Below, piece after piece: positions 1 through 64,000 of a stretch of DNA of 64,000 bases (its first letter is position 1; every line of letters begins with the position of its first letter). The position numbers were made by a program, and so were the translations under genes. The notes beneath the pieces are model-generated. The model saw nothing but the letters and a program-made list of their open reading frames with translations, did not search any database and was not told the DNA's origin. Source of the stretch: Vicinamibacterales bacterium (GTDB taxonomy: Bacteria; Acidobacteriota; Vicinamibacteria; Vicinamibacterales; UBA8438); contig CBDAMZ010000008.1 of NCBI GenBank assembly GCA_965197375.1, forward strand, positions 143,394-207,393, written 5' to 3'.

Positions 1-219
1 GGGCCGTCACTCAAGCGCATTCGGCCGGCACCGATGGGCCGCGCATTCCGAATCCTTAAGAGGTCGTCGCACCTGTCGGTGACCGTTCGAGAGCGATCAG
101 AGACGGCCACGGTCATGCATGCGGCCGCTGGAAAGGCAGCACCGAGTCGGCGGCGCGCTCCGAGCAAGAAAACAGCTGCGAAGCGGCTGTCGTCGGCCAA
201 AAAGGAAAAATCGGACTAA
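1..219 (+). CDS. rplV: 50S ribosomal protein L22, C-terminal part (5' end outside window)
   Basis: Frame 1 is open from base 1: [31 protein letters not shown] is the conserved L22 C-terminal core, followed by a Lys/Ala-rich tail. Lies directly upstream of rpsC as in S10 operons. Confidence 0.8.
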
Positions 220-230
220 GGAGTTCGCAT

Positions 231-917
231 ATGGGTCAGAAGGTTCATCCGTACGGATTCCGTCTCGGGTTTAACAAGACGTGGCGGTCCAGATGGTATG
301 CCGACCGGGACTATGCGAAGCTCCTGCACGAAGACCTCACGCTGAAACGTGATCTAAAGAAGCGGTTCTCGCATGCAGGCGTTTCAAAAATCGAGATCGA
401 GCGTGCCGCCAACAAGCTCAAGCTCAACATATACACATCCCGGCCAGGCATCATCATCGGTCGGAAAGGGACCGAGGTCGACAAGCTAAAAACTGAGATC
501 CAGAAACGCACGAACCGCGAGGTGTTTATCAACATCCAGGAGATTCAGAAGCCAGAACTCGACGCACAGTTGATCAGCGAATCGGTGGCGCTTCAACTTG
601 AGAAACGTGTTGCGTTTCGTCGGGCCATGCGCAAAGCGGTTGAATCGGCGCTGAGATTCGGTGGGCGCGGGATCAAGGTGCGCGTCGGAGGCCGGCTCAA
701 CGGAGCGGAGATCGCGCGGTCTGAGTGGTATCTTCACGGCCAACTGCCACTGCAAACCCTACGTGCTGATATCGACTACGGGTTCGGTCAGGCGCGAACA
801 ACCTATGGGGTCATTGGGGTCAAGGTGTGGCTCTACAAAGGGGAGCGGCTTGAGCCGCAAACAGGTCGCGATGAGGAATATCGGACGCCGCGGCCCACAC
901 GTGTCATAAACCGATGA
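231..917 (+). CDS. rpsC: 30S ribosomal protein S3
   Basis: 228 aa, [13 protein letters not shown]... N-terminus and KH-domain GRKG motif; AAGGAG Shine-Dalgarno at 218-223; operon position. Confidence 0.97.
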
Positions 918-927
918 GTGGTACGTC

Positions 928-1353
928 ATGTTGATGCCGAAGAAGGTCAAGTTTCGGAAACAGCACCGCGGGCGGATGACGGGCAAGGCTTGGCGCGGTT
1001 CAACAGTCGCGTTTGGTGACTATGGTCTCAAGGCTCTCGAGCCCTGCTGGCTCACGGACCGGCAGATCGAAGCGGCCCGTGTCGCGATGACCCGTTTCAT
1101 TAAGCGTGGTGGCAAGATCTGGGTACGCGTGTTTCCAGACAAGCCGGTCACAAAAAAGCCACAGGAAACTCGTATGGGTAAGGGGAAAGGGGCGCCAGAG
1201 CAGTGGGTGGCCGTAGTGCGCCCGGGGCGGATCCTCTTCGAAATGGAAGGGGTCAGCGCGAGCGATGCTGTAAAGGCGATGCGGCTGGCGATGGCTAAAC
1301 TCCCGATTCGCACCATGTTCACGACGCGCTTCGGTGAAACGAGGGCGTCATGA
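928..1353 (+). CDS. rplP: 50S ribosomal protein L16
   Basis: 141 aa, [16 protein letters not shown]... typical L16 N-terminus; follows rpsC. Confidence 0.97.
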
Positions 1354-1616
1354 CGACGATGGCCGAGCTTCGCGAGCTAGGCGGCGAGGATCTTGAGCGT
1401 CGCGTCCGCGACCTCGACGACCAGGTGTTCCGTCTGCGCCTCCAGCAGTCAATGGGGCAGATGGCTGCGCCTCAGAAGGTGAGCCAGCTACGACGCGACC
1501 GTGCCCGTGTCAAGACCCTGTTGCGAGAGCGAGAGCTGGCGTCAGATGAGACCGTTAAAAACCTGCCCGAGACTGGTGTGCAGGCTGACGTCCCAGGACT
1601 GAAGACTGACGATTAA
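1350..1616 (+). CDS. rpmC: 50S ribosomal protein L29 (with C-terminal extension)
   Basis: ATGA overlap with rplP stop; [27 protein letters not shown] matches L29 core; about 20 extra C-terminal residues. Confidence 0.9.
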
Positions 1617-1618
1617 CG

Positions 1619-1873
1619 ATGGTGAAGCAACGCGAAGTGTTCGGCGTCGTCGTTCGTGACAAGCTCGATAAAGGTGTTGCTGTCGCCGTCGAGCGACGTG
1701 TCCGTCACGCCGTGTACGGAAAAATCCAGCGGCGAACGACAACGTTCATGGCGCACGACGAGAACAACAGCGCCAAGGTAGGCGATCGGATCGCGATGGT
1801 CGAGACGCGACCGTTCAGTCGCCGAAAGCGATTCGTCGTGACACGGGTCGTCGAGCGAGCGGAGTCCCTATAG
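1619..1873 (+). CDS. rpsQ: 30S ribosomal protein S17
   Basis: 84 aa; GVVVRDKLDKGVAVAVERRVRHAVYGK... S17 OB-fold signature; operon position. Confidence 0.95.
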   Translation: MVKQREVFGVVVRDKLDKGVAVAVERRVRHAVYGKIQRRTTTFMAHDENNSAKVGDRIAMVETRPFSRRKRFVVTRVVERAESL

Positions 1874-1885
1874 CCAGGCAAACCC

Positions 1886-2254
1886 ATGATTCAGATGCAG
1901 TCTATCCTGGACGTTGCCGACAATTCAGGCGCTCGAAAAATAGCCGTGATAAATCCGATCGGTGGGTCGACGGGTCGCTATGCGCGTCTGGGTGATGTGG
2001 TGACGGCGTCTGTCAAGGAGGCGGCGCCGGCCGCAGCGGTCAAGAAAGGCCAGGTGGTTAAGGCTGTGATCGTCCGGACACGAAAGGAACAGCGCCGCCG
2101 TGACGGGAGCTATATCCGGTTCGACCGCAACGCCGCCGTCCTGGTCAACGACCAGAACGATCCCGTCGGGACACGCGTGTTCGGTCCCGTAGCCCGCGAG
2201 CTTCGTGAGCGCAAGTTCATGAAGATCATTTCGTTGGCTCCTGAGGTGCTCTAG
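1886..2254 (+). CDS. rplN: 50S ribosomal protein L14
   Basis: 122 aa, [18 protein letters not shown]... canonical L14 N-terminus. Confidence 0.97.
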
Positions 2255-2256
2255 CG

Positions 2257-2589
2257 ATGTCGAGGCTACAGACTCCGGTTCGCAAGAACGACAACGTGGT
2301 CGTCGTGACCGGTAAAGATCGTGGGAAGCGTGGCCGTGTACTCAAGGTACTGCCGGATCGCAACCGCTTGGTGGTTGAGGGCGTGAACTTTATCAAGCGT
2401 CATACCCGGCCGAACCCACGTCAGAACGTCAAGGGCGGCATCGTCGAGCGCGAAGCTGCACTTGAGGCATCAAATGTGCAGATCGTGTGTCCTGAGTGTG
2501 GGGTACCAACGCGCGTCGGACGACAGTTACTCGGCGACGGACGCAAAGTTCGCGTGTGCCGAAAATGCGACGAGGTGATAGGCAAGTGA
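2257..2589 (+). CDS. rplX: 50S ribosomal protein L24
   Basis: 110 aa, [25 protein letters not shown] motif; contains a CxxC...CxxC insertion (CPECG...CRKC). Confidence 0.95.
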
Positions 2590-3128
2590 GCCGGCTGGGC
2601 GAGCGGTATCAGCACGAGGTCGTGCCGGTGCTCGAGAAGGAATTCGGGCACACAAATCGCATGGCAGTGCCAAAGATCGATCGTATCGTCGTCAATATGG
2701 GGCTCGGCGAGGCCACCCAGAACTCGAAACTTATCGAGGTCGGCGCCGATGAATTGGCGCGAATCACTGGTCAACGGCCGTCCACTCGGCGTGCTCGAAA
2801 ATCTGTTGCCGCTTTCAAGCTTCGCCAGGGCATGCCGATCGGCGCGATGGTTACCCTACGCGGTGAGCGGATGTACGAGTTTCTCGACCGTTTGGTCTCG
2901 ATTGCGCTGCCGCGCGTCAGGGACTTTCGGGGAATCTCGCCGCGAGGGTTCGACGGGCGTGGCAACTATACGCTTGGGCTGAAGGATCAGCTGATCTTTC
3001 TCGAGATCGACTACATGAAGGTGGACCAGGACCGCGGCATGAACGTCTCCGTTGTCACAACCGCTCAGACGGATGAAGAAGGCCGGCGATTACTTCAATT
3101 AATGGGCATGCCGTTCCGGGTGAGCTAG
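2586..3128 (+). CDS. rplE: 50S ribosomal protein L5
   Basis: The ORF track starts at 2496, but the homologous L5 N-terminus (V)[20 protein letters not shown] begins at GTG 2586. That GTG overlaps the rplX stop (GTGA). Confidence 0.93.
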
Positions 3129-3241
3129 TGCCGTTCCAACGTGTCTCGTCGGGGACGCGGGGGCGTTGGTGTAAACGCATGTAGACCTCGTCGGTTGGAT
3201 TTGGTCGCTGGGCTCGTCGGAGAAATTAGTTCGAACGGCAC
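3128..3241 (+). promoter_or_regulatory. Structured spacer between rplE and rpsZ (candidate r-protein leader)
   Basis: 'gtgccgttccaac' (3128-3140) pairs with 'gttcgaacggcac' (3229-3241) at 12 of 13 positions, enclosing three direct copies of CTCGTCGG (3145, 3187, 3213). The 138-nt gap is unusual inside a spc operon. Confidence 0.35.
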
Positions 3242-3266
3242 GAGGATACGGAGCATCGAGAACACG

Positions 3267-3452
3267 ATGGCCACCATTGCGAAGATCGCTAAGGAATTGA
3301 AGCCGCCAAAGTTCAAGGTACGCTTGCGTAACCGCTGTCGGCTTTGCGGCCGACCGCGAGGGTACCTACGCAAGTTTGGTTTATGCCGGCTCTGCTTCCG
3401 CAAGCTGGCACTCGAGGGTGAGATCACTGGTGTTACGAAAAGCAGTTGGTAG
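3267..3452 (+). CDS. rpsZ: 30S ribosomal protein S14, zinc-binding type Z (61 aa)
   Basis: [61 protein letters not shown]; CxxC...CxxC and 61-aa length typical of type-Z S14; GGAG 13 nt upstream of ATG 3267. Confidence 0.9.
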
Positions 3453-3565
3453 GCAACCTGCCCGTGAGATCTGTAACGAATGTTCGGAGAGAGAGCCAGG
3501 GTTGGTGAGACGTCTGGCGGCCGGTGGGAATCGATGTCACGAGGTTAGGCTCGGATTGGGGTGAG

Positions 3566-3976
3566 ATGGTCGATCCAATTTCTGACATGCTGACGCGGAT
3601 CCGTAACGCAACCCTACAGCGGCTGATGCGTGTTGATGTGCCGGTGTCGAGGCTGAAGGCCGATATTGCTCGGATCCTTCAGAAGGAAGGCTACATCAAG
3701 GGTTTCAAGCTTGTGGAGTCGGAGAACCCTCGTGGGGAGCAGCCTCTCCGGACGCTACGAATCTATTTAAAGTACGGGCCGCGTGGAGAGCGAGTATTGT
3801 CTGGCCTCGACCGGGTTAGCCGCCCCGGTCGTCGGGTCTATTGCGGACGTGGCAAAGCACCGCCGGTGCTCGCCGGTCTCGGGACCAGCATTCTCACTAC
3901 GTCACGGGGCGTTATGACAGGGCGTGACGCCGCGGAAGTTGGTGTGGGCGGCGAGGTATTGTTCAACGTTTGGTAA
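3566..3976 (+). CDS. rpsH: 30S ribosomal protein S8
   Basis: MVDPISDMLTRIRNA... canonical S8 N-terminus at ATG 3566, preceded by GGGGTGAG; ends ...GGEVLFNVW. Confidence 0.93.
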   Translation: MVDPISDMLTRIRNATLQRLMRVDVPVSRLKADIARILQKEGYIKGFKLVESENPRGEQPLRTLRIYLKYGPRGERVLSGLDRVSRPGRRVYCGRGKAPPVLAGLGTSILTTSRGVMTGRDAAEVGVGGEVLFNVW

Positions 3977-3989
3977 ATCTGGAAACAAA

Positions 3990-4529
3990 ATGTCTCGGGT
4001 AGGGAAAAAGCCAATTCCGGTCCCCAACGGCGTTAAGGTGAGCATCCACTCAGACGTGGTCGAGGTCAAAGGACCGAAAGGCACGCTCCGGCAGATCGTG
4101 CCACCCGGTGTGACGTTCGATCTGAGCGGTGATCATTTGGTGGCACGTCCGGTTCGGGACGACGATCCATCGCTCGCGAAGTTTCACGGCCTCGCGCGGA
4201 GCCTCGTGGCCAACGCCGTCGAGGGTGTAGCCAAGGGGTTTAAAAAAGAGCTCGACATCGTCGGCATTGGCTACCGGGCCGAAGTGTCTGGCAAGCAGGT
4301 CGTCTTTTCGTTGGGCTATTCGCACCGGATCGTGTTCGATATCCCAGCAGGTATCGAGATCGCGATCGACAAACAGATGCACATCACGGTCAGCGGGGTC
4401 GACCGACAACAGGTCGGCCAAGTAGCGGCGACCATTCGCGCCCTGCGTAAGCCGGATCCCTACAAGCTGAAGGGGATCCGATATACCGGTGAGGTGCTTA
4501 AAAAGAAAGTCGGTAAGGCGGGGGCGTAG
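3990..4529 (+). CDS. rplF: 50S ribosomal protein L6
   Basis: MSRVGKKPIPVPNGVKV... canonical L6 start at ATG 3990 (the ORF track extends upstream to 3924). Confidence 0.95.
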   Translation: MSRVGKKPIPVPNGVKVSIHSDVVEVKGPKGTLRQIVPPGVTFDLSGDHLVARPVRDDDPSLAKFHGLARSLVANAVEGVAKGFKKELDIVGIGYRAEVSGKQVVFSLGYSHRIVFDIPAGIEIAIDKQMHITVSGVDRQQVGQVAATIRALRKPDPYKLKGIRYTGEVLKKKVGKAGA

Positions 4530-4903
4530 TGAAAGTCAAGACCAAAAAGGATCGGCGGACTCGAATTCGGTTTCGACGGAGCCAGCGATTGCGGGGAACC
4601 GCCACGCGACCCCGGCTAGCCGTGTCACGGAGCCTGGCGCAAATCTCAGTGCAAGCCATCGATGATCTGGCCGGCCGGACCCTTGTCTCGGCGTCGAGCG
4701 TTGAGCCAGCTGTTAAGGCCATGTTTCAGAGCGGAGCTAGTGGCAGTAATAAGGTGGGTGCCACGGTGATTGGCCGAGTTGTTGCGGAACGTCTCTTGGA
4801 GCGCGGGGTCAAGCAGGTCGTCTTCGACCGCGGCGGCTTTCTCTACCACGGGCGCGTGCGGTCGGTTGCCGAAGCCGCGCGTGAGGCTGGGTTGGAGTTC
4901 TGA
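4529..4903 (+). CDS. rplR: 50S ribosomal protein L18
   Basis: GTG start overlapping the rplF stop (TAGTG); 124 aa; ...RPRLAVSRSLAQISVQAIDD and C-terminal FDRGGFLYHGRV motif. Confidence 0.93.
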   Translation: MKVKTKKDRRTRIRFRRSQRLRGTATRPRLAVSRSLAQISVQAIDDLAGRTLVSASSVEPAVKAMFQSGASGSNKVGATVIGRVVAERLLERGVKQVVFDRGGFLYHGRVRSVAEAAREAGLEF

Positions 4904-4942
4904 CGGTGGGGTGCACGATGACGGGAGACAAGCTACTAACCG

Positions 4943-5482
4943 GTGGCGAAGGCCATGGCTAAGTCACGACCGAAGATCGATCCGACGATGCTCGATTTAA
5001 AAGACACCGTAGTGTCGATCAATCGGGTAACGAAAGTCGTCAAGGGCGGTAAGAACCTGAGCTTTAGCGCGCTGGTAGTCGTCGGCAATGGTGCGGGACA
5101 TATCGGGTTCGGTGTTGGTAAAGCAAAGGAAGTGCCGTCCGCGATCAAGAAGGGCATCGAAAAGGCAAAGAAGGTGCTCTTCCGTGTTCCGCTGCAAGGA
5201 ACGTCGATTCCCCACGCCGTCATCGGACGATTTGGCGCTGGCACCGTGCTTCTCAAACCGGCCCCCGAAGGAACTGGCATCATCGCGGGGGGCGCGGTTC
5301 GGGCCGTGGTGGAATCCGCTGGCATCCGCGACATCTTTACTAAGTCGCTCCGCTCGAACAACCCGCACAACGTCGTGCGGGCCACGTTTGCCGGGCTCGA
5401 GGATCTCAAGGATCCGGCCGAGGTCGCGAGACGCCGTGGTCTTACGTTGGAACAACTTGGGTTCACGGCACGAGGACAATGA
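4943..5482 (+). CDS. rpsE: 30S ribosomal protein S5
   Basis: 179 aa; [43 protein letters not shown]5 dsRBD signature. Confidence 0.95.
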
Positions 5483-5490
5483 GATAACCG

Positions 5491-5694
5491 ATGAGACCAA
5501 GAGCGACGCGAGATACCAAGGCGGCAAGGGTTCGTGTCACGCTCGTTCGGAGCTGGATTGGCTATAACACACGGCAGGAACAAGTCGTGCGGGGGCTTGG
5601 CCTACGACGGATCGGGCAGTCGGTCGAGCTCGTAGACAATCCCTCGACGCGCGGCATGATTCGACAGGTCCGGCACTTGGTCACCGTCGGATAG
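5491..5694 (+). CDS. rpmD: 50S ribosomal protein L30
   Basis: 67 aa; [44 protein letters not shown] matches the L30 fold consensus; position after rpsE. Confidence 0.9.
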
Positions 5695-5705
5695 GACGTG
5701 GTTCC

Positions 5706-6179
5706 ATGGATCTGAGTAATCTGCAGCCGCCCAGTGGCGCCAAGCGAACCAGGAAGCGGATTGGGCGAGGTGAGGGATCGGGGACTGGCGTAACGGCGGG
5801 CCGCGGGCACAAGGGCCAAAAGTCACGCTCGGGGTACAAGCAAAAGCGTGGCTTTGAGGGTGGCCAAATGCCGTTGCACCGCCGAGTACCTAAACGAGGG
5901 TTCCGGAATCCGTTTCGTGTGGCCTATGCGGTTGTGAACCTCGATACCCTGGCCGAGCGTTTTGCGGAGGGGGCTGAGATCACGCCGGAGGTGCTGCGCG
6001 AGCGCGGGCTCATCGGTCGTTCCGACCTGGTTAAGGTGTTGGCCCGGGGCGAGTTGTCGAAGACGCTGACGGTGAAAGCTCACCGGTTCAGCGCGAGGGC
6101 GAGTGAGCGGATTACGGCGGCTGGTGGTCGGATCGAAGTAGTCACGCGTGGCGGCCTGCGTGACGGGGACAGTGTCTGA
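5706..6179 (+). CDS. rplO: 50S ribosomal protein L15
   Basis: 157 aa; [43 protein letters not shown] typical L15 N-terminus. Confidence 0.95.
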
Positions 6180-7567
6180 TGATCGATAGTATCAAGCACG
6201 TCTTCGCCATTCCGGATCTCCGGAATCGAGTGCTGTTCACGCTCCTCGTTTTGGGTATCTACCGCATCGGTAATCACATACCTACGCCGGGTGTGAATAC
6301 CGAGGCGCTTGCGATTCTCGCCGAGCAGACCCGAGGCACGATGTTTGGGCTGTACGACATGTTTTCAGGCGGGAACCTCTCAAGGGTTACGATCTTCGCG
6401 CTTGGGATTATGCCCTACATTAGCGCGTCGATCATCTTGCAGTTATTGACGGTAGTTTGGCCCTATCTGGAACGCCTGTCCAAGGAGGGCGAGCTTGGGC
6501 GGCGGAAGATTACTCAGTACACACGCTACGGCACGATTTTTCTCTGCGTCGTCCAGTCGATGGCGATCGCGATCTTTCTCGAGCGACAAACCAACATCGT
6601 CGGCGGGCTACCCTTGGTCTATGAGCCGAGTTGGAGTTTTCGGCTCATGACGGTGCTGACGCTGACCACCGGCACTGGATTCATTATGTGGCTGGGCGAG
6701 CAGATCACCGAGCGGGGTATCGGGAACGGTATGTCGCTCATTATCTTCGCCGGCATCGTCGTAGGGTTGCCAGCGGCGGTACTAACCACGGTCGATCAGC
6801 TCCGGACGGGTCAGATGGGGCTGTTCCGCTTACTGGCATTGGGCATCCTGATGGTCGTCGTTATCGGGGCCGTGGTGTTTATCGAGCGGGGCCATCGACG
6901 AGTCGCGGTGCAGTATGCGAAGCGGGTAGTGGGCCGGCGCATGTATGGCGGCACCAGCACGCACATACCGTTGAAGGTTAACACGGGTGGCGTCATTCCC
7001 GTGATCTTCGCGTCGTCCATTCTGGCGTTTCCGGCGACGATTGCAACCGCTTTCCCCGTGGGGGGGTGGGGGCAGACTATTACGGACCAGCTTCGAAACG
7101 GCATGCCGTTCTACTACCTGCTGTACATGGCCGGCATCATCTTTTTCGCCTATTTTTACACGGCGATTATCTTCAATCCTGATGATGTCGCTGAGAACAT
7201 GCGGAAGTACGGCGGGTTTATTCCTGGGATCCGACCTGGGAAGCGAACGGCAGAGCACATCGACACCATTCTCACCAGGATCACACTGGTCGGCTCGATA
7301 TATTTGGCGCTCATCGCGGTCCTACCAGATCTAATGATTGTCGGGTTCCGAGCGGATGCTGTGCCTGTTGTCGGCGATCAACTCGATGCCCTGTTGCCTC
7401 GGTTCATTACCGATGGGATGGGCATAACGTTCTATTTCGGCGGCACGTCGCTGTTGATCATCGTGGGTGTGTCGATGGACACCGTCCAGCAGGTTGAGTC
7501 GCAGTTGATTATGCGGCACTACGACGGATTTATGAAGAAAACACGCATTCGCGGACGGCGTGGGTAG
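6179..7567 (+). CDS. secY: Preprotein translocase subunit SecY
   Basis: 462 aa polytopic membrane protein; ...LFTLLVLGIYRIGNHIPTPGV..., GIMPYISASIILQLL; 1-nt overlap with rplO stop. Confidence 0.97.
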   Translation: MIDSIKHVFAIPDLRNRVLFTLLVLGIYRIGNHIPTPGVNTEALAILAEQTRGTMFGLYDMFSGGNLSRVTIFALGIMPYISASIILQLLTVVWPYLERLSKEGELGRRKITQYTRYGTIFLCVVQSMAIAIFLERQTNIVGGLPLVYEPSWSFRLMTVLTLTTGTGFIMWLGEQITERGIGNGMSLIIFAGIVVGLPAAVLTTVDQLRTGQMGLFRLLALGILMVVVIGAVVFIERGHRRVAVQYAKRVVGRRMYGGTSTHIPLKVNTGGVIPVIFASSILAFPATIATAFPVGGWGQTITDQLRNGMPFYYLLYMAGIIFFAYFYTAIIFNPDDVAENMRKYGGFIPGIRPGKRTAEHIDTILTRITLVGSIYLALIAVLPDLMIVGFRADAVPVVGDQLDALLPRFITDGMGITFYFGGTSLLIIVGVSMDTVQQVESQLIMRHYDGFMKKTRIRGRRG

Positions 7568-7587
7568 CAGGAGAGGACGAGCGATAC

Positions 7588-8259
7588 GTGGCATTGAACG
7601 TAGTCATGGTCGGTCCGCCGGGCTCGGGTAAGGGGACTCAAGCCAGCCGGCTGGCGGCCGAGCGTGGCATTCCGCATATCTCGACCGGAGACATCTTGCG
7701 GGGAGCGGTGCAGGCCGGAACGGAGCTTGGCCGTCAGGCGAAGGCCGTGCTGGAGGCGGGCTGCTTAGTAAGTGACGACACTATGATTGGGATCGTCTGC
7801 GAGCGCCTCGCTAAAGCGGATACGAAGAACGGATTCTTGCTGGATGGGTTTCCGCGGACCGTGCCCCAGGCACAAGCCCTTGAAAAGATGCTCGTCGGTT
7901 ATGCCCCGTTGTTGGTGATCGATCTCTCGGTGCCGGACGAGGAATTGGTACACCGGCTCTTACGTCGACGTGTTTGCGGGCAGTGTGGCACCGTTGTCAA
8001 CACGTCAAACGGTGGATTGCCGGAAACGTGTGAGCGGTGTGGTGGCCAACTGGTTACGCGAAGTGATGACAGCGAAGTGATTGTGCGCAAACGGTTGGCC
8101 GTCTACAGGCAAGAGACCCAACCACTCGTCGATTTCTACCGATCGCGGCCGCATTTCCGCGTTGTCGATGGCCGCCAGGTTCCTGACGCGGTTACCACCG
8201 CCGTTGGAGTGGCCATCGATGAGGCGATGGTCGAACTGGACGAGGCTGGCGGCGCTTAG
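7588..8259 (+). CDS. adk: Adenylate kinase (zinc-lid type)
   Basis: GTG start; P-loop GPPGSGKGTQ; lid CGQCG...CERCGG; follows secY. Confidence 0.95.
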   Translation: MALNVVMVGPPGSGKGTQASRLAAERGIPHISTGDILRGAVQAGTELGRQAKAVLEAGCLVSDDTMIGIVCERLAKADTKNGFLLDGFPRTVPQAQALEKMLVGYAPLLVIDLSVPDEELVHRLLRRRVCGQCGTVVNTSNGGLPETCERCGGQLVTRSDDSEVIVRKRLAVYRQETQPLVDFYRSRPHFRVVDGRQVPDAVTTAVGVAIDEAMVELDEAGGA

Positions 8260-8280
8260 TAGTGGAAACCGGATTGGCAC

Positions 8281-9111
8281 ATGGTCATTTGTAAATCGCC
8301 GGCCGAGCTTCGGCGGATGCGCGCCTCGAACGCGCTTGTGGCTCAGGTCCTGAACGAGTTGCTGGACATGATCGAGCCTGGGATCACCACGCGCGAACTG
8401 GATGCAGTGGCCGAAACGCGTGTGCGGCAAGAGGGAGCGGTGCCGGCATTCAAAGGGTACCAGGGATACCCGGCAACGTTGTGTGCGTCAGTTAATAACG
8501 CGGTCGTTCACGGTATCCCGTCGGAACGCCCATTGGTCGAGGGCGATATTGTGTCACTTGATATGGGCGTTGTGCTTGAGGGGTTCTACGGCGATTCGGC
8601 GTTGACTGTTGGCGTCGGGACGATCTCCGAGAGTGCGGCGAAGTTGCTGGGTGTGACCCAGGAGGCCCTGGCTCGGTCCATCGCGCGGGCTCGTCTTGGG
8701 TCGCGCGTATCAGACCTCGGGCATGCGATTCAGCAGCACGTCGAGTCGAATGGCTTCTCGGTCGTTCGAGAATTCGTTGGCCACGGAATTGGGAGAAGCC
8801 TTCACGAAGAACCGCAGGTCCCGAACTACGGCGAGCCAGGGCACGGGCCACGCCTAGCCGAAGGCATGGTGCTTGCCATCGAGCCGATGGTGAATATTGG
8901 AAAACCGGCTGTACGAGTGCTGGATGACGGGTGGACAGCGGTCACCCGTGACGGCAGTCTGTCGGCGCACTTCGAACACACGGTCGCCGTGACGAAGAAC
9001 GGTCCGGTGGTGCTGAGCATGCCGCTGACGAGAACGAGCAGCCCAGGTCAAGCTCAGCCAGACGCTCCGTACTCCGTTTCGGCCGACTACTCTATGGAGA
9101 GAGAACTATGA
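8281..9111 (+). CDS. map: Type I methionine aminopeptidase (with ~25-aa C-terminal extension)
   Basis: 276 aa; ...VVHGIP..., [46 protein letters not shown] metal-ligand motifs. Confidence 0.95.
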
Positions 9112-9221
9112 AGGTTCGCGCGTCTGTTAAACGCATGTGTGACCAGTGCAAGATCGTTAGGCGCCGGGGTGTCGTGCGTGTGATCTGCTCGAACCCGAAG
9201 CATAAACAACGGCAGGGGTGA
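9108..9221 (+). CDS. rpmJ: 50S ribosomal protein L36 (zinc type); below the 60-aa cutoff of the ORF track
   Basis: Manual translation: [40 protein letters not shown] 9108 overlaps the map stop (ATGA). Confidence 0.9.
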
Positions 9222-9276
9222 CGTCTTACGTCTTAATGTCTTAAGGTGTGAATCTAGAGTCTCAGAGGTACACGAC

Positions 9277-9669
9277 ATGGCACGTATTTCTGGTGTGGAT
9301 CTTCCGCGGAGCAAGCGGATTGAAGTTGGGCTGACGAACATTTTCGGGATTGGCCAGACGCGGTCGACGAACATTTTGGAAGTGTCTGGAGTCAGCCCGG
9401 ATGCCCGCGTGAAGGATCTGACCGAGGAAGAGGTACGAAAGATCAGCCGTGTCATCGAGGAGCAAGGTGGTGTCGAAGGCGACCTCCGTAAAGAGCTCTC
9501 CATGCATATCAAGCGTTTAACGACGATCGGGTGCTACCGGGGGTTGAGGCATCGGCGAAATCTACCGGTGCGGGGACAGCGGACTAGCACGAACGCGCGC
9601 ACCAGAAAGGGCCCTCGGAAAGGCGCAGTTGCCAAGAGTCGGAAAGTCACAGTTGCTAAGAAGACCTAA
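9277..9669 (+). CDS. rpsM: 30S ribosomal protein S13
   Basis: 130 aa; [26 protein letters not shown] canonical S13 start. Confidence 0.96.
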
Positions 9670-9714
9670 GTGCTAACTAACACCTAGCGAACACTAGACT
9701 AGGACAGGTGGACC

Positions 9715-10155
9715 ATGGCGAAGGTGGAGACAGTCGAGACCGGAGTCCAGACCGGTAAGCCCAAGCGGCGGCAAAAGACATTTAAGCGGCGCGGCGAAAA
9801 GCGGGTGGTGCACCATGGCGTGGTGTACATCAGGGCCTCGTTCAATAATACGGTTATCACCGTCGCGGACGGCGACGGGAACGTGCTGTCCTGGTCAAGT
9901 TCGGGAGGCATCGGGTTTAAGGGGTCGCGTAAGGGCACACCGTTCGCGGCTACCCAAGCAGCTATTAACGCCGGGCATGCGGCAAAGGCGTTCGGCATGC
10001 GGTCGGTTGAGGTCAGGGTTACGGGGCCTGGCGCCGGCCGTGAATCGGCCATCCGCGCGTTACAGACAACGGTTGGTTTTAAGGTCAAGTCCATCAAGGA
10101 TGTGACGCCGATCCCTCACAACGGGTGCCGCCCGCCAAAGCGGCGGCGGGTATGA
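9715..10155 (+). CDS. rpsK: 30S ribosomal protein S11
   Basis: 146 aa; [30 protein letters not shown]..., ...[19 protein letters not shown]. Confidence 0.96.
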
Positions 10156-10190
10156 TGGCGGTCACGAACGACAGAAAGAGTTAAGAAAAT

Positions 10191-10820
10191 ATGGCACGCT
10201 ATGTCGGTCCGGTCTGCCGGTTGTGCCGGCGGGAAGGCATGAAGCTTTTCCTCAAGGGGGAGCGCTGCTATGGCGAGAAATGTGCTATCGATCGGCGCAA
10301 TGTGCCTCCAGGGCAGCATGGGAAGGGGAGGAAGGCTAGGCTCATCGGGTATGGTCTGCAACTGCGCGAGAAGCAGCGAGTGAAACGGATGTACGGTGTG
10401 CTGGAGCGCCAGTTCAGGCGCTACTACGAAGAAGCCGACCGGCGGAAGGGTATCACCGGCGAGACGTTGTTGCAGCTGCTGGAGCGACGCTTAGACAACA
10501 TCGTCTACCGGCTCGGCTTCGCGACCTCGCGACCGCAGGCGCGGCAGCTGGTGCGTCACGGCCACTTCTTGGTCAACGGTAAGCGAGCTGACATCCCGTC
10601 GTATTCGCTGCGCACCGGTGACCAGGTCAGCGTCAGGGCGACCAGCGCAAAGAATCCTGCCATCCAGTATGCGATGGAGGAGGTTAAGGGCCGCGGCGTT
10701 CCAGAATGGCTGGACTTGGACGGTGAGAACCAAGCGGGGCGGCTGTCGGCACTGCCGACCCGTGAGCAGTTGAATCTCCCGGTACAAGAGCAACTGATTG
10801 TCGAGCTGTATTCGAAATAG
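10191..10820 (+). CDS. rpsD: 30S ribosomal protein S4
   Basis: 209 aa; [26 protein letters not shown]..., S4 domain [12 protein letters not shown]. Confidence 0.96.
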
Positions 10821-10888
10821 GCGAATCGGCTGGCCGGAAACACGCGATCGTTATCGGCCTGCCAACGCTCCTGAAAGGACTGAACTCG

Positions 10889-11884
10889 ATGCTGTGGAAA
10901 GGCTTCCAGCGACCCAAGGTTCTGGAATACGAGCACGACACGCTCACGAATCAATATGGGCGCTTTCACGCGCAGCCGTTTGAGCGAGGTTTTGGAACGA
11001 CGGTCGGTAACGCACTGCGCCGTGCGTTGCTATCGTCGATCGAAGGCGCCGCTATTACCGCCGTGAAAATCGAAGGCGTGCTGCACGAGTTCTCACCGAT
11101 ACCTGGGGTGGTTGAGGACGCGACAAACATCATCTTAAATCTTAAGCAGATTCCATTCAAGGTGCACGTCGACCAGCCGAAGACGTTGTATCTTAAAGCT
11201 GGCAAGGCCGGTCAGGTCAAAGCGGGGGACCTTGAAACTGACGCGGACATTGAGATCCTTGAACCTGACGTTCATATTGCCACGATTGCTGATGGCGGGA
11301 CGCTGAACATGGAGATGCGCCTTAAGCGCGGGCGAGGTTACGTTTCGGCTGATAAGAACTTCGACGAGGATCTCGGAATCGGCTGGATTCCAATTGACTC
11401 GGTGCATTCACCGATCAAGAAGGTTAACTACCTGGTTGAGGCTGCTCGGCTGGGACAGACGACCGATTACGACAAGCTGACCATTGACGTATGGACCGAC
11501 GGGACCGTCAGCGCCCGCGCGGCAGTGTCGCTTGGTGCGAAGCTGATCCGGGATCATCTGAGCATCTTCATCAACGTTGACGATCCGATTGTCCAGCCGA
11601 TGGATCCGCTGGCCGACCAGACAGGCCCGACTCCAAACGAGCACCTGGACAAGAGCGTCGATGAGCTGGAGCTGTCAGTCCGGTCGTATAATTGTTTAAA
11701 GAATGCCAACATCAAGACGATCCGTGAGCTCGTGCAGAAGACCGAGCCAGAAATGCTACGCACTAAGAATTTCGGTCGAAAATCACTGAACGAGATCAAG
11801 GAGATCCTGACGAATATGAGCCTTGGCCTTGGCATGCGCCTCGACCCCTCCCCGGAAGCCACGGCACCGTCTCAGTCGGAGTAG
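10889..11884 (+). CDS. rpoA: DNA-directed RNA polymerase subunit alpha
   Basis: 331 aa; [35 protein letters not shown]..., C-terminal domain [22 protein letters not shown]. Confidence 0.96.
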
Positions 11885-11890
11885 TACTAA

Positions 11891-12493
11891 ATGCGCCATC
11901 GACTTGCTCACCGTAAGCTTGGTCGGGTCACTGCGCACCGGATCGCACTGCTCAGAAATCAGGCTACCGCATTGCTTTACCACGAGCGGATCAACACGAC
12001 AGTGGCGAAAGCAAAGGAGCTCCGTCCATTCGTCGAGCGTCTCATCACCGTGGCCAAACGAGCAATTGTGGAGGGTGAGGACAGCAGACGGGTGCTGCAC
12101 GCGAGACGCCTGGTTCGTCGCGATCTGGCTGACCATAAGGTTGCCGCGAAGTTATTCGATACGATCGCTCCAAAGTTTGCGACGCGCCCTGGTGGCTATA
12201 CGCGCATGCTGCGAGTGGGTCGCCGAGTGGGTGATGCCACTGAACTTGCTCAAGTCGAGCTCGTAGGAAGCGAATACACTCCGGAGGTTAAGGCAGTCGA
12301 GCCGGAAGAGACTACGCAAGCAAAGGGCGTTGGTGGTCGGATTCGCCGGGCGGCCCAGCGTATTCGAGGGGCTGGAAAGGCGACTTCTTCAAAGGCGGGC
12401 GCATCGGAAGAAGCGGCGGCCGAGAAGCTACGGAAGCCTAAGGCTAAGGATAAGGCGAAGCGCACGTGGAGAAGAAGCCGCAAGAAGGACTAG
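11891..12493 (+). CDS. rplQ: 50S ribosomal protein L17 (with ~80-aa Lys/Ala/Glu-rich C-terminal tail)
   Basis: [53 protein letters not shown] is canonical L17; 200 aa in total. Confidence 0.93.
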
Positions 12494-12769
12494 AAGCTCT
12501 CTTGCAAGTCCATCATTAGAACAGGGTTGCAAGCAGGGCGGAGTATTTCCATAGAGGTTTCCTGGGCGGCCTTGTTGTTAATAGCGGCGGTTTTTTAGAG
12601 GGGCTGCAGTCTGTGCGGTAATCGGCCCCCTGTACAACTCAGGCGATCAAAACTCCGGCGACCGGTTAACTGGCTGCTCGGCGGTGCCGTGGGCTGACCC
12701 CGGTGGTGCTGGGGTGTTTGAGAGTTGAGCCAAGCAATTTCCCGAAGCCGAATTTGAACAGTTCAATCT

Positions 12770-14271
12770 ATGTGTGGAATTGTTGCTTACATCGGAGACG
12801 CGCCTGCTAAACGGGTTGGCACGATCGAGCGGGCCGCGACTCGGTTGCGGCATCGCGGGCCAGACGATGCGGGTTTTCATACCGCTGGGGGCTCGACCGT
12901 GGCTCACCAGCGGCTGTCGATCGTTGACGTTGCGGGTGGCGCACAGCCGTTGCTGAGTGAGGACGGACGCTTGGCTCTTGCGTGCAACGGAGAGATTTAC
13001 AACCACGAGCAACTCCGGATGCAGTTGCAACCAAAACATCAGTTCCGGACGCGATCGGATTCGGAAGTGATTATCCATCTGTACGAGGAGTTTGGAGGGA
13101 GTGCGTCAATCGGCTTTCCGGTATGTTCGCATTCGTGCTTACAGACGGCGAGCACCTACTAGCCGCCAGGGATCCGCTCGGCATTAAGCCGCTTTACATC
13201 GGTCGTGGGGATGATGGATCCGTATGGTTCGCGTCAGAACTTAAAGCTCTGCTTGGCGTATGCAACGACGTTCGAGAATTTCCTGCCGGCTCACTATACA
13301 CGCCGGCGGATGGGCTCCGCCGCTGGTTTGAGCCGTCGTGGATCGATCCACCAGAGCACCCCCTGGTCGCTGATGGCGGCACCATCGTTCGCGGGCTCGA
13401 GCGAGCGGTGACCAAGCGGCTCATGGGCGATGTCCCGGTTGGCGTCTTCCTCTCCGGTGGGCTCGATTCGAGTGTCGTCGCGGCGCTGGCACGTGCCAAG
13501 GTGTCCGAGCTCCACAGTTTCTCGGTTGGCCTCGAAAGTTCGGTTGACCTTCTGGCGGCTCGGGCCGTCTCGGGCTACCTCGGGACACACCATCACGAAT
13601 TTGTCTATACGGCCGAAGATATGATCGAGGTGCTCGAGCCGGTCATTTACCACCTCGAGTCGTACGATCCCGCACTCATTCGCAATGCCATCCCGTGTTA
13701 CTTTGTGTCTAAGCTCGCAGCCGACTACGTCAAGGTCGTGCTCAGCGGTGAAGGCTCCGATGAAGCATTTGCAGGTTATCGTTACTTCGGTGATTTGTCG
13801 AATGGGAATGCTTTGCACCACGAGTCCGTCCGGATTCTCCGGTGCCTGCACAATATGAACCTGCAGCGCGTCGATCGGATGACCATGGCTCACTCTCTTG
13901 AAGGACGGGTGCCGTTTCTCGATACTAACTTCCTCGATGTGGTGATGGCGATCGATCCTGAAGCCAAGCTCCATCGGCCGGATCGGATTGAGAAGTGGCT
14001 CTTGCGGCATGCCTTCGAGGGGTTTCTTCCTGAGTCGATTCTCTGGCGAACCAAGGAGGAATTTGCCCAGGGGTGCGGGTCTGAATTAGCGCTTCGTGAG
14101 CACTGCGATCGTCTCGTCACCGATACCGGACTCGAGCGCTCAAACGAGCACTTTCCCATCGACACGCCGAAGACGAAGGAGGCATTTCACTATCGGCGAA
14201 TTTTTGAACAGTTCTTCCCTGGTGATGCGCTACGTCTGACGGTTGGGCGATGGCGTGGAACGGCTGCCTGA
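12770..14271 (+). pseudogene. asnB: Asparagine synthase (glutamine-hydrolysing), reading frame broken by a 1-nt frameshift near 13097-13100
   Basis: ORF 12770-13162 is the N-terminal class-II amidotransferase domain (MCGIVAY..., SDSEVIIHLYEEFGG). ORF 12982-14271 in the -1 frame continues the same protein (ECVNRLSGMFAFVL..., SGGLDSS PP-loop, SGEGSDE). The join is at 'ggagggag'. Confidence 0.8.
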
Positions 14272-15574
14272 AAACCATTGGGAATGGCAAACGGTGTCTA
14301 AACCCTTAGTACTGCACGGTGACACGCGAGCAGGTGAGAGTACGTACGCGGAGGCTTCCAAGTGGTTTTATAGTGGACGCCGTGGCGGCTTGTCAGGCCT
14401 GTACGACAACGTGCGCATGTACTGGGAGGACCAGACGACACGGCTAGCGCTCCGGCCGTACGTGAAGGAGCGCGTCGCACTCTCAACAGCCGAGGGGCTT
14501 GGCGTCCGTATACTCGACCTTGGCTGCGGCGGCGGTCATGGCTATCAATTACTGACGAAAATCGAAGAAACAAACCTTAGCCTTGAGGATTCGCCCCGCT
14601 ATGTATTACCGCCGAGTTGCGTAGCACACTATCTTGGTCTCGACCTTAACGAATCGATGGTCATCCAGGGACGGAATAACTATCGCGATGTGGCTCATGT
14701 CAGCTTCCAAATTTCAGATCTGCGCAAGGGCCTCGACCCAGGCTTGTCCTGGCCGCCGTTTGATATCTATTTTTCCTCTTATGGGGCGATGTCTCACCTC
14801 GGTACGGCATCGCTTCGGCGGTGTCTGAGCGAGATTCTTCTACACGCCAGGCCAGGTTCATTGGTTGTGCTTGACCTAGTTGGCCGGTACTCTCAAGAGT
14901 GGCCCGCGTACTGGCATGCGGAAGACGATGCGGACAAGGTGCGCTCATACTCGATGAGTTATCTCAAAGACGAGAGAGATCGGCTAAATGGTGACATCGA
15001 TCAGTTTCCGCTTCGCTTCTGGACCGGTGCTGAGGTGAAAGAGCTCTGCGCGGAACTGAGCGACGCGGGGGGTGTGGAGTTTGAGGTGCTGCGCTTGGTG
15101 GATCGGGCGCTGTTCGTTGGGCGGCACGTCGACACTCGCGAGTATGGATGCTTACTGCCACCGCTACGTCGAGCCGTGAACAGCCTATACGAGTTCGATG
15201 TTCGCACTCGGCTAGATCACCTCCGAGTCGACTACCGTCCGCTCCCAGGTGACGATGAACTGAATCAGTTTTTTGCCTCGCTCACCTCGTGCTGGAACCG
15301 GCTCGTCGACTTCACGATCGATCGTCTGCTGGGGAACCGCAGTGGGCTGGCGGCTATGGATGGTTGGCAAGAACTCCCGCCGGCGTTGCAGGCGGTGCTT
15401 ATGCGCATGGACCGGGTCGTCGACAGTGCTGCCCGGATCGGAGCCGGAGATGTACGGGCCAACATCGTCGAGCCACAGCTCGCGTCTAGCCTGCGCGACC
15501 TCGAGCACACGATGCAGCACGGGCAAGGGTGTGGGCACTCCCTCGTGGCCATACTTCGGGTCAAGGCCACCTAA
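14243..15574 (+). CDS. Class I SAM-dependent methyltransferase, uncharacterised, with long C-terminal region; start uncertain
   Basis: 443-aa ORF; motif I VRILDLGCGGGHGYQLL, then ...YLGLDLNE and ...PGSLVVLD. The ORF-track start is TTG 14243, overlapping asnB by 29 nt; GTG 14294 is an alternative. Confidence 0.75.
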   Translation: MGDGVERLPENHWEWQTVSKPLVLHGDTRAGESTYAEASKWFYSGRRGGLSGLYDNVRMYWEDQTTRLALRPYVKERVALSTAEGLGVRILDLGCGGGHGYQLLTKIEETNLSLEDSPRYVLPPSCVAHYLGLDLNESMVIQGRNNYRDVAHVSFQISDLRKGLDPGLSWPPFDIYFSSYGAMSHLGTASLRRCLSEILLHARPGSLVVLDLVGRYSQEWPAYWHAEDDADKVRSYSMSYLKDERDRLNGDIDQFPLRFWTGAEVKELCAELSDAGGVEFEVLRLVDRALFVGRHVDTREYGCLLPPLRRAVNSLYEFDVRTRLDHLRVDYRPLPGDDELNQFFASLTSCWNRLVDFTIDRLLGNRSGLAAMDGWQELPPALQAVLMRMDRVVDSAARIGAGDVRANIVEPQLASSLRDLEHTMQHGQGCGHSLVAILRVKAT

Positions 15575-15676
15575 CATACAAAGCTTAGTAGCTCGCACGT
15601 ACTTTATTAAATATAGAAACGTATTTTATTTGCCGGGTTTGGGTCTTTTGGCTATCTTGAAAATCGGGGGCAATGT

Positions 15677-16110
15677 GTGAAGGCGCCCAGACATAGCCCA
15701 TATATTGTCTGTCTCTCACGGCAGGAGCGGAAAGTCCTTGAGGGTCGTGCGCCACAATATACGGTGCTTTATTTCTATGTTCTCAGAGCCAAAATTATCC
15801 TGCTCGCTGCTGCCGGGTTGGCCAATAACGAGATCGCCTCTGCACTCTCCGTCTGACGAGAGGTTGTTAGCCTATGGGCAAACGCTTCTTCTATAAACGC
15901 CTGCCTGGCCTAGAAGAAGGACTCCGGCCCGGCCGTCCCAGGGTCTTTCAACCCAGAGGTCGTCGTGCACGTTATTAAGGCCCCTGCCTGTGAGCTTCCC
16001 GCCACGCGTGGCTTTCCCCCTCTACGCCTCTGAGTCAGGCTGTTGTCGTGCGGGAACACAGCGATTTGGCCATCCCTGCCAATGCTTTCGACTGCACTGG
16101 GACAGGCGGC
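15677..16110 (+). pseudogene. Decayed N-terminal fragment of an IS630-family transposase (HTH region)
   Basis: Manual translation: ...LSRQERKVLEGRAPQYTVLYFYVLRAKIILLAAAGLANNEIASALSV*, then in shifted frames ...GSFNPEVVVHVIKAPACELPATRGFPPLRL*. This resembles the remembered IS630-type N-terminus (RARIVLLAAEG.SN.EIA..LGVS ... FPPEV.A.VKALACELPA..G.PLSRW). Several in-frame stops and frameshifts; the DDE domain is absent. Confidence 0.5.
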
Positions 16111-16119
16111 CAGTTCGGA

Positions 16120-18219
16120 TTATCCATGTTCTGTCTGTTCCTGCCCGTGTGGGGCTGCGGCTCCCGAGATGATTTTGGCGCGGAGGTGGGTGGGCACTTC
16201 CTCGTAGTGTGAGAACTTCATGCCATACGACCCACGCCCACCGGTGGCCGACGTCAACTGTCGCTCGTAGGTGAGCATTTCCGCCATTGGCACTTGCGCC
16301 TTGATGAGCGTTAAGGTTCCCCGAGTTTCCATCCCGCCGATCCGGCCGCGCCGGCCGTTCAGATCACCCATTAGATCGCCTGCAAAGGCGCTTGGTGCGT
16401 ATACCTCAACGTCCATAATTGGTTCGAGTAGGGTGGGCTTTGCTCTGGACATCGCGTCCTTGAAGGCCAGGCGGCCAGCCATCTTGAACGACAGCTCGTT
16501 CGAATCAACTGAGTGAAACTGGCCATCGTAGAGCGTCACCCGAAAGTCGACCATCGGGTAGCCAGCCAGGTACCCCTTCTCGCGTGCCTCGGCGATGCCC
16601 TTTTCGACGGCGGGAATAAATTGGCGCGGGATCGAACCACCGAAGATTTTGTTCGCGAAGTCGAAGTCCTGGCCGCGCGGGAGAGGCTCGACACGGATCC
16701 GGCAGTCGCCGAACTGCCCGTGGCCGCCCGTCTGCTTCTTGTGGCGTCCATGGGCTTCGGTCGACGCCGTGATCGTCTCACGATAGGGAATCCTCGGCAG
16801 CTTGAGATTCACCTCGACGCCGAACCGTCGCTTTAACTTGGCGACCGTCACCTCGATGTGCAGTTGCCCCTGGCCTGACAACAAGAGTTCCTTGGTCTGC
16901 GGATCGCGTGCGTAGCGGATCGTTGGGTCCTCTTCCTGGAGGCGTTGCAGTGAGCCACTGATCTTTTCCTCGTCACCACGGCTCTTTGGTTCGATCGCGT
17001 AGGAAAGCACCGGCTCGGCGAACGTGATCGGCGCGAAGGTCGCTTTACTGGCCTTGTCAGCTAGCGTGTCACCGGTCTGTGTTTCTTTCAGCTTTGGTAC
17101 CGCACCGAGATCTCCAGCTTTGACTTCAGGTACAGCGTTCTGGGTTTTACCCTGCATGATGGCCAGTCCGCCCAGACGCTCGCTTGTCTCCGCTCTTAAG
17201 TTGTAGACGGTTGAGTCGGTCGTTAGCGTTCCGGCTGCCACACGGAACAGAGTGATCCGGCCAGCGAACGGGTCGGCGATCGTTTTCCACACGAATGCTG
17301 CATAGGGTGCCGTCTCGCTGCTGTCGTAGGCGATCGCCTCACCGCTCTCGCGATCGACGGTCGGCAGCGGACGGTCCGCAGCGGATGGGAGATAGGCGAG
17401 CACGGCGTCGAGTAGTGGCTGGACACCGATATTTTCCAGCGCAGAGGTGCAGACCATAGGAAATACGTGTCGACCGGCGGTGGCGATTCGCAGACCGCCC
17501 TCGAGCTCTTCCCGGGATAGGGTGCCGGTCTCGAAGAACCTTTCCATCAGCGCGTCATCCGCCTCAGCCACCATTTCAATGAGCGCTTCGCGCGACGTAT
17601 TGGCTAGATCTGCGAGTTCGGCAGGCACATCGCTTTCTACCAACTTTCCGCTGCGGTCGTCTGGGAAGGTGGTCGCCTTCATCGAGACGAGATCAACGTT
17701 ACCGCTGAAGTTCTCCTCTTCACCGATGGGCAGCTGTACCGGAACGATTGTCCGGCCGAAGGCTTCGCGCAGGGACGCCAGTGAGCGGTCAAGGCTGGCC
17801 TGCTTGCGATCCAGGCGGTTCAGGACCACGAGACAGGGAAGACCGAATTCCTTTGCAGCTCCCCAGACTTTTTCGGTTTGTACCTCAACCCCGGCCACGG
17901 CGTCTACGATGATTAGGGCGGCGTCAGAGACCCTTAGTGCGGCTCGCGTGTCACTCAGCACGTTTCCGATACCGGGTGTGTCGATGAGGTTGATCTTGGT
18001 CTTGTTCCACTCCGCGAAGGCGAGACTCGATGACAATGTATGCTTGCGGGCTATTTCTTCGTCATCGAAGTCGGTGACCGTGGTGCCGTCGTCCACCATG
18101 CCCAGCCGGTTGACCATGCCTGCATCGAACAGAGCGGCAGCCGCCAGCTGCGTTTTACCGGCACCGCTGTGGCCGACGAACGCAATGTTCCTGATGTCCG
18201 ACGCGTTATAGACCTTCAT
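16120..18219 (-). CDS. Elongation factor G paralog (EF-G-like translational GTPase)
   Basis: 699 aa; IRNIAFVGHSGAGKTQ P-loop variant, DTPG, NRLD; domain IV/V motifs (HGRHKKQTGGHGQFG, ...SFKMAG...); GAGGAGG SD upstream of ATG 18219. Not in the str operon. Confidence 0.9.
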   Translation of the reverse strand: MKVYNASDIRNIAFVGHSGAGKTQLAAAALFDAGMVNRLGMVDDGTTVTDFDDEEIARKHTLSSSLAFAEWNKTKINLIDTPGIGNVLSDTRAALRVSDAALIIVDAVAGVEVQTEKVWGAAKEFGLPCLVVLNRLDRKQASLDRSLASLREAFGRTIVPVQLPIGEEENFSGNVDLVSMKATTFPDDRSGKLVESDVPAELADLANTSREALIEMVAEADDALMERFFETGTLSREELEGGLRIATAGRHVFPMVCTSALENIGVQPLLDAVLAYLPSAADRPLPTVDRESGEAIAYDSSETAPYAAFVWKTIADPFAGRITLFRVAAGTLTTDSTVYNLRAETSERLGGLAIMQGKTQNAVPEVKAGDLGAVPKLKETQTGDTLADKASKATFAPITFAEPVLSYAIEPKSRGDEEKISGSLQRLQEEDPTIRYARDPQTKELLLSGQGQLHIEVTVAKLKRRFGVEVNLKLPRIPYRETITASTEAHGRHKKQTGGHGQFGDCRIRVEPLPRGQDFDFANKIFGGSIPRQFIPAVEKGIAEAREKGYLAGYPMVDFRVTLYDGQFHSVDSNELSFKMAGRLAFKDAMSRAKPTLLEPIMDVEVYAPSAFAGDLMGDLNGRRGRIGGMETRGTLTLIKAQVPMAEMLTYERQLTSATGGRGSYGMKFSHYEEVPTHLRAKIISGAAAPHGQEQTEHG

Positions 18220-18298
18220 AGACGCAAGCCCTCCTCATACGAACTGCCCATCGTACCGCGTGACGTTAAGGTCACTCAAGTCCTGACCGTGTCTGCGG

Positions 18299-18478
18299 TT
18301 ACTCGTGGCGGAGCGCCTCGATGGGATCCAGCGCGGAGGCCTTGACGGCTGGGAAAAGGCCAAAGACGATACCCACCGAGGCTAAGAAGCCAACGCCGAC
18401 CACGAACGACCGCCAGGGAAGCGAAATCGGGAAGCCAGGCCGTGCTGGGGTGAGTGCCACGCCGATAGGAATTAGCAT
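18299..18478 (-). pseudogene. C-terminal remnant (59 codons) of an FtsX/MacB-type ABC transporter permease
   Basis: Manual translation: (stop)WS-MLIPIGVALTPARPGFPISLPWRSFVVGVGFLASVGIVFGLFPAVKASALDPIEALRHE*. The ending GLFPA.KA..LDPIEALR.E is the hallmark FtsX C-terminus. A stop codon sits immediately upstream, so more than 300 N-terminal residues are missing. Confidence 0.55.
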
Positions 18479-18705
18479 GCTCCACTAGGAAAAGAACACG
18501 TCAATTGTGCCCGGTGGCTGCACAATTAGCGTATCCTGGTCTGGCTCTTGGCAGGAAGGCGACCAATATGGCCTGGTTCGGCAGTGCTCCGCGGGCGTGG
18601 TTCAATGGCGCGGCAAAGAGTGCTGCGATGACGATTAGATTGGCGGGTGAAACGACTGCCGCCGGACACGAGGCCACTTATCTGAAAGTTCGGGGCCGGT
18701 GTTGC

Positions 18706-18734
18706 TTGACAGTCCTAGGCTGGTTGGCTAGGAT
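18706..18734 (+). promoter_or_regulatory. Candidate sigma70-type promoter for pdaD
   Basis: TTGACA (18706-18711), 17-nt spacer, TAGGAT (18729-18734), about 60 nt upstream of the pdaD start. Pattern match only. Confidence 0.3.
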
Positions 18735-18795
18735 GCCTCCCGTTCGTACAGCCAACGAGTCGGTGTGACATCCCTGTAGCCGTCCGGACGGCGAT

Positions 18796-19347
18796 GTGCT
18801 TGGATTCGTCCCCACAGAGCTCTTCTTTACGAAGGGCGTCGGTAAGCACCGAGAAAAGCTGACGTCGTTTGAATTGGCGTTGCGCTCGGCCGGGATTGCT
18901 GCCTGCAATCTGGTCCGAGTCTCGAGCATCTTCCCACCAGGCTGCAAGCTCGTGTCCAGGTCGGAAGGCGTTAGGCGTCTCAGAGCTGGGCAGGTCACCT
19001 TCGTCGTGATGTCTGAGACGGCCACTAACGAGCCGCACCGACTGATCGCCTCGACGATCGGCGTGGCCATCCCTCGCGATCCCAAACTGTTCGGCTATCT
19101 GTCCGAGCACCACAGCTTCGGCGAAAATGAAGAGACGGCTGGTGACTATGCGGAAGACTTGGCGGCTGAGATGCTGGCAACCACCCTCGGCCTGACGTTC
19201 GACCCAGACAAGAGTTGGGATGAAAACAAGGAGGTCTACCGGCTCTCGAACGAAATCGTGCGGACGCAGAATGTCACCCAGACTGCCGTCGGCCACAAGA
19301 AAGGGTTGTGGACCACGGTGATAGCCGCCGCCGTCCTCGTGGGCTAG
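18796..19347 (+). CDS. pdaD: Pyruvoyl-dependent arginine decarboxylase
   Basis: 183 aa; ...[42 protein letters not shown] matches the PdaD family, including the VSS self-cleavage site. Confidence 0.88.
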
Positions 19348-19568
19348 CCTCATTTGTGCGGGCTCCCGGCACCGGCCGGTTCCTATCGGGGCCCGGGTCG
19401 GAGCCGGGACCATGCAGGGGAGTCCGTTGGGGCTGCGACCGTGGCTAGGCTAAGTGAGCTGTCCTACAAATTCAGCAGCATTCGGCCACTGGTGCATTCC
19501 TCCTTGCGGCGTTAGACCTCTCATTAGACGGGTTAAAATATGTTCACTCCTCGCGCTTTGCGGGGTAG

Positions 19569-20723
19569 GTGCCTCGACGACTTCGGTGCGTTGCCGCAAT
19601 CATGAGATGGCCCACTAAGCGCCTATATCGAGTAGCGGATTGCCGCGCGAAGTCAGAAACGTTTCATTGCTTCGCACGATTCCGCATCGGTTCACGCTTT
19701 GACTTTCCGCATCGGCTCATCATTCCATTCGTCGTCGCGGTCGTTCTGACGACCGCCCGGGAAGCGCCGGCACAGATTTTCGAGTCGGTCGGGACGCGCG
19801 CCATGGGCATGGCGGGCGCCTTTGTCGCTGTTGCCGACGACGCGACGGCTGTTTACTGGAATCCAGCTGGCCTAGCTACCGGTGCCTTCCTGAGCTTAAT
19901 CGTCGATCGCCAGATCACCAAGAGCTGGCTCGACCGGAGGAGGGTCGCTGCGCCGGCAACGGACGATACCAGCGTGTTTGTTGGCTTATCGATGAACACG
20001 ACGGGTTTTGCGTATTACCGCCTGCGTACCAATCAGGTGACTGGATCCCTCCTTCCTGGAGCCGCGCCCGCTACCGCCGGAGGAAATCAAGGAGGTGAAA
20101 CGATTCTGAGGTCTCTGATTACTCACCATGTCGCTGTGACCCGAACCTCGATAATCTTCCCAGGGATAAGTCTGGGGACGACGCTCAGATACATTCGCGT
20201 CTCGGCGGCATCTGCTCCGGGGGGGCCGGCTCTAGCGGCGGACGAATTATTGGGCCAGGCCGATGATCTGGAACGATGGGGCAAACATGAGTACGACCTG
20301 GACATCGGCCTTATGGTCGGGTCACCGACGGTTCGGGTCGGGGTCGTGGCTCGGAACCTACGAGGACCGTCCTTTAGCGTTCCGAACGGGGGCAGTTTAC
20401 GTCTAGACCGGCAGATCCGGGCCGGGGTGGCCATGCGGTCGTTCGGCGGACTGTTGGTGGCCGCTGATATTGACCTAACCCGCGTCCCGACCGTGAGTGG
20501 GCACCGTCGCAGCCTGGCGGTTGGTGGCGAGCACTGGTTCGGCCAGCGGCTCGGCGTGCGCGGCGGATCGCGCCTCAACCTCGAGGCCAACGCCCCCCAG
20601 CCTGTTGGAGCCTTTGGGTTCAGCGTGGCCCTCTCATCGGGCGCCTATCTTGACGGCCAGGTGACCCGAGGCCGTGACGCCCTTGAACAAGGCTGGAGCA
20701 TTGCCGGCCGGTTCGGGTTCTAA
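19569..20723 (+). CDS. Outer-membrane beta-barrel protein (TraF_2/PorV-like N-terminal motif); start uncertain
   Basis: Signal-like LIIPFVVAVVLTTAREAPAQ; GTRAMGMAGAFVAVADDATAVYWNPAGLA motif; alternating beta-strand pattern; C-terminal ...IAGRFGF with terminal Phe typical of OMPs. Confidence 0.7.
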   Translation: MPRRLRCVAAIMRWPTKRLYRVADCRAKSETFHCFARFRIGSRFDFPHRLIIPFVVAVVLTTAREAPAQIFESVGTRAMGMAGAFVAVADDATAVYWNPAGLATGAFLSLIVDRQITKSWLDRRRVAAPATDDTSVFVGLSMNTTGFAYYRLRTNQVTGSLLPGAAPATAGGNQGGETILRSLITHHVAVTRTSIIFPGISLGTTLRYIRVSAASAPGGPALAADELLGQADDLERWGKHEYDLDIGLMVGSPTVRVGVVARNLRGPSFSVPNGGSLRLDRQIRAGVAMRSFGGLLVAADIDLTRVPTVSGHRRSLAVGGEHWFGQRLGVRGGSRLNLEANAPQPVGAFGFSVALSSGAYLDGQVTRGRDALEQGWSIAGRFGF

Positions 20724-20945
20724 GTGGTCCCGTTTGTAATTACACACGTAACGAGATTTTCCCTGAGCGAAGCCGCGTCCGGTCCTGACACGGTACGAGA
20801 CGAGAGAATGCCGAGAGTATTCGAACCCTGCTCGAAGACCAGCGCCGCCTTCAGCGGGATGCAGAGGCGGCCGCATGCCACCGTGGTTATGAACGGGGCT
20901 ACCAAGCGGGCGCATTGGAGTCAGGGTGCGAATCCGCTGGGCGCC
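20724..20945 (+). repeat. Intergenic repeat element, copy A (homologous to 38850-39063 on the opposite strand)
   Basis: Starts at the base after the OMP stop codon. Shares with copy B: GTGGTCCCGTT (11/11), CTGAGCGAAGCCGCGTC (17/17, 20763-20779), GAGAGAAT, GAGTATTCGAACCC (20815-20828). Weaker similarity continues for another ~100 nt. Confidence 0.6.
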
Positions 20946-21115
20946 AGTTCCTCGAGTAGCGTCTGGTGTCTCGGTGCTGCTAACTGAAGCCGGGGTGGCG
21001 CGTGTCCGCCCCCGGAAGCAGAGCACTCGCTTCGCCAACCGCTTGACGCGTCTTCCGGAAGCCTTTACAAGAGTGTAAGCGAGCCCCCTCGTATGGTTCG
21101 CCGGCGGGCACTCAG

Positions 21116-22351
21116 GTGGGGAAGGGAGGCAGCATGAGCAGCCGGGTTTGGCACTGGATGGTGATATTCGCGCTAGGCGGCTTGGTGGCGGCCGGTGTCT
21201 CAACTTACGTGCATCTCCAACTCTTGCAGGATCCGACCTATACGACTTTCTGTGACGTCAGCGACAGCGTCAGTTGTGCCGAGGTCTACCTCAGCCGGTT
21301 CGGGAGCGTCCGCGGGGTACCCGTTGCGCTCGGTGGCGTCCTCTGGTTTCTGGGGGTTTTACTTTTGGCCTTCGCGAGTGCCCGCGCGCCGGCGGAATCC
21401 CAGCCGGGTGTGGCTGGCTACCTGCTCGCCTGGTCCACCGGCGGGCTCGCCGTCGCGGTGTACATGGCCTACGCCTCGTTTGTCGTGCTTCAGACCTTCT
21501 GCCTGCTTTGTGGTGTGGTGTACGTGGCGGTCATCGGAATTTTCATCTTGTCGGGCACGGGGCCCTTTGTGGCAATGGCCAGGCTGCCGTCGGCCGTGAT
21601 CGGTGACATCGCTTGCCTCGTCCGTAGTCCGGTCGGTCTGGGGTTGACGATTGCCTTTGTTGCAGGCGCCACTGCGGCGGTGGTCTGGTTTCCAACGCAG
21701 GCAACCGGCACCGCCATGCCGACCACCGAGTCCGTGGCGATCGAGACGGCTGATGAACGGAGCGCGTTCGACCGCTTCTGGGAGGAGCAGCCAAGGATCA
21801 ACCTCGCGATTCCCCGAGGTGACGAGGCGGTGCTCGTCGTCAAGTTCAACGACTACCAATGTCCTGCCTGCGCTGACTCGTTTCGCAGGTACAAGCCGAT
21901 CTTCGCCAAGTATGCGTCGAGCCACCCAGGTGCGGTTCGGCTCGTGACACTCGACTATCCGCTTGACCCGGAATGCAACGAGGAGTCGCCGAACGGGCCC
22001 CACGACGCAGCCTGCGAGGCGGCCGTTGCGGCCAGGTTGGCGAAGAAAATTGGTGGGGTCGAGGGAGAGCGCATGGCGCGGTGGCTGTACGCGAACCAAG
22101 AGACGATGTCTCGTGAGACCATCGCCTCGGCTGCGCGTAACATCGCCGGTATTGATGCGGATGCGTTCGATGGGCAGTACGACGCGACGGTCGCACGGGT
22201 GAAGGCCGACATTGCCCTGGGCGCCAGTGTGCCGGTGGAGGCCACCCCGACGTTCGTTATCAACGGCGTGACCATCAAGGGCCGCCTCGCCCCGCAGTAC
22301 TTCGACCGAGCGATCGCCTCCGAGCTGGAGCGAGCTGAAGGATCGTCATGA
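21116..22351 (+). CDS. Vitamin K epoxide reductase (VKOR) domain fused to a DsbA-like thioredoxin domain
   Basis: 411 aa; N-terminal 4-5 TM region with CDVSDSVSC and FCLLC redox cysteines; C-terminal FNDYQCPACADSF thioredoxin-fold CxxC. Confidence 0.85.
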   Translation: MGKGGSMSSRVWHWMVIFALGGLVAAGVSTYVHLQLLQDPTYTTFCDVSDSVSCAEVYLSRFGSVRGVPVALGGVLWFLGVLLLAFASARAPAESQPGVAGYLLAWSTGGLAVAVYMAYASFVVLQTFCLLCGVVYVAVIGIFILSGTGPFVAMARLPSAVIGDIACLVRSPVGLGLTIAFVAGATAAVVWFPTQATGTAMPTTESVAIETADERSAFDRFWEEQPRINLAIPRGDEAVLVVKFNDYQCPACADSFRRYKPIFAKYASSHPGAVRLVTLDYPLDPECNEESPNGPHDAACEAAVAARLAKKIGGVEGERMARWLYANQETMSRETIASAARNIAGIDADAFDGQYDATVARVKADIALGASVPVEATPTFVINGVTIKGRLAPQYFDRAIASELERAEGSS

Positions 22352-22384
22352 GCTGGCAGAGAAAGAGCGTGTGAAGCAGCTGGT

Positions 22385-22600
22385 ATGTATGCCATCTACC
22401 TGCAGGAACTAACGAAAGACTTCAGGGCCAGGTTTTGTGCCCGTGTTCGTATCGGGCTGTGGACCGCGTGATACTCGGCGTGGAACCGGGCGAGGTGCTC
22501 GGCTGCCTGGGCTCTGACGGCGCTAGCAAGGCGACGGCGCTGAAGCTGCTCCCGTATCAGTTGGTCTCGCCCACGGGTGCGGTGGCCATCTTTCCTCAAT
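22385..22600 (+). pseudogene. Remnant of the N-terminus of an ABC transporter ATP-binding protein
   Basis: MYAIYLQELTKDFRA... (ATG 22385), then after a frameshift AVDRVILGVEPGEVLGCLGSDGASKATALKLL...PTGAVAIF. The Walker A GPNGAGKTT has degenerated to GSDGASKAT. Nothing downstream of ~22600; pilD starts at 22653. Confidence 0.55.
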
Positions 22601-22652
22601 TGTCCTTGTTTCTGTTTCCAGATGGCCCACAGCTGCTTGGCTCGATGCCATC

Positions 22653-23420
22653 ATGATGGAGCACATCAGCATCTTTCTTCTGGTAGCTCTTGGGCTCGTC
22701 GCCGGCAGCTTCCTCAACGTTTGCATCTACCGGCTACCGCGCGGCGAATCGATTGTGGGGCCGCCTTCGCACTGCACGACGTGCGGCCTGACCCTCCGCT
22801 GGTTCGAGAACGTTCCGGTCGTTAGTTATACGATGCTTTGTGGGCGGTGCCGGACCTGCGGTGAGCTGATTTCTCTGATGTACCCCGCTGTAGAGCTAGC
22901 TACGTCCGCGTTGTTCCTTGCCCAGTATTGGCAGCTTGGCTGGCAGCCGCTGCTTGCCGTTCGGCTTGCGTTCAGCTGTGCAATGATCGTGCTGTTTCTC
23001 ATCGATCTGCAGCACCGGGTCCTACCGAACGTGATCACCATGCCGGGCGTTGTCGTTGGTCTAGTGGCCAGTTTCTTTGTGGAACCTGGGTGGATCGACG
23101 CCTTGATCGGCGCGGTCGTCGGTGTCGGCTCGTTACTGGCGATTGCGGAGGCCTACTCCAGGGTCCGCGGTGAGGAAGGGCTCGGGATGGGTGATGTCAA
23201 GATGCTGGGGATGATCGGAGCTTTTCTGGGGTGGCAGCTGATGCTGGTCACGCTGCTGCTCGCGTCCCTGCTCGGATCGCTGATCGGCGTCGCACTCATA
23301 GTGCTCAAGTGGGGGGATTCACAATACGCGCTCCCGCTGGGTTCGTTTCTCGCTATCGGTGCCGTTGTGTCAATGCTGATCGGCGAATCGCTCATCGCGT
23401 GGTACAGCTCGTTCTACTAA
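22653..23420 (+). CDS. pilD: Prepilin peptidase (A24 family type IV leader peptidase)
   Basis: 255 aa; GSFLNVCIYRLPRGESIVGPPSHCTTCGLTLRWFENVPVVSY..CGRCRTCG zinc-binding N-terminal motif; GMGDVKMLG active-site Asp region. Confidence 0.9.
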   Translation: MMEHISIFLLVALGLVAGSFLNVCIYRLPRGESIVGPPSHCTTCGLTLRWFENVPVVSYTMLCGRCRTCGELISLMYPAVELATSALFLAQYWQLGWQPLLAVRLAFSCAMIVLFLIDLQHRVLPNVITMPGVVVGLVASFFVEPGWIDALIGAVVGVGSLLAIAEAYSRVRGEEGLGMGDVKMLGMIGAFLGWQLMLVTLLLASLLGSLIGVALIVLKWGDSQYALPLGSFLAIGAVVSMLIGESLIAWYSSFY

Positions 23421-23479
23421 CGGCTCAGTCCGTCCGTCCCTTTAAATGAGCGCCAGTGGAAACCCTCGCAGGGCGTGAA

Positions 23480-24586
23480 TTATTTTCGCATGCCGGTCGC
23501 TAGGAGCGACCGTTGAATTTCTTGCTCCGTGACGTCGTCAAGAATCTTCGTGCGCCCGATGCTGGTTGGGAGGATAACGTGTAGGCGTCCTTGCAGCACT
23601 TTTTTGTCACGGCGGATGACTTTGATGATCTGTTTTGCCGACAGGTCGCTGACGGATGGTAACGGGCCCAACTGGGCGATGAGGCGCGCCAGTGCGGCTC
23701 GGTCCTCCTCGGCGAGCATCCCACGCGCGACGGCGATGTCAGCGGCCGCCAGCATGCCGTACGCTACCGCTTCACCGTGACGGAAGCGCCGGTAGCGTGT
23801 TGCGGCTTCGATCGCATGCCCGGCCGTGTGACCGAAATTTAGCGTCCGGCGAACCCCGACTTCTCGCTCGTCCTGCGAAACGACGGCCGCTTTGATCCGG
23901 CAGGACTCGGCGATGATCGGCACGAGCACCCCGGGATCTCGAGAAAAAATGGCCTTAAGCTCTTGGCTGACCTGGTCGAATAAGTCACGGCTGGCAATGA
24001 CACCGTATTTTACGATCTCGTAAAGACCAGCTCTAAACTCCCGTCGCGGTAACGTGCCCAACACGAGCGGGTCGGCAACCACGATGATCGGTTGGTAGAA
24101 GGCCCCGATGAGATTCTTGCCCAGTGGGTGGTTGACGCCTACCTTTCCGCCGATCGAGCTGTCAACCTGTGCTAATAAGGTTGTTGGCACATGCGCGAGG
24201 CGGACGCCTCGGAGAAATGTCGCTGCCGCGAAACCGACGACGTCACCGATGACGCCACCGCCGACGGCGACGATGGTGGCGCTGCGGTCAGCCGCCGACC
24301 GAATAAGCGCGTCGTAGATTCGGGAAACGGTCTGGATAGTCTTAAAGCGCTCGCCGTCTGGCACGAGGATAGTCTCCGCACCCTTTACGGCTTTCTCGAC
24401 TACCTGACCGTGAGCTTTCCAAATCGGCGGGCTTGAAACGAGGAGTCGTCGCTCGGTCGCCCCGGCAGCATCTAATAAGCGGCCAAGCCGCTCAGTGAGA
24501 CCCTCACCGATGTGAACCCGATAGGCACGCGACGCGGTCCGAACGTCGATCCGAATGGGTTTCATTGCTGATGCGAGCCCAGACAC
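23480..24586 (-). CDS. aroB: 3-dehydroquinate synthase
   Basis: 368 aa; GGGVIGDVVGFAAATFLRGVRLAHVPTTLLAQVDSSIGGKVGVNHPLGKNLIGAFYQP; GHTAGHAIE. Confidence 0.93.
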   Translation of the reverse strand: MSGLASAMKPIRIDVRTASRAYRVHIGEGLTERLGRLLDAAGATERRLLVSSPPIWKAHGQVVEKAVKGAETILVPDGERFKTIQTVSRIYDALIRSAADRSATIVAVGGGVIGDVVGFAAATFLRGVRLAHVPTTLLAQVDSSIGGKVGVNHPLGKNLIGAFYQPIIVVADPLVLGTLPRREFRAGLYEIVKYGVIASRDLFDQVSQELKAIFSRDPGVLVPIIAESCRIKAAVVSQDEREVGVRRTLNFGHTAGHAIEAATRYRRFRHGEAVAYGMLAAADIAVARGMLAEEDRAALARLIAQLGPLPSVSDLSAKQIIKVIRRDKKVLQGRLHVILPTSIGRTKILDDVTEQEIQRSLLATGMRK

Positions 24587-24790
24587 ACACGTCCAGGCTC
24601 AGATTAGGTTAGCAGTAACGTCTGGTGTCTGGGCATCAAGGACGTCCACGTCTGGCTATCGCTAGGTTTTCTGAATGTCGGCACTCCGGCGTCAAGAAAA
24701 CCGAGATTCTCACGTCCGATCCGATACTTCGAAACAAAACGATATAGACTGGCCACGGCGCGGTGTCGAGTTGAAAAACGAGGACGCATA

Positions 24791-26245
24791 TTGATGGCGG
24801 CGAAACAAGACACATTCGTGACGGAGCTCACACCGCAGTCTAAAGATTTCTCCCGATGGTACACGGACGTCGTTCGGCGCGCCGAGCTCGCCGACTACTC
24901 GCCGGTCAAGGGAAGTATGGTCATTCGGCCGTACGGCTACGCGATCTGGGAGCTTATGCAGGCAGCACTGGATCGACGTTTGAAGGCGACCGGGCACGTT
25001 AATGCTTACTTCCCGCTCCTCATTCCCGAAAGCCTGTTGCGGAAAGAAGCCGCGCACGTGGAGGGCTTCGCGCCTCAGGTGGCGTGGGTGACCCGCGGCG
25101 GCGACGAAGATCTCGAAGAGCGCCTCGCCGTACGTCCGACCTCTGAGGCGATCATCGGTACGATGTACGCGAAGTGGATACAATCGTGGCGAGATCTTCC
25201 GATCCTTATCAATCAGTGGGCCAACGTCGTCCGCTGGGAAAAGGTTACACGGTTATTTCTGCGAACGACCGAGTTTCTCTGGCAGGAGGGACACACAGCG
25301 CATGAGACTGAAGCGGAGGCCGAGGCGGAGGCGCTTCGTATGCTTGGCGTCTACAAGGAATTCGTCGAAAACGAGCTCGCCATTCCGGTCATCGATGGGC
25401 GTAAGACCGAGAGCGAGAAATTTTCCGGCGCCGTGCACACCTATTGCATCGAGGCACTGATGGGTGATGGTCGCGCCTTGCAAGCGGGCACGTCGCACCA
25501 GCTTGGGCAAAATTTCGCCAAGGTGTTCGACATCAAGTTCCAGGCGCGCGACAAATCACTACAGTTAGTCTGGCAGACGTCTTGGGGTGTGACGACCCGC
25601 TTGATCGGTGGCGTCATCATGACCCACGGGGACGACAGCGGGCTGATCCTGCCGCCACGTGTTGCGCCCCACCAGGTGGTTATTGTACCGATTCCGCGTG
25701 GAAACTGGCGCGAGACCGTGTGGCCCCGCGCGCAGGAGGTGGCTGCGGCGCTGACCGACCAAGGGGTCCGCGTCATGCTCGACGACCGCGAAGAGTACAC
25801 GCCGGGGTGGAAATTTTCTGAATGGGAGATGCGCGGCGTTCCGCTTCGGCTTGAGATCGGTCCTAAGGACATCGAGAAGTCCCAGGTGGTTTTGGCCCGC
25901 CGCGACACACGTGAGAAGCTGCCAACGCCGATGGACGGCCTGCCGGCACGCGTGGCCGAGTTGCTCACGTCCATTCAGAGCGACTTATTCGCACACGCCA
26001 GACAGTTCCGGGATGACCACACGGTGAGGACCACGTCCAAGGAAGAGTTTCGTCAGGTGCTGGAGGGGCGGCCGGGTTTTGTTGTTGCTGCATGGTGCGG
26101 CCGCGCAGACTGTGAGGTGCAAATCAAAGCCGAGACCCGAGCCACGATTCGAACGATTCCCCTAGACGCTCCGCCGGCATCAGGCCCTTGCATCCAGTGC
26201 GGCCAGCCGGGCCAGACGGACGCGTACTTTGCTAAGGCGTACTAG
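24791..26245 (+). CDS. proS: Proline--tRNA ligase (archaeal/eukaryote-like type)
   Basis: 484 aa; DFSRWYTDVVRRAELADYSPVKGSMVIRPYGYAIWE; class II motifs; C-terminal ...AYFAKAY with terminal Tyr. TTG 24791 or ATG 24794 start. Confidence 0.95.
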   Translation: MMAAKQDTFVTELTPQSKDFSRWYTDVVRRAELADYSPVKGSMVIRPYGYAIWELMQAALDRRLKATGHVNAYFPLLIPESLLRKEAAHVEGFAPQVAWVTRGGDEDLEERLAVRPTSEAIIGTMYAKWIQSWRDLPILINQWANVVRWEKVTRLFLRTTEFLWQEGHTAHETEAEAEAEALRMLGVYKEFVENELAIPVIDGRKTESEKFSGAVHTYCIEALMGDGRALQAGTSHQLGQNFAKVFDIKFQARDKSLQLVWQTSWGVTTRLIGGVIMTHGDDSGLILPPRVAPHQVVIVPIPRGNWRETVWPRAQEVAAALTDQGVRVMLDDREEYTPGWKFSEWEMRGVPLRLEIGPKDIEKSQVVLARRDTREKLPTPMDGLPARVAELLTSIQSDLFAHARQFRDDHTVRTTSKEEFRQVLEGRPGFVVAAWCGRADCEVQIKAETRATIRTIPLDAPPASGPCIQCGQPGQTDAYFAKAY

Positions 26246-26475
26246 CAAAACTTCGCCTCACACCGCCCAGATGGCAGCCGGCGTCACATCGCTAGTAAGG
26301 GCTTTTCTTGTGGTCCCGCTACGCAGGAACCAGACATCTTCTTGAGGAGACCAGTAAGCATGAAGATGTCCGGGCGACCATGTCAGTCGGAACGACGACG
26401 GCTCATTCGTGCGCGGGCCCTGGTCCCATGACTCACGCTTTAATTTCGTTTAGCCGCCTGGTGGTAGACAGGGCG

Positions 26476-28137
26476 CTACTGGAGCCGGACGACCAGTGCC
26501 GCCCGACGGTTGAGCCGGCGTGTCTCTTCGCGCGAGTTGTCGTGCATCGGGTGCTCCTCGCCGTAGCTCACGGTCTGTAACCGAGCGGTTCCGACGCCGC
26601 GGCTGAGCAAGTACTCTCGAACCGAGTTGGCACGGCGCTCGCTGAGAGCGAGGTTGTACTCAGCGGTTCCGATGTTGCACGTGTGGCCCTCGATTTCAAT
26701 ACGCAGATCGGCATCTTCACCGAGCGCTGCCACGACCTCGTCAAGCACGTGGCTGGCGCTAGGTCGCAGCGTGTAGCGGTCGAAGTCAAAGTGAACGTCC
26801 TCGAAGACGTATTTTCGTTTAGGCGGCGGCGGTGGCGCGTTCACCTGGATGATCACAGTGTCGGACGCCGAACCTTCCAAACCGTCGGTTACTGTCACGT
26901 TGATGGGAACTGGGCCCTCCTGAGACGGCGCTCGCCAGCCCTTCGTTGCTCGGTTAGGCGGATCTAGGAAATCGCCGGCTGGTGCACTCCACCGGTAGTC
27001 GAGCGAGTCACCATCCGGGTCCGAGGCATCGGCACGTAGCCGGACTTCTTCACCGAACAGCACCTCGCACGGGGTACATGACGCCATGACCGTCGGCGGC
27101 CGGTTGGTGGGCGGCGGCAGCGGCGGCGGCACGTACATTTTGACGCCCGGGTGATACCCGATCCGGAACAGCAACCCGAGACGGTCCCCGCTCTTGGAGG
27201 TTCTACCTGCCATTTCCCGAGCGTCATGTACAGCCGACAAATTAACACCGGCTCCAATATAGAAGCCACGTGGATTGTTCCACTGCAGTCCGAGCGTGAG
27301 GTCGACCGGGTTCCTGAGGGAAGAAACCAGAGATGACCGGCTTCCGTCGGGCCCGACAAGCGGTACTTCTAGCGTTAACGTGTCACTCGTTAGAAGTTCG
27401 CCGTTGACTTCCCCGAAGAGCTTAAATGCGTCGCCCAGCGGAATCCCAGCCCCGACTCCCCAGCGGACACTGTTGGGAAGATCTATGCCGTTTGGATCAC
27501 CGTAAAACCCGAAGCCTCCGTAGCCTGCAGTTTCCAGCGCCCCTAGATTTTTGCTGATGATAACGTCGAATGCGGCATCTGGCTTACCGCTTGTGTTGCC
27601 GACGTCTTTGTCGCCCGTCGGTATCTTGACCAACCCACGCAAAGCGAACGCAACCGGATGCAGATTGGCTTCGGAAACGAGGTTGATCTTACCGCCAAGC
27701 ACTAGGTCGCCAATTTTATTGCCGGTGTACTGGGCGTTGGCAAGCGGCACTTGATGAGCTGGACCGCCTAGTGTCGGATTGGATGCGTTGAAAAGTGGCC
27801 TGGCATCGCGGTCCACTCGGGTCAATACACGAAACGAGCCGAAGAGCTCGACCCGATCAGCAACGCCGACTGCAAACGTGGCTGGGTTGTGCTCTATGTC
27901 AGTAATGCCCTCTTGACGGTCGAAGTTGGCGCGTTGCGCACTTCCAGAAAACTTCCCATGAGGAAGAATTTCAGCTGTTGGCACGAACCACAGGCCAGTG
28001 TCACCGAGAAACGTCGCCCCTGCACGGCGCGTAGTTTTTGCCTCGGTGTCTTGGGCTGCGGCTGGCGACGCCAACACAACTATGGTGGACGCTAAGATCA
28101 ACGGAGCGCCCCACGCCACCTTCGTCAAACCACACAT
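26476..28137 (-). CDS. OmpA-family outer membrane protein (N-terminal barrel, Pro-rich linker, Ig/PKD-like domain, C-terminal OmpA domain)
   Basis: 553 aa; signal peptide ...LASPAAAQD; C-terminal FDFDRYTLRPSASHVLDEVV...IEIEGHTCNIGTAEYNLALSERRANSVREYL...NRRAALVV, the peptidoglycan-binding OmpA motif. Confidence 0.85.
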   Translation of the reverse strand: MCGLTKVAWGAPLILASTIVVLASPAAAQDTEAKTTRRAGATFLGDTGLWFVPTAEILPHGKFSGSAQRANFDRQEGITDIEHNPATFAVGVADRVELFGSFRVLTRVDRDARPLFNASNPTLGGPAHQVPLANAQYTGNKIGDLVLGGKINLVSEANLHPVAFALRGLVKIPTGDKDVGNTSGKPDAAFDVIISKNLGALETAGYGGFGFYGDPNGIDLPNSVRWGVGAGIPLGDAFKLFGEVNGELLTSDTLTLEVPLVGPDGSRSSLVSSLRNPVDLTLGLQWNNPRGFYIGAGVNLSAVHDAREMAGRTSKSGDRLGLLFRIGYHPGVKMYVPPPLPPPTNRPPTVMASCTPCEVLFGEEVRLRADASDPDGDSLDYRWSAPAGDFLDPPNRATKGWRAPSQEGPVPINVTVTDGLEGSASDTVIIQVNAPPPPPKRKYVFEDVHFDFDRYTLRPSASHVLDEVVAALGEDADLRIEIEGHTCNIGTAEYNLALSERRANSVREYLLSRGVGTARLQTVSYGEEHPMHDNSREETRRLNRRAALVVRLQ

Positions 28138-28295
28138 CCTCGTGGTGAGCGGCTTAATAAGCGAAATGTCGACAATGACAGGGAAAACTCAAACTGCAGA
28201 CTCCAAAATACTATTATCTTCCGTCGGTTCAAGTCAACGAAAGCGTTGAAAGGCGCTGGCCGTTTTTAACACTTAGCACTGTGCGCACGCGTTAG

Positions 28296-29114
28296 CTAGG
28301 ATTGGATTTTAGTTTTCCGACCGAAGAGCCAAGCGATCCCGATACTCAGTCCGTATAGCGCGATCATCGGTGTCGCCATTAGGGTAAGTGTAACCGGGTC
28401 CCCTGTTGGGGTCAGAATGGCTGAGAAGATAAAGATCAGTAAGATTGCGTACTTGATGTTCCGAATAAGAAAACCTGGTGTGACGACTCCCACATGCGCT
28501 AGGAAGAAGACGATCGTCGGGAGCTGGAACACAAAACCGCAGGCCAGCACAAGTTTCGCGTAGAGCGAGAACGCCGGCTGGATTCTCGGGAGGAACGTCA
28601 TGTAGTCGGTAGTGAAGCTAGCGAAGAAGCCCCAGGCGACCGGAAACAGGAGGTAGTGTGCGAAGAGCGCCCCGCTGACGAAGAAGCCGGTCGAGAGACC
28701 CACGAACGGGATCGCGAGCCGCTTCTCGTTGGCGTAGAGGCCAGGCGCGACGAATAGCCAAGCCTGCCACATGAGTACCGGCGTGGCCAACATGAGTCCA
28801 GCCAGCGCCGCCATCTTGATGTTGAGTAAGAATGCCTCGGTTGGCTCGGTGAAGACGAGTGTGTCGCCATCCCGTAGAACGTCCGTCAGCGGCTCCATAA
28901 TGAACCGAAAGATATAGGAGATGAAGCCGAAGGCAATCAGGACCCCGATCGTGAGCGCGCCGGCCGAAATGAGGAGTCGCCTCCGGAGCTCATCAAGATG
29001 CTCAAGAAACGACATCTTGCCCTCTGAGTGGTCGGTCGCGGCAGGTTTGCCTGCCCGTGGAGGGTTGTCCTCGGGGCCAGGAGGGGGTTGGCGAGGGAAT
29101 GGGACTAGCGCCAT
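28296..29114 (-). CDS. tatC: Twin-arginine translocase subunit TatC
   Basis: 272 aa; MSFLEHLDELRRRLL... and six-TM pattern. The N-terminal ~33 aa may be an over-extension. Confidence 0.9.
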   Translation of the reverse strand: MALVPFPRQPPPGPEDNPPRAGKPAATDHSEGKMSFLEHLDELRRRLLISAGALTIGVLIAFGFISYIFRFIMEPLTDVLRDGDTLVFTEPTEAFLLNIKMAALAGLMLATPVLMWQAWLFVAPGLYANEKRLAIPFVGLSTGFFVSGALFAHYLLFPVAWGFFASFTTDYMTFLPRIQPAFSLYAKLVLACGFVFQLPTIVFFLAHVGVVTPGFLIRNIKYAILLIFIFSAILTPTGDPVTLTLMATPMIALYGLSIGIAWLFGRKTKIQS

Positions 29115-29138
29115 CGGGGGCCGCTCGTGCGCCTGTAG

Positions 29139-29399
29139 CTAGGCGTCGCCGGTGTCGGTGGGAGGTATGAGTGAGGCCGAGGCCTGTTCAGATTTCTGAC
29201 TTGTGGAACTAGGGGTGTGCTGTTCCTCGATCTTGATCTCGTCCTCCAGTGTGTTCCGGAGATCGTTCGACGCACGTTTAAACTCCCCCAGGCTCCGGCC
29301 GAGAGATCGCCCGAGCTCGGGCAACTTGCGAGGACCGAAGATAATCAGTGCGATAACGAAGATGATGATCAGCTCCGGCATACCGATTGAGCCGAACAT
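29139..29399 (-). CDS. tatA: Twin-arginine translocase subunit TatA/E
   Basis: [43 protein letters not shown] is the canonical TatA N-terminus; start moved to ATG 29399 inside ORF 29139-29435. Confidence 0.88.
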
Positions 29400-29547
29400 G
29401 GCAGCAGCGCTCCTTAGATCTGGGGTCGACCCCACAACTGACTGGTCGCATTATAGAAATGTGTCTCCTGGGGGTCAAGTCCTCTGGCTGCCTGATGGAT
29501 CGCTCGAAGTTGTTGTCGCACAGAGGCTTATCTGGTAGCATGCCGCC

Positions 29548-31170
29548 GTGCGATCTGTAACACCTTTGACCATCGGGGTGGGTGCCATCGTTCTGTCGGC
29601 CGTGGTCGGCGGGTTCTTCGGCGGCCAGGTGCTGGCGCGGCAGGATACCGTATCCCGCCACTACGATGGCTTCGCAACTGCTCTGGCAGCTGTCGAGGCA
29701 CACTATGTCGACGCCGTCGACACCGAGCGACTCGTCCACCTGGCAATCGGCGGGATGCTGCAGACGCTCGATCCGCATTCGAACTTTATGGATCCTCGTT
29801 CGTACGCGCAGCTGCGCGAGCGGCAAGAGGGTCGGTACTACGGCCTCGGCGTCTCTATCAACGTAAGGGACGGCCGGATCACGGTGATGAGCCTATTCGG
29901 AGGTTCGCCCGCCTATCGGAAGGGGATCCGGCGCGGCGACGTCATCGCCAGAATCGATGGCGAGGATGCGATCGGCATGAGTAGTGAGCAGGCCGTTCGC
30001 CGCCTACGTGGACCAAAGGGGAGCGCGGTCAAGATTTCGATTCGGCGCGTCGGTTACAACAGGTTGATCGACCTCGAGGTCGAGCGCGATGAGATCAACA
30101 TCCCGACCGTTGAGGCAGCTTTTATGGTGGACGAGCGGACCGGATATGTCCGCCTGGGTGGCTTCGCGGCGACGACCGACCATGAGCTGCGGCGCGAGCT
30201 CAACAGTCTCAACGATGCTGGGATGCAACGGTTATTGCTCGACCTGCGGGACAACCCGGGTGGCCCGCTAGACCAGGCGATCAAGGTTGCCAATCGGTTC
30301 TTACCGCGCGGTGACATGGTTGTCTACACGCGTGGGCGCGTCGCTAACTCCGACCAGGACTACTACGCACGCGAGGAAAGCGAGTTTACCGAGCTGCCGT
30401 TGATGGTCTTGGTGAACCGTAGTAGTGCCAGCGCGTCTGAGATCGTCGCCGGTGCGATTCAAGACCACGATCGCGGCCTCGTCGTTGGCGAGACGACCTT
30501 CGGCAAGGCCTTGGTCCAGTCGATTTATCGAGTCAGCCATGGGGCCGGCCTAGCGCTGACGACCGCCCGGTACTACACCCCCAGTGGACGGATGATCCAG
30601 CGGCCGTGGGATGGCACGTTCGACGAATACTTGGCGTACTCCATGCGCAAGCAGACACCACGTACTCATTTGCCGGCCGACCGGAAGTATACTGACAACG
30701 GACGCGAGGTCTACAGCGGTGGTGGGATCGAGCCGGATCACTTTATCGCAGGGCCGATTCAGGGGTTCGCCCCGTCTCGCTTCGGGCGGCTTTTGGCGGC
30801 GCGGGCGGAGTTTGCCAACTTTGCAGAGCGTTTCTCGGCCGAAGGAGACACGCGTATCGGTGCGCAGGGGAAGGGCCGTGAGATCGTTTCCTCGGGATTC
30901 GTTACTGATGACCGTTTGCTGAATGAATTTAAGAAGCACGTCCGGCGCCGCGGGCTAACCGTGAGCGAGGACGCGTTTGCCGCGGATGTTAACTTTATTC
31001 GTGCCATGATTCATTTTGAGGTGGATGTGGCACTCTTCTCGATTGCCGAGGCGAGACGGAATCTATTTCGTGCGGATCCTCAGGCGCAGTATGCGCTGAC
31101 GCTGTTTGGCGAGGCCGAACAGCTGCTGAATCCGGTGGGCCGCCAGCCCACACGCGTGGTGGCCCACTAG
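29548..31170 (+). CDS. S41 family carboxyl-terminal processing peptidase
   Basis: 540 aa; N-terminal TM; PDZ (GLGVSINVRDGRITVMSLFGGSPAYRKGIRRGDVI); catalytic region LVNRSSASASEIVAGAIQDHDRGLVVGETTFGKALVQ. Confidence 0.9.
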   Translation: MRSVTPLTIGVGAIVLSAVVGGFFGGQVLARQDTVSRHYDGFATALAAVEAHYVDAVDTERLVHLAIGGMLQTLDPHSNFMDPRSYAQLRERQEGRYYGLGVSINVRDGRITVMSLFGGSPAYRKGIRRGDVIARIDGEDAIGMSSEQAVRRLRGPKGSAVKISIRRVGYNRLIDLEVERDEINIPTVEAAFMVDERTGYVRLGGFAATTDHELRRELNSLNDAGMQRLLLDLRDNPGGPLDQAIKVANRFLPRGDMVVYTRGRVANSDQDYYAREESEFTELPLMVLVNRSSASASEIVAGAIQDHDRGLVVGETTFGKALVQSIYRVSHGAGLALTTARYYTPSGRMIQRPWDGTFDEYLAYSMRKQTPRTHLPADRKYTDNGREVYSGGGIEPDHFIAGPIQGFAPSRFGRLLAARAEFANFAERFSAEGDTRIGAQGKGREIVSSGFVTDDRLLNEFKKHVRRRGLTVSEDAFAADVNFIRAMIHFEVDVALFSIAEARRNLFRADPQAQYALTLFGEAEQLLNPVGRQPTRVVAH

Positions 31171-31413
31171 TTGGGCTTGCCGCCGATGCTAGTGCCTTGC
31201 TACACTGCGGTCCGTGCGAGGGCGGCTGGGTTGGTCCCCACGCGTCGACTGCGGGTGTGGTGGGCAGCGCGGGGCTGGGCCGGTTCGAACGACTGCTGAA
31301 GACGTCCAACGAGGGCCAAGTCGGCGTGCTTCCAGCCGCTCGACAGGTGAGGTTGCCGATGTGCATGACCTGTTCGCGCGGCTCTTTTTCCGTACAGACC
31401 CCATGACAAACCG

Positions 31414-34400
31414 ATGCGCCTAACCCATCTCGAAATTCTAGGGTTCAAGAGCTTTCCCGAACGCGCGGGGCTTGCCTTCGACGATGGTGTGACTGCGATC
31501 GTGGGTCCGAACGGTTGCGGCAAGAGCAATGTTATTGACGCGATTACTTGGGTGTTGGGTGAGCAGAGCGCCAGAAGCCTCCGTGGCGAGCGCATGGAGG
31601 ACGTGATCTTCAGCGGCAGTGATGCCAGACGTCCCACGGCGGCCGCCGAAGTACGCTTGCAACTGTCGCAGGTGGCTGCTGCACCGTCCAGCGTCAGGGG
31701 TCGCGGCGGTGGCAACGGCCACGCGGATGGGAACAGCCGGGGACCGGGCGGTAATGGCCGTGGTCACGGGGCGCTTGTGGTGGACGGTGATGCCACGTCT
31801 GACAACGCATTCGATGAGCCTCCAACCATCACGTGCGACGTGGAAGTAGGACGTCGCTTGTATCGCTCTGGCGAGAGCGAGTATCTCCTCGACGGTCAGG
31901 TTTGCCGTCTGTGCGACATCCAGGATCTACTCATGGATTCTGGGGTGGGCGTCAAGGCGTACGCTGTCATCGAACAGGGCAAAATTGGGCAGATACTCAG
32001 CGCGCGCCCGGCGGAGCGGAGGCAGCTGCTAGAAGAAGCAGCCGGTGTTACGAAATACAAGACGCGCCGACGCTCGGCCGAATTGAAGCTCGAAGCAGCT
32101 CAGCAGAACTTGACCCGCGTCGACGACATCGTTTTCGAAGTCGAGAAGCAGCGTGGTGCACTTAAACGACAGGCGGCTAAAGCGCGACGTTACCGTCGTC
32201 TTCGTGAAGAGCTGCGACGATGGGAGAAGGTGCGCTTTGCGCAGCGAAGCCAGACTCTAACACGTGCGATCGAGGCCGCCGTGCTCCGGCTCGAAGAAGC
32301 TCTGGTCCGTGAGCGGGGCGCGGCAGCGGGGCTCGCCGGGCTCGAGAGTATTCAAGAGAGCCTTCGCATTAACCTGGTCGACGCTGACCGGGCGGCCACA
32401 TCGACGCGCGATGCTATTCACCAACAAGAGTTGGAGGTTGGTCGCCGCCAACAGCAGATCGAGTTCGATAAACAGCACGTGTCGGCCCTTGCCGCCGCGC
32501 TCACCGAGGGGGAGGTGGAACTCTGCGCGCTCGAGCAGCGCCGCGCACCGGCCGAAGGTGAACTGTCGGCTCAGCAAGCAGCCCGCGAGCGGTGCACCGC
32601 CGATTGCGACGCTGCAGCCTCGCGGTCGCAGGCCGCTGAGCGTGCGTTGACCGATGCTCAGCGAGCCATCGAAGGGCTCGAAGTGGACGTCGAAGCGGCG
32701 CGCAGCGAAGTCTTTGCTGCGGTCAACGCGGCCACGGCACTGCAGAACGTCATGGACAACACCGCAGTGGCTCGGGGACGGCTCACCGAGGAGCTGACTA
32801 AGCTCGAGGTGGAGATGGCCGATGTGTCGGCGGAGCGCGCGCGGATCGTCGACGCGCGGGAGTGTGTCGATCAGGAAGCTCGCCGCACACGCGAAAACCT
32901 CGAGGCCGCCAAGGCGAGCAGGGCCGATCACGACGCCGAGCTCGCCTCAGCTCGGGTCGAACGTGAGTGGCGGGCTCGTGAGGTCCGCACGCGCGAGTAC
33001 GAGATGGCCAGCATGCGCGCACGTCTCGACTCACTTGAGGAGTTCGAGGCTTCGCGTGCAGCCTATGGTGACGCCGCCAGGGTTGTACTGGCAGCGTCCG
33101 GGAAACACGTTGATCACCTCGGTTCAGTCGCTGACTACGTCGAGGTTCGCCGGTCGGACGAACGGGCAGTGGAGGCGTGCTTGGGCGATCTGCTGGAGTG
33201 CATCGTGGTCCGCTCGTACGAGGATGCGCTAGCGGGGATGGCACTGGCCAAGAGGAAGAACGCCGGGCGTTGTGGGTTTGTGATCATAGACGGCCATCGC
33301 CAGCCTTCGGCCGAGGCACAGCCACCTCATGCGTCGCTGCGCTCGCTCGGACAGATTGTACAGGTGAACGGCCCAGGTGCGCGGGTGGTGCGGAGTCTGT
33401 TGGCCAGGCGGTGGCTCGCCCCCTCACTCGAACAGGCTGCCGCGGCCGCCCGGGTGACTGATGACCAGATCACCACGCCGGAGGGCTTCGTCTTCCGCGG
33501 TCCGTCGCTGGTCAATGGCGGTGGCCAGCGAAGGGCGCACGGCATCCTTTCAACCAAGGGCGAGGTCAAGGCGCTTCGCGCGCGACTGGTGTCCGAGGAG
33601 GAGGAAGTCCAGCGCCTTAACGCGGAGATTGTGACATTTGCTGGTCTGGTGGCGCACGCGGAGGTTGCCCTCACTGCCCTGCATACGGGGGAGCACACGC
33701 ACGAGAAAGCGCTGGTCGGGCTCGACTTGCAGCACGCCAACCTCGACGACGAGCTTGAGCGATTGGCGCGCAAGCAGGAGGTGATTGACACAGAGCACCG
33801 GAAGGCTGACGCAGAGTGTGAGGGGATGGATGCGAAGCAGACGGAAGCCCGCGAGTCAATCGCGCGGTTGGAGGCTGAGCAGAATTCGGCGAATGAACGC
33901 TTCATGAGTACCCAGCGGCACCTACTCCAGACGCGCGAATCAGTCGACGGTCTGGGCCGGCAGTTCACCGAGGCAAAGGCCGCGCACGCGGCATTGGCGG
34001 AGCGGTCTGCCGCGCTGGCTGCTGATGTGCGGCGACTCGTCGATCAGACCAGTGATCTGGACCAGCGGATCCGCTGCCGCGCTGACGCGAATCAGCACAC
34101 AGTCGCCGACCGTGAGGCACGGTTTGCTGCGGTCGCCTTGTCAGAACACCAGCTCGATGAGGGTGTGAAGGCCTTCGAGTTGCTCCGTGAGGAAGTCCGG
34201 TCTGTTGACGAGCGAACGACTGACCTGCAGCAGCAGATCGCCGACCATGAGGCAAAGGTCCGAGAGGCTCGGCGTGCACTTGATGAGGTTCGGGCAGAAG
34301 TTGGGCGGCTGGACGTGGCGCGTGCTACGGTGGACTCCGACTTATCCCACTTGTCGGCGTCGTGCACTGACACGCTTCAGCTGACCTTGGACGAGGTATG

Positions 34401-35226
34401 TGCCGAGGTCGATCAGCTTGAGCTCGAAGGGACGATTGCGCCGGACGCGTCGCTGATTGGACATGGCACGGACGGCGCTGATGACACAGGCGTCATCGAT
34501 GAAGACAGTGCTGTGGCCGACACCTCGGTGTCCCCCGTGGAAGCTACGCCAGAGACGCCGACCAAGTTGAGCGACGCCGACGGACTTGGGGTCGAAGGTG
34601 TCATCGATCGGCTGCGTGAGAGAATCGACCGGTTAGGGCCGGTCAATATGATGGCGATCGACCAGTTCGACGAACTCGAGCAACGGCATGAGTTTCTCAC
34701 GACACAGCGCCGAGACCTGTTGGGTGCAATTGCCGCCACCGGCGAGGCGATCAAGCGAATCGACGTGACGACGCGGACGCGCTTTCGCGAGGCTTTCACA
34801 GCGGTCAGTGAGTACTTTCAGGCGACGTTCGAAACGCTGTTCGGTGGAGGCCGTGCGGGCCTGGTGCTGCTCGACGAGAGCGATGTGCTCGAGAGCGGGA
34901 TCGACATCATTGCGCAACCTCCAGGCAAGCGACTACAAAGCATCCAGTTGCTGTCCGGTGGTGAAAAGGCACTGACCGCTATGGCCTTGATGTTCGCCAT
35001 TTTCAAGTACAGGCCGAGTCCCTTCTGTTTGCTAGATGAGATAGATGCACCGCTCGATGACGCCAACATCGGCAGGTTTGTGGAGATGCTCCGTGGCCTC
35101 CATGACGACACGCAGTTTGTGCTGGTGACCCACAACCGGAAAACGATGGAGATCGCCGACCAGCTCTATGGCGTCACGATGGAAGAGCCGGGTGTCTCGA
35201 AGCTGATCTCGGTCAAGCTGAACTGA
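31414..35226 (+). CDS. smc: Chromosome partition protein Smc
   Basis: 1270 aa; MRLTHLEILGFKSF..., Walker A GPNGCGKSNVIDAI, long coiled coils, hinge, C-terminal LSGGEKALTAMALMFAIF... Walker B LLDEIDAPLD. Confidence 0.95.
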   Translation: MRLTHLEILGFKSFPERAGLAFDDGVTAIVGPNGCGKSNVIDAITWVLGEQSARSLRGERMEDVIFSGSDARRPTAAAEVRLQLSQVAAAPSSVRGRGGGNGHADGNSRGPGGNGRGHGALVVDGDATSDNAFDEPPTITCDVEVGRRLYRSGESEYLLDGQVCRLCDIQDLLMDSGVGVKAYAVIEQGKIGQILSARPAERRQLLEEAAGVTKYKTRRRSAELKLEAAQQNLTRVDDIVFEVEKQRGALKRQAAKARRYRRLREELRRWEKVRFAQRSQTLTRAIEAAVLRLEEALVRERGAAAGLAGLESIQESLRINLVDADRAATSTRDAIHQQELEVGRRQQQIEFDKQHVSALAAALTEGEVELCALEQRRAPAEGELSAQQAARERCTADCDAAASRSQAAERALTDAQRAIEGLEVDVEAARSEVFAAVNAATALQNVMDNTAVARGRLTEELTKLEVEMADVSAERARIVDARECVDQEARRTRENLEAAKASRADHDAELASARVEREWRAREVRTREYEMASMRARLDSLEEFEASRAAYGDAARVVLAASGKHVDHLGSVADYVEVRRSDERAVEACLGDLLECIVVRSYEDALAGMALAKRKNAGRCGFVIIDGHRQPSAEAQPPHASLRSLGQIVQVNGPGARVVRSLLARRWLAPSLEQAAAAARVTDDQITTPEGFVFRGPSLVNGGGQRRAHGILSTKGEVKALRARLVSEEEEVQRLNAEIVTFAGLVAHAEVALTALHTGEHTHEKALVGLDLQHANLDDELERLARKQEVIDTEHRKADAECEGMDAKQTEARESIARLEAEQNSANERFMSTQRHLLQTRESVDGLGRQFTEAKAAHAALAERSAALAADVRRLVDQTSDLDQRIRCRADANQHTVADREARFAAVALSEHQLDEGVKAFELLREEVRSVDERTTDLQQQIADHEAKVREARRALDEVRAEVGRLDVARATVDSDLSHLSASCTDTLQLTLDEVCAEVDQLELEGTIAPDASLIGHGTDGADDTGVIDEDSAVADTSVSPVEATPETPTKLSDADGLGVEGVIDRLRERIDRLGPVNMMAIDQFDELEQRHEFLTTQRRDLLGAIAATGEAIKRIDVTTRTRFREAFTAVSEYFQATFETLFGGGRAGLVLLDESDVLESGIDIIAQPPGKRLQSIQLLSGGEKALTAMALMFAIFKYRPSPFCLLDEIDAPLDDANIGRFVEMLRGLHDDTQFVLVTHNRKTMEIADQLYGVTMEEPGVSKLISVKLN

Positions 35227-35275
35227 TATCCCCTCGACCAGCGCGGGGTACTTCAGCGGGCCTGCCTGCAACGTT

Positions 35276-37498
35276 CTAGGAATCTGCCGCCTGGCCTGCT
35301 CGCGGCCCGCGGTGGCGTGTTGCCTGCGGCCGGCCACCCGGTGGTGCGCCACGGCCACCACGTGGACCCTGAGCACCATCCCCGTCGACTTGATCACCAG
35401 ACGCTGTCGAGCCTGGTTCAGTAGGTAGGAGGGCCTTGCGGCTCAGCCTGACCTTTCCCGATGGGTCGACGTTGATCACCTTAACTAATACCTGGTCGCC
35501 CTCATCGAGCTCGTCACGCACTCCCTTGACGCGGTAGTGGGCGATTTCCGAGATGTGCAGTAGACCATCGATACCAGGGAGGATCTCCACGAACGCACCG
35601 AAGTCCGTAATCCGTTGTACCTTGCCGAGGTAGGTCTTGTTCAGCTCTGGGCTCGCGGTCAGTTCTTCGATGATGGTGATCGCCTTCTGTGTCGAGGTCT
35701 CATCGGTCGATGTCACGTGGACACGGCCGTCGTCCTCGACGTCGATTTTGGCACCGGTCCGATCGACGATGCTTCGGATCGTCTTGCCTCCGGGTCCGAT
35801 CACATCCCGGATTTTGTCGACCGGAATCTGGATCGTCACGATCCGAGGGGCATAGGTCGAGATCGACTCGCGCGGTGCCGCGATCGTGGCGCTCATCTTC
35901 TCGAGGATCTCAAATCGACCGGCCCTCGCCTGCGCGAGGGCCTCGCGCATGATCTCGCTGGTGACACCAGAGACCTTGATGTCCATCTGGAGCGCGGTAA
36001 TGCCTTCTGTGGTTCCCGTGACCTTAAAGTCCATGTCGCCGTAGTGGTCCTCCGCGCCGGCGATGTCGGAGAGCACGGCGTAGCGCCCGGTCGCCTCATT
36101 GAGGATGAGACCCATCGCGACCCCAGCCACCGGACACTTCAAGGGCGCGCCAGCGTCCATCAGGGCCAATGAGGCGCCGCAGACCGTTGCCATCGACGAG
36201 GAGCCGTTCGACTCGAGGATGTCAGACACGACGCGCATGGTGTAGGGAAATTTGTCCTCGCTCGGGATCATTCTGGCGAGACTACGCTCGGCGAGGTTGC
36301 CGTGACCGATCTCGCGGCGACCAGGGCCCCGTAGGTACTTGACCTCTCCGACCGAGAACGGCGGGAAGTTGTAGTGCAGCATGAACCGTTTGCGGGACTC
36401 GCCCTCGATCCGCTCGACCTTCTGCTGGTCATCGGCAGTTCCGAGGGTGGCGGTCACCAGCGCCTGTGTCTCGCCGCGAGTAAAGATGGCCGAGCCGTGC
36501 ACTCGAGGGAGTATCCCGACCTCCGCCCAGATTTCCCTGATTTCGTTGAACTGTCGGCCGTCGAGCCGAACGCCGCGCTCCAGCACCTCGTCACGGAGGA
36601 TTTTCTCCTTGAGACTCTTGAAAACCTGCTTGGCGTCGCTCCGGCCGTCACCGTCGTCCTCTGGATATGAGGCCAGGAGCTCGTCGAGAATCTGATCGAC
36701 CTTGGCGTAGTTTGCGAGTTTGCCCTTGATCCGCATCGCGTCGGTTAGCGGCGCGAGCACCTTAGATTCGATTCCGGATGCGACGGCCGAATCGACCGCC
36801 GGCGCCGCGACTTTACGCTTCGGCTTGCCGACGGCTGCCCTCACCTCGTCGATCGTTGCCACGATATCTCGGATGGCGGCGTGGCCCTCTTCGAGAGCGC
36901 GCAGCATCTCGTCTTCGGGCAGCTCATCGGATCCGGCCTCGACCATCACGATGGCATCGGTGCTGCCAGCTACGAGCAAATCGAGACGGCTCAGGCGCCG
37001 CTCGTCGTAGGTCGGGTTAATGATGAATGTCCCGTCGACGAGTCCGACACGCACTGCGGCCACGGTCTTCTGGAACGGGATGTTCGAGATCGACAGTGCG
37101 GCCGACGCGCCCGTGAGCGCCAGCACGTCAGGGTCGATATTATCGTCGGCGGACACGACCCAGGCGACGACCTGGGTCTCGTAGTTCCAGCCGGATGGGA
37201 ACATGGGACGGATCGGCCGGTCGATGAGGCGGCTCGTGAGCACTTCTTTCTCGGGCGGCCTACCTTCGCGTTTAAAGAAGCCGCCTGGGATCCGCCCAGA
37301 GGCGTAAGTGTTCTCGCGATAGTCCACAGTCAGTGGCAAGAAATCGATACCCTGGCGTGGCGTCGGTGCGGCGCAGGCCGTAATCAAGACTATGGTGTCA
37401 GCGAGCCGAACAGTCACGGCGCCGTCGGCTTGCTTCACCAATTTTCCGGTCTCGATGGTCAAGATGTTTCGACCGGCGTTCACTTTGGCCGTGTGCAT
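35276..37498 (-). CDS. pnp: Polyribonucleotide nucleotidyltransferase (PNPase), with Arg/Gly/Pro-rich C-terminal tail
   Basis: 740 aa; two RNase PH domains, KH ([20 protein letters not shown]) and S1 ([27 protein letters not shown]). Confidence 0.97.
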
Positions 37499-37595
37499 GC
37501 AATCTGCTCCCGGTGAAGAAAGGTGAGCGAGCGGAGCGAATTATAAGGCGGGAAGGGGTCGCCGGCCTCCGTGGGGCCAGCCATCTGTCTCGCGC

Positions 37596-37865
37596 CTACT
37601 TGCGGATGCCGAGTCGCTTGATGAGATCCGCGTATCGCTCAGAGTCTTTACCCTTGAGGTAGTCGAGGAGCCGCCGCCGCTGTCCGACGAGCTTCAATAA
37701 TCCGCGGCGCGAGTGGTGGTCTTTAGCGTGGACCTTGAAGTGATCCGTCAGGTAACTGATGCGTTCGCTGAGAATCGCGACCTGCACTTCCGGCGATCCA
37801 GTATCGGCTTCATGCACGCGATACGAACCGATGATTTCAGACTTTTGCGCCTTCGCCAACGCCAC
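37596..37865 (-). CDS. rpsO: 30S ribosomal protein S15
   Basis: 89 aa; ...[50 protein letters not shown]. Confidence 0.96.
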
Positions 37866-37919
37866 GTGCTGACGCCTCTTCCTCGTCTAGTTATTGATAC
37901 TTAGTCCAACGGGCTGAGC

Positions 37920-38849
37920 TTACACTAGAACGATCGTTGGATGCAAAGCGCCGCTGGCCTCTGTTTGAGCGATGGCGATCAATGTTCCCCGGCGGTCGTA
38001 CAGCTTTACGTTGTCTCTATTTTCCCTCCCTGCGGCGGCTTGGCGCCAGCTCGGATCGCCGCACGCGATGTTGGTGGGCGAGACGCTGTTGCCGTGGGCT
38101 GCTCGCCGCGTGCCGGCGTCAGTCAACACGAGGTGCGGAAGCTCAGGCAGGAGCCTTGGCAACGGTAAGAGGCGTGTTGCTGACCAGTCGGGTTCGTTCT
38201 CGAGTGCATCCAGTGAGACGGCCTGGTCAAGCCCAAATGCCCCGCTCTGTTCACGCCGCAGCGCTTCAAGGCACCCGCCGCAGCCGAGTGCGGCCCCGAG
38301 GTCATGAGCGAACGCCCGCATATAGAAACCCGGATCGCAGGTGACGCGGCAGTGAAGGCGGTCGTTGGTGAGTGACAGGAACTCAAGAGCGTGGACCGTT
38401 ACTTCGACCGCCTTCGTTTCGACCGGTTGGCGGCGGCGGGCCAGCCGATATGCACGGACACCTCGGATCTTCTTAGCCGAGAACGCCGGCGGGTGCTGGA
38501 GGAACCTTCCTCTGAACGCCAGGCTTGTGGTTTCCACGGTGGTAAGATCGACGGGCCGTTCTTTGTGATCAGCTCCATCGTGACGATCGGGGACGACGGT
38601 GCCCGTGACGTCATACGTGTCCGTAACGACGCCGAGTCGGATCACGCCCTCGTATACCTTTTTGCCGGCCGCGAGGAGCGACGCCAGCCGCGTCGCGCGG
38701 CCGACAACCAATGGCAGTACGCCGGTGGCTAGTGGATCGAGCGTTCCGATGTGACCAATCCGGCGGGTCCCAAAGCCCCGGCGGGCGCGGGCGACGACGT
38801 CGTGTGACGTGAGACCTGCACGCTTGTCGATGACCAGGACGCCGTCCAT
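37920..38849 (-). CDS. truB: tRNA pseudouridine(55) synthase TruB
   Basis: 309 aa; MDGVLVIDKRAGLTSHDVV...RIGHIGTLDPLATGVLPLVVGRATR, containing the catalytic Asp motif. Confidence 0.93.
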   Translation of the reverse strand: MDGVLVIDKRAGLTSHDVVARARRGFGTRRIGHIGTLDPLATGVLPLVVGRATRLASLLAAGKKVYEGVIRLGVVTDTYDVTGTVVPDRHDGADHKERPVDLTTVETTSLAFRGRFLQHPPAFSAKKIRGVRAYRLARRRQPVETKAVEVTVHALEFLSLTNDRLHCRVTCDPGFYMRAFAHDLGAALGCGGCLEALRREQSGAFGLDQAVSLDALENEPDWSATRLLPLPRLLPELPHLVLTDAGTRRAAHGNSVSPTNIACGDPSWRQAAAGRENRDNVKLYDRRGTLIAIAQTEASGALHPTIVLV

Positions 38850-39063
38850 CCTTGTCTTCGGTCAGGTCCGGGGGGCCTGGTGCCGCCGTTCGTAATTACG
38901 GCGGCACTCGACCGCCGATGCGTCTCTCACTGAGGGCGGCACCGGACTCTCAGAAGCGGGTTCGAATACTCCAGGTATTCTCTCACCTTGTACCCTGTTA
39001 GGGCCAGACGCGGCTTCGCTCAGCGGAACCTTGGTGCGTGGCCGTCATAACGAACGGGACCAC
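38850..39063 (-). repeat. Intergenic repeat element, copy B (homologous to 20724-20945)
   Basis: Fills the whole 214-nt gap between the DHH phosphoesterase stop and the truB start. On the minus strand it begins GTGGTCCCGTT right after the stop codon. Core CTGAGCGAAGCCGCGTC is at 39023-39007 and GAGTATTCGAACCC at 38971-38958. Also contains a perfect 8-bp hairpin GTGCCGCC/GGCGGCAC (about 38880-38907). Confidence 0.6.
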
Positions 39064-40074
39064 TCAGTCTTGCTGTGAGCGACCGCCGCGCTGGCCAAGA
39101 CTAACGTTTATCGCCGCGACAACCTCGGCCAGCACACGGCGTTCGATCTCGTCTCGAGTCCCGGAGAGAGAGAACCCAGAGGCGTTCCGATGGCCACCGC
39201 CCGCGAACGTGGCGGCCACTGCTCGTACGTCGATGGAGCCCTTCGAGCGAAGACTGACGCGGGTGACGTTGCGGAAGGCCTTTAGGAGGATGGCCACTTC
39301 GACGTCCCGCGCCGCCAGCGGCAGGTTGACCAGGCCCTCCATATCGTCGTCCGCGCAGCCGGTCGCGCGGAGGATGTGGTCATCGACGTACAACACGGCG
39401 ATGCGGCCGCCACTCTGAAATTGCATCGACTCGAGCATCACGCCGGTGAGTTTGAGCTTGCCGACGCTGCTGTGTTGATACACCTGAGCGGCGAGGCTTG
39501 CGGTGTCTACGCCGCTGGCGGCGATTTGTCGGCAGATGTCGAAAGTTCGAGCCGTGATGTTGCCATGGCCAAATGACCCGGTGTCGGTTAGGACTCCGAC
39601 ATACAGATTGATGCCTATCGCGCGCGTCAGCGTTCCCCCGAGTCCGGTAATGACGTCGAATACCATCTCGGTGCAGGCGGCTGCCGATTCGTCGAACCAG
39701 TTGATTGCGCCGTACATTGAGTTACCGGCGTGATGGTCGATGTTAATCACGAAGTATTGGTCGAGCCCTCTCACCTCCGTCCGGCTTAGTGAGTTGCACT
39801 CCAACACGACTGCGGCGTCGTACGGTCCGGTGACCGTGTCGGCGGCCTCGATCACTGAAATTCCAGGCAGCCAGGTCAGAAAAGAGGGTGCCTGGTCATG
39901 GTTGACGATGCGAACTGTTTTGCCCAGATCGGTGAGCGCTTGCGCGAGGGCAAGCTGTGAGCCGATCGAATCGCCGTCTGGTCGTGCATGTGAAGACAGA
40001 ACGAAACGATTGCGGTGCTGGATCGCCCCCAGGATCTGATCGAGCGGTGACTTAGGTGTCACGAGGGCCCTCAT
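39064..40074 (-). CDS. DHH-family phosphoesterase (NrnA-like oligoribonuclease / pAp phosphatase)
   Basis: From ATG 40074: MRALVTPKSPLDQILGAIQHRNRFVLSSHARPDGDSIGS..., NIDHHAGN, ...GGGHRNASGF (DHH, DHHA1 GGGH motifs). The upstream part of the 425-aa ORF overlaps rbfA and is judged spurious. Confidence 0.8.
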   Translation of the reverse strand: MRALVTPKSPLDQILGAIQHRNRFVLSSHARPDGDSIGSQLALAQALTDLGKTVRIVNHDQAPSFLTWLPGISVIEAADTVTGPYDAAVVLECNSLSRTEVRGLDQYFVINIDHHAGNSMYGAINWFDESAAACTEMVFDVITGLGGTLTRAIGINLYVGVLTDTGSFGHGNITARTFDICRQIAASGVDTASLAAQVYQHSSVGKLKLTGVMLESMQFQSGGRIAVLYVDDHILRATGCADDDMEGLVNLPLAARDVEVAILLKAFRNVTRVSLRSKGSIDVRAVAATFAGGGHRNASGFSLSGTRDEIERRVLAEVVAAINVSLGQRGGRSQQD

Positions 40075-40468
40075 GCGAGCGGTCGTTATGGGCTTCGGGG
40101 TCGGATTGGTCAGCGGTAGGACGGGCGGCCTCGATTTCCTTGAAGATGCGAGCGATCCGTCCCTGCTGCTCCACTGAGTCATCATAGAAGAAGGTGAGCT
40201 CCGGTACATGCCGCAACCGGAGCCGCTGGCCGAGTTGGCGTCGAAGAAACGATCGCGCCCGCTGCAGTGCGCGTCCGGCGGCACGACGGCCTCGCTCGTC
40301 CTCGAGCACGGTGTAGTACACCTTGGCCTGTTGCAGGTCACGGGTCATCCGCACACGCGTGACAGTGACGCTTCGGACTTCAGGATCCCTGGCGGTTCGC
40401 ATCAACAGCGCGCACAGCTCTACGCGGATCTGGTCGCCGACACGCTCCATCCGTGTACCGTGTGCCAT
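40052..40468 (-). CDS. rbfA: Ribosome-binding factor A
   Basis: From ATG 40468: MAHGTRMERVGDQIRVELCALL...DPEVRSVTVTRVRMTRDLQQAKVYYTV...LRHVPELTFFYDDS. Confidence 0.88.
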   Translation of the reverse strand: MAHGTRMERVGDQIRVELCALLMRTARDPEVRSVTVTRVRMTRDLQQAKVYYTVLEDERGRRAAGRALQRARSFLRRQLGQRLRLRHVPELTFFYDDSVEQQGRIARIFKEIEAARPTADQSDPEAHNDRSHEGPRDT

Positions 40469-40532
40469 GTCGTTGGTCGAGACACCCGGCTGGGTTGGCG
40501 TTCGCTCCTTTCGCCGTTCATGGAACAAACTG

Positions 40533-40817
40533 CTAGGCCAGCCATTCGAGCTTTGTGCCGACAATCACGTCCGGATCGTGTCGCTCGATCTCAGAGATGA
40601 CGGTCTCGAGGGATTGATCAACGCCGTCGCGGGTCGCTGCGATCGCGATGATGTCAAGCCGGGCACGCTGCCACAGGTCCTGGTACTCTACTTCTGCGAG
40701 CGAGACGTTCAACTTTCTCAGTCGATCTTTAACGCTGCGCAACACCGCTCGCTTGTCTTTGAGCGAGCGCGCCGCCGGAAAGTGCAGGTCAACCGACAGA
40801 AGTCCGACGGCTGGCAT
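40533..40817 (-). CDS. DUF503 (YlxP-like) protein
   Basis: 94 aa; VGLLSVDLHFPAARSLKDKRAVLRSVKDRLRK-NVSLAEV matches the DUF503 pattern; conserved position between infB and rbfA. Confidence 0.8.
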   Translation of the reverse strand: MPAVGLLSVDLHFPAARSLKDKRAVLRSVKDRLRKLNVSLAEVEYQDLWQRARLDIIAIAATRDGVDQSLETVISEIERHDPDVIVGTKLEWLA

Positions 40818-40912
40818 CGGTCTGGGTGCGCAGGAGGCGACGGAGCTTCAATGTCTCGCCTCTGTCGTTCGCTGCATATTTTCCGACGATGTCGAATTAA
40901 ATAATGCCGGAG

Positions 40913-43516
40913 CTAGACGGTTGCGGCCACCTTTTCGACGGTGAATACTTCGATGACGTCTCCGAGCTTCAGGTCTGGGAAACGCTCGAACGCGATGCCG
41001 CATTCGAATCCAGCCTTGACCTCACTGACGTCGTCCTTGAACCGCCGTAGTGATCCTATTCGTCCTTCGTGAATCACGACGCCGTCACGTACAAGGCGCG
41101 CTTGTGCCTCTCCAGACCGTTCGATCCGTCCGTCGGTCACCATGCAGCCGGCAGCCGTTCCGAACTTCGGCACCTTGAATGTTTGCCGGACCTCGGCCAT
41201 TCCAAGCTGCTGCTCATGGATCGTCGGCTCGAGCAGACCAGCCATTGCTTTTTTGACCTCATCGGTCACGTTGTAGATGATCGAATACCGGCGGACGTCG
41301 ACGCCTTCCCGCTCAGCGGTGTCTGCTGCATTCCGGTCAGGACGTACATTGAAACCGATGATGATCGCCCTTGAGGTCGATGCTAATAAAACGTCCCACT
41401 CACTGATGGATCCGACGCCGGAATGAATAATCCTGATCTTCACACGCTTGTCACCAAGTTTGGCAAGTGAGTCAGCCAAGACTTCGGCGGAGCCCTGAAC
41501 GTCAGCCTTGATGATGATAGCCAGCTCCTTGGTCTCGCCGTCCACGAGCTGCTCCTGCAACGACTCTAATGTCACACGCGTGCGCGGGCCGCTTAGCGCC
41601 TTTTCCTTCGCCTGATTCTTCCGGTACAGTGCTATTTGTCGTGCCTTGGCCGCGTCTGCCACGGCTTGAAAGGCGTTGCCTGGCTGTGGCAGTCCCGCCA
41701 AGCCAAGTACCTCCACAGGACTTGACGGACCGATCTCTTTCGCGGGCTGCCCGCGATCATCGATCAGGGCCCGAACGCGGCCAACGACGACACCGGCGAT
41801 GAAGTTGTCCCCAACCCTTAGTGTGCCGTCCTGGACGAGGACCGTCGCCACTGGTCCACGGCCTCGATCCATCTTTGCCTCGAGTACGGTCCCGCTGGCT
41901 GCCCGCTTCGGGTTGGCTTTGTGCTCGCCCATTTCGGTGACCAACAGGATCATCTCAAGGAGCAGGTCCAAATTCTTTCGCTGTTTAGCGGAGACTGGCA
42001 CAGTTACGGTCTGTCCGCCCCAGTCCTCAGCCGTCAACCCACGATCTGCCAGCTCCTGCTTGACGCGATCTGGGTTGGCGTTCGGTTTGTCGATCTTGTT
42101 GATCGCGGCGAGAATTGGCACCTTGGCCGCGCGGGCGTGGTCGATGGCCTCCTGCGTCTGCGGCATCACGCCATCGTCAGCTGCAACTACGAGCACGACG
42201 ACATCAGTTACCTCTGCGCCACGCGCGCGCATTAGGGTAAAGGCTTCGTGACCAGGCGTATCAAGGAACACGATGCGGCGGTCCTTTACCGCGACCGCGT
42301 ACGCGCCGATATGCTGTGTGATGCCGCCAGCCTCACGTTCGGCCACCTTCGTCTCTCGGATGCTGTCGAGCAGGGTCGTCTTGCCGTGGTCGACATGGCC
42401 CATGACGGTCACGACGGGCGCCCGTACCACCAGATCCTCTGGGCTGGTGTCCTCAGTCGTGACCATCTCCTCTTCGAACGTTCGCATTTTTACGTCGGCG
42501 CCGAACTCCCGCGCGATCATGGTTGCGGTGTCGGCGTCGAGCGTTGTGTTGATGGTCAGCATTAGCCGCTTTTCGATCAGCTTCTTTAACACGTCCTTTG
42601 CTCGAACGTCGATCCTGTCGGCCAGGTCCTTAACGGTCATTCCCTCGGCCAGCGTGATCGTTCGAGTGATCGGCGGCGGCGGAGCGGTCATGGCCGGGGT
42701 GGTTTGCGTTCGCACACGACGCTCTGCCGAGCGTCGGCCACCAAAACGGTGCTGCGGCCGAGGTGGTGGGCGGTACCCAACCGCAGGTCGCGGAGGAAGT
42801 TGTCGCGCAGCTGGCGGTCGGATCGGGTGGGACGGGAGGGGTCTTGGGCCTCCGAGTGGTGGCTTGACTATCGGCGGCGCAGTACTTGGGGTAGCCGTCG
42901 CGCCAGTGTCTATACGCGCGGACGCGGGAGGCTCCTCGACGCGCAGGCGTAGGACGGGCGGAACCACGCGGCCGGTTACCTGCGTGATAGTCGGGGCGGC
43001 GGGTGGCGGCGCTTGGGCAACCGGCTTTGACGGCGGCTCAGCCGGCGCAGGTGCCGCGGTGACAGGGAGCTCCTCTGGTTCGACGGGTATGGTCGCCGCA
43101 TCAGTTCGTTCAGCGGCTTGTGCTTCCGCTGCCGCGCCCAGCGCGGCGTTGGCCGCTTCGGCCTGAGCCGTGGCTTCTTCGGCGGCTTTAACGGCCGCCA
43201 CCTTGGCGGCCTTTGCCGACTTTACCAGCCGTGGGGATCCGAGCTTCGGCTTGGTCGGTGCAGCTGGTTCTGGTTTGGCTGCCGTGCGCTTCCCGCCGCG
43301 GCGCGCCGCCGGCTTTTTAGCAAACAGCTGCCCACTTGGTAGCTCGATGTTACGCTTGCGTGCAACTCGTTCGGCGAACTGCCGCGCCACGATCTCTTCG
43401 ATCGTGCTCGAGGCGCTCTTGACTTCGATCCCGTGCTGCTTGCGAAGTAAGTCGACGACGTCCTGGCTCGGGATACCTAGTACTTCCGCGACTCTGTAAA
43501 TCCGGATCGTGGCCAC
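40913..43516 (-). CDS. infB: Translation initiation factor IF-2
   Basis: 867 aa; Ala/Pro-rich N-terminal region; G domain [29 protein letters not shown]; C-terminal beta-barrels. Confidence 0.96.
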
Positions 43517-43521
43517 GCGGC

Positions 43522-45138
43522 TCAGCCCTTTGCTAAGGTATCGTTCGTTGGCTTTGGCGGGGTTTCGCTTGCCTTCGGTCCGGCGGCGACCTCGGCTGCT
43601 TCGGCGGCCGCCCGCGCGACTGCGTCAACCTGCTCTCGTACGGTCGCCTGCAGTTGTTCTGCCGTCGCCTCATCGACGCCAGCCACCTTAGCGAGGTTGG
43701 CCGCCGTCGTCGCAAGTAGGCTGTCGGCGGTGTCGAGACCCGCATCGCCCAGCTGACGCAGCTGCTGCTCGTCAAGTCCGGGTAATGTCAACGCTGTTGT
43801 TTGCTGCGGCTTGGTTTCGCCTATCTCCGCCGGTCCGGTAGCGGCTTCGGCCGCTTCGGCGGCCGCCCGTGCGACCGCGTCGACCTGCTCCCGGACGGCT
43901 TCCCGCAGTTTTTCTGCCATCGCCTCATCGACACCGGCCACCTCAGCGAGGTTAGCTGCCGTCGTTTCGAGCAGGCTATCGGCGGTGTCGAGACCTGCGT
44001 CCCCTAGCTGACGTAGTTGCTGCGCGTCAAGCCCTGGCAGTGTTAGCGTTGCCGCTTCTTCGGTGGCACCCAACCCATCGAACTTAGCCTCAATTTCGCG
44101 ACGCTTTTCCTCCTCGCTCTTGATATCGATCTTCCAGCCTGTCAGCTTCGCGGCGAGACGGACGTTTTGGCCCTTCGTGCCGATGGCCAGCGAGAGTTGC
44201 CTATCCTCGACGACGACTTCGATAACCCTCGCGACGTCGTCGACGATCGTCACACTTTGCACCCTTGCTGGGCTGATACCGTTTGTGACGAAAACAAGTG
44301 GATCATCGGACCACTCGACGATATCGATTTTCTCCCCGCGCAGTTCCCGGATGATCGCTTGCACGCGCGTACCCTTTATCCCGACGCACGCACCAACCGG
44401 ATCGACGTCGCGCTCGCGCGAGTGGACAGCCACTTTGGCGCGATCGCCAGCTTCTCGCACGGCGCCCCGGATCGAGACCGTCCCGTCGTAGATTTCCGGC
44501 ACTTCCTGCTCGAATAATTTGATCAACAAGACCGGGTCGGTTCGTGAAAGGATGATCTGCGGTCCTTTGGTGTTCTTATTGACCTCTCGGATGACAACGC
44601 GGATACGGTCCCCAGGGTTGTAATTCTCGGCGCGCGACTGCTCGCGCCGGGGCAGCAGCGCCTCGACGCGGCCTGCCTCCACGACAATATCGCCGTTCTC
44701 GAAGCGCTTTACCGTGCCGCCGATGACTTCGCCCAGCCGATCGCTGTACTCGGCGTACACGTTCTCGCGCTCAGCCTCGCGAACCTTCTGGAAGATGACC
44801 TGCTTGGCCGTTTGCGCCGCGATGCGCCCGAGCACTTCGGTCGACTTCGGAAATTCGACTTCCATGTCAACTTCCGCTTCGTCGCCATACAGCTCTTTCG
44901 CATCCGGGAGGGAGATTTCGGTGGCCGCGTCTTGCACCTCGTCGACGATTTGGCGGACGGTGTACAGCTCAACCTGTCCCGTTTCCTGATTAAACTTCGT
45001 GCGCAGATTCTCGCTCGATTTGTAGTAGTTACGGGAGGCGGTGAGCACGGCATCTTCGATGGCCGCGATGATTATATCCGGCTCGATGCCCTTCTCCTTG
45101 GCCAGCGCCACGATCGTTTGCTGCACCGGATTGTTCAT
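43522..45138 (-). CDS. nusA: Transcription termination/antitermination factor NusA with duplicated C-terminal HhH (AR-like) modules
   Basis: 538 aa; N-terminal domain, S1, KH1/KH2 (ACVGIKGTRVQAIIRELRGEKIDIV; LAIGTKGQNVRLAAKLTGWKIDI), then two 85-aa repeats. Confidence 0.95.
   Translation of the reverse strand: MNNPVQQTIVALAKEKGIEPDIIIAAIEDAVLTASRNYYKSSENLRTKFNQETGQVELYTVRQIVDEVQDAATEISLPDAKELYGDEAEVDMEVEFPKSTEVLGRIAAQTAKQVIFQKVREAERENVYAEYSDRLGEVIGGTVKRFENGDIVVEAGRVEALLPRREQSRAENYNPGDRIRVVIREVNKNTKGPQIILSRTDPVLLIKLFEQEVPEIYDGTVSIRGAVREAGDRAKVAVHSRERDVDPVGACVGIKGTRVQAIIRELRGEKIDIVEWSDDPLVFVTNGISPARVQSVTIVDDVARVIEVVVEDRQLSLAIGTKGQNVRLAAKLTGWKIDIKSEEEKRREIEAKFDGLGATEEAATLTLPGLDAQQLRQLGDAGLDTADSLLETTAANLAEVAGVDEAMAEKLREAVREQVDAVARAAAEAAEAATGPAEIGETKPQQTTALTLPGLDEQQLRQLGDAGLDTADSLLATTAANLAKVAGVDEATAEQLQATVREQVDAVARAAAEAAEVAAGPKASETPPKPTNDTLAKG
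43576..44046. repeat. Tandem 255-nt (85-codon) duplication inside the 3' end of nusA
   Basis: Units 43576-43791 and 43831-44046 separated by a 39-nt linker; 'cttcggcggccgcccg' recurs at 43599 and 43854 (period 255). Protein units LTLPGLD(A/E)QQLRQLGDAGLDTADSLL.TTAANLA.VAGVDEA.AE.L...VREQVDAVARAAAEAAE.A.GP are nearly identical. Confidence 0.85.
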
Positions 45139-45149
45139 GCTCTACTTTA

Positions 45150-45674
45150 CTAAAATTCCACTTCTAACCTAGCCCGCCTGACGACCGACCACGGGATCCG
45201 ATGCAAGCGCCGATGGGCCCTGAGTACCACCCACCCGCTGCCGGTTTCGACTTCTTCGACCCCGACGACACGGCCAACCAGATGGTGTTGGCCGTTCACC
45301 GCCTCGGAGGTAACGAAACTGGCGAGCCGGCCCTGAAAGCGCTGGCAATCACCAAGGTGCCGTAGCGGGCGATCCAGTCCTGGAGACGAGATCTCCAACG
45401 TATACGCATGGTCCAATGTGACTTCGGCGTCGAGCACGGCGCTGAGGTCCTTGCTTACCCGCTGACAGTCCGTGACGCTGATGACCTCGCCGTTCTGGGC
45501 ATGATCGGCGTCACCAGGTGGTCGATCGATGACGACCCGAAGGATCCACCCGATCGACTCCCTCCGGAACTGAACGTCGAAGATCTCGAGCCCGCAGTCC
45601 CGCACGACGCAACCGGCAATCGACCGGAGCTGACCTAGCGAACTACCGACGGCGGGGCGATCGTCCTGACCCAC
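45150..45674 (-). CDS. rimP: Ribosome maturation factor RimP (start uncertain)
   Basis: ...LGQLRSIAGCVVRDCGLEIFDVQFRRESIGWILRVVIDRP...ISVTDCQRVSKDLSAVLD...YTLEISSPGLDRPL. GTG 45674 chosen because a terminator at 45701-45732 lies inside the longer 213-aa ORF. Confidence 0.7.
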   Translation of the reverse strand: MGQDDRPAVGSSLGQLRSIAGCVVRDCGLEIFDVQFRRESIGWILRVVIDRPPGDADHAQNGEVISVTDCQRVSKDLSAVLDAEVTLDHAYTLEISSPGLDRPLRHLGDCQRFQGRLASFVTSEAVNGQHHLVGRVVGVEEVETGSGWVVLRAHRRLHRIPWSVVRRARLEVEF

Positions 45675-45700
45675 GGCGCACCACGGTCGCTCAGCACCCT

Positions 45701-45732
45701 GAAAAACAAAAAGTGGGCAAACGCCCACTTTT
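45701..45732 (-). terminator. Rho-independent terminator downstream of asnS
   Basis: Minus strand reads aaaaGTGGGCgtttGCCCACttttTGTTTTTC: a GC-rich stem, 4-nt loop and T-tract, about 115 nt after the asnS stop. Confidence 0.7.
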
Positions 45733-45847
45733 ACGCAACTCGGCGTCAACGTACCAGCGCCACTATAGCACGATGGAAATGAGCACGGCAACGCAGCTGC
45801 GCCCTATTACTTCCCCTGTGACGGGGCATGGCGCGCCCGGTACGGTC

Positions 45848-47149
45848 TCACGGCGTCAGGCGGTGCAGCATGCGGGGGTACGGAATCGTCTCACGGACGT
45901 GCTCCAGACCGCAGATCCACGCAAGGACGCGTTCGACTCCCATCCCGAAGCCTGCATGTGGGACGCTACCGTAGCGCCGCAGGTCCAGATACCACTCGAA
46001 GGCTTCTTGCGGTAGGTCGGCTGTCTTGATGCGCTCTAGGAGCACATCGTAGTCGTCAAGTCTCGCACCACCGCCGATGATCTCGCCGTAGCCCTCTGGG
46101 GCCAGCACATCAACTGAGAGCGAGATCCCCGGGCGCTTGGGGTCAGGCTTCATGTAGAAGGCCTTTACGGCATCGGGGAACCGGTGCACCGCGACCGGCC
46201 GATCGAAATGACTCGCCATGACGGTTTCGTCTGCCCCCCCGAAGTCGCCCCCCCACTCGAACGGGAGCCCGTGATCTCTGAGGATCTGGACAGCTTCGTC
46301 GTAGCTCACCCGCGGGAATGGTGCCCGCACTAACTCGAGTGGCGCCGGGTCCCGCTGGAGCTCCGCCAACTCGCGCCGGCGGGTTTCGAGCACGCGCTCG
46401 ACAATTGAGACGACTAACGCTTCGGCCAGATCCATGGCGTCATCTAGTGTTGCATAAGCCATTTCCGGCTCGACCATCCAGAATTCGGTGAGGTGACGCC
46501 GGGTCTTCGATTTTTCGGCGCGGAAGGTTGGACCGAAGCAATAGACTCGGCCGAGGGCCATCGCGTTAGCCTCGTTGTAGAGTTGCCCGCTCTGCGTGAG
46601 GTAAGCCGTTCGGTCGTCGAAGTACGCAACCGGAAAGAGTGTCAGCGCGCCCTCGCAGGCCGTGGGCGTAAAGATGGGTGCATCGACGAGAATGAACCCT
46701 CGGCTGTTGAAAAAGTCACGAATGGCGTTGATGAGCTCATGCCGTACCCGCAGGATCGCCTGCTGTCGCCGGCTTCGAATCCACAGATGGCGTTTGTCGA
46801 GCAGATAGTCAATCCCGTGTTCCTTCGGCGTGATGGGGTAGTCGTGTGACGCGCTGGCCACTTCGAGCTGTGAAACGTCGACCTCGTATCCTCCTGGTGC
46901 GCGTTGGTCGGCGCGGACTGTCCCCTGGATTATGAGCGCGGTCTCCTGTCCCAGGTGGTTGGCCCGTTTGAACGTTTCATCACCGACGGTCACTTTAGAC
47001 ATGACAGCCTGGATGAAACCGGTACCGTCGCGAATGGTCAGGAAGTGAATCTTGCCACTCGAGCGGCGTTTGTACAGCCAGCCGCGCAAAGTCACCTGAT
47101 TGCCGACGCGATTCTGAATCTGGTCGATGTAGGTAGGTTCAGGGCTCAT
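45848..47149 (-). CDS. asnS: Asparagine--tRNA ligase
   Basis: 433 aa; class IIb; [24 protein letters not shown] (the EFWM.EPE pattern distinguishes AsnRS from AspRS); C-terminal [15 protein letters not shown]. Confidence 0.88.
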
Positions 47150-47158
47150 GACGCAAGA

Positions 47159-48178
47159 TTACTGGAGTTCGTCGAGGTGCGCGGCCAGAAGATCGCGGAG
47201 TTTGGCGAACCTGGCGTTGCGCTCGAAGGTGTCTCGTACGTAGGACAGTGTTCTGGGAATCGCGTCCAGATAGCGTGGATTTCTGTGAACCACGATCTGG
47301 CAGCCGAAGGTTCCTAAGGCCTTTAGGTTACGCTGCGCTGCCATTAGATCGAACCGCCGGCGGAAATCTGAGGGCTGTGCCGGCTGGGCATGCTCGACCC
47401 AGCGCTCAAGCATGTGTTCGACGAACGGCTCGCCGAGATCGACGTACGAGTCGCGGAGGAGCGAGACGAGGTCGTACGTGTCAGGTCCCATCCGCGCGTC
47501 CTGGAAATCGATGACGTGCAGCTGTCCGTCGTGCACCATCAAATTCCGGCTGTGATAGTCGCGGTGACATAAAACGCGCGGTTCGGCGGCGAGCTCGCGC
47601 GCTAAGGTTAGGAACTCGTCGTCGAGCGCGACCCGCTCGGACGCGGCGACCGCACGCCCGCGATGTCCAACAAGGAAGTGCTCGACAAAGAACTCCAGCT
47701 CGGATGTCAGTTTATCCACGTCAAAAGCGAAATCGAACGGCAGGTAAGCCGGAGACGCCAACCGTTGCCCCTCACGCTGCATGACCTCGAGCACCCCGAT
47801 GGCTTCCTCGTAGCGAGCCATCCGTTCAGCGTCGGACGCGCTAACGAGATGGTTTTGCAGGGTGACATCCCCGAGGTCTTCGAGCACCAAGATGCCGAGG
47901 TCGGCTGCTGCGTCCTGAACGGCTGGGACAGGAATTCCCATACGTTCGAATAATCTCGCCACGTTGACGAAGGGAAGCGTCGCCAGATCAATTGGCCCCG
48001 GGTGGACTACTAACACGCGCGTCGGCCCACCCGGCGGACACAGACGAACGAAGCGGCGGGCTGAAGCATCGCCCGCCAGTTCGCGGACCGCCGTGCGGCC
48101 GACGGGGAGACCGGCGCGTTCGACGTAGGTCTGGACGCGTTTATTGGTGGACGGTTGATGTGAGCTGTAGCTGGACAT
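47159..48178 (-). CDS. Aminoglycoside-phosphotransferase-fold kinase, AmgK-like (candidate anomeric sugar kinase)
   Basis: From ATG 48178: ...LAGDASARRFVRL..., RVLCHRDYHSRNLMVHDGQLHVIDFQDARMGPDTYDLVSLLRDSYVDL (Brenner/APH catalytic loop as in AmgK). Confidence 0.75.
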   Translation of the reverse strand: MSSYSSHQPSTNKRVQTYVERAGLPVGRTAVRELAGDASARRFVRLCPPGGPTRVLVVHPGPIDLATLPFVNVARLFERMGIPVPAVQDAAADLGILVLEDLGDVTLQNHLVSASDAERMARYEEAIGVLEVMQREGQRLASPAYLPFDFAFDVDKLTSELEFFVEHFLVGHRGRAVAASERVALDDEFLTLARELAAEPRVLCHRDYHSRNLMVHDGQLHVIDFQDARMGPDTYDLVSLLRDSYVDLGEPFVEHMLERWVEHAQPAQPSDFRRRFDLMAAQRNLKALGTFGCQIVVHRNPRYLDAIPRTLSYVRDTFERNARFAKLRDLLAAHLDELQ

Positions 48179-48194
48179 AGAACACTGCGTTGAT

Positions 48195-49187
48195 TCAGCC
48201 GACCGGTTTATTGGAGGCGCTGACCGGGGGTGAGAGCGGAGCCACGAGCAGATCGCCCATGCGTTGCTGGAACGCCGTCCGGGCACGACCAGATTCCGTG
48301 ACGACCGCCTGGCGTTCGAGCCGACATCGGCGTGGCAGCCGCACACCGTCTGCCAGCACACAGTCGATCACGTGGCACTCCTCGGCGACCTCGACGTGGT
48401 CCCAGACTGCGGTGCGGAGCACCGATGCGGTTGGGTGGATGGTCGATCCCTCGCCGACGGGGAGGGCTCCGAGACCTTCTTGCTCTGCAATCGCGAGCGA
48501 TGTCGTGAGGTAATCACGCGGGGTACCGATGTCGTGAAAGCTGGCTGTCACGGCGTGCGCGTGAATGGTGTGCGATCGGCGGGCAATGAGCGCATCGTAG
48601 GTGCCACCTATTGTGGCGGCCGGCTTGCCCTCCGGCAGATCAGCGAACACTGACGCCTCGACCAGCTGCACGCCGACGAAATGGTGCGCGGTGCCGTGGC
48701 CGGGCGGCGTGAAACCCTGAATCCAGCCGTTGTCGTCGACAATGACCCCTCCGTAGCGCTTCGGTGCAAGGTTCCGAGTGAGCGCGAGCGTTACCAACGC
48801 ATCGGTCTGCACATGTGAAGACCGAAGCGCCTGGAGTGGGATGTCTGTCAGTGTGTCGCCATTGACGATAAAAAATCGTGAGCCGAGGAGTGGGAGCGCA
48901 TGTCGCGGCCCGCCGGCTGAGCCGAGAAGGGTGGGTTCCCACGAATAGCGAACCGAGACGCCAGCTGCTTCTCCGTATCCCACCACGCGCGTGATCGTTT
49001 CCGGCTTGTGATGGAGATTTAGCACAACATCGCTGACTCCCTCGCGGGCAAGCCAGGCGAGCACTCTCAGGATCAGCGGCGTGCCGGCAATCGGCACGGC
49101 CGTCTTTGCGCGGGCGTACGTCAGTGGTGCCAGACGTGTGCCGAGTCCCGCTGTTAGGACGATGGCTGGGGGAAGAGGTTCGCTCAA
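48195..49187 (-). CDS. NDP-sugar pyrophosphorylase (MurU/GlmU-like nucleotidyltransferase with C-terminal left-handed beta-helix)
   Basis: 330 aa; AIVLTAGLGTRLAPLTYARAKTAVPIAG signature; C-terminal hexapeptide-like repeats; 17 nt upstream of the kinase gene. Confidence 0.82.
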   Translation of the reverse strand: MSEPLPPAIVLTAGLGTRLAPLTYARAKTAVPIAGTPLILRVLAWLAREGVSDVVLNLHHKPETITRVVGYGEAAGVSVRYSWEPTLLGSAGGPRHALPLLGSRFFIVNGDTLTDIPLQALRSSHVQTDALVTLALTRNLAPKRYGGVIVDDNGWIQGFTPPGHGTAHHFVGVQLVEASVFADLPEGKPAATIGGTYDALIARRSHTIHAHAVTASFHDIGTPRDYLTTSLAIAEQEGLGALPVGEGSTIHPTASVLRTAVWDHVEVAEECHVIDCVLADGVRLPRRCRLERQAVVTESGRARTAFQQRMGDLLVAPLSPPVSASNKPVG

Positions 49188-49738
49188 GGGTCGATGATCA
49201 TGTGGGTGGTAGACAGGCCACGTCTCTCGCAGTGCTTCTCGAAGAGGGTACGATACGAATCGACAATGTAGTCCTCGGGGGTGCGCCCCAGTGCCCGTGC
49301 AAGCTCAGCGATCCCGTCTTCGCCACCCTCGAGCTCAACGAACGTACCGAGCGGCGTCTTGTCGATCGCGACAACGACGCCACCGCGCTCGAACTCTTTG
49401 CGGTACTTCTGGCAGTGAAATGAGAGATTCAGCCCGAGCTTCTCGAAGACCCGAAGTAGGAGACTCCCATCGGTGACGCCGGTCTCAAGCTCCTCGCGTA
49501 CCTTCATGGAGGCCCGCTGAGGCGCGCTCTTAAAGGCTAACGTCGAAACGCCATTCTCCGTGCGTACACGTAGGGCACAGGCCTTTCGACGCAGGCGGCC
49601 GTCGGCCGAATCGAGTAGCCGGTCGTCCTGCAGCCGGCGGGCTCGCACCAGTATTGCACCGATTGCCTCGACCGCAGCTCGAGCGGCCTCCGGTGAATCG
49701 AATCGAAGCTTGAACTCCCGTTCGACCGGGTTCGTCAC
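49184..49738 (-). CDS. CYTH-domain protein (class IV adenylyl cyclase / triphosphatase family)
   Basis: 184 aa; N-terminal EREFK (ExExK) motif; ...ALRVRTENG.STLAFK...REELE...; stop overlaps the start of the nucleotidyltransferase gene. Confidence 0.82.
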   Translation of the reverse strand: MTNPVEREFKLRFDSPEAARAAVEAIGAILVRARRLQDDRLLDSADGRLRRKACALRVRTENGVSTLAFKSAPQRASMKVREELETGVTDGSLLLRVFEKLGLNLSFHCQKYRKEFERGGVVVAIDKTPLGTFVELEGGEDGIAELARALGRTPEDYIVDSYRTLFEKHCERRGLSTTHMIIDP

Positions 49739-49793
49739 CTGATGGATTTCCTCACTCAGAAAGAAATACTACCTCCTAGGGACGCTGAAGCCA

Positions 49794-50942
49794 TTAGGTT
49801 ACACGCACCCGATACGAGCAGCCGGCGAGCTTCGGCAATCCGACCCGCTTGCCAAAGATAAGGACCTTGTGTGTGCTCCCGAGGCCGCCTGGTAGCAGCA
49901 AGGTCTTCATTGCCAGTCGGCGCCTGATGGAATATAGGTCATTTCCTGCCGCCTGTTCGAGACGAGCAGCCGCCCCGAGGCCCAGCAGGAAATAGGTCTG
50001 GTCGAGTACGCCGAGCGTTTGGAGACCGGCCTGCTCTGCGGCTTTTCGCACCGCGGTCAAGTCGACATGTGCCGTGATGTCTCGCTCGCCGGAGTCTGCG
50101 AGCCACGGCGGGGTGCCCGAGGTGTGGTCGCTGGCTGCGCGGTGGTGGTGATAGGTTGTCAGGGTGCCATCGGCGTGAGTTGGCGAGTAGAGTTCCGCCG
50201 CCTCGTGGCCGTAGTCGACCACGAGGACAAAACCGCGCTCGAGTCGGCGCGCAGCATGCTCGATCCAGGCAATTGCTGCCGGATTGATCTCGGCGCGCCA
50301 TCCAGGCTCGAGCTTGATCCCCCATCGTTCGATGTGCCGACCGACGCTCGGGGCCGATAGCGGTCCCACGCGTTCCACGAGCCGGTCTCCGCGCACATCG
50401 ACGTAGACCTCCGCCAGCCCGTCCTTAGTCATGACGACGACGTGCGGCGGCACGGCATCGAGTAATTCGTTGGCGAAGATGACACCAGAGACCAGCGGGG
50501 GAAGATCGGCGGCAGAGGCGACCAGCTTCGAGACATGGCGCTTAAGTGTCAGCGTATGGGCGGCGCGTGCCGTCGGGCTACGCTCGGCCAGGCTCAGGCG
50601 GACCGCGGCATAGAACTCAGGGTCTCTAGCGGCGGCGGTGTCGAGGATGTCCTGTGCCAGCTGACCGCGTCCGGCCGCGGCCTCAACCAGGTCGAACGTC
50701 GATGTGTGAGGGTCTGATGCGCGGAGCAAGCGCCACATCTCAGCGAACTGCACTGCTAGCAGCTCGCCAAAGAGCGGCCCTAGATCGACGCTAGTAAAGA
50801 AGTCGCCCGTGCGCCCGGACCGCTGATCGGTCCGGGCGTAATAGCCAAACTCTGGATGATAGAGCGCCAGTTCGACGTACGTCGCGAGGGGCAGCGGACC
50901 CTCGGCTCGGATCCGCTGAACAATCACCTCACGGAGTGCCAT
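49794..50942 (-). CDS. MidA/NDUFAF7-family SAM-dependent methyltransferase (DUF185)
   Basis: 382 aa; ...LPLATYVELALYHPEFGYYARTDQRSGRTGDFFTSVDLGPLFGELLA..., FANELLDAVP. Confidence 0.85.
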   Translation of the reverse strand: MALREVIVQRIRAEGPLPLATYVELALYHPEFGYYARTDQRSGRTGDFFTSVDLGPLFGELLAVQFAEMWRLLRASDPHTSTFDLVEAAAGRGQLAQDILDTAAARDPEFYAAVRLSLAERSPTARAAHTLTLKRHVSKLVASAADLPPLVSGVIFANELLDAVPPHVVVMTKDGLAEVYVDVRGDRLVERVGPLSAPSVGRHIERWGIKLEPGWRAEINPAAIAWIEHAARRLERGFVLVVDYGHEAAELYSPTHADGTLTTYHHHRAASDHTSGTPPWLADSGERDITAHVDLTAVRKAAEQAGLQTLGVLDQTYFLLGLGAAARLEQAAGNDLYSIRRRLAMKTLLLPGGLGSTHKVLIFGKRVGLPKLAGCSYRVRVT

Positions 50943-50944
50943 CC

Positions 50945-52447
50945 TTATTCCCTTGGGACCTGGAGGAAGACCCGTGAGCCACGACGCTGGACCAACAAGA
51001 ACGCCGTTCGTCCAGACTCAATGGCGTTGAGCTGCTGAGTGGCTTCGGTGGCGGTTGCCACCTCGACGCGGTTCACGCTGGTGATGACGTCACCCGGCCG
51101 GACGCCACCGGCCGCGGCCGAGCTGCCGCGCTCCACGTCGACCACAACCGCACCGGTCGTGTCGGTTGGCACGCGCAGGCGACGGGCCATCTGCGGCGTG
51201 AGATCTTGTAGCGCGATGCCGAAGACTTCGCTCACCTCTCCGGCGGTATTCGTCGCCGTGCGGCCTTCCTCAGCGAGATCGAGCTCTGCCACCGTGACGT
51301 TGAGCACGACCGGCTCACCAGCACGCAGTACCTCGACTAGGACGGTCGTTCCCGGACGCGTTGCGATCACCTTGCTCTGTAGATCCTCGGTATTCTCCAC
51401 CCGCCTACCATTAAAGTGCATGATGATATCGCCTGGCTGCAGGTCGGCTTTATTTGCCGGTCCTCCCTCCTGCACCGATGAAACGATGGCGCCCCTCGGC
51501 TCGTCTAACCCGAGGTCCTCATAGGACTCTCGCGAGACGTTCATAATCGCGACCCCGATCCGGCCACGGGTAACCTTCCCGCTTCGCAGTTCGGTCAATA
51601 GCTCGCGCACGACATTGCTCGGAATCGCGAAGCCGATGCCGACGTTGGACATCCGATCGCTGACGATCGCGGTGTTGATCCCGACCACTTCACCGCGCAG
51701 GTTCAACAATGGGCCGCCAGAGTTACCCGGATTAATGGCGGCGTCGGTCTGGATGACGTCGGTCTGTCGCCCCGGTACCGGCCGGAACGGGCGACCAATG
51801 GCCGAGACAACCCCCACCGTTACGGTGTGGCCAAGGCCGAACGGGTTGCCGATTGCCATGACCCAATCACCCGGCGCCATCCGGCTGGAGTCCCCGAACT
51901 TGGCGACGGGCAGATCCCAATCTGGCCGTTCGATGAGTTCGAGTAAGGCACTGTCGGTGAGTGGGTCCCGACCCAATATTCGAGCTTCGTATCGGTCCCG
52001 CTCGTCGTCGTCAAAGAAGTCGATTTCAATTTTTGTTGCCTCTTCGACCACGTGGTTGTTCGTCAAGATCAGGCCATCAGAGTCGATCACGAACCCGGTG
52101 CCGGCTGCCCGAACCGTCTCTTCGCGGGGCTGTGACCGTGGGGAAGGTTGCCCGAAAAATCGACGAAAGAGGTCGTCGCTACCAAAGAAATCGTCGAGCT
52201 GCGTCGCACGCTGTGTCTCGGTCCAGATGCTGACTACCATTGCTGTCTGCTGCTCGGCGATCTCACGGAATGTCGCCGCGTCGATCTGCCCGGTGATGGG
52301 TGTACTGTTTAGCGGCGGAGCCTTGGCCGCCTGGGCTGACGACGCTGGCGCCAGATTGAAGCGGGACGCGATCACCATACCGATGGCCATTGACGCCACC
52401 GCGATCAAGGCTGCGGAAAACACAGTGGTCCTTCGTATTGACATCAT
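50945..52447 (-). CDS. htrA: HtrA/DegP-family periplasmic serine endoprotease with two PDZ domains
   Basis: From ATG 52447 (GGGAGG SD just upstream): signal/TM MMSIRRTTVFSAALIAVASMAIG; catalytic LTNNHVV, D...L, NPGNSGGPLLN; two PDZ domains. Confidence 0.9.
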   Translation of the reverse strand: MMSIRRTTVFSAALIAVASMAIGMVIASRFNLAPASSAQAAKAPPLNSTPITGQIDAATFREIAEQQTAMVVSIWTETQRATQLDDFFGSDDLFRRFFGQPSPRSQPREETVRAAGTGFVIDSDGLILTNNHVVEEATKIEIDFFDDDERDRYEARILGRDPLTDSALLELIERPDWDLPVAKFGDSSRMAPGDWVMAIGNPFGLGHTVTVGVVSAIGRPFRPVPGRQTDVIQTDAAINPGNSGGPLLNLRGEVVGINTAIVSDRMSNVGIGFAIPSNVVRELLTELRSGKVTRGRIGVAIMNVSRESYEDLGLDEPRGAIVSSVQEGGPANKADLQPGDIIMHFNGRRVENTEDLQSKVIATRPGTTVLVEVLRAGEPVVLNVTVAELDLAEEGRTATNTAGEVSEVFGIALQDLTPQMARRLRVPTDTTGAVVVDVERGSSAAAGGVRPGDVITSVNRVEVATATEATQQLNAIESGRTAFLLVQRRGSRVFLQVPRE

Positions 52448-52524
52448 GTTCCTCCCACGCGGCCGGACCGCCGAACCTACTACGCTATCGTAACCCACCC
52501 CTGGCCACCAGCACGCGTGATCCG

Positions 52525-53787
52525 TCAACAGAGTGCCGCGATCTCAGTCTGCAGGGGCCCGGTGACCGTTGCCTCGTCAGCCCCCACATACATATTCACT
52601 TCGGTGCGTACCCCGAAGGTATCGAAGTAGATCCCCGGCTCGATCGTAAACCCGGTACCAGCTAGCAGCCGGCGGTTGTCGTGGGTCTCGTAATCGTCCA
52701 TGTGAACGCCGTTCCCGTGCACCGACTCACCGAGGCTGTGTCCCGTGCGATGCACGAAGTACGGCCCGTAGCCGGCCCTCTCGATGATTGCCCGCGCCGC
52801 ACGATCAACCTCCCACCCCCTGAGTTCGTGCCCGGCGTGGACCCGCTCGTGCACGAGCCTGACGGCAGCGTCGCGTGCGTCGCGGGCGACGGCGAACACT
52901 GCCTGATACTCCGCTGGGACGGGCGTCCCGGAGTACGCCACCCATGTGATATCGGCAAAAACCGCGTCTTCTTTGTCCAGTTTGCCCCAAAGGTCCAGCA
53001 GGATAATTTCATCAGGTTGGATCGGTCGGGATCGCCCTGGTGCCGGGAGATAATGCGGGTTGCCGCTGTTTTCCTGAGCGGCCACGACCGGCGGCGAATC
53101 GGTGACGAGGCCTTCGGCTTCGAACCATGCGACCATTGCTTGCTGGACATCATGCTCGGAGGGTGGCGAGCTGCCTCCGACGTGGTTCCCGATTAGGTGG
53201 AATGCTCGATCCTTGATTCGGTAGAGGCGCTCAGAGGCCTCGCGGTGGCTCTCCAACGCCGCGTCGTCCCACACCGCTTCGAAGCGTTGCACCAGGTCGC
53301 ACGACGAAACTACTTCGACCCCGAGCGATCGAAGACAGTCGACGGTTCCCGCGTCGACCCGAGATACGTACGGGATGGCGCACCCCGGCGAGTACTCTAT
53401 CGCGACGCGGGTCACGCCGGCCAGCAGTTGCTTGATCCCCTCGTCGAGCTGTTCCCGGTCGGCATAGAAATATTTGACGCCTGGTAGATGCTCGAGGCTG
53501 CCACGCTCGATGGTGTGGACCAACGACCGCGGCTTTCCGTTGGCAGGGACAAGGTAGTACCATCGGCGCGTCGTGAGCTTCGCGATCCCGTTCAGGCCGG
53601 CCATCTGCCTGGCAATCGGATTTGCGCCGTGGAAGTCGTATAGCAGCCACCCATCGAGCCCGTCTTCGCGCAGTGCCTGCTGAATCGCGACGATGTCTAA
53701 TCCCATTGCAGTGCTCTGTGGAGTATACCGTTCATTGTCTACGACGACGGATATCGCGCGTGCGCTTGCACCTACCATGACATCCAA
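52525..53787 (-). CDS. M24-family Xaa-Pro aminopeptidase-like metallopeptidase
   Basis: 420-aa ORF (ATG 53706 is a likely alternative start); LLDLWG..., HRTGHSLGESVHG, FTIEPGIYF pita-bread metal-ligand motifs. Confidence 0.83.
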   Translation of the reverse strand: MDVMVGASARAISVVVDNERYTPQSTAMGLDIVAIQQALREDGLDGWLLYDFHGANPIARQMAGLNGIAKLTTRRWYYLVPANGKPRSLVHTIERGSLEHLPGVKYFYADREQLDEGIKQLLAGVTRVAIEYSPGCAIPYVSRVDAGTVDCLRSLGVEVVSSCDLVQRFEAVWDDAALESHREASERLYRIKDRAFHLIGNHVGGSSPPSEHDVQQAMVAWFEAEGLVTDSPPVVAAQENSGNPHYLPAPGRSRPIQPDEIILLDLWGKLDKEDAVFADITWVAYSGTPVPAEYQAVFAVARDARDAAVRLVHERVHAGHELRGWEVDRAARAIIERAGYGPYFVHRTGHSLGESVHGNGVHMDDYETHDNRRLLAGTGFTIEPGIYFDTFGVRTEVNMYVGADEATVTGPLQTEIAALC

Positions 53788-53944
53788 CGTGCTCTCAATT
53801 TACCTAGACAATGCGAGAGCGGCCGGCCTACTCGGACGCGGACGGTCTGCCAAAAATTTAAGCGGACCCGACGGAGGCGTTAGCGGATCCGGACGACCTT
53901 TGGGCCGTCGACGACGTGATGTGAGGATTGAACACGAGACTTGA

Positions 53945-54243
53945 ATGCCGGTCAAGTTCTTCGGTCACACGGCGGATGTTGGCGCGCACCTCGTTGCTCC
54001 GACGTTTGAGGCACCGTTCGTCGAGGCTGCGACAGCGCTCACTGAAACCCTTTGCGATCCCTGCGGAATCGAGCCACGGTTGTCGCGAGCCGTGACCGTT
54101 CACGCCCCCGATGTCGATCAGCTTCTGGTCGAGTGGCTGAGCGAGCCAATAAGGATGTGGCTGAGGTGGTGCGCGTTGTGCACGAAGCTGGGATCAGCAC
54201 GCGCGTCGCCCAGCCCCGACCGGTCGCGGTCATCAAAGACTAA
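53945..54243 (+). pseudogene. Archease-like gene, frameshifted and internally shortened
   Basis: N-terminus MPVKFFGHTADVGAHL...DVDQLLVEWLSE matches the archease pattern (F.HTAD.G...LL.DWL.E). The C-terminal part ...AEVVRVVHEAGISTRVAQPRPVAVIKD* is in another frame. Total ~100 codons versus the ~140 expected. Confidence 0.45.
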
Positions 54244-54424
54244 GCGAGGACTCTCACAAATGCAGTAGCATGCGGCCGCCGATACATCCCGCCAAGGGCC
54301 CTGGACCTTCTCGTTAGCTGGTCAAATAACCCCGGCACTCTTTCTCCTCGTGCCGTGCAACGGCCGGACGCACCTCCGCCTAGTGGGTCCCCACACCGCG
54401 TCGAGGACGCGATTCGATAGAGAG

Positions 54425-54997
54425 CTACCGTGCTGCGGGCTCGGTCCCGGGCGCTGCTTCCCCGTCTTCAGGTTCGGGGTCCTCAATTTCGTCAAGCAGC
54501 GTTGCTTCAATGTCACCGTTCTGGTGGCTGAACTCGTAGTTGCTTCGGTCCATCGCCGGGTTCCGAGGCACGCGTAACTCGACATTGATCACCTGACCGG
54601 GGAGAAACGGTTCGCGAAGGCGGAACCGGTCACCGGTCACCGTATTGCCATCACGGTCGAACCAAAACTCGTCTACCTGGAACCCCGCGATGGCGTTCTC
54701 GGCGAGGTTTCTGACCCGGATCTCGGTGACGATGAAATTCCGTTCCCGCCGAGCCGCCGGCTGTGTATAGCCGATTTCGGCTAGGCCGCGAACGGTCGGG
54801 ACCAACTTAAGATCGCTTCCGAGCCTGCTCGCTAAACGACTCGCGACGGTCGCGGCCGCGGCGTCGGCCGCGGCGTCGGCCGCAGCCGCTTCCGCGGCTG
54901 CAGCATCGTCCTCGACGGGCTCAGAGCCGCCACAGGCGGTGGTCACGAGAATACAGGCCAGGAAACCGAAACGTAGCGCGCAGCTCAGGCGTGTCAT
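54425..54997 (-). CDS. Hypothetical lipoprotein
   Basis: From ATG 54997: MTRLSCALRFGFLACILVTTAC|GG (lipobox-like), Ala/Asp-rich linker, ~120-aa globular part, acidic tail. No family recognised. Confidence 0.55.
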   Translation of the reverse strand: MTRLSCALRFGFLACILVTTACGGSEPVEDDAAAAEAAAADAAADAAAATVASRLASRLGSDLKLVPTVRGLAEIGYTQPAARRERNFIVTEIRVRNLAENAIAGFQVDEFWFDRDGNTVTGDRFRLREPFLPGQVINVELRVPRNPAMDRSNYEFSHQNGDIEATLLDEIEDPEPEDGEAAPGTEPAAR

Positions 54998-55085
54998 CAC
55001 ATCTCCTCCCGAAGACATTCAGGGTGAAGCAAAATTATAGGTCCGGTTCGCCGGAAACCTCAACAGGAGAGTGGCTGGCGGGTCG

Positions 55086-55544
55086 CTACATCTCCCCATT
55101 CCAATCCTCTGGTTCAGGATTAACCGAACGGAAAACCTCCAGGTGCCATTTGCCCCCACCCCACGGCTCGATGACCTCAGCGGCCACCACATCTACCAGT
55201 AGCTCTGCGAAGGAGCGCCCCTCGGGATCCCCATCCAGATGGTACGCTGGCCCATCCCAGGCGAAGGTTGGATAGAGAATGAGGCTGAGGAACAGATCGT
55301 AGCCATCATCGACGACGATGAGCTGGCCGCACGGGCGCTTCTGTGTCGAGTGATAGACGAGATACTTTTCGGCGCTGTGTGCTCGAATGTAGCGCTTCAG
55401 GGCGAACTCGCGCGCGACGATGTCCTCGACCGCGATCTTTTTATCCCAGCAGTCACGACAGTACTTTTCCCCGCCGCGTGGCTCCGATACTTCTTTTGCG
55501 CCACATAACGCGCAGCGGGCCTTCGCGGCTGAACGTGGAGACAT
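55086..55544 (-). CDS. Hypothetical protein with N-terminal CxxC...CxxC zinc-ribbon
   Basis: From ATG 55544: MSPRSAAKARCALCGAKEVSEPRGGEKYCRDCWDKK...; 152 aa. The longer 235-aa ORF overlaps the divergent VOC gene and is judged an over-extension. Confidence 0.5.
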   Translation of the reverse strand: MSPRSAAKARCALCGAKEVSEPRGGEKYCRDCWDKKIAVEDIVAREFALKRYIRAHSAEKYLVYHSTQKRPCGQLIVVDDGYDLFLSLILYPTFAWDGPAYHLDGDPEGRSFAELLVDVVAAEVIEPWGGGKWHLEVFRSVNPEPEDWNGEM

Positions 55545-55601
55545 ACTGAGAATTGTAGACTCAGCGATTCGCGGTCGGCAAGCTGCTATCATTCTTCTTA
55601 G

Positions 55602-56006
55602 ATGAGCGGACGACCTGTACATCTCGGCATGCGCCACCTGGCAATGCATGTTTGCGCGTTTGAGGAGATGAAACAGTTCTACGTCGCACTGTTGGGTTTT
55701 CGGGTAGAGTGGGAGCCGGACTCGGACAATGTTTACCTCACTTCCGGGGCTGACAACCTCGCGTTTCATCGCGCGCCGGACGCCGGCGATCACGAGAAGC
55801 GCATCGAGTCAACACTTGATCACCTCGGGTTGGTCGTTCGCACACCGGAAGAGGTCGATCGGTGGGCCAGCTACCTGGAGGGGCACGGCGTGATGCTTGT
55901 AAAGCAGCCGAGAGCGCATCGGGATGGCGCCCGGTCGTTCTACTTCCGCGATCCGGACGGGAACCAGATTCAGATCATCTACCATCCGCCCATCAGTGGC
56001 TGGTGA
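55602..56006 (+). CDS. VOC-family (glyoxalase/bleomycin-resistance/dioxygenase fold) protein
   Basis: 134 aa; MRHLAMHVCAFEEMKQFYVALLGFRV...LDHLGLVV...ARSFYFRDPDGNQIQI. Confidence 0.85.
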   Translation: MSGRPVHLGMRHLAMHVCAFEEMKQFYVALLGFRVEWEPDSDNVYLTSGADNLAFHRAPDAGDHEKRIESTLDHLGLVVRTPEEVDRWASYLEGHGVMLVKQPRAHRDGARSFYFRDPDGNQIQIIYHPPISGW

Positions 56007-56019
56007 CTCGCGTCACGGG

Positions 56020-56633
56020 GCACCCGTCCCGGCCATCGAACGTCGCACATGGCGGTTACCGAGCGGAACCTCCACGATACCACCGCGAACCGTCGCGTGT
56101 CGTCGCCGGCTCGATCGGCGCATTGGCCCAGTCGATCTGCTCGTACTCTTCCTGCTGCCATCCCTCGGCGGAGATATGCTGATGGAAATATCCCTGAGGA
56201 TACATAAACCCGACCGCCACCAAAGGAAGACCGAGGTCACTCGCTTCCTTACAGATGTCACCGGCGAGGACGCCCAGGCCGCCGGCGTAGATCGGCAGCG
56301 ATTGATGAATCGCAAATTCCGCCGAAAAGTACGCGATACAGCGGCCGGGGAGATCCGTACCCTGCTGTTGCCACCACGTATCGTGCGCAGTCCGCACAGC
56401 ATCCAGGCCGGCGAGGCCTGGTCGTAAATGGCGAGGAACGCGGGGCGATGCATCACCTTGGCCAGTCGCTCGTGGGAGAGCGTCCGCAACACGCGCACGG
56501 GATTGTGAGCCGTCGTGCGCCACAGCGGGTGGTCGAGGCGTCTGAAGACTTCTCGCGCGTCTCGGTTCCAGGTCAACCACAGGTCGTTAGCCAACTCGGC
56601 GAGTCTCCCGATACGGTCGGGTAGTTCGGTCAC
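56020..56633 (-). pseudogene. N-terminal ~200-codon fragment of an alpha-glucan (glycogen) phosphorylase, multiply frameshifted and 3'-truncated
   Basis: Frame a: MTELPDRIGRLAELANDLWLTWNRDAREVFRRLDHPLWRTTAHNPVRVL.... Frame b: ...TWWQQQGTDLPGRCIAYFSAEFAIHQSLPIYAGGLGVLAGDICKEASDLGLPLVAVGFMYPQGYFHQ.... Further shifts give ...GGIVEVPLGNRHV and ...VRWPGRVP. Homology stops about 15-25 nt from the VOC gene stop, and some 650 codons are missing. Confidence 0.7.
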
Positions 56634-57583
56634 GCAATCAGCTCCGCAAAGGTCGGTAAATCAATATTCCCCCCGGATATGACTGCGGCGATCTTGCCCG
56701 GGCCGACGCGTCCGCTCACGGCCGCCGCCACAGCACAGGCGCCCGCACCTTCTGTAATCACGTGTAAGTGGTCTGCCACCAGCCGCATCGCGTGTTTGAT
56801 TTCGTCGAGGGAAACGACGATCGACGCGTCGACCAGATCGCGGAGCAGCGGCCACATGGTTGGGGTCACGGACTTGCCCCCGCAACCATCGACGAAGGAC
56901 GCCTCCCATCGATCGAAGTAGCTTGCCTGCTCGGCCGCGATTGACGCGGCTAGTGGCGCCGCGGTCTCCGGTTCGGCTGCGTAGATACGCACACGTGGTT
57001 TGAGCGCGCGGACGGCCGTTGCAATTCCCGCAAGTAGTCCGCCACCGCCAACGGAGGCGACGACGGCATCGACTTCTGGGAGATCCTCAACGATCTCGAG
57101 ACCGATAGTTCCATTGCCGCTAATGAACTGATCATCGTCGAATGGGTGGACGAAACACCCAGGCAGCCGGTCAGCCTGGTGGCGTTCCACGGTCTTCCAG
57201 CACTCGTCGTAGCTCGCCTTGACTATCCGGGCGCCCAGCCGCTCAATGGCGTCAATCTTGGTTTGCGGCGCCGTGTCGATGACCAACGCCGAACAGGCGG
57301 TACCGACCGCGCGTGCGGCAAGGGCGACTCCTTGCGCCGCGTTCCCCGCGCTGACGGTCCAGACGCCGTTAGTCAACGCGGCCGGCGTCAACTGTCGAAT
57401 TGCATTGTAGGCGCCACGAATTTTGAAGGCCCCAATCGGTTGGAGTGTTTCGAGTTTGAGATAGACGTCGTCGGGCGAGGCCGTGCCGGTCTCCAACTTG
57501 ACGAGGGGTGTGCGCCGTGCCACTTCGTAGATCACGGCCGCCGCATCTCGGATCGTGTCGATCGTGATCCGACGGGTCATCAA
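56630..57583 (-). CDS. PLP-dependent threonine/serine dehydratase (fold-type II)
   Basis: 317 aa; LKLETLQPIGAFKIRGAYNAI (PLP lysine), SAGNAAQGVALAA, VGGGGLLAG. Confidence 0.87.
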   Translation of the reverse strand: MMTRRITIDTIRDAAAVIYEVARRTPLVKLETGTASPDDVYLKLETLQPIGAFKIRGAYNAIRQLTPAALTNGVWTVSAGNAAQGVALAARAVGTACSALVIDTAPQTKIDAIERLGARIVKASYDECWKTVERHQADRLPGCFVHPFDDDQFISGNGTIGLEIVEDLPEVDAVVASVGGGGLLAGIATAVRALKPRVRIYAAEPETAAPLAASIAAEQASYFDRWEASFVDGCGGKSVTPTMWPLLRDLVDASIVVSLDEIKHAMRLVADHLHVITEGAGACAVAAAVSGRVGPGKIAAVISGGNIDLPTFAELIA

Positions 57584-57584
57584 C

Positions 57585-58508
57585 CTAGTGTTTCCCCCAC
57601 TTCAGTTTTTGGCGTAAGACGGCGAAGTAGTTGCGCTGCTCCGCGCGCACGACCTTCAGTGAGTGTTCAGCAGATTCCACGGTGATGACATCGCCAGGGT
57701 CGAGCCTGAGGCCGAACTGCCCGTCGAAGCTCACGAACGCCTCGCGGTGTGGTCCGATCAACGTTGGTGCGATGCGAACCGCCGCGCGGCTCGGAATGAC
57801 GATCGGTCGGTTCGTCAGCGTGTGCGGTGCGATTGGCGTCAGCAGAATTGCATCGACCGCTGGGTGAACAATTGGTCCACCAAGTGACAAGTTGTAGGCG
57901 GTGGAGCCGGTCGGGGTGGCGATAATCAACCCATCCGCCCGGCAACTGGTGACGAACTGGCCACCGACGGAAATGGATAGCTCAATGAGACTGGACAGCG
58001 CTGCCTTGCTGATGACGACGTCGTTCAAGACTAGCCGATGGGCGGTGACATCGCTGCCGTGGAGCACCTGCGATCGGAGCATCCGCCGCTCGTCGATGGA
58101 CGCAGTGCCGTCAAGCGCCGACTGAAGGGCGTGGTACAACTCAGGTAACGTGATTTCCGTCAGAAACCCGAGGCTGCCGAAGTTGACGGCAAGAATCGGA
58201 ATGTCGGCGGCGGCGGCGGCGACGCGGTTCGCGACGTCGAGCAGGGTACCATCGCCTCCGAGAACGAGCAGGAGGTCGGCCACCTTCGGGAGCTCGTCCT
58301 TTGAACAGGTCGACGGTTGGCTGAGACCCGCGTGTCGAGCGGTGTCCAGTTCGACTACTGCTCGGATGTCTCGGGCTTCGAGCCACTCAGTCACTTCGCG
58401 GACAACTGCCGCGGTTTCGTCGAGCCGAGTCTTGGCGATAACGCCGACCGTCTCGACGGCCTTGGCACGTGGGCTGCGGATCAAGGGTTCTGCGGTCATA
58501 GATGGCAT
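57585..58508 (-). CDS. nadK: NAD(+) kinase
   Basis: LLVLGGDGTLL, ILAVNFGSLGFLTE, ...IATPTGSTAYNLSLGGPIV. ATG 58499 (ATGA overlap with the tlyA stop) is an equally plausible start. Confidence 0.92.
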   Translation of the reverse strand: MPSMTAEPLIRSPRAKAVETVGVIAKTRLDETAAVVREVTEWLEARDIRAVVELDTARHAGLSQPSTCSKDELPKVADLLLVLGGDGTLLDVANRVAAAAADIPILAVNFGSLGFLTEITLPELYHALQSALDGTASIDERRMLRSQVLHGSDVTAHRLVLNDVVISKAALSSLIELSISVGGQFVTSCRADGLIIATPTGSTAYNLSLGGPIVHPAVDAILLTPIAPHTLTNRPIVIPSRAAVRIAPTLIGPHREAFVSFDGQFGLRLDPGDVITVESAEHSLKVVRAEQRNYFAVLRQKLKWGKH

Positions 58509-59251
58509 GCGAGGCGCAGGTGCAGAAAGAACTCCTGGTTGCCCCTGGCGCCCGTGATGGGTGATGGTGTCATCGCGCGTCGTTCCAATCCTACCTGACT
58601 GGCTGTGGCCGCCACCTCGCCTACGACACGCTGCTGCACGGCCGGATCAGTAACCAGTCCCTTCCTGGTGACTTCGCGACGGCCTGCCTCGAATTGCGGC
58701 TTGACCAACGCCACGATATCGCCGCCTGGTCGCAAAAGTGGCGGCACCACTCTGACGATCAACGCGAGCGAAATAAAAGAGACGTCGATCGTGACCAGAT
58801 CAAATTGCCGCAAATCGCGTGGCAGTAGGTCGGGCTCCAAATGCCGTGCGTTGATTCCTTCGAGCACGACAACCTGCGGGTCGTGTCGAAGCTTCCAGGC
58901 GAGCTGTCCCTGCCCGACATCAAGCGCGACGACACGAGCAGCCCCACGCTGCAACAGCGCGTCGGTGAAGCCACCGGTCGACGCGCCGATGTCGAGCGCC
59001 ATCCGGCCTCCGACCGACAGGTCGAACGTGTCCAGGGCGTGTGCAAGTTTGACACCTCCGCGGCCGACATACGGATGGTCAGGTCGGTCAAGCGTAATCC
59101 GCGCGTTGGTGAAGACAAGAGCTCCCGCTTTCGAAACGACGACATCATCCACACGGACCTGGCCGGCCAGGACGACCGCCCTGGCGCGCGCTCGCGTGTC
59201 AGCGAGGCCTCGCTCGACGACGAGCGTATCCAGTCGCATGCGCCGCGCCAT
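58496..59251 (-). CDS. tlyA: TlyA-family 16S/23S rRNA (cytidine-2'-O)-methyltransferase
   Basis: 251 aa; S4 domain MRLDTLVVERGLADTRARARAVVLAGQVRVDD; DIGASTGGFTDALLQRGAARVVALDVG. Confidence 0.9.
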   Translation of the reverse strand: MARRMRLDTLVVERGLADTRARARAVVLAGQVRVDDVVVSKAGALVFTNARITLDRPDHPYVGRGGVKLAHALDTFDLSVGGRMALDIGASTGGFTDALLQRGAARVVALDVGQGQLAWKLRHDPQVVVLEGINARHLEPDLLPRDLRQFDLVTIDVSFISLALIVRVVPPLLRPGGDIVALVKPQFEAGRREVTRKGLVTDPAVQQRVVGEVAATASQVGLERRAMTPSPITGARGNQEFFLHLRLACHL

Positions 59252-59254
59252 GCG

Positions 59255-60205
59255 TTAGAAGCTGCGGGCGAGCACCCAGTCGCCGATAGCACCAAGTTGG
59301 CCGCCGGGCGCCGCGTCTCGAAGCGCCGTCTTCGCCTCCACGATCGACCGCGCGGCCAACCGACGCGACTCGTCGAGGCCGTAGATGGATGGGTACGTCG
59401 GCTTGCCGGCAGCCGCGTCCTTGCCGGCTGTCTTCCCGAGCTCCTCCGCGGCACCTTCGACATCGAGGATGTCATCGACAATTTGGAAGGCCAGACCCAA
59501 GTGCGACGCGTAAGTATCGACGGAGGCGACGGTCGTCTCTGGTGCGCCAGCCATGATCGCACCAGCCACCGCCGCGGCGCGTATGAGCGCCCCCGTCTTG
59601 CGCGCGTGCATCGCGCGGAGACCTTCGCCGTCGAGTACCGCCCCGGCGCTGCCAACCACGCGGCTGGGTGCACGCACCTGTCCGGCGGCTAGCAGATCGA
59701 TCACTTGGCCACCCACCATGCCAACGACACCGGCAGCCCCGGCTATGCGGTCGATTGTGCGGAGCTTTCGCGCGACGATGGCGGGGTCGTCCGTTTCCGG
59801 AAAACGGGCCAGCACCCTGAACGCTTCCGTCACCAGGGCGTCGCCCGTGAGGATGGCAATCCCGTCGCCGTAGACAACGTGCGCGGTTGGCCGGCCCCGC
59901 CGTAACGTGTCGTTATCCATCGCCGGCAGATCATCGTGGATGAGCGAATACGTGTGGATCATCTCAATGGCACACGCCGCCGGCATCGCCAAGCTGTCGG
60001 TATCACCCCCGGACAAACCGGTCACGGCGTCACCCGCGGCCAAGGTCAGGATGGGTCGAAGCCGCTTGCCGCCGGCAAAGAGGCTGTAGCGCATCGCGTC
60101 GGCGATCAACGGCGGGGAGTCTGGCGGTGAGAGAAGCACGCCTTCGAGTGCGGCGTCGATCGCGTCGCGTCGCGACCGGAGATAATTGCCCAGGTCACTC
60201 GTCAT
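59255..60205 (-). CDS. ispA: Polyprenyl (farnesyl/geranylgeranyl) diphosphate synthase
   Basis: From ATG 60205 (ATGA overlap with the xseB stop): LIHDDLPAMDNDTLRRGRPT (FARM), GLAFQIVDDILD (SARM). Confidence 0.88.
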   Translation of the reverse strand: MTSDLGNYLRSRRDAIDAALEGVLLSPPDSPPLIADAMRYSLFAGGKRLRPILTLAAGDAVTGLSGGDTDSLAMPAACAIEMIHTYSLIHDDLPAMDNDTLRRGRPTAHVVYGDGIAILTGDALVTEAFRVLARFPETDDPAIVARKLRTIDRIAGAAGVVGMVGGQVIDLLAAGQVRAPSRVVGSAGAVLDGEGLRAMHARKTGALIRAAAVAGAIMAGAPETTVASVDTYASHLGLAFQIVDDILDVEGAAEELGKTAGKDAAAGKPTYPSIYGLDESRRLAARSIVEAKTALRDAAPGGQLGAIGDWVLARSF

Positions 60206-60459
60206 CAATCGGACCCGTCGGAGGGCATGTCGGCACCGGTAACTGACGCGGGAGCCGGGCGTGGCTCCCCGCGCTCGGTGAGCACTTCGATACGCCGTTC
60301 GGCCTTCTCGAGACGCGTATGGCAAAACCGCGATAGCTCAACACCCCGTTCAAACAGTTCCAGCGACTTCTCCAAGGGAAGCTGCCCGTCCTCCAACGTC
60401 TTTACGATCGATTCGAGTTCAGCGAGCGCCGATTCGAAGTCCTTGATTGTGGGGTTCAT
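60205..60459 (-). CDS. xseB: Exodeoxyribonuclease VII small subunit
   Basis: 84 aa; FESALAELESIVKTLEDGQLPLEKSLELFERGVELSRFCHTRLEKAERRIEVL. Confidence 0.9.
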   Translation of the reverse strand: MNPTIKDFESALAELESIVKTLEDGQLPLEKSLELFERGVELSRFCHTRLEKAERRIEVLTERGEPRPAPASVTGADMPSDGSD

Positions 60460-61844
60460 GACTCTGTTTTTCTGACCTCACACTCGAGCTCGCCGCGATG
60501 AAGTGTGACCCGTACCGTGTCTCCGGCTGTTACTGTCGATGCGTCACGTACGACGGTCGCGTGATTGCCGGTCCAGCAGAGAGCGTAGCCACGCGCCAGA
60601 ACCGCGAGTGGACTGAGCGCTTCGAGATGTCCGGCAAGCGTCTCGAGGTGTGTGTGGTGCGCCCGCCGCGCGTCGTGCATGCCACGAGCTAGGTGTTCGC
60701 GCGCCGCGGTGAGGCGCGTGCGGATCCGGCCGAGTTGGCGGCGTAGATCGAGAGCTTCCAGACGCAGTTGGAGCTCGTGGGCGTGACGTTCCCGCCTGGT
60801 GCCGACCCTACGGATGGCGTGGGTGAGCCGATGAGCCAGTTCGGCAGCGTGTCGGCCACGAAGCGCCAGACGAGCTGGCCAAGCGGCCAGACCCGGCCGG
60901 ATTTCGAGTGCATGCACTATAGCGCGTTGTCGTTCGAGGTGCATGCGCACGGCAGCCCTTAGTCGGGTAACGGCGCGGTCGATCCGGTCGGCTATCTCCC
61001 CCTTCCGCGTCACGACGACCTCCGCTGCCGCCGAGGGAGTCGGGGCTCTGACGTCGGCGACGAAATCGCTGATCGTGTAATCGGTTTCGTGACCGACCGC
61101 GCAGATGACCGGTACCGGAGACGCCCCGATCACTCGTGCCAGGCTCTCGTCGTTGAACGCCCAGAGATCCTCGATCGTGCCGCCTCCACGACCGACGATG
61201 ACGACGTCAACCGCTGGGATGCGCTGGAGCCGGTCGAGCGCGCGGACGATGTCGAGCGCGGCGCCTTCGCCCTGCACTCGCGTTGGGCTGATGACCACGT
61301 GCGCGTTCGGGTACCGCCGACGGAGCACCTTAATGATGTCACTAAGTGCCGCTCCGTCGAGCGATGTTACGACACCGATCTTACGTGGCAGCATCGGCAG
61401 CGGGCGCTTACGAGCTGCGTCGAACAGGCCCTCCTGTTCGAGCTTCCGTCTTACCTGATCGAACTCCAACTGCAAGGCGCCGAGTCCGTGGGGCTCCAGA
61501 TGTTCTGCAACGAGCTGATACTCACCTTTGGGCTCGTAGACGCTTACCCGACCGCGGGCGACGATGTGGAGCCCATCCTCCGGTTTGAAGCGGAGATACC
61601 GTAGTGCCGAACGAAACATCACTGCTCGGATCTGTGTATTACCGTCCTTCAGCGTGAAGTACAAGTGCCCCGTTTTCCACAGCCGGCAATTAGAAATCTC
61701 CCCCTCCACCCAGACCTCGGGGTACTTTGATTCGAGGATGACACGAATTGCGGTGGTTAGCTCGGTGACCGTGAACACCTGCCGTTCAGGCGTCTGCTGG
61801 ACGGATTGCGAATCTTCGAACGGCAGCTCGAACCGGTCAGTCAT
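60456..61844 (-). CDS. xseA: Exodeoxyribonuclease VII large subunit
   Basis: 462 aa; OB-fold FTVTELTTAIRVILESKYPEVWVEGEISNCRLWKTGHLYFTLKD; ...VGRGGGTIEDLWAFNDE.... Confidence 0.93.
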   Translation of the reverse strand: MTDRFELPFEDSQSVQQTPERQVFTVTELTTAIRVILESKYPEVWVEGEISNCRLWKTGHLYFTLKDGNTQIRAVMFRSALRYLRFKPEDGLHIVARGRVSVYEPKGEYQLVAEHLEPHGLGALQLEFDQVRRKLEQEGLFDAARKRPLPMLPRKIGVVTSLDGAALSDIIKVLRRRYPNAHVVISPTRVQGEGAALDIVRALDRLQRIPAVDVVIVGRGGGTIEDLWAFNDESLARVIGASPVPVICAVGHETDYTISDFVADVRAPTPSAAAEVVVTRKGEIADRIDRAVTRLRAAVRMHLERQRAIVHALEIRPGLAAWPARLALRGRHAAELAHRLTHAIRRVGTRRERHAHELQLRLEALDLRRQLGRIRTRLTAAREHLARGMHDARRAHHTHLETLAGHLEALSPLAVLARGYALCWTGNHATVVRDASTVTAGDTVRVTLHRGELECEVRKTES

Positions 61845-62692
61845 GATGTCAGCACCGTCTTGCGAGCAAGCGTTTCGATCTCCGAGGCCGAGAGGTCTAG
61901 CCGGTCGATGGCGCGCGCGCGACCCGTTGCCGGATCGGCGGTGACAATGACCGCGTTCAATCGACGGTTACCTGTCGCTGGTTCGAATCGTGTCGGCACG
62001 CCGTGAAGGAAACGCGGCAGGGCGGTGCTCGTATCGACACCGATAATCGAGTCATGGGGGCCGGTCATGCCCACATCGGTGATGTATGCGGTGCCTGCTG
62101 GCAAGACTCGCGCGTCGGCCGTTTGCACGTGGGTATGCGTGCCGAGCACCGCTGTGACTTGGCCGTCGAGGTGCCACGCCATGGCGAGCTTCTCCGACGT
62201 GGCCTCGGCGTGAAAGTCCACAATGATCAGGTGAGCTTCGTCACGAACGGCCGCGATCTCATCACGGACGACCCGGAATGGGTTGTCGAGTGGGTTCATG
62301 AAGATGCGCCCCATCAGGCTAATGACACCCACGTTGATGGTGGCGCCTCCGTTCACACGGGCAACGTAGTGCCCGCACCCCGGGACCCCGGCCGGGTAGT
62401 TGGCTGGGCGCAGTAGCCGCGGCTCGGTCTGGATGTAATCGAGCGCTTCCTTCTTGTCCCAGACGTGATTCCCGGTGGTCATGACGTGGACGCCGCAGTC
62501 GCGGATGGCTTCGGCAACGCCACGAGTGATCCCGGCGCCTCCGGCCGCGTTCTCGACGTTCGCGATCGTGAGATCGACACCATGATGCTCGACCAGCGAC
62601 GGCAGGGCCTGTCGCGTGATCTCACGGCCCGGCCTTCCGACGATATCGCCGATAAAGAGAATCTTCACTGCGGATAGATGTTCCACCATCAT
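61841..62692 (-). CDS. YmdB-like metallophosphoesterase (TIGR00282 family)
   Basis: From ATG 62692: KILFIGDIVGRPGREI...IANVENAAGGAGIT...TTGNHVWDKKE...DFHAEATSEK...GTHTHVQTAD. Confidence 0.88.
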   Translation of the reverse strand: MMVEHLSAVKILFIGDIVGRPGREITRQALPSLVEHHGVDLTIANVENAAGGAGITRGVAEAIRDCGVHVMTTGNHVWDKKEALDYIQTEPRLLRPANYPAGVPGCGHYVARVNGGATINVGVISLMGRIFMNPLDNPFRVVRDEIAAVRDEAHLIIVDFHAEATSEKLAMAWHLDGQVTAVLGTHTHVQTADARVLPAGTAYITDVGMTGPHDSIIGVDTSTALPRFLHGVPTRFEPATGNRRLNAVIVTADPATGRARAIDRLDLSASEIETLARKTVLTS

Positions 62693-62870
62693 GGCACAAC
62701 TGGTTGAGCGGGATCGATGTCTTCGGTCGAGATTGCTGTTCTGGGGCATCCACGCCGTTGTGGCAGGCGCTTCAGGCCTTGAACGACGCGGCCAGAGAGC
62801 TGAGCCTCACATCATTTGGAGGTGGTGGCGGGTCGACTTCTTCGTGAACTTTCGCGTATTCTAGTGCGTC

Positions 62871-63191
62871 ATGGGTGATGAGAACGAAGTCCTCGGAGCT
62901 AAACTCGTTTCGGAGGCCGTGGCTGCACCGGAGGCCGATACGGACCCGGAGTGGGCGCCGACGTCGCCCATTGAGAGCCGGTTTCTCTTTGTGGGCGTGG
63001 CGGCGCAGCGGGCCAAGCAGCTCCGCCGGGGCGCGCTCCCGCGGTTGCGGGTGCTGGCACCAGATCCCGAAACAGGTATTTGTCCCGAACCGCAGCAAAA
63101 GCTTGAGCGGATCGCGATGGAAGAAGTAGAAGCCGGCTTGATTGTCCATGAGCTTCCCGGTGAGAAGCCGTCAGCTAAGAAAGTCTCGTGA
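62871..63191 (+). CDS. rpoZ: DNA-directed RNA polymerase subunit omega (with N-terminal extension)
   Basis: 106 aa; ...IESRFLFVGVAAQRAKQLRRGALPR......KLERIAMEEVEAGLI matches the omega core consensus. Confidence 0.78.
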   Translation: MGDENEVLGAKLVSEAVAAPEADTDPEWAPTSPIESRFLFVGVAAQRAKQLRRGALPRLRVLAPDPETGICPEPQQKLERIAMEEVEAGLIVHELPGEKPSAKKVS

Positions 63192-63457
63192 GTCTGTTAG
63201 AGGTTCAGTCGATTGCGGCGGGAGCGCTGCAGGCACTCATCGTGTCAACGGCATTCCTGCTGGCGCTTTTTCTGGGGTTCATTGTGCTCGTTGGTTTCTC
63301 AAAGTTTCGTCGCGCTGGCCGCAACAAGCTCGTCGTGCGCGACCTCGCCGAGCGTATGGGGAGTGCTTTTTCGTACCTTCCACCGGATGCCCCGCGTGGT
63401 CCCGCCGATCAGCTCAAGACCCCTGAACTTTTGGAGCAGGCCGGTCATAAAGAATAG
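63188..63457 (+). CDS. Hypothetical small single-pass membrane protein
   Basis: GTG start overlapping the rpoZ stop (GTGA); 89 aa with one hydrophobic helix ALQALIVSTAFLLALFLGFIVLVGF followed by KFRRAGR. No family recognised. Confidence 0.45.
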   Translation: MSLLEVQSIAAGALQALIVSTAFLLALFLGFIVLVGFSKFRRAGRNKLVVRDLAERMGSAFSYLPPDAPRGPADQLKTPELLEQAGHKE

Positions 63458-63602
63458 CGAGCCTTGCCCCCAAGGCGGCGCTGGACTTCTCAGCGGATAG
63501 GTCACAGACTTCCGGCATTCTCCTTCCTCGCGCTTTGCAGTGGACGGACGCAACTTAACTCAGCGGGCCGTCGGTGTATCACCGTATTCACGAGAGGCAG
63601 CG

Positions 63603-64000
63603 CTAAACGACGACGTTGGGTGGCCGCTCCCGCCACCAGGGGACCTCGTGCTCGAACGCATCTCCCAGGCGGAGCAGTGTCGTCTCGTCGAACGGTCGTC
63701 CCGTGAGCTGGATCCCGATCGGCAGACGAGCTTTCGTGAATCCCCCGGGAAGACTTATGGCCGGCAGTCCAGTCAGGTTGGCGCTGACGGTAAAAACATC
63801 GCCGAGATACATCGCAAGTGGGTCATTTGTCCGCTCGCCGAGGCGAAACGCTGGTGTGGGGGTCGTCGGCATCGCCAGGGCATCGACCCTCGCGTCGCGG
63901 AACGCGGCATCGTAGTCTTGACGGATGAGACTTCGCACGCGCTGCGCTTTTGCATAATAAGCATCGTAATACCCGGCGCTGAGTGCGTAGGTGCCAAGCA
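63603..64000 (-). CDS. gatA: Asp-tRNA(Asn)/Glu-tRNA(Gln) amidotransferase subunit A, C-terminal part (5' end outside window)
   Basis: The frame is open to the window edge: [33 protein letters not shown]...[17 protein letters not shown]...[28 protein letters not shown]...[13 protein letters not shown], the amidase/GatA C-terminal signature. Confidence 0.88.

Follow-up and report, generated by a model that had tools for sequence, protein, structure and literature searches.

The intergenic sequence that follows the gene for a TraF_2-like outer-membrane protein in this Vicinamibacterales genome is probably (roughly 0.8 by our estimate) a copy of a non-coding foldback MITE of about 160–190 bp that is moved in trans by a putative transposase. 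In the stretch of 64,000 nt that we analysed (hereafter the window) and in related contigs, we found the features of such an element: terminal inverted repeats (TIRs), a target-site duplication, a small non-coding size and dispersed, polymorphic copies. The element thus constitutes a new MITE family of a known kind and is ordinary selfish DNA. The initial annotation of the window had listed a decayed MITE among several explanations, to be recognised by its TIRs and target-site duplications; we found TIRs of 22–24 nt and perfect TTA/TTA duplications at three copies (E, K and M). Throughout, the copies of the window are called A to E and those from other contigs F to K and M.

The similarity on which the initial annotation was based is far beyond chance. 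Alignment of the sequence that runs from position 20724 onward on the plus strand (copy A) with the nrnA-truB spacer read downward from 39063 on the minus strand (copy B) gave ~76–80% identity over ~180 nt. As had been reported, the 17-mer CTGAGCGAAGCCGCGTC and the 14-mer GAGTATTCGAACCC each have two exact occurrences in the window, with a 52-nt spacing in both copies, and the two copies begin right after stop codons (TAA|GTGG in A and TGA|GTGG in B). By contrast, the size first proposed, ~215 nt, has to be reduced to 179–184 nt, as homology stops at 20902 in copy A and at 38880 in copy B, and the count of two copies has to be raised to five. A third copy was first hinted at by a repeat scan, a 38-nt degenerate pattern of the core matched four sites in the window (copies A to D) versus none in 100 shuffles, and an HMM made from copies A, B and C retrieved two further copies (E = 4e-10 and 8e-6), giving the total of five. 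A tRNA and tmRNA scan of the window found none of these genes.

Copy A (20724–20902, plus strand, 179 nt; nhmmer E = 1e-41) is old and decayed, with a 5′ TIR at 20724–20745 (GTGGTCCCGTTTGTAATTACAC) and a 3′ TIR at 20881–20902 (CCGTGGTTATGAACGGGGCTAC). The TAA stop codon of the outer-membrane protein gene (20721–20723, plus strand) is read as the 5′ copy of its target-site duplication, and the CAA at 20903–20905 (plus strand), which matches TAA at two of three bases, as the degenerate 3′ copy, by analogy with the copies that remain intact. Copy B (38880–39063, minus strand, 184 nt; 5′ TIR at 39063–39042 and 3′ TIR at 38901–38880) is located between nrnA, identified by its DHH/DHHA1 Pfam domains, and truB, within the gene cluster nusA-infB-DUF503-rbfA-nrnA-truB-rpsO-pnp. 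The TGA stop of nrnA (39064–39066, minus strand) is read as the putative 5′ duplicate, which the 3′ flank CAG (38879–38877) no longer matches. Copy C (54244–54428, minus strand, 185 nt) lies between two convergent stop codons: its first bases, GTAG, donate a TAG stop (54427–54425) to a 197-aa lipoprotein-like ORF, and its 3′ end adjoins a TAA (54241–54243, plus strand), the stop of the second frame in a frameshifted archease gene. Copy D (63434–63603, minus strand, ~170 nt, with an approximate 3′ end) carries an internal deletion and went from E = 4e-10 to 4e-33 with a model of nine copies; it begins with the G of an amidase gene's TAG stop, and the Pfam match of that gene extends to the end of the profile. 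Copy E (19615–19454, minus strand) occupies the PvlArgDC-OMP spacer and is flanked by TTA at both 19618–19616 and 19453–19451.

Copies range from 160 to 190 nt, and the well-preserved ones are foldbacks of ~160 nt. In the younger copies the two TIRs, 22–24 nt long, match at 21/24 to 22/23 positions (22/23 in F, ~22/24 in K and 21/24 in I, GCGCTGCCTTTCATAATTACGGTG); those of M and J are also near-perfect, and those of A, B, E and H are degraded and still recognisable. The TIR sequence is GTGCTGCCTTTCATAAATACGG in the young subfamily and GTGGTCCCGTTYGTWATKAC in copies A and B. The element termini read GTRG...CYAC, with GTAG in C, H, F and the 3′ end of A and with GTGG or GTGC elsewhere; overall they are of GTRG or GYGC type, and GTAG proper accounts for no more than roughly one third of them. 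Copy M, the nearest to the consensus, forms one almost perfect hairpin of 161 nt (z = −11.2 folded as RNA and −8.3 as DNA), and this folding of a whole copy into a single hairpin identifies the element as a foldback. The apex of this hairpin, GAAUAC-N5-GUAUUU, is the small hairpin that the initial annotation had spotted. In copy A, where the MFE fold contains a 20-bp terminal stem, the apical hairpin (GAAUGC-N5-GUAUUC, ~20806–20822, plus strand) is likewise the apex of the whole-element foldback; it had been described as imperfect, and its sequence does differ, but it still pairs by means of a G-U.

Perfect 3-bp direct repeats (TTA|...|TTA) flank copies E, K and M, and a relic in locus L032 (see below) is flanked by TAG...TAG. 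Partial repeats with two of three bases matching border A (TAA/CAA), H (TAA/TGA) and I (CAA/TAA). Copy J shows a duplication only if its boundary is shifted by 1 nt (CTA/CTA) or if a 2-bp TA is read, and copy F, with near-perfect TIRs, has no recognisable 3-bp duplication (TAG vs GTG). The right flanks are non-random, being TNA-like in most copies; moreover, the left triplet is usually preceded by C and the right one usually followed by G, so that the target looks like C-TNA-G. Copy M interrupts an ORF at CGC-TTA-GTC, and excision of the copy together with one TTA restores a continuous ORF that has a weak Abhydrolase_6 match across the junction and up to the profile end (E = 0.01, below the Pfam cutoff). 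A TA duplication of the IS630 type was also considered and rejected, as it fits J and F only.

We examined the adjacency to stop codons in 12 independent insertions. One end of A, B, D, F, G, H and J lies 0–1 nt from, or overlaps, the stop codon of a flanking ORF, and in C both ends do so. Six of the eight insertions that abut stops share the orientation of the upstream gene, a weak bias that a MITE does not predict, and F and J are reversed. Since these two abut stops in the reverse orientation, the adjacency is a property of the element ends and not of a function of the sense strand. None of the three youngest copies (I, K and M) sits at an intact stop, M being inside a gene and K altering a gene end. 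For A and B, the preceding stop codon (TAA and TGA, respectively) is most plausibly taken as the 5′ half of the target-site duplication, in which case the elements start at stop codons because insertion duplicates a TNA target, rather than by translational coupling.

These patterns suggest a simple mechanism. A transposase would recognise the 22–24-bp TIRs and insert the element at C-TNA-G, with duplication of the central triplet. Where the triplet happened to be a stop codon (TAA or TGA), its 5′ duplicate would still end the upstream gene, making the insertion harmless and likely to persist, which would explain why the old copies A, B and H start right after a stop. Insertions elsewhere would disrupt genes, as copy M does, and would presumably be purged; stop-codon sites would in this way be enriched by a selection filter. 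Once inserted, copies would decay neutrally, and they probably would be passively co-transcribed as 3′-UTR hairpins. Two other ideas were rejected: a SECIS-type or other recoding element, as copies are found at each of the three stop codons and some of them lie in reverse orientation, and a module resembling the bridge RNA of IS110, as past the triplet the flanks show no relationship to one another and a recombinase is absent.

The distribution of the element outside the window is that of a mobile sequence. The window itself has matches among ENA contigs from long-read metagenomes. Copies F, G, H, I, J, K and M are found at unrelated loci in other Acidobacteria contigs, which belong to at least five other contig sets; the named homologs and one pattern match are labelled “Acidobacteria bacterium”. 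We reached orthologous loci through protein homologs. The nrnA-truB spacer measures 214 nt with copy B in the source genome and 218 nt with an orthologous copy (B33) in L033, whose NrnA is 87% identical; in the 73% relative L032 it measures 90 nt and retains only a 22-nt relic of the 5′ arm straight after a TAA, and in the 70% relative L034 it measures 52 nt, in which we saw no trace of the element. The infB-DUF503 spacer contains a full copy (H) straight after the infB TAA in L035/L036, a relic of 58 nt in L032 (the one with TAG..TAG flanks) and nothing recognisable as the element in the source genome. The PvlArgDC-OMP spacer is ~270 nt long with copy E in the source and 0 nt in L041, where the two genes abut; L041 holds another copy (J) plus a degenerate one. 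Such a mixture of filled, relic and element-free orthologous sites is the pattern expected for a mobile element.

Searches of public data enlarged the family by two routes. The exact core pattern had one true match (copy F, in L018) among about a dozen chance matches in GTDB species genomes, and two true ones (copy F again, in L020, and copy G, in L029), likewise with about a dozen chance matches, in JGI metagenomes; either the pattern demands too exact a match or these collections contain few members of the lineage. A search for spurious ORFs translated from the element yielded copies I, K and M. An exhaustive search with a profile of this translation collected 59 clusters of public predicted “proteins”, a few of which are unrelated repeat proteins (we discarded P0248 and P0258 as such, their matches being multiple stretches in long proteins), and a word-indexed search gave one match. 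Comparison of a young copy with plasmids by blastn produced chance matches only, and a scan of viral contigs for the TIRs found none.

Neither a transposase gene nor a pair of such TIRs separated by 0.8–2 kb was detected in the window and in ~0.45 Mb of related loci. Longer proteins carrying the motif are not transposases: three are a methyltransferase, a glycosyltransferase and a phosphoesterase with extended ORFs, and the other seven have no Pfam match. Within the IS5 family, the IS1031 group has a preference for TNA targets and makes 3-bp repeats (PMC12016507), and canonical Harbinger elements also make 3-bp duplications (PMC12730594). Judging from the TNA/TWA duplication alone, the transposase would thus be of IS5 (IS1031-group) or PIF/Harbinger-like type. 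MITEs derived from IS5-family (IS1031-group) insertion sequences and the “Tourist-like” MITEs of PIF/Harbinger resemble our element in being short, non-coding and multicopy, in their TIRs of ~20 nt, in the 3-bp TNA/TWA duplication (TTA or TAA) within a palindromic C-TNA-G, and in their insertion polymorphism between relatives. Several differences can be pointed out: here the duplication is the one pointer to the superfamily, the whole element and not just its ends is a foldback, the TIRs were matched to no described insertion sequence, and the hosts are uncultured Acidobacteria.

Other bacterial MITEs of 100–170 bp that adjoin coding regions are the Correia elements (NEMIS) of Neisseria and the ERIC and YPAL elements of enterobacteria. 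These families duplicate TA, not TNA. Their sequences are unrelated to that of the present element, and their effects on mRNA processing have been shown experimentally. Elements of this type are co-transcribed and fold into long RNA hairpins (summarised in PMC3733652), and by analogy the same passive behaviour as 3′-UTR hairpins may be expected here.

An unlikely alternative is that the element is a functional structured RNA, such as a 3′-UTR stabiliser, an RNase III site or an sRNA, whose sense placement after stop codons has been selected, mobility being either the means of its spread or a property of old copies later co-opted. The initial annotation had put a structured 3′-UTR or sRNA family first among its explanations, and some observations agree with it. 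Copy B is part of a conserved gene cluster and plausibly transcribed, and insertions at stop codons have the orientation bias described above. In the terminal stem of copy A, each of the six transition mismatches is a G-U when read on the sense strand; summed over copies, the terminal-stem mismatches lean slightly towards G-U on that strand (roughly 23 vs 14), which is not significant. Compensatory change in the internal helices exceeds that in column shuffles (83% paired vs 78%, with 0–8 of 500 shuffles reaching the observed values), and no shuffle had as many compensatory types, numbers to be read with the reservation that the structure was derived from the same sequences, that the helices are segments of the foldback and that relatedness inflates such figures. 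Finally, the core (alignment columns 62–115) is more conserved than the arms among independent paralogous copies, with a mean pairwise identity of 0.67 vs 0.45.

Against a host function, the orthologous copies behave as nearly neutral sequence. B and B33 share 78.8% identity, their differences comprising 32 transitions and 5 transversions, and the four-fold degenerate sites of the neighbouring genes are, between the source and L033, 78.1% (nrnA), 78.0% (truB) and 87.1% (rbfA) identical; copy B thus diverges at the synonymous rate of its flanking genes, and its core evolves no more slowly (76% identical) than its arms (76–83%). Stability of the fold falls with age: young copies have sense-strand MFE z-scores of about −4 to −11 (F −5.1, I −7.7, J −4.4), and those of old copies lie between about +0.3 and −2.2 (A −2.2, B −1.4, C −1.1, E +0.3, H −1.1), mostly with similar values on the antisense strand. 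RNAalifold returned a weak consensus (−8.5 kcal/mol; covariation term, +0.12), and consensus scans of both spacers found no promoter-like or terminator-like site. Rfam searches identified no family in the whole window at gathering thresholds, Acido-1 and Acido-Lenti-1 included, only two chance-level matches (E 5–8), both outside the element, with permissive thresholds over 20650–21150, and nothing at E ≤ 1 in the loci of copies M and B33. Moreover, copies have been lost or reduced to relics in close relatives. Taken with the divergence of B and B33 and the decay of the fold on both strands, these results lead us away from the structured-RNA family first envisaged.

A variant confines function to the core. 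Here, ~110 nt would form an RNA or DNA module (a hairpin that is cut by RNase III or blocks exonucleases, or a protein-binding site) spread by the MITE to numerous gene 3′ ends in an uncultured acidobacterial clade, and the host would have retained old sense copies abutting stop codons because it makes use of them. This proposal, which we hold to be about as improbable as the preceding one, derives from the conservation of the core among paralogs and from the excess of compensatory change, which neutral decay does not fully explain. Under the MITE reading, something constrains the propagating lineage beyond its TIRs, and misalignment of the arms, together with the foldback origin, may explain part of the contrast; we attribute the difference between core and arms to this constraint and to arm misalignment, an account that does not fully explain it.

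Marginally less probable than either is an element of the REP/REPIN kind, with inverted GTAG-tagged palindromes around a spacer that move as single-stranded DNA by means of a RAYT/TIRYT transposase (Y1, IS200/IS605-like) and without target duplication. GTAG REPs can donate a TAG stop to a neighbouring ORF (PMC3733652), and the behaviour described by Di Nocera et al. matches copies C, D and J; the same authors reported from Acidobacteria a separate group of Y1 transposases associated with TIRs, which also speaks for such an origin. GTAG-tagged REP/REPINs share with our element the GTAG-like ends that donate TAG, the placement 3′ of genes and the inverted hairpin-forming units; the termini fit GTRG...CYAC, each arm of copy B can fold alone, and copy F lacks an evident target-site duplication. 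However, REPs are units of 20–40 nt associated with Y1 transposases and make no target duplication, whereas here 3-bp direct repeats occur, perfect at three well-defined copies (E, K and M), the conserved interior spans ~120 nt and the consensus terminus is GTG, not GTAG. The TNA-like bias of the right flanks is not predicted by Y1 transposition, and the called genes of all the loci fetched include no Y1_Tnp (PF01797-type) protein. The related idea that the TIRs are the halves of a pre-existing REP hairpin that had been targeted was discarded, as sites with one arm show no intact palindrome.

A translationally coupled mini-ORF or leader peptide starting at the GTG after the stop, at which the initial annotation had hinted on the basis of that GTG in A and B and of the four mismatches between them in the first 21 nt (correctly placed at positions 12, 15, 18 and 21, all third codon positions), is effectively refuted: although one frame is open through A, C and I with similar peptides, in-frame stops break it in B, D, F and H, several copies have stops in every frame, the start varies among copies (C, D, G, I and F begin otherwise), variability has no 3-nt periodicity, and the peptide similarity is that of translated conserved DNA, which appears fused to many unrelated public proteins as N- or C-terminal extensions.

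The recognition of the element as a MITE bears above all on annotation. An HMM, a TIR consensus and a TNA duplication now describe a repeat that litters the intergenic DNA of a poorly studied acidobacterial lineage, and dozens of public predicted “proteins”, as well as spurious N- and C-terminal extensions, are translations of it. The case also illustrates that a transposon duplicating TNA can hide in TAA and TGA stop codons and mimic a stop-linked start without any translational function. Copies occasionally donate stops or truncate genes (C, D, J, K and M) and are thereby a minor source of variation in gene 3′ ends. The practical value lies in annotating acidobacterial metagenome assemblies; the element opens no new biological question.

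The rest of the gap after copy A, which the initial annotation had left unexplained, is unrelated to the element. The sequence at 20903–21133 consists of ordinary spacer and a conserved region upstream of the VKOR-DsbA gene, with the part outside the element and its presumed 3′ duplicate running from 20906 to 21133 (plus strand). Folding of 20903–21133 gave nothing unusual (z = +0.60), and this segment contains no inverted repeat, no strict promoter or terminator match and no significant Rfam match. Its last ~90 nt (~21044–21133) can be aligned to the sequence preceding the VKOR-DsbA gene of L041, whose product is 67% identical; the conserved region comprises TTGACG-N17-TACAAG followed by a GGAGG ribosome-binding site, and the VKOR-DsbA gene itself is called from the ATG at 21134 (P0122, 405 aa).

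A profile built from translations of the element, a foldback MITE of ~160-190 nt with 22-24-nt terminal inverted repeats (TIRs), matched 59 predicted-protein clusters (50% identity) in public protein collections (P0121, P0247-P0304). Some of the true matches are small spurious ORFs; the others extend real enzymes at the N or C terminus, among them a methyltransferase, a PLP decarboxylase and a glycosyltransferase. Such element translations are annotation contamination by the repeat. The few matches rejected as element translations include P0248 and P0258, which are unrelated repeat proteins. One of the matched proteins, P0247, is the translation of two tandem element copies, and a second, solitary 5' TIR (beginning GTGCTGCCTTTCATA) lies beyond the 3' TTA of the young copy K, at 10792-10816 of its locus (L044). 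These two cases therefore indicate that the element sometimes inserts beside or into copies of itself that are already in place.

Reduced forms of the element also occur in relatives of the source genome. In the relative with a 73%-identical NrnA, several relics consist of the 5' arm alone, including two occurrences of GTGGTCCCGTTCGYAATTRCG in L032 (4890-4911 and 10946-10967, identity at 20 of 22 positions). A shorter 5'-arm relic, GGGTCCCG, directly follows the TAA stop codon of the gene for the TraF_2-like outer-membrane protein (OMP) in a relative's locus, L041, at about 8326-8340. Conservation of these 5'-arm-only relics is higher than that of the remainder of the element. Downstream of OMP in L041 lies a near-consensus sigma-70 promoter sequence (TTGACA-N16/17-TAGAAT, 8347-8421), followed by an MshEN-domain gene and then a 164-aa ORF, neither of which has a counterpart between OMP and VKOR-DsbA in the source window.

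Copy C of the element (54428-54244, minus strand) adjoins an apparently frameshifted archease gene (53945-54268, plus strand; Pfam Archease). Its N-terminal half occupies one frame, covering positions 3-68 of the 136 of the Pfam model, and a second frame (54052-54243) runs on to a TAA adjoining copy C. The apparent frameshift means that the gene is a pseudogene or else that the assembly, a long-read one at 5-8x, contains an indel error here. In a fetched contig (L002, 5331-7937), infB is called as two genes of 711 and 145 aa, and in the near-identical L001 and L003 as a single gene of 867 aa. The split is probably an assembly indel, and it calls for caution over frameshifts in such low-coverage contigs.

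The gene caller probably overlooked rimP. At 45150-45791 (minus strand), where the relative's locus L032 has rimP, lies an ORF of 213 aa that starts with TTG and, judged by this position, is the putative rimP; in the ENA annotation of the source contigs this place has only two small ORFs, on the opposite strand. The 3' part of nusA (43522-45138, minus strand) contains two 221-nt units in tandem, 255 nt apart and 82% identical (43576-44051), which may represent a duplicated C-terminal repeat domain. For such a domain duplication, this nucleotide identity would be high.
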